A DNA stretch of 64,000 bases from Candidatus Saccharimonadota bacterium (GTDB taxonomy: Bacteria > Patescibacteriota > Saccharimonadia > Saccharimonadales > JAGQNJ01), in assembly GCA_036826295.1 (NCBI GenBank), contig DAISWO010000002.1:13963-77962 (forward strand). Direction: 5' to 3'. The translations under genes were made by a program, and so were the position numbers. Positions 1 to 64,000 of the stretch are shown piece by piece (the stretch's first letter is position 1; every line of letters starts with the position of its first letter). The notes beneath the pieces are model-generated. The model did not search any database. It worked only from the letters and a program-made list of their open reading frames with translations, and was not told the DNA's origin.

Positions 1-369
1 AACAAAGAAGAAATGCAAAAGTTATTTGGAGAGAATTTGTCTATTGAAGAATTGCTTATAGTAGGCAGTAAAAAAGTTCCGTTAGTTATCGTAACTGACG
101 GACCGAAGGGTTCGTATGTTTGTGATGGTCATAATATTTATAAAGCAGGAATGTATGAGGATGTTACTGTTATTGATAGGGCCGGGGCCGGCGATGCTTT
201 CTCTAGCGGTTTTGTTTCAAAAATTATCACCGGTCATACAATCGAGCAAGCGCTGACATTTGCAAGCGCTAACTCTACGAGTGTCGTGACTAAAATCGGT
301 GCAAAAGAAGGCTTATTACATAAAGGACATAGAATTAATGAAATGAAAATTTCGATAAGGAAGATTTGA
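1..369 (+). CDS. pfkB-family sugar/nucleoside kinase, C-terminal fragment (5' end upstream of window)
   Basis: The frame is open from base 1. DRAGAGDAFSSGF matches pfkB signature 2 (GAGD anion hole). Confidence 0.75.
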   Translation, partial: NKEEMQKLFGENLSIEELLIVGSKKVPLVIVTDGPKGSYVCDGHNIYKAGMYEDVTVIDRAGAGDAFSSGFVSKIITGHTIEQALTFASANSTSVVTKIGAKEGLLHKGHRINEMKISIRKI

Positions 370-419
370 TCATATGTATTCTAATGCGCAAATGAAAAGA
401 ACTATATCGAGGTTAATAT

Positions 420-1667
420 ATGTCTAGGATCCTTTCTCAGCTACTAGCCGCCAAAGAGCCGACTTTCAGCTTGGCTTTGAAGCAACTCGAACAAGACAGT
501 GGTCGTAATGGTATAGACATTCGATTGTCTACTGAGATTTCTGCAAAAGTCCGCGAAAAGACACAACTATTGGGGTTAGATCCGGACGACACTACTCCAG
601 AGGAGCTTTACCATAGGTTGCTTGTGCGTATTGCAGATGACGATAATCATCTCGCTAATGCTATAGGGGTAAAGGACACCAGTAATATCCCTGACACTAT
701 AGCCAAGATTAGGCAGACTGTTGAAAACATGAAAATACCGCGATCGTGTTGGGTCTTAAAAAGAAGTATTGCTAAAAAAATAATAAAGCAAAATCCTCCA
801 AGATCAGTAATGAAAGTTTTGAAATATAGGTCGGTTGACTCAATGTTGAAAAACGAAAACTTGGGCGAAATATTCGGAGCTCTAAGGTTCGTAGAATCAT
901 CAGAGTGGTTAAACGCGTTCAATGAAAGTTATGAGAGTTTAAAGCCCAGTGATTTCGAGAGTCGTTTAATCGAGATTATTGAGATGCCCATGCAAAGGTG
1001 GGGTGATTATGCCGTGCCGTTTATCAAGAAAAAACGACATAACATTACTCACGTTAAGGAGCTAGGCGTTATTTTGATGTTACCTATTAAAGAGAAAAAA
1101 ATCGAAGGTATTACTATCACTGTATTGCCGTTGTTACTACATTACATTAATGAGATCAGGCTGTACTCCAGTTTTTTCAAATTAAAACAAATGCAACCAA
1201 ACTTCGGCGCCATAGTAGCCGACACACTAAACGCCGATCCAGACACCGCCGTAAATATGGGAGGACAAAGCATCCATTGGCGCGTTTTACAAAGATATTT
1301 TGGTAAACTTGAAAAAGAAAATCATCCAGAGATATTTGAACCACATGTCCAGCCTGAGGATTTACATTGGCGCTCAGCAGAATCCATACTCTATCAATTA
1401 GATCCGAATTTAGAATTCTGGAAAGAAATGGACTATGTTGCGATTCTAGATGGCAATCGTCCTGTTACTTTCAACTTAATGGATACGGCAGTCGGCTATG
1501 CTAATAAAACTCCATACCAAAACCGTGTTATTTATCACTTTCGAGAGAGTCTTTGGAATGAGATATTTGCACGGTATATGGGCGAGAAAACTTTAGAAGA
1601 GCAAGTTCTAAAGCAACTAGATAACGATATGATAGAGCCAGAAAAATTAGAGGTTTCTATATCATGA
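420..1667 (+). CDS. hypothetical protein, 415 aa, no motif recognised
   Basis: Long ORF with GAGG 8 nt upstream of the ATG. Its stop overlaps the next gene's start (ATGA at 1664-1667). Confidence 0.6.
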   Translation: MSRILSQLLAAKEPTFSLALKQLEQDSGRNGIDIRLSTEISAKVREKTQLLGLDPDDTTPEELYHRLLVRIADDDNHLANAIGVKDTSNIPDTIAKIRQTVENMKIPRSCWVLKRSIAKKIIKQNPPRSVMKVLKYRSVDSMLKNENLGEIFGALRFVESSEWLNAFNESYESLKPSDFESRLIEIIEMPMQRWGDYAVPFIKKKRHNITHVKELGVILMLPIKEKKIEGITITVLPLLLHYINEIRLYSSFFKLKQMQPNFGAIVADTLNADPDTAVNMGGQSIHWRVLQRYFGKLEKENHPEIFEPHVQPEDLHWRSAESILYQLDPNLEFWKEMDYVAILDGNRPVTFNLMDTAVGYANKTPYQNRVIYHFRESLWNEIFARYMGEKTLEEQVLKQLDNDMIEPEKLEVSIS

Positions 1668-2314
1668 ATTATCTATTCCGTGAATTAAAACAGGGGAATA
1701 AAACGATAATACAACAACGCTTTACGATATGTGTGTCTGGCGCTGCGGCAGGCCATACAGTGGAGGAAGACTATGATTTGGCGGTGACTTTAGGAAGAGA
1801 AATTGCCAAGCGCGGTCATATTCTGACTACTGGTGCGACCGTAGGATTGCCTAATGCAGCGGCTGAAGGATCGAGTCTAGAAGGAGGAATGAGCATAGGG
1901 TTTTCGCCGGCGGCCAGTTTGCGAGAGCATCTTAGAAAGTATCGCTTGCCTTACGAAAATTACAGTTTTATAAATTTTAGTGGGCTTGAATATGCAGGTA
2001 GGGATTTGTATTTGGTCCAATCAAGCGACGCGATAATCACAATCGGTGGAAGGTTTGGGTCTTTGCACGAATTTACATCAGCAATAGAAGCTGGAAAACC
2101 GTGCGGAGTAGTAATTGGAAGTGGCGGAACGGCGGATGTTATTATGCAACTTATGGACATTCTAGAAGCTCCTCATAAGGCACTGGTTGTATATGATAGC
2201 AATCCTAAAATTGTCGTAGAGAAAATAGAAAATTTACTGAAAAAAGATAATCAAGATATATTGAAACAGTTCTCGAAACGTGATGAATTTTGGTATCACA
2301 AAAAGCATAAATAA
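1664..2314 (+). CDS. LOG/TIGR00725-like Rossmann-fold protein (SLOG superfamily)
   Basis: GGRFGSLHE resembles the LOG PGGxGTxxE motif. The N-terminal ICVSGAA glycine-rich strand-loop is also present. Confidence 0.65.
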   Translation: MNYLFRELKQGNKTIIQQRFTICVSGAAAGHTVEEDYDLAVTLGREIAKRGHILTTGATVGLPNAAAEGSSLEGGMSIGFSPAASLREHLRKYRLPYENYSFINFSGLEYAGRDLYLVQSSDAIITIGGRFGSLHEFTSAIEAGKPCGVVIGSGGTADVIMQLMDILEAPHKALVVYDSNPKIVVEKIENLLKKDNQDILKQFSKRDEFWYHKKHK

Positions 2315-2348
2315 CAGTAGACCGCCTCAACCCTGTTAAAATATGTAA

Positions 2349-4310
2349 GTGAGCAATTTTAAATTAGCATCATTTTATGAACCTGGCGGTGATCAGCCAA
2401 AGGCTATTGAGTCTTTGATCACCGGTTTAAGCGACAAACGTAGCCAACAAACGTTACTAGGTGTTACCGGTTCAGGAAAGACTTTTACCATGGCTAATGT
2501 AGTTGCTCGTGTAAATAAACCAACTCTAGTGTTGGCGCACAATAAAACCTTGGCTGCACAGTTATACAACGAATTTAAAAATTATTTTCCCCATAACGCT
2601 GTTCATTACTTTGTAAGCTATTTTGATTATTACCAGCCCGAGGCATATATAGCTCGTTCAGATACATTTATAGAGAAAGATAGCCAGATCAACGAAGAAA
2701 TCGATAGATTGCGCCACGCAGCAACTGATTCACTCTTGACACGAAAGGATGTATTAATCGTAGCGAGTGTTAGTTGTATTTACGGTATTGGTTCTGTAGA
2801 GGATTATGGAAATCTGGCGTTAACAGTTAAAGTTGGCGAGCGTCGTGTTCGTGATAAGTTTTTGAGACAGATGACGGATATTCAGTATCAAAGGAACGAC
2901 ATTGATTTTCATAGAGGGACCTTTAGAGTTCGTGGTGATGTGGTTGATGTCTATCCGGCAAGCGAGGAGTTGGCATATAGAATAGAATTTTTTGGAGATG
3001 AAGTAGAGCGGATTTTACAGATAGACCCACTTACAGCCGAAGTGCTAAAAAAACCACCAGTTTTAAGTATTTTTCCTAGTAGTCACTACGTCACGCCTGA
3101 AGCAAAATTGAAACTAGCAATGAAACAAATAGAAAACGAGCTTTCTGATAGATTGAGTACTTTCAAAAAAAATGGACAACTACTGGAGGCTCAACGTCTA
3201 GAACAACGAACTAGATTCGATCTAGAAATGTTGCAAGAAACAGGTTTTGTCAAAGGAATCGAGAACTACAGTCGGTATTTAACAAATCGTGAACAAGGAC
3301 AACAACCAGCTACTTTATTAGACTATTTTCCTGACGATTACTTGATGTTTATCGATGAGTCACATATGACTATCCCTCAAGTGAGAGGTATGTATAACGG
3401 TGATCGGTCTAGGAAAGAAGTGTTAGTGGAGCATGGTTTTCGCCTGCCTAGTGCTCTAGATAACCGACCATTAACTTTTGTTGAGTTCGAAAAGCATATA
3501 AATAATGTCATCTACGTTAGCGCAACGCCTGCTGATTATGAATTGTCGCGCAGCGGTAAACCTATTGAGCAAGTAATTCGTCCAACAGGACTGGTAGATC
3601 CAGAAGTTATCGTCAGACCAGTAGAGAACCAAGTTGATGACCTCATTTCAGAGATAAGGAAATCTGTCGACAAACGTCATCGTGTGCTAGTAACAACTCT
3701 TACGAAACGAATGTCAGAAGACCTAACAGATTATCTTAAAGAATTGAATATCAAAGTAGCTTACTTACACAGCGGTGTCGACACGTTAGAGCGGTCTGAT
3801 ATTTTACGTGACTTAAGATTAGGTACTTTCGATGTGCTCGTTGGGATTAACCTACTCCGAGAAGGGCTAGATTTACCAGAGGTTAGTCTTGTAGCCATTT
3901 TAGATGCAGATAAAGAAGGTTTTCTTCGTAGTGATCAAGCACTCATCCAAACGATAGGCCGAGCGGCGAGACATGTTGAAGGCCGCGTAATTATGTATGC
4001 CGATCATGTGACGGGAAGCATGAAGCGTGCAATTTCAGAAACAGATCGACGTCGGGATAAACAGATTGCATACAATAAAGCCAACAATATAACTCCTAAG
4101 GGCATAGCCAAAGCTATCGAGACTAGTATGCTCGCAAATGTAGAAAAGCCAGACAAGAAAAAACTTAATCTTAATAAAATTCCAAAGGATGAGTACGGCT
4201 CACTAGTACGGGATTTGACATCACAAATGGAACTGGCGTCAGCTAATCTTCAGTTTGAAAAAGCCGCTGAGCTCCGCGACCTTATTAAAAAGATTAAAGA
4301 TAAAATCTAA
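2349..4310 (+). CDS. uvrB: excinuclease ABC subunit B
   Basis: GSGKT Walker A, the YYQPEAY region, helicase motifs and a C-terminal UVR motif (FEKAAELRD). GTG start. Confidence 0.97.
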
Positions 4311-5356
4311 GTTGAGATTCCATCAAGCGTATTAACGGTATTGCTATCGTACAAGATTCTAGATACAGCTCGACCATTTCTAACAGGGTTAACAACTATG
4401 CCGTGCGAGCGTCCTTTGACTGGGTAAATGGAAAGATTGCCGAAATCTTCGCTCAGTCCGTTCCACATTTCTAATTCCCCGACAGGGTCTTTTTCACCAA
4501 TTAAGACGCCGAACTTCGAATGTTTTGTTTTTGATAGCATATCTCTGATGTCGTAAGGATCGCTACCCGATATTATATCTACAGCTAAACTACCCAATGG
4601 ATAAAGGTCATCTTTAGTGAAATGGCCTGATTCCCACAAACTCTTCAATAAGCTAAAAGTTCTTTTAGGCGGCGTACGAGCAATTTCAACGAAAGCGTCT
4701 GGGGTAACAGAAAGCATAAATCGTCCGAATTTTTTCCAATGGGCAAGCTTATCAGAATCTGCTCCTCTCTCAACTAGCGCACAAGCGTTAAGAACACCGC
4801 CCGCTACATTACGCAATCTATCCAACTTCATATTGAGAATAATTTCTTTAGTTATGATGGTACCCATTGAGGTTGACGCGAAAATAATTGGTGACTCTTC
4901 TGGGATATTTTCATCAATATACTGAGTTCTAGAAAAACCCATACCCTGTAAGTCGTGTTGATGGCGGTCTTTGTGGCCGTAGCGTTCTGAATCGGGACCG
5001 TAACCGTCTGTGGCAATACCATGGATTTGGGCATGCGGTATATAACGGGCGATAGTGTGCTGAAACTTTTGACCAATGCCATATTCCGCGTGCTCTATAA
5101 AACCAGGAAGGATAACAATATGCGGCGGATTATGGACTTCAACTCGAGGTAGGGTTGCGTATATATTCAGATGGTAACCGTCAATTGGGACATGTAATCT
5201 CTCGGACCTATCGGATACTGAATCTTGAGGATCGGCGTGAATTTGAAGTCCGTTCGATAAGGCAAGAGGTTTTCGTAGAAGACTATTCTGAATATCTGTA
5301 TCTTCAACGATTAAACCACCATGGTGAGTTTCGAATCTTTGATCGTTAGTAGACAT
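4307..5356 (-). CDS. alpha/beta-hydrolase-fold-like protein (putative)
   Basis: The order of ILPGF strand, STSMG nucleophile-elbow-like motif, late GEKDP Asp and RSHG His fits a Ser-Asp-His hydrolase. AGGGGA SD lies upstream. Confidence 0.5.
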
Positions 5357-5449
5357 ATTGTTTCCCCTATGATCAGAATATATTTCTTATTATACTCCCT
5401 TTAAGATATTCAATATATTTGCTATTTATTGTTATACTAGGTTTCAGCA

Positions 5450-5743
5450 ATGACAAAGATTTCAAGAGACGAGATATTAAAATTGGCAAAATTATCTAAG
5501 CTTAGGCTTACTGATGACGAAATAGAACTGTATCAAAAAGAACTTTCAGAAATTCTTGACTATGCCGAGAAGCTATCAAAAGTAGATACAAAAGGCTTAA
5601 AACCGACATCTCAGGTTACTGGGCTCGAGAACGCGACTAGAGCTGATGAAATCTTCGATTATCATGTGTCACCAAAGACCCTCCTTGAAAATGCTCCCTC
5701 GATAAAAGATGGCCAAATCAAAGTTAAACGAGTGTTAAACTAA
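5450..5743 (+). CDS. gatC: Asp/Glu-tRNA amidotransferase subunit C
   Basis: 97 aa with typical GatC sequence (LAKLSKLRLTDDE...). It directly precedes gatA. Confidence 0.9.
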   Translation: MTKISRDEILKLAKLSKLRLTDDEIELYQKELSEILDYAEKLSKVDTKGLKPTSQVTGLENATRADEIFDYHVSPKTLLENAPSIKDGQIKVKRVLN

Positions 5744-5745
5744 CT

Positions 5746-7170
5746 ATGAAGACTTGGCCAAAAATTAGTGAAATAGCAGAGGGGGTCCAGTCAGGGAAAA
5801 TTACAGCCCTAAAAAATGTCACCGACGCCTTCGAGCTACTCGAAAAATTAGAAGCATATAAAACTGTGATTTCTTTGACTAAAGAGCGAGCTTTAAAACG
5901 GGCAAAAGAAATTGACGAGAGAGTAAAAAATAATGAAAATGTCGGAACATTAGCAGGTGTTCCATTCATCGCAAAAGATAACTTTCTAACTTTTGGTGGC
6001 GATACCACCGCAGCTAGTAATATATTGAAAGGCTTTAAGGCCCCGTATCAGTCTACGGCAATTAACCTTCTTGAAGCGGAAGGTGCAATTTGTATAGCAA
6101 AAAGCAACTTAGATGCATTTGCTCATGGGTCGTCAACTGAGAATAGCGACTTTCATACAACTCTTAATCCTTTCGATAAAACACGCGTTCCTGGTGGTTC
6201 TTCGGGAGGTTCAGCAGCCGCAGTAGAGTTAGGCATAGTCCCATTTGCATTGGGTACAGATACCGGCGGATCTATCCGCTTGCCGTCAAGTTACTGTGGG
6301 GTTGTTGGTTACAAGCCAACCTATGGACTAGTTTCTCGATCTGGTGTCATCGCTATGGCTAGTAGTACTGATGTTATCGGCCCGATTACTAAAACAGTTG
6401 AGGATAACGCATTAGTTTTAGATGTAATCTCAGGAAAAGATAAATTAGATTCAACTACCATCAGTAAAGATCCCGAAGGATATTTACTTTCTGAAGATGA
6501 GATGAAAGGAAAAACAGTTGGCGTAGTATCTGAGCTTATGGGAGAAGGCGTAGACACCAAAGTTAAAGAAGCAGTTCAAAGTTCGATAGAAAAGCTAATA
6601 ACGCAAGGCGTTAAAGTTAAGGAGGTCAGTCTTGAAAGCCTTCCTATAGCTTTAGCTGTATATTATGTAGTCGTACCTGCGGAAATAAGCAGTAATCTTA
6701 TGCGCTATGATGGCCAGAGATATGGTTATAGCTCAAAAAGCGCGAGTAATTTGGATGAAAGCTATGAGTATAGTAGATCAGAAGGATTTGGGGCAGAAGC
6801 AAAACGTAGAATCATGATAGGAACATATGTACTGAGTAGTGGGTATTACGACGCCTATTATAAAAAAGCCCAGACTGTTAGGACCAAGTTAATTAACGAG
6901 TTTTCTAAAGCGTTTGAAGATGTAGATTTCTTGATTTCTCCAACCGCACCAACTCCGGCGTTCAAAATTGGAGAGAACGCAGGCGATCCTTTGCAAATGT
7001 ATTTGGTAGACGTCATGACGGTTGGTGCTAGCCTAGTAGGCGTCCCCGCCATAAGTTTGCCTATTGGTTCTGCGGATGGCTTACCAGTGGGCATGCAGGT
7101 CATGTCTTATCAAAAAAACGACAAGGCACTGTTGAATTTTGCATCATTAATTGAAAGAGGAGAACAATGA
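5746..7170 (+). CDS. gatA: Asp/Glu-tRNA amidotransferase subunit A
   Basis: Amidase signature [11 protein letters not shown] and GTDTGGSIR. Confidence 0.95.
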
Positions 7171-7586
7171 GCACGGAATTTAAAATAATGATAATAGGTT
7201 TATTCATCATATTCCTAACAGTTATAGTTATTGCAGTGCGTTTTATTATTAGACGAGCAAAACTTAGGCCAAGAAAAAAGAAATTTGACGCAAGGTGGAA
7301 GGATTTACAAAAACTATTGAAAGACAAAAGTTGCTGGTCTGACGCTTTGATCCAAGCCGACAAGTTGTTAGATAAAGCCTTAATAAAACGTGGCTACAAA
7401 GGGCAGAGTATGGGTGAGCGCTTAGTTAATGCGCAACGAGCGTTCAGCGATAATGATTCAGTTTGGTTCGGTCACAAACTAGTCAAAAAAATACATGATA
7501 ATCCTGAGTTGCCTCTTAAAGAGGTAGATGTTAAAAACGCTTTACTCGGTCTCAAGAAAGGTCTAAAGGATCTCGGAGCGCTATGA
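7167..7586 (+). CDS. hypothetical membrane-anchored protein (139 aa) embedded in the gatCAB operon
   Basis: N-terminal hydrophobic helix followed by a basic stretch. ATGA overlaps occur at both ends (7167-7170, 7583-7586), and GAGGAG lies upstream. Confidence 0.6.
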   Translation: MSTEFKIMIIGLFIIFLTVIVIAVRFIIRRAKLRPRKKKFDARWKDLQKLLKDKSCWSDALIQADKLLDKALIKRGYKGQSMGERLVNAQRAFSDNDSVWFGHKLVKKIHDNPELPLKEVDVKNALLGLKKGLKDLGAL

Positions 7587-9049
7587 AAGAATCCCACTCA
7601 AGACCTACAGTTAACGGATACTACCCAACTATAGGTATTGAGTGTCATGTCCAGCTAAAAACAAAAACGAAGCTTTTCGCGGGAGTAGATAACGACGCTA
7701 GAGTAGCGAGCCCGAATAGTTTAATAAGCCATATTTGTCTAGGAATGCCCGGAGCTTTGCCGGTGCTAAACGAAAAGGCGATAGAATATTCAATACGAGC
7801 AGCACTCGCGCTAAATACGCTGCCTAGAAAGTTTAGTAAGTTCGATCGAAAACACTATTTTTACCCTGATTTGCCAAAAGGCTATCAGATCACTCAATTT
7901 GATGAACCAATAATACTTGGCGGGTTTGTGATCATAAAGACAGACGATCATACAAAGAAAATTAGAATCACAAGAGCCCATCTAGAAGAAGACGCAGGTA
8001 AATCATCCCATCCAAATGCCGTTGATTACAGCCTCGTTGATCTAAATCGCGCTGGCACACCACTTTTAGAAATTGTCTCCGAGCCCGAGATATATTCCCC
8101 ACAAGAGGCAAAAGCATATGCCAAAGAACTATATTTACTAATGCGTTATGCTGATGTCTCTGAAGCCAATTTGTTTTATGGAAATATGCGATTTGATGTT
8201 AACGTCTCAGTATCAAAAGATCCCCGTAAATTAGGAACTCGCAGTGAGACAAAAAATCTAAATTCGTTTAAATCAGTTGAAAAAGCCGTTGAGTTTGAGA
8301 TAAAACGCCAAATCGAGCTATTAAATCAAGGAAAAATGGTGGTCCAAGAAACAAGAGGCTTTGATGATGCTAAACAAAAAACATTTTCTCAAAGATCAAA
8401 AGAAGATGCCCATGATTATCGATACTTTCCTGACCCTGACTTACCGCCAGTTATTATCACTCAGAGTGAAATCTCAAAAGTTCAGCAAGATATGCCTGTT
8501 TTGCCTCAAGAGTTGCGTTCCCGTCTACAACATCTGAATATCGACAATTCTGTTATTGAGACACTTGTTGAACATATACCGGCAGGTAAATTTATTCAAA
8601 AAATCCTAGATAATACTAAAGATACAAAGATACAACGTAGAGTATCTCTTTGGTTAGCGAGTGAGGTTCAATCAATAGTAGTGGAGCACAAGATTAGCTG
8701 GGAGGATGTTATCTTAGATGAAAAATCATGGTTGGGTTTGGCTAGTATGGTAGAGAGTAAAGAACTCTCAACTTCAAATGCGAAGCAAGTTGTACAGTCA
8801 CTCGCAATTAGCGGTGGAGATCCGCGAACCATCGCCAAAGAAAAAGATTTATTACAGGTATCAAATGATGACGAAATTGTAACAATAATTGATAAAGTAC
8901 TCTCCGCAAATCAAAAAGCAGCTGCCGATATTCAAAACGGGGAACTTAAGGCTATTGGATTTTTGGTTGGTCAAGTCATGAAAGAATCTAAAGGGAAAGC
9001 GAATCCCGAGAGTGTCCAAAAAATATTAAAGGAGCGTTTGAAAGTATGA
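7583..9049 (+). CDS. gatB: Asp/Glu-tRNA amidotransferase subunit B
   Basis: TIGIECHVQL N-terminus and a C-terminal YqeY-like GatB tail. Confidence 0.95.
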   Translation: MKESHSRPTVNGYYPTIGIECHVQLKTKTKLFAGVDNDARVASPNSLISHICLGMPGALPVLNEKAIEYSIRAALALNTLPRKFSKFDRKHYFYPDLPKGYQITQFDEPIILGGFVIIKTDDHTKKIRITRAHLEEDAGKSSHPNAVDYSLVDLNRAGTPLLEIVSEPEIYSPQEAKAYAKELYLLMRYADVSEANLFYGNMRFDVNVSVSKDPRKLGTRSETKNLNSFKSVEKAVEFEIKRQIELLNQGKMVVQETRGFDDAKQKTFSQRSKEDAHDYRYFPDPDLPPVIITQSEISKVQQDMPVLPQELRSRLQHLNIDNSVIETLVEHIPAGKFIQKILDNTKDTKIQRRVSLWLASEVQSIVVEHKISWEDVILDEKSWLGLASMVESKELSTSNAKQVVQSLAISGGDPRTIAKEKDLLQVSNDDEIVTIIDKVLSANQKAAADIQNGELKAIGFLVGQVMKESKGKANPESVQKILKERLKV

Positions 9050-9933
9050 GTAGTTATGCGCCGGTCACAAAAGCAATAATTGCGGCGGCAGGTTTAGGGA
9101 CTAGATTTCTGCCTCAGACTAAGGCTATGCCTAAGGAAATGTTGCCAATAATAGACAAACCGGTGATTCAACTAATCGTGGAAGAAGCAGCTGCTGCCGG
9201 TGTAACCGATATCATTATCGTTACCGGTAGCACTAAGCGAGCTATCGAAGATCATTTCGACAGAGCAGTAGAGCTAGAAGATCAGTTGTTGACAAGTGGA
9301 AAAATCGAACTAGCAAAAGAGATCAAAGAAGTCGCAGAACTAGCAAATTTTGTATATCTAAGACAAAAAGGTAATCCCAGAGGCAATGCTCGGCCAGTGT
9401 TGAATGCATCACACTTGATCAGTAATGAGCCATTCTTTGTGTTTTTTGCAGACGATTTTTTCCGATCTAGCATCCCTCGCGCCAAACAACTGTTGGATAT
9501 TTACCAAAAAACCGGAAAGTCAGTAATTTCGGCTATAGAAGTAGAGACCAAAGATTTTCCCAAATATGGAATGATTAAGGTCGGTAAAAAAATTGACCCT
9601 AGTACTTCTATCGTAGAAGAGTTAATAGAAAAACCGAGTATAAAGAATAGTCCTTCAACTATTGCATCGGTTGGCGGATATTTACTAACACCTGACATAT
9701 TACCAATTTTAAAACGAGAAAAAGTAAGTTCTCGTGGCGAGATCGAGTTATCTGAGGCAATTAACGAGCTATGCAAAGAAACTGAGGTTTACTGCAAACT
9801 CATTGATGGGGTGTATCACGATACTGGCGATAAACAAAAATACCTAGAAGCTATTATAGATTCGGCGTTAACTGATGAAAAAATCGGGGCCGAGTTTAGG
9901 ATGTACCTTGAGAAAAGACTAAAAAAGGGCTAG
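9046..9933 (+). CDS. galU: UTP--glucose-1-phosphate uridylyltransferase
   Basis: AAGLGTRFLPQTKAMPKEMLPI nucleotide-binding motif. ATGA overlap with gatB. Confidence 0.9.
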   Translation: MSSYAPVTKAIIAAAGLGTRFLPQTKAMPKEMLPIIDKPVIQLIVEEAAAAGVTDIIIVTGSTKRAIEDHFDRAVELEDQLLTSGKIELAKEIKEVAELANFVYLRQKGNPRGNARPVLNASHLISNEPFFVFFADDFFRSSIPRAKQLLDIYQKTGKSVISAIEVETKDFPKYGMIKVGKKIDPSTSIVEELIEKPSIKNSPSTIASVGGYLLTPDILPILKREKVSSRGEIELSEAINELCKETEVYCKLIDGVYHDTGDKQKYLEAIIDSALTDEKIGAEFRMYLEKRLKKG

Positions 9934-9942
9934 ACTGATACT

Positions 9943-10200
9943 ATGGATTCATTTGATATATTAGTAATTATTCTCTCTATCGCATTAGCAATCTTTTTGA
10001 CAACCGCAATTATTCTTACTATTGGTTTAGTAAAGCTCGTAAAACAATTAAGAGTTATAACATCAAAAGCCGAAGAAATTGTAGACGATGTAGAAGTTGT
10101 GAGTGGGTTCTTTAGAAAATCGGCAGCGCCTGTGGCAATCACTTCACTGATTAGCAATATTGTTTCTAAGATAACTGAACATAATAAGAAGGGTAAATAA
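9943..10200 (+). CDS. small membrane protein, DUF948-like
   Basis: N-terminal TM helix plus a coiled segment. It is paired with a YtxH-type gene, as is common in Gram-positive genomes. Confidence 0.5.
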   Translation: MDSFDILVIILSIALAIFLTTAIILTIGLVKLVKQLRVITSKAEEIVDDVEVVSGFFRKSAAPVAITSLISNIVSKITEHNKKGK

Positions 10201-10202
10201 TA

Positions 10203-10613
10203 ATGTCAAAAAAAGATGGGGGCGGTAAAAAACTTGCCTTAGGCGCGTTAATCGGGGTAGTCGCTGGATTTGTTACGGGAATATTAACTGCACCAAAAAG
10301 TGGTAAAGAAACACGGCAGGATATAAAAAAAACAGCAAATAAAGCAAAAATTGAAGCCGAAAAACAACTCAAAAACATCCATAAAGATATAACGGTACTG
10401 TTAGAAAAAGCAAAAAACTTAGCAGATAAAAGTAGTGAAAAAGTTAAAAGAGAATTAGATAAGGCAGTAGCCAACGCGAAAGAAGCACAACAAAAAATTA
10501 AAGAAGTGATAAGTGCAATTAAAAATGGCGAAACAGACGAGCCAGAGCTGAAGAAAGCTGTGGCTGATGCAAAAAAAGCAAAAGAACACCTAGCAAAGTT
10601 CTTCATAGAGTAG
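10203..10613 (+). CDS. YtxH-domain protein
   Basis: The N-terminal GALIGVVAGFVTGILTAPKSGKETRQDI is the YtxH hallmark. The remainder is K/E-rich coiled coil. Confidence 0.7.
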   Translation: MSKKDGGGKKLALGALIGVVAGFVTGILTAPKSGKETRQDIKKTANKAKIEAEKQLKNIHKDITVLLEKAKNLADKSSEKVKRELDKAVANAKEAQQKIKEVISAIKNGETDEPELKKAVADAKKAKEHLAKFFIE

Positions 10614-10690
10614 ACCACTTCAGTAATTAGTAAATTTTACACCGTAAACTATCGCAAGGTCAGGAGATTATTCTCTATAATGTATTAAAT

Positions 10691-13600
10691 ATGGCAGAAA
10701 AAAAACTTCGTAGCAGCGACTATGTGCATCTGCATAATCATACTCATCATAGCCTCCTTGATGGCCTGACCAAGATCCCGGCATTAATAGAGTATGTAAA
10801 GAGTCAGGGTATGAAGGCAATAGCGATGACCGATCATGGAACACTGTCAGGCGCCATAGATTTTTACATAAATGCCGTAAACAATGAAGTAAAACCAATA
10901 ATTGGTATAGAAACTTACGTCGCAGCTAGGAATCATACTGATAAGGATTCCCAGAAAGATAAAGCAAATTTCCACTTAATATTATTGGCAATGAACAATA
11001 TCGGTTATAAAAATTTGATGAGACTCAGTACAATCGCTAACCTTGACGGATATTATTATAAGCCAAGGGTAGACAGGAAACTTTTGGAAAAATATAACGA
11101 GGGTATCATTGTCTTGAGTGGTTGTATCGGTGGAGAGCTTGGCGACGCATTTAGAAATCAACAAGACTCTAAGGCAGAAGAAATTGCAAAATGGTATAAG
11201 AAAGTCTTCGGTGATAGATATTATCTAGAAATTCAGGATCACGGGCACGAAAACCACCCATCAAAGTGGGACGAACAAGTATCGGTTACAAAAAAAACTT
11301 TAGAACTCGGCAAAAAACTCGGTATAGATTGTGTTTTGACCTGCGACGCTCATTATCTACAGAAGTCAGATCAAGAAGCTCACGAAATATTACTATGTGT
11401 TCAAACGGGGTCTTTTCTGACTGACGAAAACAGAATGAGTTTGAAGAATTTTGATTTGCACGTAACTGAACCTGACGAGTTAATAAAAAGATGGGGAAAA
11501 ACTAACCCGGAACTTATACAGAATTCTAAACTGATTGCGGATAGATGTAGTGTTGAACTTGATTTAGGCAAAATATTAATCCCCAAATTCCCTTTACCGG
11601 AAGGCGAGTCTGAAAAATCTCATCTATCAAAGATGGTCTATAAAGGTCTAGTTGAGAGGTATTCTGTAAAAAAACCTAAAGACTTTTCAGACATCTCGAT
11701 ATCGCAAGCAAAAAAAATATTGCCTGATGAAGTTAAATCTAGGGCTGAGTTTGAATTAGGCGTTATTGATAGCATGGGATTCAATGGGTATTTTTTGATA
11801 ATTGAAGATTTCATTAGCTGGGGAAAGAGACACTCAATAGTCTTTGGACCCGGCAGGGGTTCTGCGGCAGGATCAATTATCGCCTATTCATTAAAAATTA
11901 CTGAGCTTGACCCTCTGAGATACGATCTATTGTTTGAACGTTTTTTGAATCCAGAACGAATATCAATGCCTGATATTGATATCGATATTCAGGATACCCG
12001 TCGTGACGAGGTTATTCAGTATTGCGTTTCTAAATACGGAGAAGACAGAGTAGCAAATATTGTGACATTTGGTACTATGGCCGCCAGAAATGCAGTTAGA
12101 GACGTCGCTAGAGTGTTGCAGGTACCTTATGCCGAGTCGGATAGGCTTGCAAAAATGATTCCACCTCCTGTTCAGGGGCGTCACGTTCCTTTGAAAATAA
12201 GTCTTGTTGAAAATGAGGAGCTCAAACGAGAGTATGAAACTAATGAGACTGCAAAAAAAGTTTTTGATCTTGCTACAAAACTTGAAGGTACGATTCGGTC
12301 CCATGGGGTTCATGCTGCAGGAGTAGTTATTGCCCCAGATGATATCGTAAAGTTTACGCCGTTAGAAATGGCTCAAAAAGGTGTTATCTCAACACAATAC
12401 CCCATGAACCCAGTGGAGGAATTGGGGTTGCTTAAAATGGATTTTCTTGGATTGTCTAATTTGACAATTATAAAAAACACCCTAAGAATTGTAAAAAAAG
12501 TTGAGGGTATAGATGTTGTATTAACCGAATTACCACTGGACGATTCAAAAACTTATGAACTGTTGGGCAGAGGTGACACAACAGGAGTTTTCCAGTTCGA
12601 ATCACCTGGCATGAAACGCTATCTAAAGCAGTTAAAACCTGAAGTTTTTGAAGATATTGTAGCAATGGGTGCCCTCTACAGACCTGGCCCGCTTACAGCT
12701 GGCCTTACCGATAAATTTATCGCTAGAAAGAACGGCTTAGAAAAGGTCGTTTATGAGCACCCTCTTATGAAAAAAGCCCTTGGAGGAACTTACGGAGTCT
12801 TGGTTTACCAAGAACAAGTTATGCGCATTGCTCGTGATATGTGCGGTTTTACCGGCGGGCAGGCTGACACGTTACGTAAAGCGATAGGTAAGAAAAAATT
12901 AGATTTAATGGCAAAGATGAAAATCGAGTTTGTCGATGGCATGATCAAGAATTCTGGAGTTACTCGTGATTTTGCAGAAAAATTCTGGAAAGATCTAGAA
13001 GGTTTTGCTGATTATGCGTTCAACAAATCACATTCAGCTTGTTATGGATTGATCTCTTTCCAAACAGCCTATTTGAAGGCCCATCACACAAATGCATTTA
13101 TGGCAGCATTAATGACCAGTGATTACGATGACACTGATAGACTGGCAATTGAAATTAAAGAGTGTCAACATATTGGAATTGATGTGTTGCCACCAGACAT
13201 CAATGAATCTTTCTTAGAGTTTGCCGTGGTCCCTGGTAAAGAACAGATTAGATTTGGACTAAATGCAGTTAAAAACGTTGGCTCTGGGGCTGCCGAAGAA
13301 ATTGTTCGGGCAAGAGAATCCAATGGTCGCTTTAAAAGTCTTTCAGATTTTTTTAATGCCATTGACTCTCATATAGTTAATAGAAAAACCGTCGAAAGTC
13401 TAATTAAAGCAGGGGGATTTGATGAGTTTGGCGATAGACAGTTTTTGCTTGATAACGTAGATAGTCTATTGTCGTTCGGAATAAAATCTCAAAAAGACCA
13501 GAACAGCGGACAGACCGATATTTTTGGCGCTCAAACAAAAGATAGTTTAGTTATGAAGCCAGAACTGAATTTGGGAGAACCTTCTGGTAAAACCCCGGTT

Positions 13601-14308
13601 AAACAAAAATTACTTTGGGAGAGAGAACTATTGGGATTGTATCTTTCCGAACATCCTCTGGACGAATATACAAAAATACTTGAAGAACAGACAGTTCCAA
13701 TATCGGCGATCCTACCCGAACATCACAATAAGTCAGTTCAAGTCGGTGGAGAAATAATTTCAGAAAAAGAGATCATGACAAAAAATGGTCAAAAGATGGC
13801 TTTTGTACGACTTGCTGATATGAATTCTGAGATTGAATTAATCATCTTTCCTAATGTTTATCAGCAGACTATTGGAATATGGGACAAACATAATATCGTT
13901 ATAGCTAAAGGAAAAATTTCTTCGAAAAACCAGCAAGGAGAACCAGACGATATAAAGATACTACTTGACGAGGCTCGAGAAGTAACTTCTCAACAAGCTG
14001 AAGCGTATCAATCGACTGGCAGAAAAAAGAAACCGCCAAAAATTTCCGATGTAAAGAAGAGCAATTCGCATAAAGATAAAGCTGAAAGAGTCTATATAAA
14101 AATTGCAGACTTAACTAATTCAGAATTATTACAAAACATAAAAAACGTAATAGATGAAAATACTGGTAATACTGAAGTGGTATTAGTGATAGGCGAAAAA
14201 GAGTCAAGAAAGGCTATAAAACTACCAACGAAAATTAAGAATAATTCAAGTGGAATAGAGAGTTTGCGAGCATTAGTTGGCGATTCAAATCTTAAAATCT
14301 CCGAATGA
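10691..14308 (+). CDS. dnaE: DNA polymerase III alpha subunit
   Basis: PHP domain (HLHNHTHHSLLDG), polymerase core and an OB fold. 1205 aa. Confidence 0.97.
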   Translation: MAEKKLRSSDYVHLHNHTHHSLLDGLTKIPALIEYVKSQGMKAIAMTDHGTLSGAIDFYINAVNNEVKPIIGIETYVAARNHTDKDSQKDKANFHLILLAMNNIGYKNLMRLSTIANLDGYYYKPRVDRKLLEKYNEGIIVLSGCIGGELGDAFRNQQDSKAEEIAKWYKKVFGDRYYLEIQDHGHENHPSKWDEQVSVTKKTLELGKKLGIDCVLTCDAHYLQKSDQEAHEILLCVQTGSFLTDENRMSLKNFDLHVTEPDELIKRWGKTNPELIQNSKLIADRCSVELDLGKILIPKFPLPEGESEKSHLSKMVYKGLVERYSVKKPKDFSDISISQAKKILPDEVKSRAEFELGVIDSMGFNGYFLIIEDFISWGKRHSIVFGPGRGSAAGSIIAYSLKITELDPLRYDLLFERFLNPERISMPDIDIDIQDTRRDEVIQYCVSKYGEDRVANIVTFGTMAARNAVRDVARVLQVPYAESDRLAKMIPPPVQGRHVPLKISLVENEELKREYETNETAKKVFDLATKLEGTIRSHGVHAAGVVIAPDDIVKFTPLEMAQKGVISTQYPMNPVEELGLLKMDFLGLSNLTIIKNTLRIVKKVEGIDVVLTELPLDDSKTYELLGRGDTTGVFQFESPGMKRYLKQLKPEVFEDIVAMGALYRPGPLTAGLTDKFIARKNGLEKVVYEHPLMKKALGGTYGVLVYQEQVMRIARDMCGFTGGQADTLRKAIGKKKLDLMAKMKIEFVDGMIKNSGVTRDFAEKFWKDLEGFADYAFNKSHSACYGLISFQTAYLKAHHTNAFMAALMTSDYDDTDRLAIEIKECQHIGIDVLPPDINESFLEFAVVPGKEQIRFGLNAVKNVGSGAAEEIVRARESNGRFKSLSDFFNAIDSHIVNRKTVESLIKAGGFDEFGDRQFLLDNVDSLLSFGIKSQKDQNSGQTDIFGAQTKDSLVMKPELNLGEPSGKTPVKQKLLWERELLGLYLSEHPLDEYTKILEEQTVPISAILPEHHNKSVQVGGEIISEKEIMTKNGQKMAFVRLADMNSEIELIIFPNVYQQTIGIWDKHNIVIAKGKISSKNQQGEPDDIKILLDEAREVTSQQAEAYQSTGRKKKPPKISDVKKSNSHKDKAERVYIKIADLTNSELLQNIKNVIDENTGNTEVVLVIGEKESRKAIKLPTKIKNNSSGIESLRALVGDSNLKISE

Positions 14309-14311
14309 TAT

Positions 14312-15274
14312 CTATAGAATATAGCCAACTCGTTGACTAACTAGAATACAAAGAGCGACTAAGGCAATAAGCGTTATGTCAAGTAATGGGTTCTTTATTA
14401 CGAACTTTTCCCCTCGTTTAAGTGTACGTTTGATCGCAACACTATGTTTCACAAAAAGATAAGTAATTGAACCCCCAATGATAAATACAACCAAGTATTG
14501 TAGCCAAGGCAAGTTATATCCTGCGAAGGCTTGTAGTCTGCTGACTCCCACGTTCTTAACTTCAACAGTTTTACTGCCAAGTGTTGTGCTATAGGAATTC
14601 GCGCTTGGTTTAGTAGTCGAGAATGTCCCGTCCGAACTTTTTGTTGAGGTTCCATACATCGCAACGACAATAGTTGTAGGACCAGATTTTTGGAAATTGG
14701 AGCTATTAGCAAAACCAAAACCAACATCTTGGTAGTTATTATCCAATACGTTTTCGCGGTGCGATGGGCTATTAAGCCAACCAGCCAGCACCTCAGTAGG
14801 CGCCGAGAACCCATAAGCTAGATTTTCGCCGGCTTTTTGATATGTATAATCGAATTTATTGATGAAAACCCATGGCGCTTGACCATTCGGGGTATCGTGA
14901 GACCAATAGTCTTTCTCGACCATGTCTTCAGCTTTTGCTTGAGCGGCACTAGTTAATTTTTTGTTAATTTCCAGAGGTTTTTTGTCATTTTGTTGTCTAA
15001 CAGTATTCGTAGAATCAAGGAGTCCATTGACACTCATGTTGGTTGCATAAGAAAGCACACCATTACTGATATTCGGTAAGCGCCAAGGCTGAATAATCGC
15101 CAAAATTATAAATAAAATCGACAATAATGGCAAGTACGGATAGTATGTCTTTAAAAATTGTTTAGATTGTTTGTTTTTGGGCCGAAGATTTGAATGTAGC
15201 TTTGTTTTTGGCTGTAAGTTTATTACTCGGCTATTTTTATTTTTCTTCGTTTTTGCGCCCCTTTGGTGCGACAT
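14312..15274 (-). CDS. CAP/SCP-domain membrane protein
   Basis: CAP-domain motifs (YWSHDTP, GENLAYG, GWLNSPSHRENVL) lie between an N-terminal TM helix and C-terminal TM helices. Confidence 0.75.
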   Translation of the reverse strand: MSHQRGAKTKKNKNSRVINLQPKTKLHSNLRPKNKQSKQFLKTYYPYLPLLSILFIILAIIQPWRLPNISNGVLSYATNMSVNGLLDSTNTVRQQNDKKPLEINKKLTSAAQAKAEDMVEKDYWSHDTPNGQAPWVFINKFDYTYQKAGENLAYGFSAPTEVLAGWLNSPSHRENVLDNNYQDVGFGFANSSNFQKSGPTTIVVAMYGTSTKSSDGTFSTTKPSANSYSTTLGSKTVEVKNVGVSRLQAFAGYNLPWLQYLVVFIIGGSITYLFVKHSVAIKRTLKRGEKFVIKNPLLDITLIALVALCILVSQRVGYIL

Positions 15275-15289
15275 ATGATTATTATAACA

Positions 15290-15802
15290 CTAATGCTTGA
15301 ATCGAGAAACAACCTTTATTTGGTAAAGTATTACCGCCGTAGCTTGAACGACGTTAAATGACTCTTTTTTACCAAACATCGGGATTTCTAGAATTTTGTC
15401 GCATTTTTCTATAATGGATTTATCGACACCCGCGACTTCGTTACCTATGATAATTGCAACTTTTTTAGGGGGTAGATATTCTTCAACCGAGATTGAGCCT
15501 GTATTTTGTTCAAGAGCTATAATTTCATAAGATTCTGATCTTAATTCGTTAACAAGATTAACAAGATCTGAATGGTATGACCAAGGTAGTGTCTTATCTG
15601 CTCCTAAAGCGGTTTTCGAGATTTGAGTGTTCAATTTTGAACTAATGTGAGGCAGGCGTTGATCATTTTTTGATGTTGGATATGGTGTGTAACCTGTGAA
15701 ATATACGTGAGATACTCCGAAACCCTCAGCAGTTCGAATAATTGATCCAACGTTATGAGTGCTTCGTATATTATTTACTATAACTACTACTTCTTGCTCC
15801 AT
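15290..15802 (-). CDS. SpoU/TrmH-family RNA 2'-O-methyltransferase
   Basis: NIRSTHNVGSIIRTAEGFG and the C-terminal knot motif IPMFGKKESFNV. Confidence 0.8.
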   Translation of the reverse strand: MEQEVVVIVNNIRSTHNVGSIIRTAEGFGVSHVYFTGYTPYPTSKNDQRLPHISSKLNTQISKTALGADKTLPWSYHSDLVNLVNELRSESYEIIALEQNTGSISVEEYLPPKKVAIIIGNEVAGVDKSIIEKCDKILEIPMFGKKESFNVVQATAVILYQIKVVSRFKH

Positions 15803-15861
15803 ATAACTAATAGTATAAGACTAATTGCGGTAATAGAGGTGCTTATGGTTAAATACTATAC

Positions 15862-17466
15862 ATGAGCGATGATGCCAGAAGAGACGAAGAACAGGCTACC
15901 CAAAAACGGGCCAGCATACTTGGACTCGATTATGTTGATACAAACGCAATTCAAAATAAACAGTTATTCAAGAATATTCTATCGATTAACGACCTTCAGA
16001 CTATGAAGGTTGTCCCAATTACTTCAGATAGGTTTAATGTTCAATTTGGAATTACCAACACCACTTCTCAGCAGACAATGTCTCACTTAAAACAGCAGTT
16101 CTCGGACCAACGAGTTAGTTTTGCGCTAATATCAGATGCTGGATATAGGGATTACATGAGGCTGTATAGCCCGCCGAGACAAGTTGTATACCAAAATATA
16201 GAGCTTACTAATGCAGGCACTCAAGAATTAGTAAATAGTGTCTCGGCTACCCTAGAGCAGGTTAGAGCAGATGACATGCTAGCCTATTTAGTCTCTCAGG
16301 CACATAAATTGAACGCATCTGATATCCACGTAGAAAACCAACGTGAAGCTGTCAGGATTAGACTACGAATCGACGGTGTTTTACATCCGATTGCTAAAAT
16401 ATCACAACAAAAAAATCGGATTCTTCTCTCAGCCATCGCTAGTGCCGCAAATATTTCTACTGCAGCAGAAGATGCTCAACAAGGTCATATCTCTGAAAAA
16501 GTTAGTATGGCCGACGGATCGTTTGTAGACGTTAACCTTAGGATCGAAACAGTCCCCACCGTGAATGGTATGGACGTGGTTATGAGGCTGTTTAACCTCA
16601 GGGAAGATATGTATACTCTGGATAAATTAGGATTAAGTGTTAAAGAGCGAAAGGTAGTTGATGACATAATCGCAAAACCTAGCGGGTTGGTTTTGGCTGT
16701 TGGCCCTACCGGTTCAGGAAAAACAACTACGCTTTATTCAATGCTTAATACCCTTAATATTGACACGCGTAAAATAATTACCATTGAAGACCCCGTAGAA
16801 TATCAGTTTGGTGGAATTACTCAGATTCCGGTTAGATCTACTAGCGGACAAGAAACGAATTTTGCAAATAAATTACGAGCTGTTTTGCGTTTAGATCCCG
16901 ATGTTGTGATGGTTGGAGAAATTAGAGATCTTGACACAGCGAAAACGGCCTTACAAGCATCTTTAACTGGACATCTAGTGCTATCAACTTTTCACGCCGG
17001 CTCTGCAGCTGCTGCATTAACAAGAATTCTAGATGTAATTGAAGAGAACCCACTTCTAGCTACAGCCATTAGGCTAGTTATGGCTCAGCGTTTAGTGAGA
17101 AAGCTGGACGATAAGATAAAGCAACCATACTCTCCAACTTCTGCGGAGCTTGATCATATAAAAAAGGTTATTGAGACTCTACCAACTGATGCTACAAAGC
17201 CAGATTTAACGAAGATTCAGTTATTCAAACCCGGAAAATCGGCAGAGAATCCCTATGGATTTAGTGGTCAAATCGCTCTTCGCGAACAATTTCTTATGAA
17301 TGACAAAATTATTGGCGTATTACAAAAAGGTGCCAGTGGTGCATCGACTAAAGACATCGAGAATGTAGCAGTTGAGAGCGGAATGACGACTATGCTACAA
17401 GACGGCATTCTGAAAGTGTGCGCTGGACAAACTACACTTCAAGAAGTGGCAAGAGTTGTTGGCTAG
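15862..17466 (+). CDS. type II/IV secretion (type IV pilus) assembly ATPase, GspE/PilB family
   Basis: N-terminal T2SSE_N-like region, Walker A GPTGSGKTTT, and Asp and His boxes. Confidence 0.9.
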   Translation: MSDDARRDEEQATQKRASILGLDYVDTNAIQNKQLFKNILSINDLQTMKVVPITSDRFNVQFGITNTTSQQTMSHLKQQFSDQRVSFALISDAGYRDYMRLYSPPRQVVYQNIELTNAGTQELVNSVSATLEQVRADDMLAYLVSQAHKLNASDIHVENQREAVRIRLRIDGVLHPIAKISQQKNRILLSAIASAANISTAAEDAQQGHISEKVSMADGSFVDVNLRIETVPTVNGMDVVMRLFNLREDMYTLDKLGLSVKERKVVDDIIAKPSGLVLAVGPTGSGKTTTLYSMLNTLNIDTRKIITIEDPVEYQFGGITQIPVRSTSGQETNFANKLRAVLRLDPDVVMVGEIRDLDTAKTALQASLTGHLVLSTFHAGSAAAALTRILDVIEENPLLATAIRLVMAQRLVRKLDDKIKQPYSPTSAELDHIKKVIETLPTDATKPDLTKIQLFKPGKSAENPYGFSGQIALREQFLMNDKIIGVLQKGASGASTKDIENVAVESGMTTMLQDGILKVCAGQTTLQEVARVVG

Positions 17467-17888
17467 CGTAAAGTGTTATTTGGTGCAGTTAATGCTCCAC
17501 TGTAGTCGATGAAATCCAACATCTCGTTTCCGGTATGGACTAGAGAAGAAAGTGCGATTAGATTGTATCCAAGTTGAAATATTCTCCCGTTGTTTCCTGT
17601 AAAGTCACGTCCATTAGATACTTTTATGTTTGCAGAGCTTGTTTTTATTGCCGTTATTGGAACGTCCCCAATACTTGACGGATAATAACATTCTGCCCCT
17701 GTAAGTTCCATTGCACGACTAAAATAATCTAAATCAGGAATCGCCTCAAGCATGGACGAAAATCTGATTATATAATCATCTGGGCGAACTAAGCCTTGTT
17801 TAACTAGAAGATCATCTATGGCTTCATGAGGTTTTGTCCCGCCTTGAGATATTTGTTCTACTGTTCCGAATTTTATGCGTTGTATCAT
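17463..17888 (-). CDS. hypothetical protein, 141 aa
   Basis: AGGAG lies 4 nt upstream of the ATG. A TTGACA-17-TAATAT promoter (complement of 17918-17946) sits in the upstream gap. Confidence 0.5.
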   Translation of the reverse strand: MIQRIKFGTVEQISQGGTKPHEAIDDLLVKQGLVRPDDYIIRFSSMLEAIPDLDYFSRAMELTGAECYYPSSIGDVPITAIKTSSANIKVSNGRDFTGNNGRIFQLGYNLIALSSLVHTGNEMLDFIDYSGALTAPNNTLR

Positions 17889-17998
17889 ATAACTCCTGTC
17901 AATTAAATAGTTATAAGATATTAGCGCATGTGAGATAATATGTCAATAAATAATAAAAGCTCAAGCAAAACATAATAATAAATATACTCAGTATGATA

Positions 17999-19156
17999 TC
18001 AAATAATGACTTTAGAAATTGCCGGCACTAACTTTTTATCCAGAACACTGGGGATAATATACTCTGTCGTTGGATTGTCCACTAGTTGAGCTATTGCTTT
18101 CGCTGCGGCAATTTTGTGTTTGTCGGTGATTTGCTTGACTTGATTGTCTAGTGCACCTCTGAATATCCCTGGGAAGGCCAGCGCGTTATTTACTTGGTTA
18201 GGAAAATCACTGCGACCTGTCGCCATAATCGCAACGCCAGCTTTTTTGGCAATGTCAGGCATGATTTCTGGTGTCGGGTTGGCCATTGCAAAAATTATCG
18301 GGTCTTTTGACATTGTCTTTACCATATCGGCAGTGACTAGACCGGGAGCTGACACACCGATAAAAATGTCGGCACCTTTCATGGCGTCTGCTAGCGTACC
18401 GTTCTTATCTTTTTTGTTAGTAAATTTTAGCAATTTCTTTTTTTCGCTATTTAGATCCGTTCTGGACTGAGATATTATCCCTTTGCTATCTACGACTAAA
18501 ATCTCTGGCTTTGCGTACAGGTGAATAAGCTTCATAACTGCCGTACCAGCAGCTCCAGCTCCCACACATACAATCTTGCAATCTTTTAGTTTTCTACCGG
18601 TTATCTTCATAGAATTTATCAACCCAGCTAGTACTACAACAGCAGTACCATGCTGATCATCGTGAAAAACAGGTATTTTAAGCTCTTTTTTTAATCGTTC
18701 TTCAACTTCGAAGCATATAGGAGCCGCAATGTCTTCTAGGTTAATACCTCCAAAACTAGGTGCAATAGCTTTAACTGTAGCGACAATTTCGTCAGCACTA
18801 TGGACGTCAATAATAATTGGCACGGCATCTATATTGGCAAAGTGTTTGAAAAGCATGGCTTTGCCCTCCATAACAGGCAAGGCACCGTACGGGCCAATAT
18901 TGCCAAGGCCTAGTACTGCTGACCCATCACTAATTACCGCAACAGAGTTATTGAGCCAGGTGTAATCTCTAGCTTGGCTAGGGTTCTCTGCGACAAAACT
19001 TGATACAGCCGCGACTCCTGGGGTGTAATAGGTGCTTAATTTTTCAGGACTGTCTAATTTATCTTTTAACGAAACGGATATTTTACCTTTTAGTTTTTTG
19101 TGTTGCGCCAGCGCGATTTTCCCATAATCTTTCTTCATATAATCTAATAATAGCAC
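17999..19156 (-). CDS. NAD(P)-dependent malic enzyme (short form)
   Basis: VISDGSAVLGLGNIG, FGGINLEDI, FHDDQHGTA and GAGAAG motifs. The start is uncertain: GTG at 19156 or ATG at 19138. Confidence 0.9.
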   Translation of the reverse strand: MLLLDYMKKDYGKIALAQHKKLKGKISVSLKDKLDSPEKLSTYYTPGVAAVSSFVAENPSQARDYTWLNNSVAVISDGSAVLGLGNIGPYGALPVMEGKAMLFKHFANIDAVPIIIDVHSADEIVATVKAIAPSFGGINLEDIAAPICFEVEERLKKELKIPVFHDDQHGTAVVVLAGLINSMKITGRKLKDCKIVCVGAGAAGTAVMKLIHLYAKPEILVVDSKGIISQSRTDLNSEKKKLLKFTNKKDKNGTLADAMKGADIFIGVSAPGLVTADMVKTMSKDPIIFAMANPTPEIMPDIAKKAGVAIMATGRSDFPNQVNNALAFPGIFRGALDNQVKQITDKHKIAAAKAIAQLVDNPTTEYIIPSVLDKKLVPAISKVII

Positions 19157-19163
19157 GCGGGTC

Positions 19164-20675
19164 TTATGTGTTGAGGTCGACGATCATGGATTTTCCGTTA
19201 GTAGTATCGATTAGAACTTTAAAACGGCCTTGTCTCACCGAAAGTAAATGACTAGGTTTATCTGGATTATCGTTCTCGATGGTATTCTGTCCGAGAGACC
19301 GCCAACGAGTTTCTATATCGCCCTTAAAGGTTAGGAGTGGTATTCCTAAATCATCCGAAAAGCCTATTAGGTGATCTTGGGGAGGCTTGTCGTGGCCTGA
19401 TCCATCTGCCTGAAGGTCAACTAAAGCCCGGACATTACTTAATCGGCGAATGTCGATGGGATTACCTTGTGTGACTTGCGAAGAGGGGTAACAAAGGATA
19501 TAACCTTGTTGTGCTTCCTCGGTTTTATCGAATTCATAGATTCCGTTATGCGTCTCGCCCGAAAGCCTTATGATGCAACCGATTTCTTCGGTGGCTCTTA
19601 CTTCCCCAGCGGAGCTCAGACCATCAGCTAGTATCTGGTTAGCACGTATATAATCTCCGTTGCTATAAACTTCATCACGAGCTTTCAAGAGGCCTTTCTG
19701 GACAATGTACATAGCTTGGGAATCGTCATTGTCTCTAATAACTGCAAATTCTAGGTATAGTGGGTCTAACGAACCGCCAATAATATTCTCGAAAATTTTT
19801 CGGACTTGTTGCTTAGTAAGGTGATCACCTGGGTCGTGCCGGACCTCAAAACGGTCGAAGTACTCCGGCTGGTGGGGCGAGCCGGCTACCGCCCAACCTG
19901 TTGGAGTCGGTGCGAAGAGTGCTCTTTCTGACCGAGCTTCGTCATAGAGGTCGCTTGCTATTAATAGAGTTCTTGCAGTGGTGTAGAGTGCTTCGTTGTC
20001 ATTGTGGTCTGGCGATAAATCAACGGCTTGAGCTGAAGTGGTTTCAACTGCAGATCCGAAATTTTGCTGGATCTTGACAGAGCCGTGAGGACTCCGGGGG
20101 GTCCCTATTCGAGCGTTTCCTGAGTACGTAGGACCGAATAAGAATGGCGGTTTTCTGCTATCATTAACTCCCCACAAGTCGGTTACCTCATAGCGTGTGC
20201 CTACAACAGGTTGCATGAATATGGAGAAACCGGGGTCTAAACCGGCTCGTGACCGATAATTAACAGCGGCATCGGTGTAATAACTACCAAGTACTCTTAT
20301 GAATGCCTTTGCAATGTCATGAGGATCATTTCCGTGCCATCGACTTTCATAGACGCCAGTGCCGATATCGTCGCCTCTGGCCGAAGAACGTGTTAAAACT
20401 GGTCCGTCAAAATGTATCGAAAGAGCCTCACTAGCGTCTATCAAGGTAGAGAGAAATGCTCTAGGTAATCCAAAACTTTTTTGAATACGAAGTGCAACTT
20501 CGTGAGCTTCTGACGGTTCAGTATCGTTAATAGCTGGCAGACCGTTAGCTTTTAAGACCTCGTCAATGGATTCCTGGGCTATAGGCACTGCAGGAGCGAG
20601 GTATGCGCCAGCGCCTTCAATTACATCTCGTGAGCCATATAATTGTTCGTATTTATCTCCGTAAAATAAAGACAT
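19164..20675 (-). CDS. PEP-synthase/PPDK N-terminal (ATP-grasp, PPDK_N)-like protein, lacking the PEP/pyruvate TIM-barrel domain
   Basis: TRSSARGDDIGTGVYES...AVNYRSRAGLD aligns by eye with the dikinase motif RSSAxxED...G(Q)xE(T/S)...YR. C-terminal DGSGHD...DDLGIPLL resembles the swivel GGxTSHAAIxARExGIP motif. Confidence 0.5.
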   Translation of the reverse strand: MSLFYGDKYEQLYGSRDVIEGAGAYLAPAVPIAQESIDEVLKANGLPAINDTEPSEAHEVALRIQKSFGLPRAFLSTLIDASEALSIHFDGPVLTRSSARGDDIGTGVYESRWHGNDPHDIAKAFIRVLGSYYTDAAVNYRSRAGLDPGFSIFMQPVVGTRYEVTDLWGVNDSRKPPFLFGPTYSGNARIGTPRSPHGSVKIQQNFGSAVETTSAQAVDLSPDHNDNEALYTTARTLLIASDLYDEARSERALFAPTPTGWAVAGSPHQPEYFDRFEVRHDPGDHLTKQQVRKIFENIIGGSLDPLYLEFAVIRDNDDSQAMYIVQKGLLKARDEVYSNGDYIRANQILADGLSSAGEVRATEEIGCIIRLSGETHNGIYEFDKTEEAQQGYILCYPSSQVTQGNPIDIRRLSNVRALVDLQADGSGHDKPPQDHLIGFSDDLGIPLLTFKGDIETRWRSLGQNTIENDNPDKPSHLLSVRQGRFKVLIDTTNGKSMIVDLNT

Positions 20676-20732
20676 GGTTTAACGATATTATAACATCTCA
20701 GCATCGAAAATACAATATTAGTATCTAAAGGG

Positions 20733-20761
20733 TTGAATTAGGGGTGGATTTACTGTATATT
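20733..20761 (+). promoter_or_regulatory. candidate sigma70-type promoter for rplS (TTGAAT-17-TATATT)
   Basis: Hexamers at 20733-20738 and 20756-20761. The ATG is 8 nt after the -10 and no SD is present. Confidence 0.5.
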
Positions 20762-20769
20762 TGGGTGTC

Positions 20770-21318
20770 ATGAGTAATGCGTTACAAGAACTAGGAAATT
20801 CTTACAAAAAAACCAAAGTCGTTGACGTTCGATCTGGTGATACGGTTCGTGTGCACCAAAAGATTAAGGAAGGTGCCAAGGAACGTATTCAGATTTTTGA
20901 AGGCCTAGTAATCAGAACCGATAACAAGAACAGCCATTTATCTCGAGTCACTGTTCGGCGAGTTACTAGTGGTGTAGGTGTAGAAAAATCATATCTGTTG
21001 CACTCTCCACTCGTTATGAAAGTTGAAGTTGTAAAGCGAAGTAAAGTCCGCCGTAAGTATCTTAGCTATATGCGAGCATTGACCGGTAAATCTGCGCGAT
21101 TAACTGGCGTAAAGTTTGATAAAGAAGGTGTAAACTCTGTAATTGATGAAAAAGCTGCCGAACAAGAACGAAAGCTACATGAAGAACAACAGGCTAAACA
21201 CGAAGCCGAGCAAGCGAAAAAAGCTGAAGAAGAAGCCAAAGTCGAAGCAAAAGTAGAACAAGCCAAAGCTCAACACGAAGAAGTCGAAAAAACCGAAGAA
21301 TCTGCTCAAAAAAAATAA
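20770..21318 (+). CDS. rplS: 50S ribosomal protein L19 with K/E/A-rich C-terminal extension
   Basis: L19 core (GDTVRVHQKIKEG...ERIQIFEG). ATG at 20770 is preferred over the TTG at 20761. Confidence 0.9.
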   Translation: MSNALQELGNSYKKTKVVDVRSGDTVRVHQKIKEGAKERIQIFEGLVIRTDNKNSHLSRVTVRRVTSGVGVEKSYLLHSPLVMKVEVVKRSKVRRKYLSYMRALTGKSARLTGVKFDKEGVNSVIDEKAAEQERKLHEEQQAKHEAEQAKKAEEEAKVEAKVEQAKAQHEEVEKTEESAQKK

Positions 21319-21394
21319 CATCCCAAAGAAATATTAGTTCTTAATTGTAAGACTATGAAAGACTATATCTGCTACGTTGTAGTATAATTATTTA

Positions 21395-21697
21395 ATGGCG
21401 TATGGAGAACCAAATCAGCAGGATGGAAGTTTTAAAGGTCCTGGACAAGGATCTCCACCTTCCAGCTTTAATTTGCCACTTGATTTACGGAATGCTAGAA
21501 AAAGGAATTCTTTATGGATTGCTCAATTTAGGAGCGATGATCCGGTAGCCCAAGCAATCTTAGGGCAAGAAATCCAAGATCTTACTTATGCACATACTGG
21601 ACAGACAGTTACAGAGCTAAAAGAAGCTGAGGATGCTTACTATACAAGAATGATGCAAGCCGATTTAGGATCTACTGCCGTACATGGTGGGGATTGA
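21395..21697 (+). CDS. hypothetical protein, 100 aa
   Basis: TATAAT (21383-21388) lies 6 nt before the ATG. The 3' end overlaps rnhB by 14 nt in another frame. Confidence 0.4.
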   Translation: MAYGEPNQQDGSFKGPGQGSPPSSFNLPLDLRNARKRNSLWIAQFRSDDPVAQAILGQEIQDLTYAHTGQTVTELKEAEDAYYTRMMQADLGSTAVHGGD

Positions 21698-22238
21698 CGA
21701 AGTAGGCCGAGGGGCTTGGGCTGGACCGCTACTAGTAGTGGCGGCAAGAGCAGAAAAGACACTACCTGTAGGGCTAATGGATTCTAAAGTATTATCAAAG
21801 AAAAAGCGTGAAGAACTGCTACCGATCCTTAAAAAAACATGTGATTTTGGTGAAGGTTGGGTTAGTAATGTAGAAATAGATAAACTAGGCTTAACTAAAG
21901 CAATGAAGTTGGGAGTAAAACGAGCGCTCTTAGCTCTTGGCTGTCAGCAGTCGGCTCTAATTATTATGGACGGCTCAATAAATTACTGTTCTGATGAGTA
22001 TACAAAAGTAGAGTGTGTCATAAAGGCCGATAGCTTGTATCCGATAGTCAGTGCCGCGAGCATTTACGCAAAAGTGATGCGAGATAATTTAATGCAAAAT
22101 CTGGCAGTCGAGTATCCAAAATATGGATTCGAAAAACACGTTGGATACGGTACAAGACTGCACGTAGACGGATTAAAGGAGTTTGGGGTGTGCGAACTGC
22201 ATCGTATGTCATACAGGCCGGTAGCAGGTTTTGCGTGA
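21684..22238 (+). CDS. rnhB: ribonuclease HII
   Basis: GIDEVGRGAWAGPL and DSK motifs. Confidence 0.9.
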   Translation: MVGIDEVGRGAWAGPLLVVAARAEKTLPVGLMDSKVLSKKKREELLPILKKTCDFGEGWVSNVEIDKLGLTKAMKLGVKRALLALGCQQSALIIMDGSINYCSDEYTKVECVIKADSLYPIVSAASIYAKVMRDNLMQNLAVEYPKYGFEKHVGYGTRLHVDGLKEFGVCELHRMSYRPVAGFA

Positions 22239-22579
22239 GTACGACAAGCATTGGGCGACAAGCAGAAGATGCTGCGGCTGATTATCTCAAACAAAATGGT
22301 TATAAAATACTAGATCAGAACTGGCGGACACGCTGGTGCGAAATCGATATTGTGGCACAAAAAGGTAAGATTATTTCATTCGTCGAAGTAAAATATAGAA
22401 AATCGACCGATTTTGGCGGTGGTCTAGAATATATAACTCCGAAGAAACAACAACAGATGGCATTTGCTGCAGAGTTTTGGGTTAGCAGTAATAAATGGAA
22501 AGGCGACTACAATCTCTCTGCTGTCGAAGTTACTGGGCTAAAGTTTGAGATTACTGAATTTCTTGAAGGTATTCTTTAA
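22235..22579 (+). CDS. yraN: YraN-family (UPF0102) endonuclease
   Basis: GRQAEDAAADYL...CEIDIVA...FVEVKYR motifs. The GTG at 22235 overlaps the rnhB stop (GTGA) and is preferred over the track start at 22190. Confidence 0.8.
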   Translation: MSTTSIGRQAEDAAADYLKQNGYKILDQNWRTRWCEIDIVAQKGKIISFVEVKYRKSTDFGGGLEYITPKKQQQMAFAAEFWVSSNKWKGDYNLSAVEVTGLKFEITEFLEGIL

Positions 22580-25106
22580 TTTTGTGTTCGTCGCGTTTGC
22601 GCCATGCGATTCGGGCGTCGATATCTGCGAGGCCAATTTCAATATTTTGTTTTAAGGTTTTGTTGGATAAGTGAGGGATAAATAGATCCTCGTATTGCTT
22701 TTTTTGTTCATTCGTAGTTACTACGCTAGCAAAGTACGAAGGTAGATAATCAAAAGATTTGCTGTCACCAATTTGTTTCTCTACCCAATCCCAGTTATCG
22801 ACAACATAATCCCACATGACATCTCTAATGTGATGGTTTCGGAGGAATAATACAATCCAGCGAGTCAGGTCTTGCGGACGTACAAAACCTTTTTCGCCAA
22901 GAGCCTTTTCGATAATTGAGCTTGCAGATTTTGGATCTCTAGTACTAGACAGTGCTCCAGTGATATCCATTTGCACATCTGGTGAAGCATCTTCGTATTT
23001 TGATGCAAGGTCGTCAATGACTTTCTTGCCATTTTCTCTGACTGCAGCACTAAGAATCACAGACCTGAGCTCTGAGGGTATATTATCTAGATTTTTCGCT
23101 TCATACATTGAAATTGCCTGTTTAATTGATTTCTTGTCATCAGCTCCGACCATAACAGCAATTAATGTTCTTCTAAATTGCTTCTGGTTAGCATCATCAG
23201 ATTCTGTGTCGTTCCAACCAAGCTCTTTCAAATGACTACCGGCAAGTTCAACTTTTATCTTTTTCAAACTGTTTTCGCAGTCTTTATCGCCTTCTGTTAA
23301 TTGGTGGGCTGCGCCGATTATTCGTAGCATGGTAGCCCACACAGAGTCTCGTTGTTCTGGCTGGTTAGCGACAACTATCTTTAGCCCGTCAACAATCGTA
23401 TTGTCACCCCTTCTGGCTAGCATATACATATCATTAAGGGTGTTAATTCGACCTTCCGCAGGCATGGAGTCGTCATGCAAGGCTTTGGCTACAGTTTTTT
23501 TATGATCGGCTGATTGGTAGTCAACAAAATAGTGCCCGCTCCCATGGGTGTTGAAAAGCGTATTAACATCACCATCGACTGTAATTTCAGATTCTTTCAT
23601 TATTTTGTTATGTATTGAGGTATTGGCAAGTAGTGGTATAGGCCAAACTGAGCTGGATTCTTCGTCAGAATCGAGCAGAAAGCGCTGTTGTTTTAGTTTG
23701 AGACCATTCTCGGACTCATTAACGTGAAGTACGGGCATTCCTGGTTGTGTTATCCAAGCATCCATCAATGCGGGGACATCGTGTTTTGTTACAGAGCCCA
23801 AGCATTCCCAGAGGTCATTTCTTGTAGCATTACTGTATGCAAACTTTTCGAAGTACTTTTTTAGTCCTATACGGAAATCTGTGTCTCCGATATATTCGCG
23901 GAGCATTTTTAATAAACGCCCACCTTTGGCGTAGACAATTCCGGGGTCGAATAGAGTTTCGATTAGTTCGGGATCATTGACGTCTATCGACACCGGCTGA
24001 ATGTTCTTGTAGACATCTCGACTAGATGTAGACAGAACGTCCTGAGAGGTATATAACTCCCATTGATTCCATTCTGGGTGAATTTCATCCAAGGCGATAT
24101 GTTCCATGACACTAGCGAAGCTCTCGTTAAGCCAAAGATCATCCCACCATTTCATGGTGACTAGATTGCCAAACCATTGATGTGATATCTCGTGAGCAAT
24201 TACTAGGCTGACATATTGCTCGGTAGAAATTGAACGATTCTTAGGATCGGCTAGGAGTACGATCTCGCGGTAGGTAATTAGTCCCCAGTTTTCCATCGCC
24301 CCAGCGTCAAAATCAGGCAAGGCGACCATGTCGAGTTTTTCAAGGGGGTAAGGAGTTTGAAAATAGTCGGTAAAGAACTCTAGAATCTTAATTCCTTCTT
24401 CAACAGAATATTGCAGATGGCTTTTATCTCTGGCGGTACAAGCCCAACTTCTTATGGTAGTTCCATCTTTAGTTTTACCCTCACAAAAATTCATGTCACC
24501 ACAGACAAAAGCTAAAAGGTAAGTGGACATAACAGGAGTTGTCTTGAAAGTTGTAGCTTTGCGGTTCTTAATGTTTTTTACGCTCTGCTCGCTAGTATTT
24601 GATAAAACTTTGTCTGTCTTGTCAGTAATGAGTGTCAGGTCAAAGGTCGCTTTAGCTGCTGGTTCATCTATACAAGGGAAGGCTTTACGAGCATGATGAC
24701 TTTCGAACTGTGTAGCTATCAGACTTTTCTTTATATTCTTTTCGGTGAAAGAGCTTGAATAAATCCCGAGCATTTGTTCGCTTATTTTCGCCACAAACTT
24801 AATAGTAATTATATATTCACCGGGATAAATCAGCTCGTCAGTGTGGATTCTTACCTCGTGCAATGATTTGTGGGTATTTACCCTGCTAACTTTGACGGCA
24901 ATATTTTGTTTTTTGTTGTGTAATGAGGCGCAAATAATCTTAAGATTCTGTTGATGTAATGTAATTCTTTTACTAGGTCTGCCAACTTTTTTACCTGAAA
25001 TAGTTACTTGTCCTGATACTGAACTTGTTGTTTTATCAATATCAAGTATCAAGTTGTAGTTACTAGGCACAAATTGTTTGATTAGATGATCGACTTTCTT
25101 TGCCAT
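22551..25106 (-). CDS. pepN: M1-family aminopeptidase N
   Basis: GAMENWG exopeptidase motif and HEISHQWFGN-x18-E zinc site. Confidence 0.92.
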   Translation of the reverse strand: MAKKVDHLIKQFVPSNYNLILDIDKTTSSVSGQVTISGKKVGRPSKRITLHQQNLKIICASLHNKKQNIAVKVSRVNTHKSLHEVRIHTDELIYPGEYIITIKFVAKISEQMLGIYSSSFTEKNIKKSLIATQFESHHARKAFPCIDEPAAKATFDLTLITDKTDKVLSNTSEQSVKNIKNRKATTFKTTPVMSTYLLAFVCGDMNFCEGKTKDGTTIRSWACTARDKSHLQYSVEEGIKILEFFTDYFQTPYPLEKLDMVALPDFDAGAMENWGLITYREIVLLADPKNRSISTEQYVSLVIAHEISHQWFGNLVTMKWWDDLWLNESFASVMEHIALDEIHPEWNQWELYTSQDVLSTSSRDVYKNIQPVSIDVNDPELIETLFDPGIVYAKGGRLLKMLREYIGDTDFRIGLKKYFEKFAYSNATRNDLWECLGSVTKHDVPALMDAWITQPGMPVLHVNESENGLKLKQQRFLLDSDEESSSVWPIPLLANTSIHNKIMKESEITVDGDVNTLFNTHGSGHYFVDYQSADHKKTVAKALHDDSMPAEGRINTLNDMYMLARRGDNTIVDGLKIVVANQPEQRDSVWATMLRIIGAAHQLTEGDKDCENSLKKIKVELAGSHLKELGWNDTESDDANQKQFRRTLIAVMVGADDKKSIKQAISMYEAKNLDNIPSELRSVILSAAVRENGKKVIDDLASKYEDASPDVQMDITGALSSTRDPKSASSIIEKALGEKGFVRPQDLTRWIVLFLRNHHIRDVMWDYVVDNWDWVEKQIGDSKSFDYLPSYFASVVTTNEQKKQYEDLFIPHLSNKTLKQNIEIGLADIDARIAWRKRDEHKIKEYLQEIQ

Positions 25107-25144
25107 ATAGAAATATATACTAACATGTCCTAGCGTGGGTTAGC

Positions 25145-25173
25145 TTGACTGTCTATCGAGCTACTGATATTAT
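25145..25173 (+). promoter_or_regulatory. candidate promoter upstream of nusA (TTGACT-17-TATTAT)
   Basis: Hexamers at 25145-25150 and 25168-25173. Confidence 0.5.
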
Positions 25174-25184
25174 AGATTCAGTTC

Positions 25185-25208
25185 AGTCGGCCGGAAGGTC
25201 GACTTTTT
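25185..25208 (+). terminator. intrinsic-terminator-like hairpin in the nusA leader
   Basis: AGTCGGCC-GGAA-GGTCGACT forms an 8-bp stem with one G.U pair and a GNRA loop. It is followed by TTTTT and lies about 5 nt after the predicted TSS. Confidence 0.5.
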
Positions 25209-25234
25209 AAATGCTAAACGAAAGGAAAAAAATA

Positions 25235-26452
25235 ATGGATTTAGATATGAAACAACTAGCGCTGGCCGTAAGGACTATCGCGGAAGAAAAGAACTTACCA
25301 GAAGAAACAGTTAAAGAGAGTGTAGAACAAGCTTTAGCTGCAGCTTATAAAAGAGATTATGGTGATCGCGAACAGGAAGTCCGAGTTACTATGAATCTTA
25401 ATACGGGCGATATTGATGCTTACGTCACAAAAGATGTGGTAGAAAAAGTTGAAGACGACAAAATTGAGATTAGTATTCGTGATGCCAGTGTTATGAAAAA
25501 GGATGCAAAAGTCGGAGATCAAATCGAAGTCCACCAGACAGTCGAAAGTTTTGGGCGAGTAGCAGCACAGACTGCCAAGCAGGTGATTTTGCAAAAACTT
25601 CGAGAGAGCGAGCGTGAAATCATCTTGGCCGAATACGAAGACAAAATTGGTACAGTTATTAACGGAATCGTATCTCGAGTAGAGGGACGACTAGTGCGTG
25701 TTGATATTGGTAAAGCGCAAGGAATAATGCCTGTTAGCGAACAGATACAGGGCGAACATTACTACAGCGGCCAAAGAGTAAAAGTATACCTAAAAGACGT
25801 CGAGCGCGGACTTCGAGGGCCTCAGTTAATAGTGTCTCGAGGTAATACAGAGTTTATTGAATGGTTATTCCAGAACGAAGTGCCAGAGATGGAGAGCGGC
25901 GCTGTAGAAATCAAAAAAATTGCTCGAGAAGCCGGAGTTAGAACAAAACTTGCTGTTAATTCAACAGTTCCTGGTGTTGATCCTGTAGGAACATTTGTTG
26001 GTGGTCACGGTACTAGAGTGAACGCCGTTATGAGCGAAGTGGGCGAGCAAGAAAAAATTGATATCGTAGTGTGGGATGATGACGTAAAGCAATTCATCAT
26101 AAATGCACTCAGTCCAACAAAAGTTACTAAAGTAGAATTAGATGAAGCAACGAAAAAAGCTAAAGTTTTCGTACCTGAGGATCAGCTATCCATTGCTATC
26201 GGAAAGAGCGGACAAAACGTTAGACTTGCGAGCAAAATATCTGGATTTGAACTCGATATTGAAGGCGACAAAGCAAAGGTTGAAGAAACGACTTCTGCTG
26301 ACGAGAAGCCTGAAGTTTCAGCACCCGAACAAGCTAAGCCTGTTCATAAACCAGCAGAGACTGTTGACGCAAAACCTAAGAAGCTAAAGAAAAAAAGTGA
26401 GTTAGAGAGTAGCTTACTTGATGCTGTCGAAGAACACGGTACTGAAGAATAA
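25235..26452 (+). CDS. nusA: transcription termination/antitermination factor NusA
   Basis: NusA N-terminal domain, S1 and two KH domains (GKSGQNVRLAS), plus a charged C-terminal tail. ATG at 25235 is preferred over 25211. Confidence 0.93.
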   Translation: MDLDMKQLALAVRTIAEEKNLPEETVKESVEQALAAAYKRDYGDREQEVRVTMNLNTGDIDAYVTKDVVEKVEDDKIEISIRDASVMKKDAKVGDQIEVHQTVESFGRVAAQTAKQVILQKLRESEREIILAEYEDKIGTVINGIVSRVEGRLVRVDIGKAQGIMPVSEQIQGEHYYSGQRVKVYLKDVERGLRGPQLIVSRGNTEFIEWLFQNEVPEMESGAVEIKKIAREAGVRTKLAVNSTVPGVDPVGTFVGGHGTRVNAVMSEVGEQEKIDIVVWDDDVKQFIINALSPTKVTKVELDEATKKAKVFVPEDQLSIAIGKSGQNVRLASKISGFELDIEGDKAKVEETTSADEKPEVSAPEQAKPVHKPAETVDAKPKKLKKKSELESSLLDAVEEHGTEE

Positions 26453-26475
26453 AAGAATAGGTAAATTACATAAAA

Positions 26476-26503
26476 GGCATTCTTGACCCATGTCAAGAAT
26501 GCC
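26476..26503. repeat. perfect palindrome GGCATTCTTGAC-CCAT-GTCAAGAATGCC (copy 1)
   Basis: Read directly: 12-bp arms and a 4-nt centre. On the minus strand it is followed by TTTTA. Confidence 0.85.
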
Positions 26504-26540
26504 AAACGTACATCATTACTAGAACAGCCCATAACAGCAT
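26493..26540 (-). CDS. candidate 15-codon hydrophobic micro-ORF (MLLWAVLVMMYVWHS)
   Basis: AGGAG (complement of 26547-26551) lies 6 nt upstream of the ATG. The stop lies inside the palindrome-1 hairpin. Not in the ORF track. Confidence 0.25.
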   Translation of the reverse strand: MLLWAVLVMMYVWHS

Positions 26541-26588
26541 ATATTGCTCCTATTTATTGCAGTCCTGATTAAAGAATGTTATTAAGCT

Positions 26589-26614
26589 GCACTCTTGACC
26601 CATGTCAAGACTGC
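26589..26614. repeat. palindrome GCACTCTTGAC-CCAT-GTCAAGACTGC (copy 2, one mismatched pair)
   Basis: The core TCTTGACCCATGTCAAGA is identical to copy 1, located 112 bp away. Its left arm equals the CIRCE left half plus TTGAC. Confidence 0.85.
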
Positions 26615-26766
26615 CAAGTACTTACATGCACTAATACATCTATCAGCGTACAGTTGACCTCTACTTTCTCCAGTCCAACCAGTAGTAGCCATAGCTACAA
26701 CTGGTTCAGGGCTTCAAAACTATAGTCCAACTGCATCACTGCTAACTGCATTATTGCACACAAGTA

Positions 26767-26793
26767 TTGGCACTCTTGACAGGAGAGTGCTAA
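26767..26793 (+). promoter_or_regulatory. CIRCE (HrcA-operator) element upstream of clpC
   Basis: TTGGCACTC-N9-GAGTGCTAA matches the consensus TTAGCACTC-N9-GAGTGCTAA at 17 of 18 positions. Confidence 0.8.
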
Positions 26794-26804
26794 TTTCATA
26801 ATAT
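26776..26804 (+). promoter_or_regulatory. candidate clpC promoter (TTGACA-17-TAATAT) embedded in CIRCE
   Basis: The -35 lies in the CIRCE spacer (26776-26781) and the -10 at 26799-26804. A 5' hairpin GTATACGA-TTATTG-TCGTATAC spans 26807-26828. Confidence 0.6.
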
Positions 26805-26855
26805 GGGTATACGATTATTGTCGTATACAAAATTAATTCGAGGGATAATTAATAC

Positions 26856-29330
26856 ATGCACCCAAATTCATCTGACTTTCAAGAGTTTCTCAATCACTTG
26901 ACCGAAAACGCTCTACAGAGTTTGCGCCACGCTGATGCTATTGCTAGAACCGCTAATAGCCCATACGTGGGCACCGAACATTTGCTCTTAGGTGTGTTAG
27001 CCCAAGAAGGCTCGCTGGGATCAAAAGTTTTAATCGATGCTGGAGTGACTCTTGATAAAGCTCGAGTATCACTTAAACTCAACCCTAATAATATCGTTAT
27101 TAATATCGGAGCAAAGGGATTAAGTGAAACGGCAAAACTAACACTAAAGATGGCATACGATGTAGCCCAAGAATTCAACCAAGAGTTCTGCGGTACTGAG
27201 CATATTGTTTATAGTATTTTGACTCAAAAAAATGCTAGAGCTACAGTACTAATCCGAGATATGAATGTCGATGTGGACAGACTAATTGGAGAGCTAGAAC
27301 AGTTTTTAAATAAGCAGCAATACGACGAGAATGGGCCAGTTGGATCACAAAAACGTGTTAAAAAAGGAAGAAAAACTGCTTTAGATTTTTTTGGAACTGA
27401 TTTGACGCTTCAGGCTAAAGAAAAAAAGCTTGACCCGGTCGTTGGCCGAGACCCACAAATCCGGCGCTTGATTACTATCCTTAATCGGCGTACTAAAAAT
27501 AACCCCGTTCTAATTGGAGAGCCTGGCGTAGGTAAGACTGCTATTGCTGAAGGTCTGGCTCAAAGAATTGTCAGTGAAGATGTACCGGATGGGTTGTTAG
27601 AGAAAAAGATTATTATGCTTGACCTCGCCGGAATGATTGCGGGGACAAAGTACAGAGGCGAGTTTGAGGATAGACTGAAAAAAGTTATGAACGAATTAGA
27701 GCGGGATAAGAATATTATTATTTTTATCGATGAGCTCCATTTGATAGTTGGCGCAGGAGCTGCTGAGGGTGCGATGGATGCGGGAAATATCCTAAAACCT
27801 GCGCTCGCAAGAGGTAAAATCCAGATGATTGGTGCCACTACCACAAATGAGTACACAAAGCATATTGAAAAAGATGCAGCCTTAGAGCGACGACTACAGC
27901 CGATTCAAGTCCCGGAGACGAATGTTAATGAGACTATAGCAATCTTAAAGGGCCTCCGAAAACATTATGAAGCGTTTCATGGAGTTACAATTAGCGATGA
28001 AGTTATAGTCGATACTGTACAGTTAGCCAAACGCTACATTAACGATAGATTTATGCCCGATAAAGCAATTGATTTGATTGATGAGACGGCCGCCCATCTA
28101 CGGCTAGACAAGGGTCGTACACCGCCGGAAGTACGAAGACTAAAACAAGAACTAAAACTTATCAATACTCGTATTGAAGACGCAGTTGACGCCGAAGATT
28201 ACGAAAGAGCAGCTCAGAATAAACAACGGGCCAGTCAAATCCAGGAAGAACTGAAAAAAATCCATTCTAAAGAGAAAGACAATAAGCGACTAGTCATGAA
28301 TAGCGAGGATGTTGCTGGTACTGTCGCTAGAATGACAGGAGTGCCAGCGCAGAAGGTCATTAGGTCAGAGGCAAAATATCTTATGAATTTGGAAAAATCG
28401 TTAGGTAATTATGTCATAGGTCAAGATGAAGCCGTTGAAGCCGTATCTAAAGCTATCAGACGAAATAGATCTGGGGTTGGTAGCGAAAAAAGGCCTGTTG
28501 GCTCATTCATCTTTCTTGGGCCTACGGGGGTTGGTAAGACTGAACTTGCACGAGTACTCGCTAGAGAATTTTACGGTTCAGAAGAGGCTTTAGTGAAAAT
28601 CGACATGAGTGAATTTAGCGAACGTCATACTGTGGCGCGGTTAGTTGGATCACCAGCCGGTTACGTTGGATACGATGATGGCGGACAGCTTACTGATAAG
28701 ATTAGGCGTCAACCGTATAGTCTAGTTTTGTTTGACGAGATTGAAAAAGCTCATCCAGAAGTCTTTAACATGTTGCTTCAGATACTTGAAGACGGGCACT
28801 TAACTGATGCCAAGGGCAGAAAAATTGATTTTACGAATACTATAGTGATTATGACTAGCAATATTGGAGCCGAAAAACTCCAAAAAGAAGCTTCATTTGG
28901 CTTTTCAGTTAACACTAGCAAGCAATTAGAGAATCTCGACGAGCTCCATAAAGCTAATAAAGATAAAGTGCTTGATGATCTAAAAAAGATGCTACGACCT
29001 GAACTATTAAATCGGATTGATAAGACAATAGTATTTCGGGCTTTAACTAAAAAAGATATTATCAGAATTCTTGATTTACAAGTTAATGAGTTAAAAGAGA
29101 GATTAGTGAAGCATGGTCTAAGCGTTAAATTATCGCCTCAGGCAAAACAGTACATGCTTGACAATGGTTATGATGCTAAAAACGGCGTCAGACCCCTCAG
29201 AAGGCTTCTGCAGGAAACTCTAGAGGATTATATTGCCACTGAGTTATTGTCGAATAAATACAAAAAAGGCGACATAATCTCAATCGATTCAAAAAAACGA
29301 GATTTGGTGTATAAAATCACATCTGAATAG
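26856..29330 (+). CDS. clpC: ATP-dependent Clp protease ATP-binding subunit ClpC
   Basis: Double Clp_N repeat, two AAA+ modules ([18 protein letters not shown]) and a short UVR-type linker. 824 aa. Confidence 0.92.
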
Positions 29331-29354
29331 CAGAAGTTAGTTATAATAAATAGA

Positions 29355-30323
29355 ATGAGATTGAATAAAAAAGTATTTAGTCTGTTGCCGATAATAATTC
29401 TATTGGCAATTGGTGTTGGCTTCGTTTATAGACAATCTATATTTGATTGGTACAGGTTGTGGTCATATGATCCACCTGCTAGCATCAAGCAAGTCGCGAA
29501 AAAAGCTACCATGACCGAAGACGGAAAGAGGAACTTCTATGTTATGCATCCTGTTGTTTCAAGCGGGACTGACTTTAACGATAAATGCCGAAATGATATG
29601 GCTAATGAATATTCGATAATTTTAGGATGCTATATAAGTAATGACGGGATTTATTTATACGACGTAGATGATAAGCGGTTGAAAGGAATTGTTGAAGTAA
29701 CAGCGGCACATGAAATGCTGCATTCGGCTTACGATCGATTAAGCGCTAGCGAGAAACAAAAAGTAGACGAGATGACTAGTCAAACGATACTAAATGTCTC
29801 AGACAATAGGATAAAAAAGACTGTTGAGCAATACAGGAAGCAAGATCCTTCTAGCGTGCCAAATGAACTGCATTCCATACTGGGCACTGAAGTAGCCGAA
29901 CTCCCGCAGGAACTTGAAAATTATTATAAGAAGTATTTTGCTGATCGATCGGTTGTTACTAGTTTGTCGGCAGGTTATGAGACAGAATTTAGTACCAGAC
30001 AAAGCAAGGCGGAACAGATTGAATTGCAGATTTCTGGTCTTAAGACTGAAATTGAGACGAATCAAAAGTTAGTGAACGACAAAAGATTTCAACTAGAAAA
30101 TGATAAAGCAGAACTTGATGAGTTATTGGCTGATGGTAAGGCTGATGAGTACAACCAGAGAGTAGATACGTATAATCAAAGTGTCAGCGACTATAATCAG
30201 ATTGTTAACGACCTACAAGCGACAATTAATCAGCACAATGCTCTTGTAAAAGAGTATAGGACTGTGTCTCTGGAAATAAATGATCTATACCAGTCGATAG
30301 ATAGCCGACCAGCAGAACTATAG
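29355..30323 (+). CDS. membrane-anchored HExxH protein with C-terminal coiled coil (putative metallopeptidase)
   Basis: N-terminal TM helix, an AAHEMLHSAY motif, and a long heptad-like Q/N/E/K-rich tail. Confidence 0.5.
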   Translation: MRLNKKVFSLLPIIILLAIGVGFVYRQSIFDWYRLWSYDPPASIKQVAKKATMTEDGKRNFYVMHPVVSSGTDFNDKCRNDMANEYSIILGCYISNDGIYLYDVDDKRLKGIVEVTAAHEMLHSAYDRLSASEKQKVDEMTSQTILNVSDNRIKKTVEQYRKQDPSSVPNELHSILGTEVAELPQELENYYKKYFADRSVVTSLSAGYETEFSTRQSKAEQIELQISGLKTEIETNQKLVNDKRFQLENDKAELDELLADGKADEYNQRVDTYNQSVSDYNQIVNDLQATINQHNALVKEYRTVSLEINDLYQSIDSRPAEL

Positions 30324-30341
30324 TCTGATACAATCTCTATA

Positions 30342-31682
30342 ATGGCAAAAAAACAACAAAAGCTGTATTTGTGTAGTAATTGCGGAGATGAATTCAACGT
30401 TTGGGCTGGTAAATGCCAGTCCTGCGATCAGTGGAATACATTAGAAGAAATAATAGTTGATAAAAGTACTAGGAAGAATCCAAAAACAAGCGAAATTACG
30501 ATAGTCTCGACAAAAGATGCCATAAAGAATAAAGAGAAAAGGCTTCAGGTCGGCGATGTTGATCTCGATAAAGTGCTTGGCGGAGGTTTAGTAAAAGGAG
30601 GTGTTGTATTAATCGCTGGAGAGCCAGGGATTGGCAAAAGCACACTACTACTTCAAATAGCTGATGGTTCCGGCAAGCAAGCAAAGGTTTTGTACGTGAG
30701 CGCAGAAGAATCCATACATCAAGTAGGGCTTCGTGCTGCAAGACTGGGAGTTGATAAGAATAATATATCCCTTTCCGACGAAACCGACGTAGATACAATT
30801 GCGCAGACCATAGATTCTAAAAAGTTTGATCTGGTTATTGTCGATTCAATACAAACGGTATCAACAAGTTTGCTCTCAAGTTCATCAGGCTCTATTAGTC
30901 AAATTACTAGCTGTACTCATCTATTAATTGAGGCTTCAAAAAGATCTAATACCGCACTAATGATAGTTGGCCATGTAACAAAAGAAGGAAGCATCGCCGG
31001 ACCAAAAATCTTAGAGCATATTGTAGATGTAGTTCTGCAACTAGAAGGGGATAGGCATGGTGGCTTTAAGCTCCTTAGGAGTATCAAGAACCGCTTTGGA
31101 AGTACAAATGAAGTAGCAATCCTTGAAATGGTAGAGAAGGGACTGAGAGTAGTCGAAAATCCTTCCAAAGAGTTATTAAAAGAAAGACAAATAACTGACG
31201 GGTCAGTAGTTTTGGCAACGATGGAAGGGACACGCCCTGTGTTGGTTGAGGTCCAAGCGCTTGTTAACAAAACCAGTTATGGATACCCGAAGAGGACATC
31301 TAGTGGATTTGATCTTAATCGTCTAAATCTGTTGATAGCAGTGTTGGAAAAGCGAACAAAACTCAATCTCTCAGATAAGGATATTTATATAAACATTGTT
31401 GGAGGCATAAAGATTTCTGAAAATGCCGCAGATCTCGCTGTCTGTATGGCGATAGGCTCAGCAGCGAACGGCCTAAAACTCTCAGTTAATTCTGTCGTGT
31501 TTGGTGAAGTTGGCTTAAGCGGGGAAGTCCGTCATGTAGGAAATATCGATAAGCGTATTGAAGAGTCAAACAAGATGGGATTTGACCAAACAATTGGTCC
31601 AAAACCATCGAGCTCAACAAAACCATCACACTTTATAGCTAAAGATTTACGTTTAACTCTAAATCACTTTTTGAAAGTCTAG
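30342..31682 (+). CDS. radA: DNA repair protein RadA/Sms
   Basis: CxxC-x-CxxC zinc finger, Walker A GEPGIGKST, KNRFG motif and a Lon-like C-terminal domain. Confidence 0.95.
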   Translation: MAKKQQKLYLCSNCGDEFNVWAGKCQSCDQWNTLEEIIVDKSTRKNPKTSEITIVSTKDAIKNKEKRLQVGDVDLDKVLGGGLVKGGVVLIAGEPGIGKSTLLLQIADGSGKQAKVLYVSAEESIHQVGLRAARLGVDKNNISLSDETDVDTIAQTIDSKKFDLVIVDSIQTVSTSLLSSSSGSISQITSCTHLLIEASKRSNTALMIVGHVTKEGSIAGPKILEHIVDVVLQLEGDRHGGFKLLRSIKNRFGSTNEVAILEMVEKGLRVVENPSKELLKERQITDGSVVLATMEGTRPVLVEVQALVNKTSYGYPKRTSSGFDLNRLNLLIAVLEKRTKLNLSDKDIYINIVGGIKISENAADLAVCMAIGSAANGLKLSVNSVVFGEVGLSGEVRHVGNIDKRIEESNKMGFDQTIGPKPSSSTKPSHFIAKDLRLTLNHFLKV

Positions 31683-31689
31683 TAACTAT

Positions 31690-34600
31690 TTAGAGCGGAT
31701 ATGTAAATGTGATTGTGCTTGATTTGCCGTTTGCAGTCACTGTTGCGGTATAGCTCTTTCCAATTTCTACTTCCCTAACTAGAGATTTGCTGGTGGTTGA
31801 CGAACAACTATTTGGCCCGCCAGATTCTTTTAGGCACACTTGATAAGTTGTGCCGGACGGTAGATTAGAACTCGCCCATTGAATTTTTACTTCATCGCCT
31901 CCCTGATCAGCTACAGAAAGTGATCCTATACTCGTTCCACTACTTGAACTACCGGTTATAGTTGATGAATCTGTAGCATCGTACAGAACACTGTCTATAA
32001 CTGTGGCTGTAACTGATTTAGAACCACTAAAAGTAGGCTTATAGTTTTTGTAAATTACTGTGCCTGGTTTTGAAATCGTGAATGAGCCTCCTGCAATTTG
32101 AGATCCACCAACTGAAAATGTTACTTTACCAGGGAATTTAGCGCTTGTAAGCGGGTGAGTACCTTGGCTAACTGTAGCAACTAGATTATAGCTATTTGAG
32201 CCTTGTTTTTGTACGGAAAGGCTAATTTTTGGCTTACTATCACTACATTTGTGAACATCATCTTGTTGACCCGAATTGTTTCCTCCGGCGTCAACGTAAG
32301 TGTCTCCAGAAAAGCTTGAAGCGTCGGTTTCGGTGAGAGTTTTCTTGGCACGATTTGGTGTACAACTCGTTGCAATTTTGTTTGAGACAATGTCGATTGT
32401 CTTTTTTGATGCGGATTTCTTTTTATTGTTTTGGTACCAACTTGGGTACAAGTCTCTTGCAGGGCTTGGCTCAACAGAACCAATACCTACGTGATTTCTG
32501 ATGACATATGCTGATTCTTCTTTGACTCCTGCTGGTCTTGACCAGTCTTTGGCTTTTTTACCTTCATGGGCTGCATTCATCCAGCCTTGCCAGATAGGCT
32601 GAGTCATACTTTCCATGGTCCCGCTCATTTCAACTTGTCGAGTATGATGTCCAACCCAAACACTAGTAGAGTATTTTGAGGAGTATCCTGTCATCCAACC
32701 GTCTTTGCCGTCGTTCGTGGTACCAGTTTTCATGGCAAAATTCCAGCCATTCGGTCCGTACTGAGGTTTTCTGCCTGCAGGGAAATAGCTTGCGTTAGGG
32801 TCCGACAGAATGTCGTTTATGATGTATGCAGAGTCTGCTTTGATTGCTTGTCTTGATTTTCCTTTATCGTCTCGACTCCAATCATATACTGGTTTTGACG
32901 TGGAATCTTCAATCTTTAGAATATAGGTCTGAGGAATCCATTTACCATTCCGTGAAAGCGAAGCCTGGGCGTGGACATGTTCATCAAGTTTTAAGAAAGC
33001 ACCGTCACCGATTGAAGATGAAGCTCCACATTGAATGGATTCTGTTAAAGCTTCGTCGCCGTAACACTTATATCCGCTCTCTAGTCCGAGGTTTTCAGCA
33101 GTCTTAATCGTCTTATCGACACCGTTTATTAGCATTGCTTTAACGGCTGGTACATTTCTAGATCCACCTAACGCATAACGAATAGTTACAGGACCAGGAT
33201 ACCTGAAATCATAGTCATATAAACAATTACCATTTCCACGTGGTGGAGGTAACCCTTTGTTGGTGCACTCGTAACCTTCAAGAGGACCCTGCGTGTCATA
33301 AAGAACAGACCCTGCACCGAAATTATTTTGGTTGTCAATTAATGAAACATAATCGTAAGGTTTAAAACTAGAGCCCGGTGGTAGCTTTGTCTGGGCATAG
33401 TTAAGCTGACCAAACTCTTTGTTGGTAAAATCTGTTCCTCCAACTAAGGCAACCATTTGACCTGTTTCGACGTCTTCTGATGCAATGGCTGCGTTATCTC
33501 CCCCTTGAGCGTACACCTGACCTATACCGGCTGCAATTTGTTCTTCCGCTTTCTTTTGTAACTTTAAATCAAGTGAAGTAGTGACTTTCCAGCCACCAAT
33601 GTCGGCAGTTTCGGAAGCAATTTTGTTCTGGATCTGATTCTTTGCAGCTAGGACAAACCACGGGGCCTTAATACCGGCGAATTTAGCTTTTCTAGGTTTA
33701 ACAGTTTTTAGAACATTTACTTTTTTGGCCTTATCCCTCTCAGCAGAAGAAATCATTCCTTGATCTACCATTTGGTCTAAGATGTAGTGCTGTCTGTTTG
33801 TAAAACTTTCTTTATCAAAGTCTTGACTGTAAGGAGAGTAGTATCTTGGTGATTTAGGGATAGCTGCAAGCATTGAAGATTCGGCAAGATTAAGTTCTTT
33901 TGCCGATTTGTTAAAGTAATCACGCGCAGCTGCTTCGGCTCCGTACTCAATTCCCCCGTATGGCGCAGTGTTTAAGTAACCTGTTAAGATTTCTGTTTTT
34001 GAATAGCTTCTTTCAAGTTCTACTGCCAGAATAACTTCTTTGACTTTCCTACTAACGGTTCGTTCTTGAGTCCAGTTTTGAGTCAGCTTTACTAATTGTT
34101 GGGTAATAGTTGACCCTCCTTGTGTGCTTCCACCGAAAGCATTATTCCAGGCGGCACGTGATATTCCTCGGACATCAAAACCACCGTGTTTAAAAAAGTC
34201 TTTGTCTTCTATTGCGATAGTCGCATCTTTAAGCTCTTGTGAAATATCGTCTTCTTCAACGGGTATACGTTTGGCCGCATCATAATCTTCCCATAACAGG
34301 ACTTTGCCAGTTCGGTCGTAATACTGAATACTTCCACCTAGATTGCTACCAGTTATTGATCTTAGGTCTGGTAGATCTTTTCGAAAATATGCAAACATCC
34401 CAACGAGTATCAAGAAACCTGCAATAAGGCCAATTCCCATAATTTTAAGAGCCATTATTCCACCCTCACGACTGAACCAATAATGATACATTCGTTTAGG
34501 ATGTAATCTGTAGAAGAATCTTTGAACGCGACCCTTTGGCATACCGCTTAGACGTTCTGCTTTAGATCTGGTCTTTGAATCATTTCGAATTTTTAGTTTG

Positions 34601-34692
34601 TCAGATATGCTTCGGTGGATTTTCACAGTAGAACCACTTCTGGTTGTAAAAGTATTTCTTCCGACTCTTGGGCTTCGGCGATTTCGTGCCAT
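31690..34692 (-). CDS. class A penicillin-binding protein (transglycosylase/transpeptidase) with long S/T/G-rich C-terminal extension
   Basis: GT51 motifs (EDKDFFKHGGFD, RKVKE), transpeptidase motifs SSFKP and KTGT, and an N-terminal TM helix. Confidence 0.9.
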   Translation of the reverse strand: MARNRRSPRVGRNTFTTRSGSTVKIHRSISDKLKIRNDSKTRSKAERLSGMPKGRVQRFFYRLHPKRMYHYWFSREGGIMALKIMGIGLIAGFLILVGMFAYFRKDLPDLRSITGSNLGGSIQYYDRTGKVLLWEDYDAAKRIPVEEDDISQELKDATIAIEDKDFFKHGGFDVRGISRAAWNNAFGGSTQGGSTITQQLVKLTQNWTQERTVSRKVKEVILAVELERSYSKTEILTGYLNTAPYGGIEYGAEAAARDYFNKSAKELNLAESSMLAAIPKSPRYYSPYSQDFDKESFTNRQHYILDQMVDQGMISSAERDKAKKVNVLKTVKPRKAKFAGIKAPWFVLAAKNQIQNKIASETADIGGWKVTTSLDLKLQKKAEEQIAAGIGQVYAQGGDNAAIASEDVETGQMVALVGGTDFTNKEFGQLNYAQTKLPPGSSFKPYDYVSLIDNQNNFGAGSVLYDTQGPLEGYECTNKGLPPPRGNGNCLYDYDFRYPGPVTIRYALGGSRNVPAVKAMLINGVDKTIKTAENLGLESGYKCYGDEALTESIQCGASSSIGDGAFLKLDEHVHAQASLSRNGKWIPQTYILKIEDSTSKPVYDWSRDDKGKSRQAIKADSAYIINDILSDPNASYFPAGRKPQYGPNGWNFAMKTGTTNDGKDGWMTGYSSKYSTSVWVGHHTRQVEMSGTMESMTQPIWQGWMNAAHEGKKAKDWSRPAGVKEESAYVIRNHVGIGSVEPSPARDLYPSWYQNNKKKSASKKTIDIVSNKIATSCTPNRAKKTLTETDASSFSGDTYVDAGGNNSGQQDDVHKCSDSKPKISLSVQKQGSNSYNLVATVSQGTHPLTSAKFPGKVTFSVGGSQIAGGSFTISKPGTVIYKNYKPTFSGSKSVTATVIDSVLYDATDSSTITGSSSSGTSIGSLSVADQGGDEVKIQWASSNLPSGTTYQVCLKESGGPNSCSSTTSKSLVREVEIGKSYTATVTANGKSSTITFTYPL

Positions 34693-34851
34693 TATTGATT
34701 ACTCTCCTTGGATTTAACATGAACATTATATCAAATAATGCTGGGATTAACGCTATGAAAAGCTTAGCAGTATAAAAATGCATTCCAGTATTCAAAGTAT
34801 GTGTACCTAAAAATATGGATTCACAAAAAACCTGATATACTTTTTGCTGAC

Positions 34852-35622
34852 ATGACAAAACAAAATGCTAAACAAAAACGAGCTGATCAATATAACGACC
34901 CATCCCATAACTACAAAAATTACTGGGATGGACGTGAGTATGAGAACGCAGCCGAAGAGTTGGCTATACGACGATTACTGAAAAACAGGTCTTTTAGACA
35001 TGCAGTTGACGTTGGTGGAGGTTACGGTAGGCTTTGTATCCTTCTCGAAGAATACGCAAAGAAAGTGACACTTGCTGAACCTAGTAAACAACAGTTAGAT
35101 ATCGCTAAAGATTTTTTAAAAAACCATAAAAGAATCAATCGCGAACTAATGCAGGCTGATGACCTCAAATTCAAAGACGAAAGCGTAGACCTAGTTACGA
35201 TGGTGCGCGTAATGCACCACCTGCCTGATCCTTCGCTTGAGTTTTCCGAAATTGCCCGAATTTTATCAAGTGACGGGTTGTTCATACTCGAAATTGCCAA
35301 TTTGGCGCATATACGAAATCGTATTAAATACATGATAAAAGGCAAAAAAGTTCCGATAGACCCTGTGGATATTCGGAGTCCAAAAAATCGTAATAAGAAC
35401 GAAATCGATTTTGTTAACCATAATCCTAAGAAAGTTGCCAAACAACTTGCCCATGCAGGGTTGAGAGTTGATAAAGTTTTGTCTGTATCTAACCTTCGTA
35501 GTCCCGGCCTCAAAAAAATTGCACCGATAAGCGCAATGGTAACTGTTGAAAAGTTTTTACAACGTCCTCTTGCAAGAGCACACTTTGGGCCGAGCGTATT
35601 CTTTTTAGTAAAAAAAGCCTAG
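34852..35622 (+). CDS. class I SAM-dependent methyltransferase
   Basis: Motif I VDVGGGYGR. ATG at 34852 is preferred over the track start at 34801. Confidence 0.75.
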   Translation: MTKQNAKQKRADQYNDPSHNYKNYWDGREYENAAEELAIRRLLKNRSFRHAVDVGGGYGRLCILLEEYAKKVTLAEPSKQQLDIAKDFLKNHKRINRELMQADDLKFKDESVDLVTMVRVMHHLPDPSLEFSEIARILSSDGLFILEIANLAHIRNRIKYMIKGKKVPIDPVDIRSPKNRNKNEIDFVNHNPKKVAKQLAHAGLRVDKVLSVSNLRSPGLKKIAPISAMVTVEKFLQRPLARAHFGPSVFFLVKKA

Positions 35623-35664
35623 AACTTAGCTAAACGAACATAACAGTCGCTATAATATGACTGT

Positions 35665-37701
35665 ATGTTAACCACCAAGAGATTATCAGATTTGAGCGGT
35701 GTTGGGCCGGTTGTCGAAAATAATTTACGAACTATCGGGATCAAAACAATCGAAGACTTACTGAATTATTACCCCCGGCGCTACGACGATTATTCAAATT
35801 TGATCCCAATTAGTGAAATTAATCCTGGTCAAGTATCAATCAAAGGAAGAATATCCAATAGTGTTGGGCGCTATGTTAGGCGAGGAATGCATATTACCGA
35901 AGCTGTACTAACAGACAAAACGGGCTCTGTTCGTTTGGTTTGGTTTAATCAGCCTTATCGAGCTAATTCATTAAAAAATGGCAGTAATTATTTCGTTTCG
36001 GGCTTGTTTCAGCTCAGTCGACAAAGAATGAGTATAATCAACCCGTCTTTGGAGTTGGTTAGTGATTTTCCGATTAATACCGCAAGAATCTTACCGGTCT
36101 ACCCTCAATCAAGGACAATTAAGTCACCGCAACTAAGAAAATTAATAAAACTTGCTTTTGACTACGTTGACACGATCCCAGAATATATACCTAAAGAAGC
36201 AAAATCAAAGTATGGCCTGATTAGTCTTAGACAAGCGTTATTTCAACTACATTTCCCTAAATCTGAAGCAGAATTAAGTACCGCTAAAAACACCTTAGGA
36301 TTTATTGAACTTTTCGAGTTAATACTTGCTAGCCAAGTTAGTAAAAGCGATTTAGGAAAGTTAAAATCAGTAAAAATAGGCTTCGATGAGAACGTAGCAA
36401 AAAAATTTACTAGCGCCCTAAATTTTGACTTGACTGATGACCAGCGTATCGCTGTATGGCAGATATTCAAAGATATTGATAGCGATATCGCAATGAACCG
36501 TTTGTTAGAAGGTGACGTTGGTTCTGGAAAGACTGTAGTCTCTGCAATGGCTGCAGCCATGACAATATCAAATAATTTTCAAGTACTCATGCTAGCTCCA
36601 ACAGAAATCTTAGCTAGGCAACATGCTCAAACTATGATGGATCTTCTAAAACCTTTAAAGATGGATAACTACGTATCACTGTTAGTTGGAAGTATGAACA
36701 AACGTCAAAAAGAGAATGCTTATCGGTCGATTAAATCTGGTAAGTCCAAGATCTTAATTGGAACTCACGCAATTTTGCAGGAAGCTATGGATGTGCATTC
36801 ACTAGGTTTAATTATTGTCGACGAACAACATCGTTTTGGAGTCGAGCAAAGAAAAGCATTATTAAAGAAAGCTGGCCACATGCCACATATGCTTAGTATG
36901 ACCGCAACTCCGATTCCAAGGAGTTTAGCTCTGACAGTCTACGGCGATTTAGAGATTAGCTTACTCAAGAATAAGCCAAAAAACCGTAAGCCAGTTACTA
37001 CAGACATAGTCATCCAAAACGAAAGAACTAAAGTGTATGAATCATTAAAATTTAATCTAGATAATAATGAACAGATTTTTGTAGTTTGTCCTTTAATTGA
37101 AGAGTCCGATTCGATAAATGCTCGGTCGGTAAACGAAATTTTTAATGATCTGTCAAAAAAAATATTTAAAAATTATAAAGTTTCATTACTGCACGGTCGA
37201 TTATCCAATGACGAAAAACAACAAATTATGGAAAAGTATATTGCCGGTAAGGTTGACGTATTGGTATCAACAACAGTGATTGAGGTTGGAGTGGATGTTG
37301 CTAATGCTACGGTTATGTGTGTCGAATCCCCTGAACGATTCGGGCTTGCTCAGATTCATCAACTTCGTGGGCGAATTGGACGTGGCGAGAAACCAGGCAA
37401 ATGTTTTTTAATGTTAAACGGTAACGATAGTCCATCTCGGAGATTAAGTGCACTAATGTCAAGTAACGACGGTTTCAAACTTGCAGAACTTGACCTTGAA
37501 CTTCGTGGACCAGGGGCAATTTATGGAAACACTCAACATGGTTTACTCGATCTGCGGATGGCAAAACTAACTGATACGAAGTTGATAAAAAACGTCAGAG
37601 ATGCAGTCGGGGACGTGCTAGTTAAAGACCCTAATCTGTTACAATATATTGGACTTAAAAAACGAATAGAAAAACTCCAAAAAATAACTCATCTTAATTA
37701 A
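35665..37701 (+). CDS. recG: ATP-dependent DNA helicase RecG
   Basis: Wedge domain, GDVGSGKT, DEQHRFG and QLRGRIGRG motifs. Confidence 0.93.
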   Translation: MLTTKRLSDLSGVGPVVENNLRTIGIKTIEDLLNYYPRRYDDYSNLIPISEINPGQVSIKGRISNSVGRYVRRGMHITEAVLTDKTGSVRLVWFNQPYRANSLKNGSNYFVSGLFQLSRQRMSIINPSLELVSDFPINTARILPVYPQSRTIKSPQLRKLIKLAFDYVDTIPEYIPKEAKSKYGLISLRQALFQLHFPKSEAELSTAKNTLGFIELFELILASQVSKSDLGKLKSVKIGFDENVAKKFTSALNFDLTDDQRIAVWQIFKDIDSDIAMNRLLEGDVGSGKTVVSAMAAAMTISNNFQVLMLAPTEILARQHAQTMMDLLKPLKMDNYVSLLVGSMNKRQKENAYRSIKSGKSKILIGTHAILQEAMDVHSLGLIIVDEQHRFGVEQRKALLKKAGHMPHMLSMTATPIPRSLALTVYGDLEISLLKNKPKNRKPVTTDIVIQNERTKVYESLKFNLDNNEQIFVVCPLIEESDSINARSVNEIFNDLSKKIFKNYKVSLLHGRLSNDEKQQIMEKYIAGKVDVLVSTTVIEVGVDVANATVMCVESPERFGLAQIHQLRGRIGRGEKPGKCFLMLNGNDSPSRRLSALMSSNDGFKLAELDLELRGPGAIYGNTQHGLLDLRMAKLTDTKLIKNVRDAVGDVLVKDPNLLQYIGLKKRIEKLQKITHLN

Positions 37702-37713
37702 TAGAAAGTAATA

Positions 37714-38526
37714 ATGTATTCAGGTTCAACACTAACACCATTCTCAGGACGAATTTTGGGAGCACACCAAAAACTTGACAGGGTCGCCCGAACAAATTTA
37801 AAAAAAATTCTAGATAACAACGATGATTTTCCATCTTCTCGAAAAATACTCCATTTTGAAGGTAAGAAAGGCCCAGATGCAATAAAACGAAAAAGTCCGT
37901 CTAAAGACGAACCGTGGCATTATTACAGCCCTTTCGATAATGAAGATTCGCAGCTACTAGAACTAATAGACCAGCATTATAAAAAACTAGTATTGGAGCT
38001 AAAATCAAAGAATCAGGAGAGGATAGCTTTTGAAGCAGCATGGCTGGCTCACGCCCTAACCGATGGCCTCACTCCAGCACATCATTATCCGTACGAAAAG
38101 AATATAGAAAAGATATGGGGTGGCAACAAAGAATCACGAACGACATTAAAATCAAAATGGTTCCCACCTGCTGACACGGTAAAAGAAAGATTGAATAAAA
38201 CCTGGAAAGTTTGGGGCCCTAAAGGCCTAATAAGTGTGCACAGTTTGTTTGAACTGGGGATAGCAACAATTATAGCTCCGATATCTATGAAAGACTCTCT
38301 TCCGAAGCAGTCGGAACTAGATAACGCTAGCAAAATCGGTCATCTTGAAGTTTTTAAACACGCTGCTCGTGAAATCGCGGTACTCGATATGTATGAGCGG
38401 TTTATAAAAAAAGGTTGGTCACCCAAACTGGTAGTTGATATTAGAAATAAACTGGGTCCAACAATAGCAAAAACTATCTCGATAGTTTGGTTGCTAGCAA
38501 TTTACGAAGCGGGAAATAAGAAGTAG
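37714..38526 (+). CDS. hypothetical protein, possible zinc phospholipase C / S1-P1 nuclease superfamily member
   Basis: LAHALTDGLTPAHH fits the H-x3-D-x3-P-x-H metal-ligand pattern of that superfamily. Otherwise unrecognised. Confidence 0.35.
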   Translation: MYSGSTLTPFSGRILGAHQKLDRVARTNLKKILDNNDDFPSSRKILHFEGKKGPDAIKRKSPSKDEPWHYYSPFDNEDSQLLELIDQHYKKLVLELKSKNQERIAFEAAWLAHALTDGLTPAHHYPYEKNIEKIWGGNKESRTTLKSKWFPPADTVKERLNKTWKVWGPKGLISVHSLFELGIATIIAPISMKDSLPKQSELDNASKIGHLEVFKHAAREIAVLDMYERFIKKGWSPKLVVDIRNKLGPTIAKTISIVWLLAIYEAGNKK

Positions 38527-38534
38527 ATACATAT

Positions 38535-39068
38535 ATGAGAGTAGTAGCAGGTACATTAAAAGGCAGACAAATACTTGCTCCAACTGGCCACAGGACTCAC
38601 CCAATGAGCGAAAAAGTTCGGGGAGGCTTATTTAACGTCCTTGGCGAATTAAACGGTTTAGCAATTCTGGATGCATTTGCTGGAAGTGGAGCATTAAGTG
38701 TTGAAGCTGTGAGTCGTGGCGCTAAGAGTGTTGTAGCAATTGATATGGATAAAAAAGCCAATACTGTGCTGAAGCAGAACATCAAGGCCTTGAACGTCGG
38801 AGGTAGAATTAAGGCAATTCTTGCCAATGCCAGTGGTTGGTCGGATAATAACCCTACGCTTCAGTTTGATATTGTGTTGTCAGCGCCACCTTACGACGGC
38901 ATAAAAATGACGATTTTAGAAAAGCTAGTAAAACATGTCCAGAATGACGGTCTATACATACTTGATTGGCCCGGAAAAATGGAAATTCCAGTCTTCGATT
39001 CATTAACTCAGCTTAGAGTGAAGAACTATGGCGACGCACAACTGGTCTTTTATAAAAAAACAGGGTAA
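38535..39068 (+). CDS. rsmD: 16S rRNA (guanine966-N2)-methyltransferase RsmD
   Basis: RVVAGTLKGR, DAFAGSGALSVEAVSRGA and the PPY motif. Confidence 0.85.
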   Translation: MRVVAGTLKGRQILAPTGHRTHPMSEKVRGGLFNVLGELNGLAILDAFAGSGALSVEAVSRGAKSVVAIDMDKKANTVLKQNIKALNVGGRIKAILANASGWSDNNPTLQFDIVLSAPPYDGIKMTILEKLVKHVQNDGLYILDWPGKMEIPVFDSLTQLRVKNYGDAQLVFYKKTG

Positions 39069-39098
39069 AATCGTACAGTTACCAAATTATTGCATTAT

Positions 39099-39183
39099 GG
39101 GGATGTGGTGGAATTGGTAGACACGCTAGTCTTAGGAACTAGTGCCGCAAGGCGTGTAGGTTCGAGTCCTATCATCCCCACCA
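39099..39183 (+). tRNA. tRNA-Leu (anticodon UAG), CCA encoded
   Basis: Acceptor stem GGGGATG/CATCCCC, anticodon stem-loop CTAGT-CTTAGGA-ACTAG, long variable arm, GGTTCGAGTCC T-arm and a terminal ACCA. Confidence 0.9.
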
Positions 39184-39212
39184 TTGCAAAACATTGACGA
39201 GTATGACATAAT
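39184..39212 (+). promoter_or_regulatory. candidate promoter (TTGCAA-17-CATAAT) immediately after the tRNA
   Basis: Hexamers at 39184-39189 and 39207-39212. Confidence 0.4.
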
Positions 39213-39309
39213 ATAAAATCGTAATGAATATATTTTCAACTAACCAACATCACGTACATACGTTGCCGGAGCTGATCGGTTAGTTTTCTATTGTCCTAAA
39301 AAACATACG

Positions 39310-39334
39310 AACGCCGGATCACTCCGGCGTTTTT
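39310..39334 (+). terminator. intrinsic terminator/attenuator hairpin upstream of the LOG-like-hisS operon
   Basis: AACGCCGGA-TCAC-TCCGGCGTT followed by a T-run. The SD AGGAG and the GTG start follow 22-33 nt later. Confidence 0.7.
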
Positions 39335-39366
39335 GCTATATTTACATAAATTTTTAGGAGAAAAAC

Positions 39367-39894
39367 GTGAGTAATAGAATATTACAAATAGGCGTCATTG
39401 GGTCAATGGCAGACCTGAACTATTCAGCGAATCTAGTAAAGCTAGCTCAAGAAGTGGGAGCTCAGATAGCTAAAGCAGGCTACACACTCGTGTTTGGTGC
39501 CGAAAAGGACTTCGATTCCCTGTCTACAATTGCTGCCCGATCGGCTGTAGTAGCAGGAGGTGTTACTGTGGGTGTAACGTACGACAAGGGCTTACGGGTT
39601 TTTGATCCAAATAGTGCAACTATAATTATTGCTACAGGTTTAGTTCGTGGGGGTGGCCGTGAAATGGTACAGTCTTTGAGTTGTGATGGCATTATAGCTA
39701 TTAGCGGTGGATCTGGAACTTTGAATGAGCTAGCTGTCGCCTACCAGGCGAGCATCCCAGCGGTAGTTCTTGGTAAAACTGGATGGTCAGGAAAACTTAT
39801 TGGAACGTATCTTGATGGTCGAAAACGATATAAGTATGAATCGGCATCAACCGCAACAGATGCGCTCACTAAATTGTTAAAAATGGTAAACTAG
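39367..39894 (+). CDS. LOG/TIGR00725-like Rossmann-fold protein (second paralog)
   Basis: GGSGTLNE matches the LOG PGGxGTxxE motif. GTG start with AGGAG 6 nt upstream. Confidence 0.65.
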   Translation: MSNRILQIGVIGSMADLNYSANLVKLAQEVGAQIAKAGYTLVFGAEKDFDSLSTIAARSAVVAGGVTVGVTYDKGLRVFDPNSATIIIATGLVRGGGREMVQSLSCDGIIAISGGSGTLNELAVAYQASIPAVVLGKTGWSGKLIGTYLDGRKRYKYESASTATDALTKLLKMVN

Positions 39895-39902
39895 GAGGAA
39901 AT

Positions 39903-41141
39903 ATGAAACTTTCAACACAGCCCTACAAAGGAACAAGAGATTTTTACCCAGAGGATATGCGTGTGCGCAAATGGATGTTTGATAAATGGCGACAGGCCTG
40001 TGAATCGTTTGGGTATGAGGAATATGACGGACCAATTTTGGAGCCGTTAGAGCTTTTTGCGTCAAAAACTAGTGACGAGATCGTAAACGAGCAGACCTAT
40101 AGTTTTACTGACAGAGGAGACCGCAAAGTAGTCATGCGCCCAGAGATGACGCCTACGGTGTCACGAATGGTGGCTGCAAAACGTCAGGAGCTTGGCTATC
40201 CTCTTCGTTTGTACAGTATTCCTAATTGTTTTCGTTATGAACGTCCGCAAAAAGGTCGCTTGCGAGAGTTTTGGCAACTAAACGCAGATATCTTTGGCGT
40301 TATTGGTACTGAAGCTGATATTGAAGTGATTATGCTAGCTGATGCAATCATGAAATTATTTGGTGCAAAACCGGACCAATATCAGATACAAATCAGTAGT
40401 CGAAAAATAGTTCAAGACATTTTTGACGAATTAAATCTTTTGGACGATCAAAGAAAAGACATCGTTACGCTGATAGATAAAAAAGAAAAAATCGAAAAAC
40501 AAGAATGGGAGAATCTGTTCTACGAAGTTCTCGAGAAAAATACCGCCGACAAAATACTAGAGTTTTTGCGAAAAGACGAAACGCCAGTAAATGCCAATAA
40601 AGTGATACAAGAGCTAAAACAGCGCGGTATTAAAAACGTTGTCTTTAATAGGTATTTAGCACGCGGCTTTGAGTACTATACAGACATAGTTTTCGAGGTA
40701 TTTGATACCAATTCTGAGAATAATCGATCGATGTTTGGCGGAGGTCGGTATGACGGGCTTGTAGGTCAGTTTGGTGTAGAGCCAGTGCCTACGGTTGGTT
40801 TCGGAATGGGTGACGCGACCCTTCAAAACTTTTTGGAGAGTAATAACTTAATACCAGAATTAAACACCCAGACTAATATTTACATCGCTACAATTGGAGA
40901 CGCGGTGTTTGGTGCACAAGATGTCGCTCAAGAACTTCGTAACAAGGGAATGAATGTCGCGATTGATCTATCAGGCAAAAAACTTGATAAACAGATAAAA
41001 ACAGCTGACAAAAAGGGAGTAAAAAACGTACTTTTTGTGGGTGAAGAGGAACTAAAAACACAGAAATATAAACTCAAGAACCTAGAGACTGGCGATGAAC
41101 AGACGCTTTCAGTGAAAGAAATTGCCGAGAAACTTAGTTAA
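39903..41141 (+). CDS. hisS: histidine--tRNA ligase
   Basis: Class II motifs (FRYERPQKGRLREFWQ, GGGRYD) and an anticodon-binding C-terminal domain. Confidence 0.93.
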   Translation: MKLSTQPYKGTRDFYPEDMRVRKWMFDKWRQACESFGYEEYDGPILEPLELFASKTSDEIVNEQTYSFTDRGDRKVVMRPEMTPTVSRMVAAKRQELGYPLRLYSIPNCFRYERPQKGRLREFWQLNADIFGVIGTEADIEVIMLADAIMKLFGAKPDQYQIQISSRKIVQDIFDELNLLDDQRKDIVTLIDKKEKIEKQEWENLFYEVLEKNTADKILEFLRKDETPVNANKVIQELKQRGIKNVVFNRYLARGFEYYTDIVFEVFDTNSENNRSMFGGGRYDGLVGQFGVEPVPTVGFGMGDATLQNFLESNNLIPELNTQTNIYIATIGDAVFGAQDVAQELRNKGMNVAIDLSGKKLDKQIKTADKKGVKNVLFVGEEELKTQKYKLKNLETGDEQTLSVKEIAEKLS

Positions 41142-41596
41142 TGCGAGCAATAAATCATGCGCTAACTGGATCGATTATTGGGTTCAGCGTCGGTAATCCT
41201 ATCGCTATTCCGATCGCTTTTGCATCACATTTTGTACTGGATAGTCTGCCGCATTATGGCGACAGGAGTCGATCAGAAGTCGAGGTGCACAACAGTAAAG
41301 AGTTCAAAATACTCCTGATAGTCGATGCTTTTCTGTGCGGATTGCTTGTGATTATCCTTGGGATTAACGGTGTGACTGACTGGCAGTTAGCAGCACTTTG
41401 CGCGTTCGCAGGAGCGTCGCCAGATCTGTTTTCTGTCCCACGATTTAAGCGATCAATTACTGAAAAGAAGGAATACGTCGGAAACGCTTTTCAGAGATTC
41501 CACAAAAAGATCCAATGGGGCGAAAAACCATGGGGTAAGTATGTTGAAATTGTCTGGTTCATTGCATCGGTTGTAATACTGGCAATAATTATCTGA
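41141..41596 (+). CDS. membrane protein, YdjM/DUF457-like putative metal-dependent hydrolase
   Basis: N-terminal HALTG...SHFVLDSLPH pattern and several TM helices. TAATG overlap with hisS. Confidence 0.45.
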   Translation: MRAINHALTGSIIGFSVGNPIAIPIAFASHFVLDSLPHYGDRSRSEVEVHNSKEFKILLIVDAFLCGLLVIILGINGVTDWQLAALCAFAGASPDLFSVPRFKRSITEKKEYVGNAFQRFHKKIQWGEKPWGKYVEIVWFIASVVILAIII

Positions 41597-41616
41597 ATCT
41601 GTTAACATAGCAAACC

Positions 41617-42897
41617 ATGCAAGTAAAACGACAAAATATCACTGATACAAAATTAACACTGACGGTTTCGGCTGATCCTAAAGATCTGCAGACAATTAAA
41701 CAGATTACGCTTGAAAGACTGCGATCAACTGTCAAGCTTCCAGGTTTTCGTGAAGGTAAAGTCCCTATCAATCTAGTCGAGAAAAATGTTGATCAGCAGA
41801 CTTTGCAGACAGAATTTATGGATGAAGCCCTAAATCAGTTGTATCCGCAGGCTGCGAAAAACGAGAAGATTCGACCTGTCGATAGACCAAAGATATCTAT
41901 AAAAAAGTTTGTACCATATACAGACTTAGAATTCGAAGCAGAAGTTGAGATATTAGGACCAATAAAACTTGCTAATTACAAAACCATAAAAAAACCTCTT
42001 AAGAAGGTTGCTGTTACGGAAAAAGAAGTAGATGATGTGTTGGATAATTTAGCTGTCAGGCAATCTAAAAAAACTGAAGTCTCGCGATCAGCAAAGGACT
42101 CTGATGAAGTTTGGATAGATTTTAGTGGAGTCGACTCAAAAAACCAGTCTATTCCTGGGGCAGACGGTAAGGACTATCCGTTAGTCCTCGGTAGTAAAAC
42201 GTTTATTCCTGGTTTTGAAGAAAAGTTGGTTGGTAAAAAAGCTAAAGATGAAGTCGCATTTACACTGACGTTTCCTAAAGACTACGGTGCAAAAAAGCTT
42301 GCCGGTCAAAAAGTTACATTTACAGTGATCGTTAAAAAAGTCGAAGAAGTCACAAAACCAAAAATAGATGATGATTTCGCAAAGAATGCCGGACCATTTA
42401 AAAACCTAGCAGGGCTAAGATCTGATATTAAAGCTCAGCTGTTGGCAGAAAAGCAAAAACAAGCGTTGCAACAACAAGAATCAGATATTATTCGTGAAGT
42501 TACTGAAAAATCAACTGTATCTATTCCAGATTCACTTGTTACTGATCAAGTCGAACGACTGCTTCAAGATTTTAAACAAGATCTTACTTATCGTGGTTTA
42601 ACCTATCCAGAGTTTTTAAAACAAGAAGGTTTTACTGAAGAATCTTATAAAGAAAAAGTATTACTTCCCGAAGCCAAGAACAGAGTTAAAGCAGGATTAG
42701 TACTGGCCGAAATTGCTGAAAAAGAAAGTATCAGTGTGTCGTCTGACGAGGTTGACACTAGGATCCAGACATTAAAAGCTCAATATACTGATCCAAAAAT
42801 GCACGAAGAACTAGATAAAGAAGATTCAAAACGAGATATTTCGTCTCGATTAATGACTGAAAAAACCATCAACCAATTAGTTAGCTACTCAAAGTAA
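41617..42897 (+). CDS. tig: trigger factor
   Basis: N-terminal ribosome-binding motif GFREGKVP, a central FKBP-like domain and a C-terminal arm domain. Confidence 0.9.
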   Translation: MQVKRQNITDTKLTLTVSADPKDLQTIKQITLERLRSTVKLPGFREGKVPINLVEKNVDQQTLQTEFMDEALNQLYPQAAKNEKIRPVDRPKISIKKFVPYTDLEFEAEVEILGPIKLANYKTIKKPLKKVAVTEKEVDDVLDNLAVRQSKKTEVSRSAKDSDEVWIDFSGVDSKNQSIPGADGKDYPLVLGSKTFIPGFEEKLVGKKAKDEVAFTLTFPKDYGAKKLAGQKVTFTVIVKKVEEVTKPKIDDDFAKNAGPFKNLAGLRSDIKAQLLAEKQKQALQQQESDIIREVTEKSTVSIPDSLVTDQVERLLQDFKQDLTYRGLTYPEFLKQEGFTEESYKEKVLLPEAKNRVKAGLVLAEIAEKESISVSSDEVDTRIQTLKAQYTDPKMHEELDKEDSKRDISSRLMTEKTINQLVSYSK

Positions 42898-42900
42898 CTA

Positions 42901-42929
42901 TTGACAAACCCATACAGAGCTTATACAAT
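42901..42929 (+). promoter_or_regulatory. near-consensus promoter (TTGACA-17-TACAAT) with the ATG 6 nt downstream (leaderless)
   Basis: Hexamers at 42901-42906 and 42924-42929. The ATG is at 42936 and no SD is present. Confidence 0.6.
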
Positions 42930-42935
42930 AGTTTT

Positions 42936-43313
42936 ATGTCAGATAATCCCGAATTAAACTTTGAAGATGTTCGTTCAAACACAGATTTAGTGTCTCTAGG
43001 TGTTGAGCTCGAAAGAAGATATCCTGAGCTTGAACTTGGGATTCTCGCAGTTATGTCAAGATACGTAGAGACGCAAAGAGGTCCGAACGATATTGATAAC
43101 GCAGTTAATGGTTTCAGGAGTCTGGTTATGAGCGGCGTTAATCATGTCGAAACGATCGAGCAAGAAGTACAGCCTCACCACAGTTTACTTACTCCATCTA
43201 CTTATAAACGACTCGAAAGGCAAGGAGTTCTACCTGATCATAGGGTTGATGTATCGAGGTCTTCAAAGCCGGATTATGGGATCATTGGTAGAATGCTAGC
43301 CCGTATAAACTAG
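42936..43313 (+). CDS. hypothetical protein, 125 aa, acidic
   Basis: ORF with its own consensus promoter. Its stop codon lies inside the clpP CIRCE element. Confidence 0.5.
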   Translation: MSDNPELNFEDVRSNTDLVSLGVELERRYPELELGILAVMSRYVETQRGPNDIDNAVNGFRSLVMSGVNHVETIEQEVQPHHSLLTPSTYKRLERQGVLPDHRVDVSRSSKPDYGIIGRMLARIN

Positions 43314-43336
43314 CACTCTTGACGTTAGAGTGCCAA
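43310..43336 (+). promoter_or_regulatory. CIRCE-like (HrcA-operator) element upstream of clpP
   Basis: CTAGCACTC-N9-GAGTGCCAA matches the consensus at 16 of 18 positions. The spacer contains TTGACG as a likely -35. Confidence 0.7.
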
Positions 43337-43377
43337 ATCATATATTATAAAAAGTGATAATTAATGGAGTGTTTTTT

Positions 43378-43977
43378 ATGTCGACAAGTTCAAGTTCAGT
43401 ATTAATCCCGACGGTAATTGAGTCCGATGGTCGCGTAGAGCGAGCATATGATATTTATTCTAGGTTATTAAAAGATAGAATTATCTTCTTAGGTACAGAC
43501 GTCAATGAACATACGGCAAACCTTATTGTCGCACAGCTGTTGTTCTTAGAGTCGGAAGATCCTAAAAAGGATATAAAACTATATATTAATAGCCCAGGTG
43601 GAAGTGTTTATGATGCACTAGCAATTTACGACACTATGAATTTTGTGAAGAACGACATCGAGACAGTTGGTATTGGTATTCAGGCCAGTGCAGCAGCGTT
43701 CTTACTAAGTTCTGGCACTAAAGGTAAACGATTTCTGCTAAAAAACGCAACAGCCATGATCCATCAACCTTCAGCAGGTACTCGTGGCAAGGTTACTGAT
43801 ATGGAGATTGATCTTAAAGAAGGCATCAGAATCAAGCATAAACTGAACGAAATTATGGCGAAGAACACTGGTAAACCTATAAAACAAATAGAAAAAGACA
43901 TGGATAGAGATTACTGGATGACTTCGGACGAAGCCGTTAAATACGGTCTAGCAGACAAAGTTATCACTAACCGTTAG
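43378..43977 (+). CDS. clpP: ATP-dependent Clp protease proteolytic subunit
   Basis: The Ser ([11 protein letters not shown]), His (MIHQP) and Asp (DRDYWM) triad context. The ATG at 43378 has GGAG 9 nt upstream and is preferred over the GTG at 43354. Confidence 0.95.
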
Positions 43978-44015
43978 TACTTGTTGTTGATAATATATAG
44001 GAATATGATATCAAT

Positions 44016-44606
44016 ATGGCAAAATTAGAAGCGTTTTCCCTACATAGAGTATTACCACAAGGACATGATGCATATAGGTTTGTATCTAGACGTTCGTTCG
44101 AAATGCAAAGAAGTTCGGCTAATACATACGATCGATATAGGTCTTTCCCTCGTGCAGTTAAGAATATTGCTAGATTAGCCACTAGTTCGGAAATTGATGC
44201 ATATATAGTACGAGAAGATGGACGTAATCGTATGGTAGGTTTTGCCTCAATTATTCCAAATGTGACTGTTCGTGCTGCAGATGGAAAAGAGTATACTGGA
44301 TCCGACCTGGACTATCTCTTAGATGACCGAGTGCCGGAGATTATGCATGAGAGCGTCGCGAAAGCACTAATTGGACAGAATACACGAATTGCACAAAGAG
44401 ACCCGAGCTTCAACCCCATCGATACGCAACATATTTTGGTTGTTAACAGTAGTCCTAGTGAAGATCGTTCGGGCATTTTAAATCGCGGATTATTAGATAT
44501 AGTTCCACCTGTTACGGGAATTACTCAGTTGACACCAGTAGATAATAGAGCTATATCTGCAGAAGTTGCTAGACTAGGTGAAGATGTTATCCTTCATCAC
44601 TGGTAA
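44016..44606 (+). CDS. hypothetical protein, 196 aa
   Basis: TTGTTG-17-TATGAT promoter with the ATG 6 nt after the -10. No motif recognised. Confidence 0.5.
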   Translation: MAKLEAFSLHRVLPQGHDAYRFVSRRSFEMQRSSANTYDRYRSFPRAVKNIARLATSSEIDAYIVREDGRNRMVGFASIIPNVTVRAADGKEYTGSDLDYLLDDRVPEIMHESVAKALIGQNTRIAQRDPSFNPIDTQHILVVNSSPSEDRSGILNRGLLDIVPPVTGITQLTPVDNRAISAEVARLGEDVILHHW

Positions 44607-44769
44607 AATATTGAATATTTACTTGACATATCGTTAAAGTTAGATAAACTGTTGTTTAAGAAGTAGGGTAAGCGGGCCTTGCTATGATTTATCAAAAAAT
44701 TGTGTGAGCTACCCCTTAGAGATCTTCGTTCAAAATCAATCTAACAGATTCAAGGAGAACTTGCTCTAT

Positions 44770-47700
44770 ATGGCAAAGTCGCTAACGCTCACGTCTGGTA
44801 AACGGCAATATTTCACAAAAACAGAAAACATCTTAGATCTACCAAATTTAGTCGACCACCAAAACAAATCTTTTCAATGGTTCATCGAAGAAGGACTAGG
44901 TGAACTATTAGCCGAAGTTAGTCCAATCGAAGACTACACAGGTACAAAATTATCACTTAGTTTTAAAGACTATCGGTTTGAAAAACCTAAATTAACCGAG
45001 CAAGAAGCACGAGAGAACAACGTTAGTTTTGACGCGCCGCTTAAAGCGACAGTCGTTCTTACTAATAAAGTCACTGGCGAAGTTAAAAAACAAGAAATTT
45101 ATCTCGGTGATTATCCATGCATGACATCACGGGGAACTTTTGTTATTAATGGTGCAGAACGTGTAGTAGTAAGCCAGCTAATTCGATCAGCAGGCGTTTT
45201 CTTTACCTCTGAACAAAGTGTCGGTAAAAAAATCTACGGCGCCAAAGTCATCCCAGGAAGAGGAGCATGGTTAGAGTTTGAAACATCCGCAAAAGGTGCA
45301 ATGTTCGTAAAGATTGACCGAAAACGAAAGATCCCTGTCACTACTCTCCTGCGAGCTCTAGGTGTATCTGATGCCAAGATGAAAGAAGAGTTTGCTCACG
45401 TCGATCAAGGCAAAGAAAGCTACATTGATATGACGCTTGATAAAGATCCTGCTAGGGGAACTAACGAAGCTTTAATTGAAGTCTATCGGCGCTTGCGACC
45501 GGGAGATCTTGCTACGGTTGATAACGCTCGAAGTTTGCTTGAAAACATGTTTTATAACTTTAAACGATTTGATTTTAGCCGTGTTGGTAGATACAAGATA
45601 AACAAACGACTAGACATTGACCTGCCAAATACTATCGAAAACCGAGTTATGCGCTTAGAAGACCTAATCGCTATCATTGCGGAAATTATTAGACTAAACA
45701 ATACTCAAGAACCTGCCGATGACATTGACTCGCTTGCAAATAGGCGAGTCAAATTAGTTGGAGAGCTTGTTCAACGTCAGTTCCGTATCGGATTACTTCG
45801 AATGGAGAGAAACACTAAAGACCGAATGTCGATGAGTGAAATCGAGACAGTTACACCAGGCCAGCTAATTAATGCTCGTCCAGTCGTTGCCGCGGTTAGA
45901 GAATTCTTTGCTAGCTCGCAGCTGTCTCAGTTCATGGATCAAATTAATCCTCTATCTGAACTTGCTCACAAACGACGATTGAGCTCTATGGGCCCAGGTG
46001 GATTATCAAGAGAGCGAGCTGGCTTTGAGGTTAGAGATGCCCATGCTACTCACTACGGTCGTATTTGTGCTGTAGAAACCCCAGAAGGCGCAAACATTGG
46101 CCTAGTTCTAAACATGGCAACTTATGCCCGAATAAATGATTATGGATTCATTGAAACACCGTACAGGAAAGTTATTAATTCGGTGACAGCAAAGAAAGCT
46201 GCTGGACACATTGCGTCAGTAAACCTAGAGAACGAAAAAGGTACAGTAATTGTTAAGGCTGGTGATAAAATCTCGGATGCACAGGCTAAAAAGCTAGAAG
46301 CTGTAAAAAAACAGGTTACTTGGCCTGTTAAAGCCAAGATCACAGACGAAATAGTTTATCTTGACGCATTCGAGGAAGGTAAAGCAGTTATTGCAAGCTC
46401 TGGAGAAGGCTTTGATGATAATGGCTACTTTACTAACGAGCGTGTTTCAGCGCGAATCAGACTAAAAACAGGTGAAATCGACGCAGATGATGTAACCCAT
46501 ATGGATGCATCAAAAAGCCAAATTATTGGTTCGTCTGCAGGCTTGATCCCATTCATCGAGAAAAACTACGTTTATCGAAGTCTAATGGGAAGCAACCAGC
46601 AACGTCAGGCAGTACCACTTATAAATCCAGAATCTCCAATAGTTGGAACAGGCCTTGAATCAACAGTCGCCGAGAACACTGGTCAATTGATTGTAGCTGA
46701 AGAAAACGGAGAGGTTCTTAAAGCAGAAGCTGATGAAGTAGTAATAAAATACGCAAAATCTGGTAAAAAAAGCTATTATCCGCAACACTTCGTACGAAGT
46801 AACGAGGGAAGCTGTATTAACCAAAAAGTCGTAGTAAGCACTGGCGATAAAGTTAAGGCCGGCACTCCATTAGTTGAGGGGATGTCAATCCAAGGCGGAG
46901 AATTGGCGCTAGGAAAAGATCTTATCGTAGCGTTCATGCCATGGAAGGGTTATAACTTTGAAGATGCTGTGATTATTTCCAGAAAACTCGTTGAAGATGA
47001 CACGCTTACATCTATTCATATTGTTGACTTTATGACTGAAGTCAGAGAAACAAAACTTGGACCAGAAATTGTCACAAGAGATATACCAAACGTTTCCGAA
47101 GAAGCCCTAAGACACCTTGATGATGATGGAATCGTCAGAATCGGTGCTGAAGTACACCCCGGAGATATTCTAGTCGGGAAGATTACACCAAAAGGAGAAC
47201 AAGAACTTTCTAGCGAAGAAAGATTGCTTCGAGCGATATTCGGAGAAAAAGCTAAAGACGTTAGAGATACATCACAGCGAATGAGTAACGGAAAGCACGG
47301 AAAAGTTGTTGGAGTAAAGGTATTTTCTAGAGAGAACGGCCACGAACTAAAAGCCGGAGTGATTATGCAAATTCAGGTTTTTGTTGCTCAAATGCGTAAA
47401 ATTGCTGTTGGAGATAAATTGGGTGGTCGACACGGAAACAAAGGTGTAATAGCCCGAATTTTGCCTGTCGAAGACATGCCGTTCATGGAAGACGGAACAC
47501 CAGTGGACATTATTCTTAACCCACTCGGCGTCCCAAGTCGTATGAATATTGGTCAGTTATTTGAAACCCACTTAGGGATGGCTGCTCACGCCCTCGGGTT
47601 CAAGGTGGCAACACCTGCATTTAATGGAGTGCCTTTAGATAAAATTCGAAGCCTGCTGAAAGAGGCTGGCCTCCCAGAATCAGGAAAACAACAATTGTAT

Positions 47701-48309
47701 GACGGTAGAACTGGAGATCGATTTACTGAGTTAACAACAGTTGGCGCAATGTACATGATTAAACTTAACCACATGATTGTAGATAAAATTCATGCTAGGT
47801 CTACCGGACCATACACTATGGTTACGCAACAACCGCTAGGCGGAAAAGCCCAAAATGGTGGTCAGAGATTTGGAGAGATGGAAGTCTGGGCTTTGGAGGC
47901 TTACGGAGCTGCACATACCCTTCAAGAAATGCTAACAATTAAATCTGACGATGTTTACGGACGCTCAAAGGCATACGAGTCAATCATTAAGGGTACCGAA
48001 ATCGTCGGACCGAAAGTTCCAGAGAGCTTTAATGTACTCGTAAAAGAACTGCAAGGCCTTGGACTTAAAGTTGATCTATTCACTAAAGAAAAAGCAATTG
48101 ATGCCGAAGCAATATTGTCTGAAAATATAAAAGCAGAAGGAACTCACCAATCAGATATTGAAGTACCTCAACCTGAAGCGTCTGAAATTGACGTAACAGA
48201 AGATGTAAGTATCGATGAATTTGACGTGATGGATATCGATAGCAGTCTCCCGGAGGATGCTGTCAAACTGGATGCACCTATCGACGGAAAGGAGATGGAA
48301 AATGCGTAG
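44770..48309 (+). CDS. rpoB: DNA-directed RNA polymerase subunit beta
   Basis: Full-length conservation. ATG at 44770 (MAKSLTL...) is preferred over the GTG at 44704. Confidence 0.97.
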   Translation: MAKSLTLTSGKRQYFTKTENILDLPNLVDHQNKSFQWFIEEGLGELLAEVSPIEDYTGTKLSLSFKDYRFEKPKLTEQEARENNVSFDAPLKATVVLTNKVTGEVKKQEIYLGDYPCMTSRGTFVINGAERVVVSQLIRSAGVFFTSEQSVGKKIYGAKVIPGRGAWLEFETSAKGAMFVKIDRKRKIPVTTLLRALGVSDAKMKEEFAHVDQGKESYIDMTLDKDPARGTNEALIEVYRRLRPGDLATVDNARSLLENMFYNFKRFDFSRVGRYKINKRLDIDLPNTIENRVMRLEDLIAIIAEIIRLNNTQEPADDIDSLANRRVKLVGELVQRQFRIGLLRMERNTKDRMSMSEIETVTPGQLINARPVVAAVREFFASSQLSQFMDQINPLSELAHKRRLSSMGPGGLSRERAGFEVRDAHATHYGRICAVETPEGANIGLVLNMATYARINDYGFIETPYRKVINSVTAKKAAGHIASVNLENEKGTVIVKAGDKISDAQAKKLEAVKKQVTWPVKAKITDEIVYLDAFEEGKAVIASSGEGFDDNGYFTNERVSARIRLKTGEIDADDVTHMDASKSQIIGSSAGLIPFIEKNYVYRSLMGSNQQRQAVPLINPESPIVGTGLESTVAENTGQLIVAEENGEVLKAEADEVVIKYAKSGKKSYYPQHFVRSNEGSCINQKVVVSTGDKVKAGTPLVEGMSIQGGELALGKDLIVAFMPWKGYNFEDAVIISRKLVEDDTLTSIHIVDFMTEVRETKLGPEIVTRDIPNVSEEALRHLDDDGIVRIGAEVHPGDILVGKITPKGEQELSSEERLLRAIFGEKAKDVRDTSQRMSNGKHGKVVGVKVFSRENGHELKAGVIMQIQVFVAQMRKIAVGDKLGGRHGNKGVIARILPVEDMPFMEDGTPVDIILNPLGVPSRMNIGQLFETHLGMAAHALGFKVATPAFNGVPLDKIRSLLKEAGLPESGKQQLYDGRTGDRFTELTTVGAMYMIKLNHMIVDKIHARSTGPYTMVTQQPLGGKAQNGGQRFGEMEVWALEAYGAAHTLQEMLTIKSDDVYGRSKAYESIIKGTEIVGPKVPESFNVLVKELQGLGLKVDLFTKEKAIDAEAILSENIKAEGTHQSDIEVPQPEASEIDVTEDVSIDEFDVMDIDSSLPEDAVKLDAPIDGKEMENA

Positions 48310-51300
48310 ATATTCACATGGACCGGACATTACAGATTTTGACGCGGTTAGACTTGCAGTAGCAAGCTCTGCCGATATTTCAGACTGGTCTTATGGCGAA
48401 GTAACAAAGCCTGAGACGATAAATTATAGAACACAAAAACCTGAACGGGATGGTTTGTTCTGTGAGAGAATTTTTGGACCTGTTAAAGATATTAATCCCC
48501 ACGATGCAAAATTTAAGGGTGTTCGATCCCGAGAAGCTGCCGTTGATAAAAAAGGCGAGATTGTTACTCGAAGTATTGTACGACGTGAGAGAATGGGCCA
48601 TATTCAGCTTGCATCACCTGTTGCCCACATTTGGTTCTTGCGTGGAACACCATCAGCAATGGGACTGCTCTTAGGGTTAACAGTTAAGAATCTAGAAAGA
48701 GTTGCATATTTTGCTAGTTACATAATCAAAAAAGTTGATGTTAAAAAACGCGATCAACTATTAACGGACAGAGAAGCTCAAGCAGATGCTGCAAAACTAG
48801 CTATTGACGCTAGATATGAAGCAGAAGCAAATAAAGAAGATGCCAATGTTAAGGCTCTAGCAGAAATGCGCACTAAAGAACTTGAAGAACTCGCAAACGA
48901 ATTCAACGAGTTTAAAGAGCAAATAGATATGCTCGTGGAGTACGGTTTGATAAATGAGGGTGACTATCAAAACTTGCCTGACGAGCTGAAAGAGATCATT
49001 GAAGTCGGAATGGGTGGTAATGCTCTTAAGCAAATGCTAGACGAAATCGATTTAGAAGAACTTATTGTAAAACTAAATGAAGAGGCTGACGGAGCTAAGG
49101 GTCAACGCAAGAAAAAACTACTAAAAAGATTACGATTGCTAGAGAGTATGAACAGAGCTGGAATCAAACCTAACTCTATGTGTCTGCAAGTACTACCTGT
49201 GATTCCTCCAGATCTTCGACCTATGGTTCAGCTAACGGGTGGTAGATTTGCTACATCCGATCTGAACGATCTTTACAGACGAGTTATTAACCGCAACAAT
49301 CGTTTAAAGAAATTAATTGATCTTAACGCCCCAGAAGTAATTTGCCGAAACGAACAAAGAATGCTTCAAGAAGCAGTAGATGCATTAATTGATAACGGAA
49401 ATGCACGATCAGGTCGCGCTGTTGCCGCTTCTGGACAGAGAAGAAGACTTAAATCATTAAGCGATATGCTTAAAGGAAAACAAGGCCGTTTCCGACAAAA
49501 CTTATTAGGAAAACGCGTTGATTACTCTGGTCGTTCGGTTATCGTATCGGGCCCAGAACTAAAAATTGACCAATGTGGATTGCCGAAAATGATGGCCCTA
49601 GAATTGTTCAAACCATTCGTAATTGGATCACTGATTGAGAACGACTATGCTCACAATATTAGAAGCGCAACACGAATGATTGAACTGGGCGAAACACCTG
49701 TGTGGGATGCATTAGATGAAGTGATTAAAGAGAAATACGTACTACTTAACCGTGCACCGAGTCTTCACCGTCTAAGTATTCAATCATTTAAACCGATTCT
49801 TATCGAAGGTAAAGCTATCCAGCTTCACCCTCTAGTATGTAGAGGTTTTAACGCTGACTTTGATGGAGACCAAATGGCCGTTCACTTGCCACTTTCTGAC
49901 GCTTCTCAAAAAGAAGCTAAAGAAATCATGGCAGCGAACAAAAACCTACTTAAGCCAGCTGACGGTTCGCCAATTCTTCACATCGAACAAGATATTGTAC
50001 TTGGCTGTTACTATCTGACTTATATCAAGCCAGGTAGCGAAACTAAACCAAAAGCCTTCAAATCTTTAGAGGAAGCTATGATGGCCTACGATAGCGAAAG
50101 TATTAAATTACAATCGGCTGTTCGTGTACCTTTCCGAGGTAAGATTGAAGAAACAACTCTTGGTCGACTACTTTTCAACGAAATTTTTCCAGAAGACTTT
50201 GAATTCCATAACACGACTATGACCAAAAAATTACTAGGTCAGGTAATGTCCGAAGTGTACGAAAAATACGGGCAAGATGTTACTGCAGAAATTGCTGATG
50301 ATCTAAAAGACATTGGATTTGAATATGCAACAGTATCAGGTTTGTCTCTAGGAATCTCGGACTTTAGTGATCTTGTTGGGCTCGAGGACAAACTTAAAGA
50401 AGGTGAAACAAAATCCGCTGACATTAGTACTCAATACGACGAAGGTTTCATTACCGACGAAGAACGGTACCGACTTACGGTAAATAACTGGAAAACTGTT
50501 GATTCAGATATTCAAGACATGCTTACAAAACAATTTTCACAGGAAGATAGTGCTATGGCTACAGCTGTAACATCTGGAGCTAGAGGTAATATTGGACAGG
50601 TTAAAACTGCGGTTGGTATGCTTGGAATTACTCAAGATACATCCGGTCGGGCGATTGAGCTCCCTATTAGATCTAGCTATAAAAAAGGTCTTAACCCACT
50701 AGAATACTTTACGGCAACCCGTGGTGCACGTAAGCAGATGATTGATACGGCTCTAAAAACAGCCGATTCAGGATATTTGACAAGACGTCTAGTGGACGTG
50801 AGTCAGGACGTGTTTACAGATGACGAACAAGCACCAGATCCTGGATTCCCAGTATATCGTTCAGACTCTACAGAAATTGGCGTAACGCTAGGTTCTAGAC
50901 TTGAAGGACGATTTGCTGCTGAAAATGTAAAACCGCATGTTAAAAAAGGCGAACTCATTACGAGAGCGATAGCTGAGAGCATCGAAAAAGACTCTTCAAT
51001 AGAAATTGTTAAAATTATGAGCGTACTAAGCTGTAGTAGTCCTAGAGGCATCAGCCGAAAATCATACGGCATAGATCCTGCTACAGGTAATCTTGTGAGC
51101 GCTTACTACCCAGTAGGTGTTGTAGCCGCGCAAAGTATTGGTGAGCCCGGTACTCAGTTAACTCTACGAAGCTATCACGCTGGTGGTCAGTCTGTCGAAG
51201 ACATCACCACAGGTTTGCCTCGTGTAGAAGAACTGTTTGAGACGCGTACTCCCAAAGGTCAAGCTGTGTTGTCAGAGTTAGCCGGTACAGTGAACGTCTG

Positions 51301-52114
51301 GGAAGAAGGTGAGAAATACGTCGTTCAAGTAACCTCAGATGATAAATCTCGAGTAGACCTAGACCTTAACGATAGAATCGCAAAGATTGAATCTAACACT
51401 GAGGTTGGGGTTGGTGATGTAATCGCAATTGGACCTAACGATTCTGATCCTCTTGTAGCACCAGTTGCTGGAAAAGCATCCGTTACAAAGAAAAAAATCA
51501 GTATTAGCCCGGTAAGCGAACAGGTTGTTAAATACGAAATTCCAGGCAATAAACCAGTTGTCGTCAAAGATGGAGACACTGTAGTTGCTGGACAAAGGCT
51601 TACAGGTGGTTCAATCAGCTTGCATGAGCTGATGGCATTACAAGGCATCGAGGCAACACAACGTTACATCATGAACGAGATTCTGCAGATCTTTGTATCT
51701 CAAGGCCAGAATATCGCCAACAAGCACCTAGAAGTAATTGTTAGGCAGATGTTCTCTAGAGTACAAATAGATGATGCTGGTGATAGCGAATATGTAACAG
51801 GTGATATTGTTAGTAAAGTTGACGTGTTAGAAAAGAACGAAGAACTAGCTAAGAACAAAAAACAGCTTATTCAGTACAGTCAGCTACTACTAGGAATCAC
51901 TAAGGCTTCTCTATCCACAGAGTCATTCTTATCGGCAGCCAGCTTCCAAGATACTACTAGAGTACTAATCGCAGCGGCTACAAGCGGTAAAGTCGATTAC
52001 CTCAGAGGACTAAAAGAAAACGTAATTTTGGGGCGGATGATTCCGGTAGGCACAGGCTACAATGCCTATGACAAGAAAAATGCCACCCCCGTTGACGAAG
52101 AAGATGAAAAGTGA
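48302..52114 (+). CDS. rpoC: DNA-directed RNA polymerase subunit beta'
   Basis: NADFDGDQM catalytic motif. The ATG at 48302 has GGAG 7 nt upstream, overlaps rpoB by 8 nt, and is preferred over 48257. Confidence 0.97.
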   Translation: MRRYSHGPDITDFDAVRLAVASSADISDWSYGEVTKPETINYRTQKPERDGLFCERIFGPVKDINPHDAKFKGVRSREAAVDKKGEIVTRSIVRRERMGHIQLASPVAHIWFLRGTPSAMGLLLGLTVKNLERVAYFASYIIKKVDVKKRDQLLTDREAQADAAKLAIDARYEAEANKEDANVKALAEMRTKELEELANEFNEFKEQIDMLVEYGLINEGDYQNLPDELKEIIEVGMGGNALKQMLDEIDLEELIVKLNEEADGAKGQRKKKLLKRLRLLESMNRAGIKPNSMCLQVLPVIPPDLRPMVQLTGGRFATSDLNDLYRRVINRNNRLKKLIDLNAPEVICRNEQRMLQEAVDALIDNGNARSGRAVAASGQRRRLKSLSDMLKGKQGRFRQNLLGKRVDYSGRSVIVSGPELKIDQCGLPKMMALELFKPFVIGSLIENDYAHNIRSATRMIELGETPVWDALDEVIKEKYVLLNRAPSLHRLSIQSFKPILIEGKAIQLHPLVCRGFNADFDGDQMAVHLPLSDASQKEAKEIMAANKNLLKPADGSPILHIEQDIVLGCYYLTYIKPGSETKPKAFKSLEEAMMAYDSESIKLQSAVRVPFRGKIEETTLGRLLFNEIFPEDFEFHNTTMTKKLLGQVMSEVYEKYGQDVTAEIADDLKDIGFEYATVSGLSLGISDFSDLVGLEDKLKEGETKSADISTQYDEGFITDEERYRLTVNNWKTVDSDIQDMLTKQFSQEDSAMATAVTSGARGNIGQVKTAVGMLGITQDTSGRAIELPIRSSYKKGLNPLEYFTATRGARKQMIDTALKTADSGYLTRRLVDVSQDVFTDDEQAPDPGFPVYRSDSTEIGVTLGSRLEGRFAAENVKPHVKKGELITRAIAESIEKDSSIEIVKIMSVLSCSSPRGISRKSYGIDPATGNLVSAYYPVGVVAAQSIGEPGTQLTLRSYHAGGQSVEDITTGLPRVEELFETRTPKGQAVLSELAGTVNVWEEGEKYVVQVTSDDKSRVDLDLNDRIAKIESNTEVGVGDVIAIGPNDSDPLVAPVAGKASVTKKKISISPVSEQVVKYEIPGNKPVVVKDGDTVVAGQRLTGGSISLHELMALQGIEATQRYIMNEILQIFVSQGQNIANKHLEVIVRQMFSRVQIDDAGDSEYVTGDIVSKVDVLEKNEELAKNKKQLIQYSQLLLGITKASLSTESFLSAASFQDTTRVLIAAATSGKVDYLRGLKENVILGRMIPVGTGYNAYDKKNATPVDEEDEK

Positions 52115-52131
52115 TAGGGTTATAGACTGAT

Positions 52132-52545
52132 ATGCCAACAATTAACCAATTAATCCGAAAACCCCGAAAGCCAGTGACTAAGAAATCAAAGTCACCAGCA
52201 CTTCATCGGGTTGTAAATAACCTAAATACCACTAACTACGAAAAGCCTTCGCCATTTAAACGAGGTGTCTGCGTTAAAGTAACTACAAAGACACCAAAAA
52301 AACCTAACTCCGCGCTTCGTAAGGTTGCCCGTGTTAGATTGACTAATGGTCATGAAGTTTGGGCCTATATCGGTGGCGAAGGACACAACCTACAAGAGCA
52401 CGCTGTAGTGCTAATCCGTGGCGGCAGAGTAAAAGACCTTCCAGGTGTACGCTACCACATTGTACGTGGCGCATTAGACCTTCAGGGAGTATCTGATCGT
52501 AAACAAGGCCGATCTAAATACGGTACAAAGAAGGCGAGTAAGTAG
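52132..52545 (+). CDS. rpsL: 30S ribosomal protein S12
   Basis: PTINQLIRK...KKPNSALRK conserved sequence. Confidence 0.97.
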
Positions 52546-53022
52546 ATGCCTAGGAAAAAGACTAAAGAACTAATACGAAAAATTCCCGGCGACCGCTTGT
52601 ACGACAGTGTCATGGTTCAGCGTGTAATTAACCGCGTAATGCTTGACGGTAAAAAACAAGTTGCCGAACGACTAGTCTATGGTGGTATGCAGGATGCTGC
52701 CGACAAACTTAAAGTTAAAAATCCTCTAGAAGTTTTCGACAAAGCTCTTGGCAATATCCGTCCAAGTGTCGAGACTCGGTCTAGACGCGTTGGTGGGGCA
52801 AACTATCAGATACCATTTGAAGTAAAAGGCCAAAGACAATCACACCTTACTATTATGTGGTTTGTAGAAGCAGCTCGTGCGCGTTCAGGTATGAGCATGG
52901 AAGACCGAATCGCTCAAGAGCTAATGGATGCATATAACGAATCCGGATCAGCAGTTAAAAAACGCGAAGATATGCATAAAATGGCTGAAGCCAACCGTGC
53001 CTTCGCTCACTTCGCGAGATAG
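52546..53022 (+). CDS. rpsG: 30S ribosomal protein S7
   Basis: Conserved S7 sequence. Follows rpsL with no gap. Confidence 0.97.
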   Translation: MPRKKTKELIRKIPGDRLYDSVMVQRVINRVMLDGKKQVAERLVYGGMQDAADKLKVKNPLEVFDKALGNIRPSVETRSRRVGGANYQIPFEVKGQRQSHLTIMWFVEAARARSGMSMEDRIAQELMDAYNESGSAVKKREDMHKMAEANRAFAHFAR

Positions 53023-53026
53023 TCGT

Positions 53027-53230
53027 ATGGTTACTGAGCAACTGCAAAAGCTTGAGCTAGGAATTTCGAACAGACTGGCGAAACAAGAAAATCGACTAAA
53101 GCATTCATTTGTTACCGAAGAAAACATTGCCCCACTTAATATTGAAGTTTTCGCTTTAAGACTAGCTCATCCTCTTGTCAGCAAAATAGTAACCGTAGCA
53201 GAAATATTAACACCTAGGAGTACAGAATAA
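53027..53230 (+). CDS. candidate 67-aa ORF filling the rpsG-fusA spacer
   Basis: The ATG is 4 nt after the rpsG stop, and the TAA abuts the fusA ATG (TAAATG). No SD and no recognisable motif. Confidence 0.3.
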   Translation: MVTEQLQKLELGISNRLAKQENRLKHSFVTEENIAPLNIEVFALRLAHPLVSKIVTVAEILTPRSTE

Positions 53231-55318
53231 ATGGCGGACAAAAAATCAGATCTAAAAAATTATAGAAATATCGGTATTATTGCGCATATTGATGCCGGCA
53301 AAACCACTACAACTGAGGGGATACTCTATCGGACTGGCTTAAAACACAAAATTGGTGCAGTTCACGAAGGCGAAACTACCACTGACTGGATGGAACAAGA
53401 ACGCGAACGCGGTATCACCATCACATCTGCCGCTGTTACTTGTTTCTGGAAAGATCACAAGATTAACATCATTGACACACCTGGACACATCGACTTCACC
53501 GCCGAAGTTGAACGAAGTCTAAGGGTGCTAGATGGGGCTGTAACAGTATTTGACGGCAAGATGGGCGTCGAGAGTCAATCAGAGACTGTGTGGCGTCAAG
53601 CGAACAAATATAATGTACCTCGAATCTGTTTTATAAATAAAATCAACCAAACAGGTGGTGACTTCTACAAATCACTTGATACTATTCACGCCAGACTAAC
53701 TAAACGTGCTTTTCCAATCCACTTGCCGATAGGTTTCGAACAGTCGATTAATGGAATCATTGATCTGATTAGTATGAAAGCTTACACCTACAAAGAGTTT
53801 ACTGATCACGAATTAGTCGAATCAGAAATCCCAGAGGATATGGCAGATCAGGTAAAGAAGTACCGAAGCTTACTAATCGAAAACGCAGTCGCCGAAGATG
53901 AAAAAATCTTAGAAAAATTCTTTGAAGTCGGAGAAGAGGGGTTATCAGAGGAAGAAATCCGTCAAGCAGTCCGAACAGCAACATTAACCAGCGACTTTTT
54001 CCCGGTAACGGGTGGTGACGGACGCGGAGTAATAGTAGAGAAAGTTCTTGATGCTGTTAACGACTTTTTACCAAGCCCACTTGATCGTGGTTCTGTCTGG
54101 GGCACACATCCTAAGAGTGGTGATGAAATTGAACGAAAGCCGTCTGATTCTGAGCCGATGTCTGCACTAGCATTCAAAATTGCTACCGACCCTTTTGTCG
54201 GAAAATTATGCTTCGTAAGAGTATACTCAGGTAAATTACAAGCTGGATCATATGTCTATAACAGTTCTACTGGCGAAAAAGAGCGTGTTGGACGCGTCGT
54301 TCGTATGCAAGCCGACAAACGAGAAGACATTACAGATATTAGTGCCGGAGATATCGCAGCTATCGTTGGTCTTAAAGGTACTACGACAGGAAACACGCTT
54401 TGTGACGTCAACAATACAATAGTGCTTGAAAACATTACTTTCCCTGATCCACCAGTATCAATTGCGATTGAACCAAAAACTAAGGCCGATCAAGAAAAGA
54501 TGGGTATTGCTCTGCAACGACTAGCGGAGGAAGACCCAACCTTCCAAGTTAAAGTTGATCACGAGACAGGGCAAACGATTATAAAGGGAATGGGGGAGCT
54601 ACATCTTGAAATTATCGTTGACCGAATGAAACGAGAATTTGCTGTTGAAGCTAACATTGGTCAACCTCAAGTTGCTTACCGCGAAACTATTCGAAAAGAC
54701 GGTGTTGAAGTTCAAGGCAAATTTATCCGTCAATCAGGTGGCCGTGGACAATATGGTGACGTTTGGCTACGACTTTCGCAAAATGAACAAGGTAAGGGCT
54801 TTGAGTTCATAAACAAGATTAAGGGTGGCGTAATCCCTGCTGAATATATAAAGCCTGTTCAAGAAGGAATCATCGAAGCAATGAGTAACGGAGTGTTAGC
54901 TGGCTATCCAGTCGTAGATATCGTCGCAGAACTTTATGATGGTAGCTATCACGATGTTGACTCTAGTGAAATGGCCTTTAAGGTTGCAGGCTCAATGGCC
55001 TTGCAATCGGGTGTTAAACAATCAGCTCCGGTATTACTAGAACCTGTAATGAAGGTAGTAGTTGTAACCCCAGAAGAATTCATGGGTGAAGTTATCGGTG
55101 ATCTGAACAGCAAACGTGGACGTATTGAATCTATGGAAGATCTTACGGCCGGTATTAAAGAAATTACAGCATTTGTACCTCTAGGTGAAATGTTTGGCTA
55201 CACTACTAATCTACGTAGCAACACTCAAGGTCGTGCTAGTTCGAGCATGGAGCTGGATCACTACGCTGATGTACCAAGCCACGTAGCTGAAGCAATCATC
55301 GCCAAAAACAGCAAATAG
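53231..55318 (+). CDS. fusA: elongation factor G
   Basis: [14 protein letters not shown] and NKID G-motifs, 695 aa. Confidence 0.97.
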
Positions 55319-55424
55319 AATACTTTACAAACAGAGATGGTTTATATACAATTAACAGGTATCTCGCGTGAGTATTATATACTTATGCTAAATAATTAAG
55401 TAATTAACAGGAGTAACAAACAAA

Positions 55425-56606
55425 ATGGCAGATTTTGATCGAAGTAAACCACACGTAAACGTCGGTACAATGGGTCACGTTGACCACGGTAAAACTACAC
55501 TAACAGCAGCAATTACAGCTGTACTGGCTAAAAAGCTACCTAGTGATGTAAACAAACCGGTTAAATATGACGAAATTGACAAAGCACCAGAAGAAAAAGC
55601 TCGTGGTATAACAATTGCGACATCCCACCAAGAGTATGAGAGTAAAAAACGACACTACGCACACGTTGACATGCCAGGTCACGCTGACTACGTCAAGAAC
55701 ATGATTACTGGTGCTGCACAGATTGATGGTGCAATTCTAGTTGTATCAGCTGCCGATGGCCCTATGCCTCAAACACGTGAACACGTTCTTCTTGCAAAAC
55801 AAGTTGGCGTTCCATCTATCCTAGTATTTATGAACAAGATGGACCTTGCGGATCCAGAACTAGTAGAACTAGTTGAAATGGACATCCGAGAACTACTAGG
55901 CAAATACGAATTTGACGAAAATGCTCCAATTATTAAAGGTTCTGCAACCAAAGCCCTTGAAGGTAGCGCAGAAGACGAAGATGCAGTTATGGAGCTCGTC
56001 GATAAGATGGACGAATACGTACCAGAACCAAAACGAGATCTTGATAAAGATTTCTTGATGGCAATTGAAGATGTTTTCTCAATTAAAGGACGTGGAACAG
56101 TAGCGACCGGTCGTATCGAACAAGGTGTTGTTAAAGTGAACGAAGAAGTTGAGATTGTCGGTATCCATGATACTAAAAAGACTGTAGTAACTGGTGTAGA
56201 AATGTTTAAAAAGAACCTAGACCAAGGTCAGGCTGGAGATAACGTCGGAATTCTGCTTCGAGGAATCGAACGTGATGATATCGAACGTGGTCAAGTGCTT
56301 GCAAAACCGGGTTCTATTACTCCACACACAGAGTTTGACGCAGAAGTATACGTACTGACAAAAGAAGAAGGTGGACGACACACACCATTCTTTAAAGGTT
56401 ACAAACCACAATTCTACTTCCGAACAACGGACGTAACAGGTGAAGTAGAACTTCCAGCTGACAAAGAAATGGTCATGCCTGGTGATACTGTAACTTTCAA
56501 GGTTAAATTGATTCAACCTATTGCGATGGATCAAGGTCAACGATTCGCTATCCGTGAAGGTGGACGAACTGTTGGCGCCGGAGTAGTAACAAAAATTACG
56601 AAATAA
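55425..56606 (+). CDS. tuf: elongation factor Tu
   Basis: [14 protein letters not shown] and NKMD motifs, 393 aa. Confidence 0.98.
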
Positions 56607-56630
56607 TATTTCGTCGAGAAGCAAAAAAAA

Positions 56631-56655
56631 GAGCCTCCAAAACAGAGGCTCTTTT
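56631..56655 (+). terminator. rho-independent terminator after tuf
   Basis: GAGCCTC-CAAAACA-GAGGCTC followed by TTTT. It is preceded by an A-run, so it could act bidirectionally. Confidence 0.8.
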
Positions 56656-56775
56656 CAATTCGCTAAGTTTGTTATACAATACCAACACAAACTAATCGTA
56701 ATGACTAAAAGTCGTTGCATTTGATCTATATATCATTGCAAAGATGTTACATTACACTAAGAAAGGTATTTTTAT

Positions 56776-57162
56776 ATGGCTGAAGCCAATAAGACACAAC
56801 CAACAAAAAAATCAGTAGCTAAAACTACTGAGCCAAAAGAGAAAGCCGTAGCTTCTACGAGTCAAAGGATTCGCATCCGACTAAAAGCTTATGATCATAA
56901 AGTTATTGATCAAGCTACAAAACAAATTGTTGATACAGCAATCCGTACAGGCGCTAATATAGCTGGGCCAATCCCACTCCCTACTCGCAGAACTGTCTAT
57001 ACGGTTGTAAAAAGCCCGCATGTCTTTAAAAAAGGCCGTGAGCAATTCGAAATGCGCACCCACAAACGACTAATAGATGTACTAGAGCCTACTCCAAAGA
57101 CGATTGATTCGTTGATGAACCTCAGTCTGCCCGCTGGTTGCGACGCAGAAATTAAGATGTAA
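56776..57162 (+). CDS. rpsJ: 30S ribosomal protein S10 with a ~27-aa N-terminal extension
   Basis: The [12 protein letters not shown] core begins at about residue 30, and no internal Met is available. Confidence 0.93.
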
Positions 57163-57177
57163 GATATCGTTATTTAA

Positions 57178-57579
57178 ATGCGTGAAATTTCAAATAATCA
57201 GCTAAAAGATACTTTAGAGTTTTGGGAAGATGAACTAACGTTACAACAACGATATGTTAAGGCTGAGTGTAGTGCCTGCCCTCAAGTCAGTGCCTTTGCA
57301 GAAAAATTAGCAGTCCAAGTAATCAGAAACTCTGCCGTAACAAATCTTTTTCGATCTAAAGTGAAGTCGATTGATCCAATCGAACGCGGTAGGTTAATGC
57401 TTGAATCAGCTGACCAAATGCGCCAAAGATTTGATTTATGCCCCGGCCCAAGTATTGTTGACCCAAGCGAAGTAGACAAAGCATTGGTACTACCATCTAG
57501 TGGACTATTCAACGAAGTTCACAGTGTTCCAGACGTTGCAGAAGTGTGTGGATTACCTAACACTGAACCACAGGTTTAA
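57178..57579 (+). CDS. hypothetical protein, 133 aa, acidic, four Cys including CSAC
   Basis: The ORF starts 15 nt after rpsJ. It lies between rpsJ and rplC, where no gene is normally found. Confidence 0.45.
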   Translation: MREISNNQLKDTLEFWEDELTLQQRYVKAECSACPQVSAFAEKLAVQVIRNSAVTNLFRSKVKSIDPIERGRLMLESADQMRQRFDLCPGPSIVDPSEVDKALVLPSSGLFNEVHSVPDVAEVCGLPNTEPQV

Positions 57580-57598
57580 ACCTGCTATAATCAAGCTA

Positions 57599-57862
57599 AT
57601 GGCAAAAAAACTAAGACGTTCTCACGAGACAGATGATGCCTATTTCCTAAAATTAGTCTTGTTCATGATTTTGGGTTCTATGTGGCTAAAAGTCAGTGAC
57701 GGCCAATCTTGGCAAGTTCCTTTGCCGGTAGGACTAGTCTTTGGGATTATGCTAGCTAGACACGACCACTTTAGGATTGATAGAAAGATTGAATACGCTG
57801 TACTTTTAATAGCGGCTTTTATAGGTTTTTGGGCTCCAATAGGAATCTATATAAACCTGTAA
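57599..57862 (+). CDS. hypothetical small membrane protein (~87 aa, 2-3 TM)
   Basis: TATAAT (57586-57591) lies 7 nt before the ATG at 57599. Hydrophobic segments are present. The track start at 57500 overlaps the previous ORF. Confidence 0.45.
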   Translation: MAKKLRRSHETDDAYFLKLVLFMILGSMWLKVSDGQSWQVPLPVGLVFGIMLARHDHFRIDRKIEYAVLLIAAFIGFWAPIGIYINL

Positions 57863-58019
57863 TATACACAACATATTGACAGAGGTAAGAAAAACGTGTT
57901 AATCTGTTATGGTATCAAGAAAAACCTTGGTGATTCTAGTGAAGGTTTGCTTACTTTAACAGGGGCAAAAACCACATAAGAGCCAATTTTTTTATGCAAA
58001 TTATTGAAAGGGTTAAACT

Positions 58020-58643
58020 GTGGACTTTAAGAGTCTTATTACAACTAAAATTGGAACAACCAGCACCATTGCCGAAGATGGTAGTGTTGAGGCAATTACT
58101 CTTTTGTCGGCCACGCCTAACACAATTACCCAGATAAAAACGGATGAAACTGATGGATACACTGCGATCCAACTAGGCTTTGAGGATAAGAATCAATCAA
58201 AACTTGGCAAAGCACTTCTAGGACACGTCAAAAAGTCAAAAGTAATGCCAAGAATTATCAAAGAAGTGCGCATCAATGAACTAAATGAAGAACACAACGT
58301 CGGCCACCAATTTACAGCCGACGTTTTTAGTGTAGGTGACATTGTAGACGCCTCTGGCGTTAGTAAAGGTAAAGGCTGGGCAGGAACAATCAAACGACAT
58401 AACTTTCATCGTGGACGAAAGACACATGGTGGTCGAAGTTATCGCAGGCCTGGATCTATTGGGTCAATGTATCCTCAAAAGATTTTTAAAGGTAAGAAAA
58501 TGGCCGGTCAAATGGGTCATGAGAACGTCACGGTAAAAAACCTCAAAATCACAATTGTTGACGTAGAAAAGAACATAATCGGTGTCAAAGGCGCAGTCCC
58601 CGGTCCAAAACGTGGGACTGTTGTACTTCGAGGGGTTAAATAG
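58020..58643 (+). CDS. rplC: 50S ribosomal protein L3
   Basis: Conserved L3 sequence (GKGWAGTIKRHNF). GTG start. Confidence 0.93.
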   Translation: MDFKSLITTKIGTTSTIAEDGSVEAITLLSATPNTITQIKTDETDGYTAIQLGFEDKNQSKLGKALLGHVKKSKVMPRIIKEVRINELNEEHNVGHQFTADVFSVGDIVDASGVSKGKGWAGTIKRHNFHRGRKTHGGRSYRRPGSIGSMYPQKIFKGKKMAGQMGHENVTVKNLKITIVDVEKNIIGVKGAVPGPKRGTVVLRGVK

Positions 58644-58644
58644 T

Positions 58645-59280
58645 ATGCAAGCCGCAACTTTTACTAAGACTGGTTCTAAAGCGAGCTCAAGCGTAACTCT
58701 TAGTAAAGAGGTATTCGGTTTAGAAGTTAAATCTACAGATCTACTTAAAAAAGCTTATCTAGCAAACCAAGCTAAGGGTCGAAACACACCTGCTGTGACA
58801 AAACTACGTGGTGAAGTACGTGGTGGTGGTCGCAAACCATGGAGACAAAAAGGTACAGGAAATGCCCGAGTTGGTTCTATCCGCAGTCCATTATGGCGTG
58901 GCGGTGGTATAACTTTCGGTCCAACAGGAAACGAAAATCATGAAATTAGAATGTCTAAAACCGAAAAACGCATTGCAACAAAACAAGCTTTGAGTCTAAA
59001 GACAAAAGATATTTATGTGATTGACGGTTTTGACGTTAAAGATAAACCAATGACTAACAAAGTAGCTAAAGTATTAGCTAAAATCGCTCCAAATCAAAAA
59101 ATCCTCGTAGTTATTGATAAAACTGATGAAATAATGAGCAAAACAGTCCGAAATATCGAGAAAGTAAGATTGATAACAGCCAACTCACTTTGCGTAGCAA
59201 ACGTACTTGATGCTGACAAAATTCTAGTAACTAAAGACGCTCTTGCGGTAGTATCAGCCAACTTAGGAGCTAAAAAATGA
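58645..59280 (+). CDS. rplD: 50S ribosomal protein L4
   Basis: GGGRKPWRQKGTGNAR motif. ATG at 58645 is preferred over the track start at 58582. Confidence 0.93.
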   Translation: MQAATFTKTGSKASSSVTLSKEVFGLEVKSTDLLKKAYLANQAKGRNTPAVTKLRGEVRGGGRKPWRQKGTGNARVGSIRSPLWRGGGITFGPTGNENHEIRMSKTEKRIATKQALSLKTKDIYVIDGFDVKDKPMTNKVAKVLAKIAPNQKILVVIDKTDEIMSKTVRNIEKVRLITANSLCVANVLDADKILVTKDALAVVSANLGAKK

Positions 59281-59777
59281 GTGCAGCTAGCGCAAAAACA
59301 GCTACTACTGTGAAGAAAACTGCAAAAATAAATGCAGGTCCAGGCATGTTGATGGCATTAAAACCACGAATTAGCGAAAAATCATACGCTTCCGCCGACA
59401 AAGAAAACGTGTATATTTTTGAAGTTCCAAAATCAGCTAACAAACAAACTATTACTCTAGCGGTTGAGACACAATTTTCAGTTAAAGTTACTGATGTTCG
59501 AACAGTAAATGTTGTCGGTAAACCAAAACGAGCAGTGCGAAAACGACAAAGACCAGCCAGTGGTAAGCGAAAAGACATCAAAAAAGCCTACGTGGCCTTG
59601 ATTGATGGCGATAGTATAAATATTTTCGGTGGTGACGACAAAAAAACTAAGTCAAAAAACTCAGAGAAGCCAGCAAAAGAGGCTAAAGCAACCGAAACAG
59701 TCCAGAAAAAATCTGGCCTAAGGGGTGCATTCAATCGTGGTCCACGCCACACTCAAGACAAAGGAGGGGGCAAGTAA
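59277..59777 (+). CDS. rplW: 50S ribosomal protein L23 with N- and C-terminal extensions
   Basis: L23 core (ISEKSY...YIFEV...K) flanked by K/A/T-rich tails. ATGA overlap with rplD. Confidence 0.88.
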   Translation: MSAASAKTATTVKKTAKINAGPGMLMALKPRISEKSYASADKENVYIFEVPKSANKQTITLAVETQFSVKVTDVRTVNVVGKPKRAVRKRQRPASGKRKDIKKAYVALIDGDSINIFGGDDKKTKSKNSEKPAKEAKATETVQKKSGLRGAFNRGPRHTQDKGGGK

Positions 59778-60631
59778 TGGCTATAAAGTACTACAAACCA
59801 ACGACTCCAGCACGTCGAGGCATGACTAACCGCGACTTTACTCAAGTTACAACCAAAAAACCTCTCAAATCTTTAACGACAATCAAGACTAGAACTAATG
59901 GCCGTAACAATAGCGGACGAATAACTGTCAGGCACAGAGGCGGTGGAGCTAAGCGATTCTATAGGACTATCAATTTCAAACTACTTCCGGGAACGGTTGC
60001 AGTAGTTGAAGCTATAGAATACGACCCCAATAGAACAGCACACATCGCCAGAATCAAAGATAATGAAGGCAAATATCATTACATAATCGCCCCAACAGGC
60101 GTTAAAGTCGGTACAAAAATCGAGAGCGGTGAAGAAGTACCTATCGAAAAAGGAAACCGCCTAACACTTAAAAATATTCCAATCGGTAGTAGCATCCATA
60201 ATATCGAGCTAGTACCAGGACAAGGAGCAAAGCTAGTACGTTCTGCTGGTGCTTCAGCCCAGCTAGCAGCTAGAGAAGGCGAATACGCACAAATAAAACT
60301 CCCTAGCGGCGAAGTACGTCTGATCAACATAAAATGTAGTGCTAGCCTTGGTAGTGTAGGGAATATCTCACACCAAAACGTTAAATACGGTTCTGCTGGT
60401 AGAAAACGACACATGGGCTTTAGACCGTCTGTTAGAGGCGTTGTTATGAACGCCGTAGATCACCCACACGGTGGTGGTGACGGCGGTAGACACGGAATTG
60501 GTGGTGGTAAAAACCACGGTTCTGCACCACGAACACCTTGGGGCCAAAAAACACTTGGATATAAGACTCGTCGACGAAAAATTAGTAATAAATTTATTGT
60601 CCGTTCACGACATGAAAGTAAGAGGAGATAG
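59777..60631 (+). CDS. rplB: 50S ribosomal protein L2
   Basis: Conserved L2 sequence (GRNNSGRITVRHRGGG, HPHGGGDG). Confidence 0.97.
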   Translation: MAIKYYKPTTPARRGMTNRDFTQVTTKKPLKSLTTIKTRTNGRNNSGRITVRHRGGGAKRFYRTINFKLLPGTVAVVEAIEYDPNRTAHIARIKDNEGKYHYIIAPTGVKVGTKIESGEEVPIEKGNRLTLKNIPIGSSIHNIELVPGQGAKLVRSAGASAQLAAREGEYAQIKLPSGEVRLINIKCSASLGSVGNISHQNVKYGSAGRKRHMGFRPSVRGVVMNAVDHPHGGGDGGRHGIGGGKNHGSAPRTPWGQKTLGYKTRRRKISNKFIVRSRHESKRR

Positions 60632-60635
60632 TAAT

Positions 60636-60971
60636 ATGCCGTTAATTGAAGCATTAGAAGACAGTGGAGATGTAACTGGAATGACCATGAAAATTGCCCG
60701 GACACCTGAGTTTACGGAAGCAGTTGGGTCAGCTGAAGCTAATCCGATGTATGAAAGGGAATTTCGCGACGCTTTTAAAGGCATCGGGGATCGCGTAGTG
60801 AGAGAGTTATTCGAAGTTCTACCCGAAGGCCTAAGGTATACTGATGAAATCTTGGTTCACGCTGTATCAATTGCTAATCAGCAGCCACCGATTCTGCTTC
60901 CAGCATCAATGCACTATTTAAATGGCGCTACCACGGCAGCAGATCTACTAGGCACAGGAGCAATGGTATGA
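60636..60971 (+). CDS. hypothetical acidic protein, 111 aa, inserted between rplB and rpsS
   Basis: GAGGAG lies 8 nt upstream of the ATG at 60636. The stop overlaps the rpsS start (ATGA at 60968-60971). The track start at 60471 would overlap rplB. Confidence 0.55.
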
Positions 60972-61243
60972 GTCGATCACTTAAAAAAGGACCATATATA
61001 GACTTCAAGCTCGCTAAAAAAGTTGAGGCTCTAGCTAAAGAGGACCGAACAATTATCAAAACTTGGGCAAGGTCTTGTACTATACCACCTGAATTCGTTG
61101 GACGAACAATCGCTGTTCATAACGGCAAAGTTCACGTACCTGTTTTTGTATCCGAAAACATGGTTGGCCATAAACTAGGTGAATTTTCTCCAACACGAAA
61201 ATTCCGCTCACATGGCGGTAAACTCGCGAAAGGTCAGAAGTAA
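60968..61243 (+). CDS. rpsS: 30S ribosomal protein S19
   Basis: SRSLKKGPY...HNGK conserved sequence. Confidence 0.97.
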
Positions 61244-61635
61244 TGAGTGTTAAAGCTATAGCTAAAGGCGTCCAGATTAGCCCACGAAAAGTTGAAGTGG
61301 TAGCAGATTTGGTCCGCAACCAATCCGTTAAAAACGCTTTGACGATTCTAGAACATACACCTCGCCGTAGCGCAGTTGCAGTACAAAGCGTAATCAAATC
61401 TGCAAAGGCTAATGCTGAAAATAATCATAATTACAAGCCTGACACCCTGACGATTACAGAAATCTTCGTAACATGTGGCCCGAGAATGAAGAGATTTAGA
61501 CCTGCAGCACGTGGCCGAGCATTGCCATTCCAGAAAAAATCTTCTCATATTCGCGTAGTAGTAGACGGTGAAAAAAGAGTAGCAAAGAAGAAGGCTGAAT
61601 CAGAAGCAACAAGTGCCAAAAAGGAGGCTAAGTAA
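61243..61635 (+). CDS. rplV: 50S ribosomal protein L22
   Basis: Conserved L22 core. TAATG overlap with rpsS. Confidence 0.95.
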   Translation: MSVKAIAKGVQISPRKVEVVADLVRNQSVKNALTILEHTPRRSAVAVQSVIKSAKANAENNHNYKPDTLTITEIFVTCGPRMKRFRPAARGRALPFQKKSSHIRVVVDGEKRVAKKKAESEATSAKKEAK

Positions 61636-61636
61636 C

Positions 61637-62266
61637 ATGGGTCAAAAAGTAAATCCAATTAGCATGCGACTTCAAGCCAACAAAGATTGGCGTAGCAAAT
61701 GGTTTGCTAACAAGCGCGAATATCCAAAGTACTTAAAACAAGATCTTGATGTTCGACAATTGATTATCACCAAGCTTGGTACTCGGGCCTCAATTAACAA
61801 AGTTGATATCGAACGCTCACCAAATCTAGTAACAGTAACAATTGTTACTGCTAAAGCCGGTGTTGTGATCGGTCGTGGCGGAACAGGTGCAACAGAACTA
61901 AAAACAGCAATCGAGAAAATCTACGGCGTCCCAACTAGAGTAAATATCGAAGAAATCAAAAAACCAGAACTTTACGCAAAACTAGTTGCCGAGAACATCG
62001 CCTTCCAATTACAACGACGTATTTCATTCAGACGAGCTATCAAAATGGCTGCACAAAACACTATGCGCTCAGGCGCTAAAGGTATTAGGATCCAAGTATC
62101 TGGACGACTAAATGGTGCAGAGATGGCCAGACGAGAAAAAGAAATCCTCGGTAGCGTGCCACTACACACAATCCGAGCCGATATTGACTACGCATACGTA
62201 CCAGCACAAACCCCAGCTGGTGTCATTGGAATTAAAGTTTGGATTTATAAAGGAGAGGTAGCTTAG
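61637..62266 (+). CDS. rpsC: 30S ribosomal protein S3
   Basis: [13 protein letters not shown]-terminus with AAGGAGG upstream. The track start at 61613 is rejected. Confidence 0.96.
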
Positions 62267-62268
62267 TC

Positions 62269-62688
62269 ATGTTAATGCCTAAACGGTCAAAGTTTAGAAA
62301 AGCCCGAAAAGGCCGCATCACTGGAGTAGCAACCAGAGGTAATACTATTGCTTTTGGTACATACGCACTTCAAGCACAGAGTATTGACCGAATTACTTCA
62401 AGACAAATCGAGGCCGCCAGACAAGCTATGACAAGATACGTAAAACGTGGTGGAAAAATTTGGATTAGAATCTTCCCTCACACCCCAGTTACAAGAAAGC
62501 CTCAGGATGTGAAAATGGGTAGCGGAAAAGGAAACCCAGAATTTTTTGTAGCAAAGGTACGGCCAGGAACAATTTTGTTTGAAATGCAGGGTGTTGAAGA
62601 AGAAATTGCTCGCGAAGCAATGAGGCTTGCAAGCCACAAACTACCCGTTAAAACCAAGTTTTTGGTTAGAGAGGACGGATCGCAATGA
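62269..62688 (+). CDS. rplP: 50S ribosomal protein L16
   Basis: [12 protein letters not shown]-terminus and a conserved core. Confidence 0.96.
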
Positions 62689-62885
62689 AATTAGCTGAAA
62701 TCCGAAAACTACCCACAAAGAGCTTGACTGAACAATCAACGAAGATTCGAGAAGAGATTGCTGATATGAGACGTCAGTACGCACTGGGAGAAATCCAGAA
62801 CACCAGAGGAATAAGAAATAAACGAAAAGAACTAGCTAGGATACTCACAGTACTGAGCGAAGAACTAGTGAAGGAGACAAAATAA
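62685..62885 (+). CDS. rpmC: 50S ribosomal protein L29
   Basis: Size, position and helical K/E-rich sequence. ATGA overlap with rplP. Confidence 0.9.
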
Positions 62886-62986
62886 TGTTTAAAAGGGAAA
62901 AGAGCAGCCAAAGAATGAATTCATTTCATTCATTGCGCGTTGAGAAAAACCGCAGGTTTGTCTTTAAGGCCGGAGGCGTAAAGTAA
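62885..62986 (+). CDS. candidate 33-aa highly basic micro-protein ([33 protein letters not shown])
   Basis: It exactly fills the rpmC-rpsQ gap, with TAATG overlaps at both ends and AAGGAG 8 nt upstream. Not in the ORF track. Confidence 0.45.
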   Translation: MFKREKSSQRMNSFHSLRVEKNRRFVFKAGGVK

Positions 62987-63264
62987 TGGCAAAACAATTT
63001 ACAGGCATAGTAACGAGCGATAAAGCTGACAAAACCATTGTTGTTACTATTTCATTTAAGAAAACTCATCCAATTTATCGAAAACAGTTTACTGAGACCA
63101 ATAAAATTATGGCTCATGATGAAAAAAATGAAGCAAAAATTGGCGATAAAGTATCGATTTCTGAGACAAGGCCAATCAGCTCACGAAAATCATTCAAGCT
63201 AGATAAAGTTATCGAGCGTCCAGTACTGCAAATGACCAGCGAAGACAAAGGGGACGTCAAGTGA
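62986..63264 (+). CDS. rpsQ: 30S ribosomal protein S17
   Basis: Conserved S17 sequence with GGAGG 9 nt upstream. Confidence 0.95.
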
Positions 63265-63629
63265 TACAACAAGAATCACGATTAGTAGTATGCGACAACA
63301 GCGGCGCAAAAGAGATTCTCTGCATTAGAGTTCTTGGTGGAAGCCGAAAACGTTATGCCCGCGTTGGCGACGTTATTGTTGCTACCGTTAAAGAAGCAAG
63401 CCCATCTGGAAACGTTAAGAAAAAATCTGTCATTAGAGCGGTAGTTGTTAGGACTAAATACGTAATCAATCGTAAAGACGGATCCTCTATTAAGTTCGAC
63501 GATAATGCAGCGATAATTATTGGTGACGATAAATTGCCTAAAGCAACCAGAATTTTTGGGCCAGTACCAAGAGAACTGCGTGAAATGGGCTACAGTAAAA
63601 TTGTTTCCCTAGCGCCGGAGGTACTGTAA
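63261..63629 (+). CDS. rplN: 50S ribosomal protein L14
   Basis: [18 protein letters not shown]-terminus. GTG start overlapping rpsQ (GTGA). Confidence 0.97.
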
Positions 63630-63898
63630 TGTCAGAACAAGTATTTAAGATCAAATTGAAAGTTAACGACAAAGTCGAAGTAATTTCTGGTAAATATAAG
63701 GGAAAGACAGGAAAAGTCACAAAAACACATCCTAAGTTAAATAAAGTTACAGTTGAAGGCATAAATATAGTTAAAAAACACCAGAAGCCAAATAAAAAGT
63801 TTCCACAAGGTGGAATTATTGAACTTACTCAGCCAATCTGGGTATCTAAGGTTAAGCTGTCTTCTAAACCTGCTGCAAGCAAGGGAGGCAAAAAATGA
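63629..63898 (+). CDS. rplX: 50S ribosomal protein L24
   Basis: KOW motif ([16 protein letters not shown]). TAATG overlap with rplN. Confidence 0.93.
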
Positions 63899-64000
63899 CC
63901 GATACTAAAACTACCGTTAAAATGCCTGTCCGACTGAAAGTAATGTACCAAACTGAAATCCGAAAACAGCTTAAAGAAGAACTAAAGCTTGCGAATATCA
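63895..64000 (+). CDS. rplE: 50S ribosomal protein L5, N-terminal fragment (runs off window)
   Basis: The ATG overlaps the rplX stop (ATGA). [18 protein letters not shown] resembles the L5 N-terminus. Confidence 0.85.

Follow-up and report, generated by a model that had tools for sequence, protein, structure and literature searches.

A CIRCE operator within the clpC promoter of a Saccharibacterium points to probable membership of the Clp protease in an HrcA regulon

Which regulator controls the Clp protease in Saccharibacteria? Together with other Patescibacteria, these organisms account for much of the diversity of bacteria; their genomes are very small, and hardly any work has addressed how their genes are regulated. 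In the searchable literature, we found no paper joining CIRCE with Saccharibacteria or Patescibacteria, and HrcA appears with Saccharibacteria only in an unrelated study of Enterococcus. The question is raised by a 64-kb stretch of saccharibacterial DNA (hereafter ‘the window’, meaning the whole stretch that was analysed), in which an inverted repeat resembling CIRCE, the operator of the repressor HrcA, precedes clpC. Here, we argue, at a probability of roughly 80%, that this repeat is a genuine HrcA operator set into a sigma-70-type clpC promoter, and that clpC and clpP would belong to a single HrcA regulon uniting chaperones with Clp proteolysis. The argument draws on four computed lines of evidence: the operator itself, the way it overlaps the promoter, its conservation at clpC orthologues, and its co-occurrence within the lineage with hrcA genes that are themselves preceded by CIRCE. 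Coordinates of all features are collected in Table 1.

The gene downstream of the repeat encodes a ClpC rather than a ClpB. Its product combines Clp_N and two AAA+ modules with a short middle domain that is UVR-like (DYERAA, read by eye) and with a ClpP-docking-loop motif of the form [LIVF]-G-[FL] (the FGF loop SFGFS, likewise read by eye, lying where ClpP-binding loops lie in ClpC), and its NCBIfam scores are below the cut-offs of both the ClpB and the ClpA equivalogs. An identical ClpC protein is present on metagenome contigs of ENA ERZ794914 (NODE_20, 159 kb) and SRR2107211, and a longer contig of 0.2-1 Mb with this protein is also recorded. The gene order is nusA-clpC-(322 aa)-radA, with a nusA-clpC spacer of 400 nt; nusA is directly upstream of clpC in the window and in three of the relatives described below (L005-L007). 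The 322-aa ORF and radA probably share an operon with clpC, to judge from their arrangement. The second Clp gene of the window, clpP, stands in the order tig-(125 aa)-clpP-(196 aa)-rpoB-rpoC. Because the GTG at 43354 that opens its ORF coincides with the predicted transcription start, the ATG at 43378 (with GGAG at 43366-43369) is likely the true start.

Table 1. Positions of regulatory features and genes at the clpC and clpP loci, in window coordinates.
Feature	Position	Strand	Description
Two long-arm palindromes, GCAYTCTTGAC-CCAT-GTCAAGAMTGC	26476-26503 and 26589-26615 (span 26476..26615)	.	Within a 112-nt tandem duplication
Structured element, ~65 nt	26660..26728	+ as listed (not settled)	Three stacked helices; between second palindrome and CIRCE
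CIRCE operator, clpC promoter	26767..26793	.	TTGGCACTC-TTGACAGGA-GAGTGCTAA; 17/18 match
clpC -35 hexamer	26776..26781	+	TTGACA; first six bases of the CIRCE spacer; promoter scan
clpC -10 hexamer	26799..26804	+	TAATAT; 17 nt from -35, 5 nt past the right arm
Stem-loop/palindrome	26807..26828	+	GTATACGA-TTATTG-TCGTATAC; at or just past the predicted transcription start
Shine-Dalgarno-like motif	26840..26844	+	GAGGG; 11 nt 5' of the clpC ATG; read directly from the sequence
clpC	26856..29330	+	824 aa; Clp_N, two AAA modules, AAA_lid_9, ClpB_D2-small
322-aa ORF, then radA (30342-31682)	29355..31682	+	ORF without family; gaps of 24 and 18 nt
CIRCE operator, clpP promoter	43310..43336	.	CTAGCACTC-TTGACGTTA-GAGTGCCAA; 16/18 match, 9-bp spacer
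clpP promoter	43319..43346	+	TTGACG-16-TATATT (alternatively TATTAT at 18 nt); promoter scan
clpP ORF	43354..43977	+	Pfam CLP_protease, E 1e-77

Scored against the CIRCE consensus TTAGCACTC-N9-GAGTGCTAA, with a spacer of exactly 9 bp, the clpC site departs at position 3 only, where it has G instead of A. This G is a natural variant, seen in 23% of 92 Saccharibacteria sites (a figure derived from the scan described below). When the 64 kb were searched with up to three mismatches allowed, exactly two sites emerged, one at the clpC and one at the clpP promoter. By chance, a mean of 0.01 sites per window would be expected, and none of 100 dinucleotide-preserving shuffles contained two. Consensus comparison thus returns the 17/18 count given for clpC in the initial annotation of this DNA, which had also announced a second CIRCE at clpP; that site is now located, and it has the same layout as the first.

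Operator and promoter are interlocked at both genes. A promoter scan run independently of the CIRCE search selected TTGACA-17-TAATAT (26776-26804), with a score of 10/12, in agreement with the earlier proposal that the CIRCE spacer holds the -35 hexamer and that TAATAT follows 17 nt on. The clpP promoter is laid out as that of clpC, its -35 hexamer occupying the first six bases of the operator spacer, and at both promoters the right arm of CIRCE falls within the -35/-10 spacer. The left arm of the clpP site contains, in addition, the stop codon of the preceding 125-aa ORF.

Relatives were sampled in two ways. First, the ClpC protein was used to retrieve clpC orthologues from metagenome contigs, blind to the motif; the five orthologues, L003 to L007, encode ClpC proteins that are 77%, 73%, 61%, 59% and 50% identical to that of the window, respectively. 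In L003-L006, CIRCE lies 87-110 nt 5' of the ClpC start (about 100 nt in L005), with 0-2 mismatches. The arms of these four sites are conserved while their spacers differ (TTGCATTGA, TTGACTCGA, GCTTGACCC and TTGATATTA), and the variable spacers retain a -35-like hexamer, with a -10 after the right arm. In L007, no CIRCE was found upstream of clpC, which directly follows nusA; the link between CIRCE and clpC is therefore common, not universal. The initial annotation had named relatives without the repeat upstream of clpC as one observation that would count against it; the repeat is kept in four of four orthologues at 59-77% identity and in none of one at 50%.

Second, a motif scan with the pattern GCACTCTTGACNNNNGAGTGC, restricted to one genome per species, returned at least 120 loci, at least 82 of them labelled Saccharibacteria (as Candidatus Saccharibacteria, Saccharimonadales or Saccharimonadia). 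The remainder comprise at least 9 loci from other Patescibacteria, at least 9 from unlabelled MAGs and at least 20 from other phyla. The first ORF 3' of the scanned sites (at least 127) encodes DnaK at least 31 times, HrcA at least 25, ClpC at least 24, Hsp20 at least 13 and ClpP at least 11 times. CIRCE precedes at least 22 clpC loci of the Saccharibacteria type and at least 11 clpP loci. The CIRCE-preceded ClpC proteins among the scan loci are 43-77% identical to that of the window, and the best identities to the window proteins among the scan loci listed are 76% for ClpC and 79% for ClpP. Labels and identities together assign the window to a Saccharibacterium (TM7). CIRCE also stands 5' of clpC in a Fervidobacterium, a Paceibacterota MAG and a Spechtbacteria MAG. 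Since the motif was a precondition for retrieving most of these clpC and clpP loci, they show the breadth of the association and not its frequency.

Positions that the scan left free are informative in their own right. At such positions, the flanks of CIRCE are reproduced on the left (T 89%, T 100%, A 77%) and on the right (T 75%, A 99%, A 82%). Additionally, TAnnnT lies 15-19 nt from the TTGAC of the spacer in 91 of the 92 Saccharibacteria sites, the distance being 17 nt in 51 and 18 nt in 31 (together 82). This spacing is independent evidence that the TTGAC of the spacer is used as a -35 hexamer.

Could the main function of the repeat instead be that of an RNA hairpin, terminating or insulating transcription that reads through from nusA (or, before clpP, from the 125-aa ORF)? 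As RNA, the clpC repeat has a folding energy of -16.1 kcal/mol and is followed by the U-rich UUUCAUAAU; two more strong hairpins lie upstream in the nusA-clpC intergenic region; and outer arm positions co-vary weakly among 96 sites (odds ratios 3.9 and 6.2, p about 0.01). We nevertheless hold this explanation to be improbable. The arms are conserved in sequence and fit the HrcA consensus, without compensatory changes, and pairing is broken at position 3/25 in about a quarter of sites; conserved arms with pairing so often broken argue for recognition by a protein. The repeat also keeps a fixed register with the -35 and -10 hexamers, and it recurs 5' of every hrcA in the fetched loci (see below). 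Besides its proposed role as an operator, the clpC repeat could have a secondary insulating role.

An HrcA operator calls for an HrcA, and the lineage has a short one. At 232-245 aa (about 234 aa), it lacks the central third of canonical HrcA, matches the Pfam families HrcA, HrcA_DNA-bdg and HrcA_C, and hits TIGR00331 with an E value of 1.5e-53, its 182.6 bits being below the curated cut-off of 197.2. The short-HrcA profile matches the HrcA of T. maritima (PDB 1STZ) at E 2e-32, and the alignment covers only residues 15-104 and 234-330 of the latter, the central ~110-130 residues being absent. In the 1STZ structure, the missing region reportedly includes the inserted dimerising domain. This truncation, like the CIRCE-less L007, counts against the proposed reading. 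Short HrcA proteins are very common: with a profile built from 25 Saccharibacteria HrcA sequences, the 90%-identity clusters that score E <= 1e-20 number at least 8000.

Per-gene counts, which cover every recognisable gene in the fetched loci however these were retrieved, place CIRCE upstream of hrcA in 38/38 cases, many with spacers outside the scan's selection. The corresponding counts are 5/5 for groES, 10/10 for clpP, 21/23 for clpC, 12/16 for hsp20 and 22/33 for dnaK, the other dnaK genes sitting behind hrcA-grpE. A second CIRCE usually follows ~45 nt downstream at dnaK promoters, where it covers the transcription start. CIRCE further precedes an annotated dnaJ in one locus (L205) and unannotated ORFs of ~360 aa at the dnaJ position in two others (L106 and L155). 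Chaperone and Clp sites also occur together within one MAG, which has CIRCE at grpE and dnaK (L134) and at clpC (L163, with a ClpC 75% identical to that of the window), and a single contig (L127) carries CIRCE 5' of clpC as well as of clpP. Frameshifts interrupt dnaK in L134. It had been suggested that the HrcA regulon is extended, or shifted, to the Clp machinery; extension fits these counts and a shift does not, because dnaK, hrcA and groES retain CIRCE in the lineage. A transcriptome preprint on TM7x reports joint changes of ‘clpB’ and clpP, no more than a hint.

It might be objected that the genome from which the window derives has lost hrcA, so that its CIRCE copies are mere remnants or serve a different protein. 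Indeed, hrcA was not found among 20 of the larger ORFs of the window (NCBIfam and Pfam scans) or among the genes called in the 8 kb upstream, and in L134, from the related MAG, a 75-aa ORF stands between CIRCE and grpE, where other Saccharibacteria carry hrcA. L134 is the closest relative of the window with its dnaK region seen, and since hrcA does not adjoin grpE there, synteny gives no shortcut to the hrcA of the window organism; the profile search, with its at least 8000 near-equal clusters, does not single out that organism's own copy either. Against the objection stand the operators themselves, since in a small genome of ~40% G+C (the value for the window is ~40%) matches of 17/18 and 16/18 would hardly last unless selected for, and the extreme prevalence of the short HrcA in the order. 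The window is, moreover, only a small part of its genome. We therefore rate the loss of hrcA as very unlikely and expect the gene to be present in the window's own genome.

If the clpC repeat is an HrcA operator, as we favour, an HrcA dimer occupying it would span about -44 to -18 of the clpC promoter and, lying over the -35 hexamer and the promoter spacer, would keep RNA polymerase off. The clpP promoter would be repressed by the same steric design. The same combination of operator and promoter appears to drive hrcA, dnaK, dnaJ, hsp20 and groES in Saccharibacteria, which would make ClpC and ClpP ordinary members of one HrcA regulon. By analogy with Bacillus, for which the HrcA paradigm is summarised in PMC3842655 and PMC7737663, unfolded proteins would titrate GroEL and HrcA would lose activity. 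Release of HrcA under proteotoxic stress, whether from heat or from unfolded proteins, would then derepress clpC, clpP, dnaK, hsp20, groES and hrcA together.

One repressor would in this case co-ordinate refolding (DnaK, GroES and Hsp20) with degradation (ClpC and ClpP), mirroring an independent simplification in Mollicutes. Two practical consequences would follow: clpC and clpP could be assigned to the HrcA regulon in annotation across the class, and TTAGCACTC-TTGACnnnn-GAGTGCTAA-N5-TAnnnT would provide a conserved stress-inducible promoter-operator for use in cultivated Saccharibacteria, for which genetic systems now exist, as in Nanosynbacter and Southlakia.

How does this arrangement compare with known systems? 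The operator, TTAGCACTC-N9-GAGTGCTAA, is that of the classical CIRCE/HrcA system, and the putative repressor of the lineage is homologous to classical HrcA, with the same winged-helix DNA-binding domain. As in the classical regulon, hrcA is apparently autoregulated, and dnaK and groES are predicted targets; one difference lies in clpC and clpP as putative targets. The position of the operator differs as well: in Bacillus subtilis, CIRCE lies between the transcription start and the start codon, whereas here it lies over the -35 hexamer and the promoter spacer.

The closest parallel comes from an unrelated phylum. In Mollicutes, the HrcA regulon includes dnaK, dnaJ, groESL, clpB, lon, pepA and pip (PMC7737663; PMC5138195). 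Like Saccharibacteria, Mollicutes are genome-reduced and have few transcription factors; as proposed here, they place AAA+ proteases or disaggregases under HrcA along with the chaperones (PMC7737663; PMC5138195), and some of their promoters carry tandem copies of CIRCE, as in the lineage studied here. The Clp-family targets differ, being ClpB and Lon in Mollicutes (ClpB is a disaggregase and no partner of ClpP); the putative targets here, the unfoldase ClpC and the peptidase ClpP, make up the Clp protease proper. Extension of HrcA to AAA+ proteostasis genes is thus already known from Mollicutes, and both the operator and the repressor family are canonical. What is new here is the apparent targeting of both halves of the Clp protease, with no sign of CtsR, by an operator that seems to be built into the core promoter, at a constant register, throughout the class.

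CtsR deserves comment because Firmicute-type control of clpC and clpP by this repressor had served as the baseline in the initial annotation. That choice does not stand: the organism is a Saccharibacterium, hence a Patescibacterium outside the Firmicutes, and there was never reason to expect CtsR as its regulator. The CtsR (class III) regulon of Bacillota (ctsR-mcsA-mcsB-clpC-radA-disA, clpP and clpE) does share with the window its targets clpC and clpP and the linkage of clpC with radA, but it has a different repressor and a different operator. The ctsR-mcsA-mcsB genes are absent upstream of clpC, where nusA is found instead. Matches to the CtsR box (A/GGTCAAA-NAN-A/GGTCAAA) with three mismatches number 14 in the window against 11.3 expected, and none is near either promoter. 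ClgR of Actinobacteria is an activator with a CGC-N5-GCG-type site; it resembles the proposed system in that one factor serves both clpC and clpP, and differs in being an activator and in its site. Matches to a ClgR-like motif occur at chance level, with none near the clpC or clpP promoter.

The region between nusA and the clpC promoter holds further elements. Two long palindromes repeat the left arm of CIRCE together with TTGAC, with half-sites 14 bp apart instead of 9, and a structured element follows them. The order palindrome, element, CIRCE promoter is found again at clpC in L004 and L139, at dnaK in L202 and L170, and at hrcA in L155. The distance between the centres of palindrome and CIRCE is 173-183 bp in the five loci measured (L139 being outside the measurement), and the half-sites of the upstream palindrome are 13-16 bp apart across the loci that carry the module. 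The ~200 nt 5' of the window's clpC CIRCE are homologous to the upstream regions of three genes in other Saccharibacteria, dnaK of L202, dnaK of L170 and hrcA of L155, a homology that is further evidence for clpC being in the same regulon. Most clpC orthologues lack this module.

The structured element behaves as a conserved fold. When its six copies are fitted to a three-helix hairpin, 89% of cells are paired, a share that drops to 31-38% if the partners are slid; compensatory changes occur in 11 of 22 pairs, and the observed covariation score was reached by none of 500 shuffles. Wobble pairs leave its strand undecided, with 6 G-U cells on the plus strand against 5 on the minus strand. Inspection by eye gave, on the plus strand, weak and inconsistent -10 candidates 18 nt past the TTGAC of the palindrome and, on the minus strand, no consistent promoter. 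No Rfam family matches the element. In the clpC upstream regions, the only Rfam hits were four sub-threshold matches in the window (E 0.08-4.8; mir-234, Prevotella-2 and BTnc201); the relatives gave one unrelated sub-threshold match, far from clpC (Ysr141, L004 12404-12669). Neither the window nor the relatives have a tRNA or tmRNA gene in the clpC upstream region. Further copies of the element were found neither in two more hrcA-dnaK locus types nor in viral contigs.

These elements raise the possibility of dual control, in which a second regulator would act on the clpC promoter through the upstream palindromes or through a GTATAC palindrome at the transcription start. The clpP gene of Streptococcus salivarius is reportedly preceded by CIRCE together with a CtsR box; a CIRCE before clpP is common to both organisms, but the CtsR box there has no counterpart found here. 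Control of S. salivarius clpP by both CtsR and HrcA, which supplies the precedent, is attributed to Chastanet and Msadek 2003 in a passage of PMC3842655. Dual control would be in keeping with the constant 173-183 bp between palindromes and CIRCE promoters at clpC, dnaK and hrcA, and with the position of the 26807-26828 palindrome, which sits where dnaK promoters have their second CIRCE. Yet neither of the known operators, CtsR or ClgR, matches, the start palindrome is not conserved in sequence among orthologues, and most clpC orthologues do without the upstream module; we judge a second regulator to be quite improbable. That the CIRCE match is a product of chance has a negligible probability and is rejected on the shuffle statistics (two sites observed against 0.01) and on the conservation at orthologous clpC positions.

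Within the preferred reading of clpC as an HrcA target, the module may have a wider meaning, which we offer tentatively and consider rather unlikely as a whole: a composite regulatory cassette of ~200 nt that some Saccharibacteria have at their hrcA, dnaK and clpC promoters (with its duplicated palindrome included, the version in the window measures ~320 nt). Such a cassette would consist, in order, of a wide-spaced CIRCE-like palindrome, a covarying ~65-nt hairpin RNA and a CIRCE promoter, with the centre of the palindrome 173-183 bp, or about 17 helical turns, upstream of CIRCE. The palindrome might be an auxiliary HrcA site acting by looping, or it might mark where a small RNA linked to heat shock is bounded. 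Clp genes could have entered the regulon as the cassette spread, which would be run by a minimal HrcA without the central region.

A last feature lies just downstream of the clpC promoter, where a 5' hairpin had been described. Its stem is real in the sense that RNAfold predicts 9 pairs, with a z of -3.1 for the 56-nt leader. Its standing as a transcribed 5' hairpin is doubtful: the clpC start predicted from the -10 hexamer, at ~26810-26812, is inside the 5' arm, and the whole stem may therefore not be in the clpC mRNA. A function as a stabiliser of the 5' end is possible. Many of the closer clpC orthologues, and hsp20 leaders too, have stem-loops of unrelated sequence at this place, and the feature is more convincing in these two groups than over all clpC leaders. 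The statistics are weak: 22 clpC leaders have a median z of -0.8, with 18% below -2, and hsp20 leaders have a median z of -2.0.

The nusA-clpC spacer of the window holds two copies of a long-arm palindrome, GCAYTCTTGAC-CCAT-GTCAAGAMTGC, which are spaced 112 nt apart and lie within a partial tandem duplication (see table). Each has half-sites resembling those of CIRCE, the inverted-repeat operator of the repressor HrcA, but separated by 14 bp rather than 9. Comparable palindromes, with spacers of 13–16 bp, are found upstream of CIRCE promoters in other loci, preceding clpC (L004 and L139), hrcA (L155), and dnaK (L170 and L202). At the measured loci, which do not include L139, the centre-to-centre distance from palindrome to CIRCE is 173–183 bp.

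The same five loci and the window also carry, from the long palindrome to CIRCE, a hairpin element of ~65 nt with three helices and containing the conserved boxes TCCAGTCC and CAGGGCTTCAAAA. Across the six instances, 89% of cells are paired, and compensatory changes occur in half of the pairs (11 of 22); a comparison with Rfam yielded no match for the element.

Coordinates of palindromes, hairpin elements, and an accompanying open reading frame
Feature	Locus	Coordinates	Coordinate strand	Location
Long-arm palindrome	Window	26476-26503		nusA-clpC spacer
Long-arm palindrome	Window	26589-26615		nusA-clpC spacer
Partial tandem duplication, first copy	Window	26477-26588		
Partial tandem duplication, second copy	Window	26589-26700		
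~65-nt hairpin element	Window	26660-26728		Between long palindrome and CIRCE
~65-nt hairpin element	L004	76-145		
~65-nt hairpin element	L155	1235-1301		
~65-nt hairpin element	L139	4131-4199	Minus	
~65-nt hairpin element	L202	2777-2845	Minus	
~65-nt hairpin element	L170	926-993	Minus	
322-aa ORF	Window	29355-30323		Between clpC and radA

A longer conserved region, distinct from that of the ~65-nt element, occupies the ~300 nt from nusA to the clpC CIRCE in two further loci, L105 and L168. It contains CCAGGGCT and hairpins with compensatory changes (e.g. CCAGGACCTTTTG...CAAAAGGTCCTGG versus CCAAGGTCTTTTG...CAAAAGACCTTGG), and has no Rfam, tRNA, or tmRNA match. Among 96 Saccharibacteria CIRCE sites (L083–L202), symmetric change at the outer arm positions (TTG...CAA and CTA...TAG) exceeds expectation, with odds ratios of 3.9 and 6.2 (p ~0.01). 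Such changes could reflect lineage-specific preferences of HrcA or selection for a hairpin.

The HrcA of Saccharibacteria and other Patescibacteria (sampled as hrcA genes in L087–L202, e.g. L155 1389-2093, and as proteins P0001–P0120) is short, at 223–256 aa versus ~340 aa in Clostridiales and Streptococcus loci, and lacks a segment equivalent to residues ~105–233 of Thermotoga maritima HrcA. The protein database holds at least 8000 clusters of this short form, which scores slightly under the NCBIfam hrcA cut-off and is labelled merely ‘transcriptional regulator’ by some sources.

Two copies of CIRCE, ~45 nt apart, are usual at the dnaK promoters of Saccharibacteria (e.g. L114 521-592, L097, L184, and L205 7040-7112); the first is fused to the -35, and the second covers either the transcription start or the leader. 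In the dnaJ position, CIRCE sites precede either an annotated dnaJ (L205 10178) or unannotated ORFs of ~360 aa (L155 5795 and L106 2850). The order in L134 (4560-6140, minus strand) is CIRCE, a 75-aa ORF, grpE, tandem CIRCE, and dnaK, with no hrcA adjoining grpE; several frameshifts, probably assembly errors, interrupt this dnaK. The same MAG holds L163, whose ClpC is 75% identical to that of the window. In L178, from a halophilic Saccharibacteria MAG, hsp20 lies immediately 5' of clpC (~3600–4100, reverse-strand coordinates) and the sole CIRCE promoter sits upstream of hsp20, an arrangement that suggests an hsp20-clpC operon under HrcA.

Downstream of clpC, the window's 322-aa ORF may be co-transcribed with it. 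A 322-aa gene occupies the same position in both other contigs seen with identical ClpC; the window's ORF matched no Pfam family and, in NCBIfam, gave only faint SMC/Rad50-like (coiled-coil) matches. Perfect CIRCE sites with TTGAC in the spacer also precede ClpC-type genes outside Saccharibacteria, in Fervidobacterium (L088), Paceibacterota (L090), and Spechtbacteria (L157); regulation of clpC by HrcA may therefore predate this class or reach beyond it.

At the window's second CIRCE, before clpP, the left arm contains the stop codon (TAG, 43311-43313) of an unannotated ORF (125 aa) that separates tig from clpP, and there is therefore no intergenic spacer upstream of the operator. The -10 at 43341-43346 predicts a transcription start at the very GTG (43354) from which the clpP ORF was mechanically called; the more likely start codon is the ATG at 43378, which is preceded by GGAG (43366-43369) and gives a protein of 199 aa.
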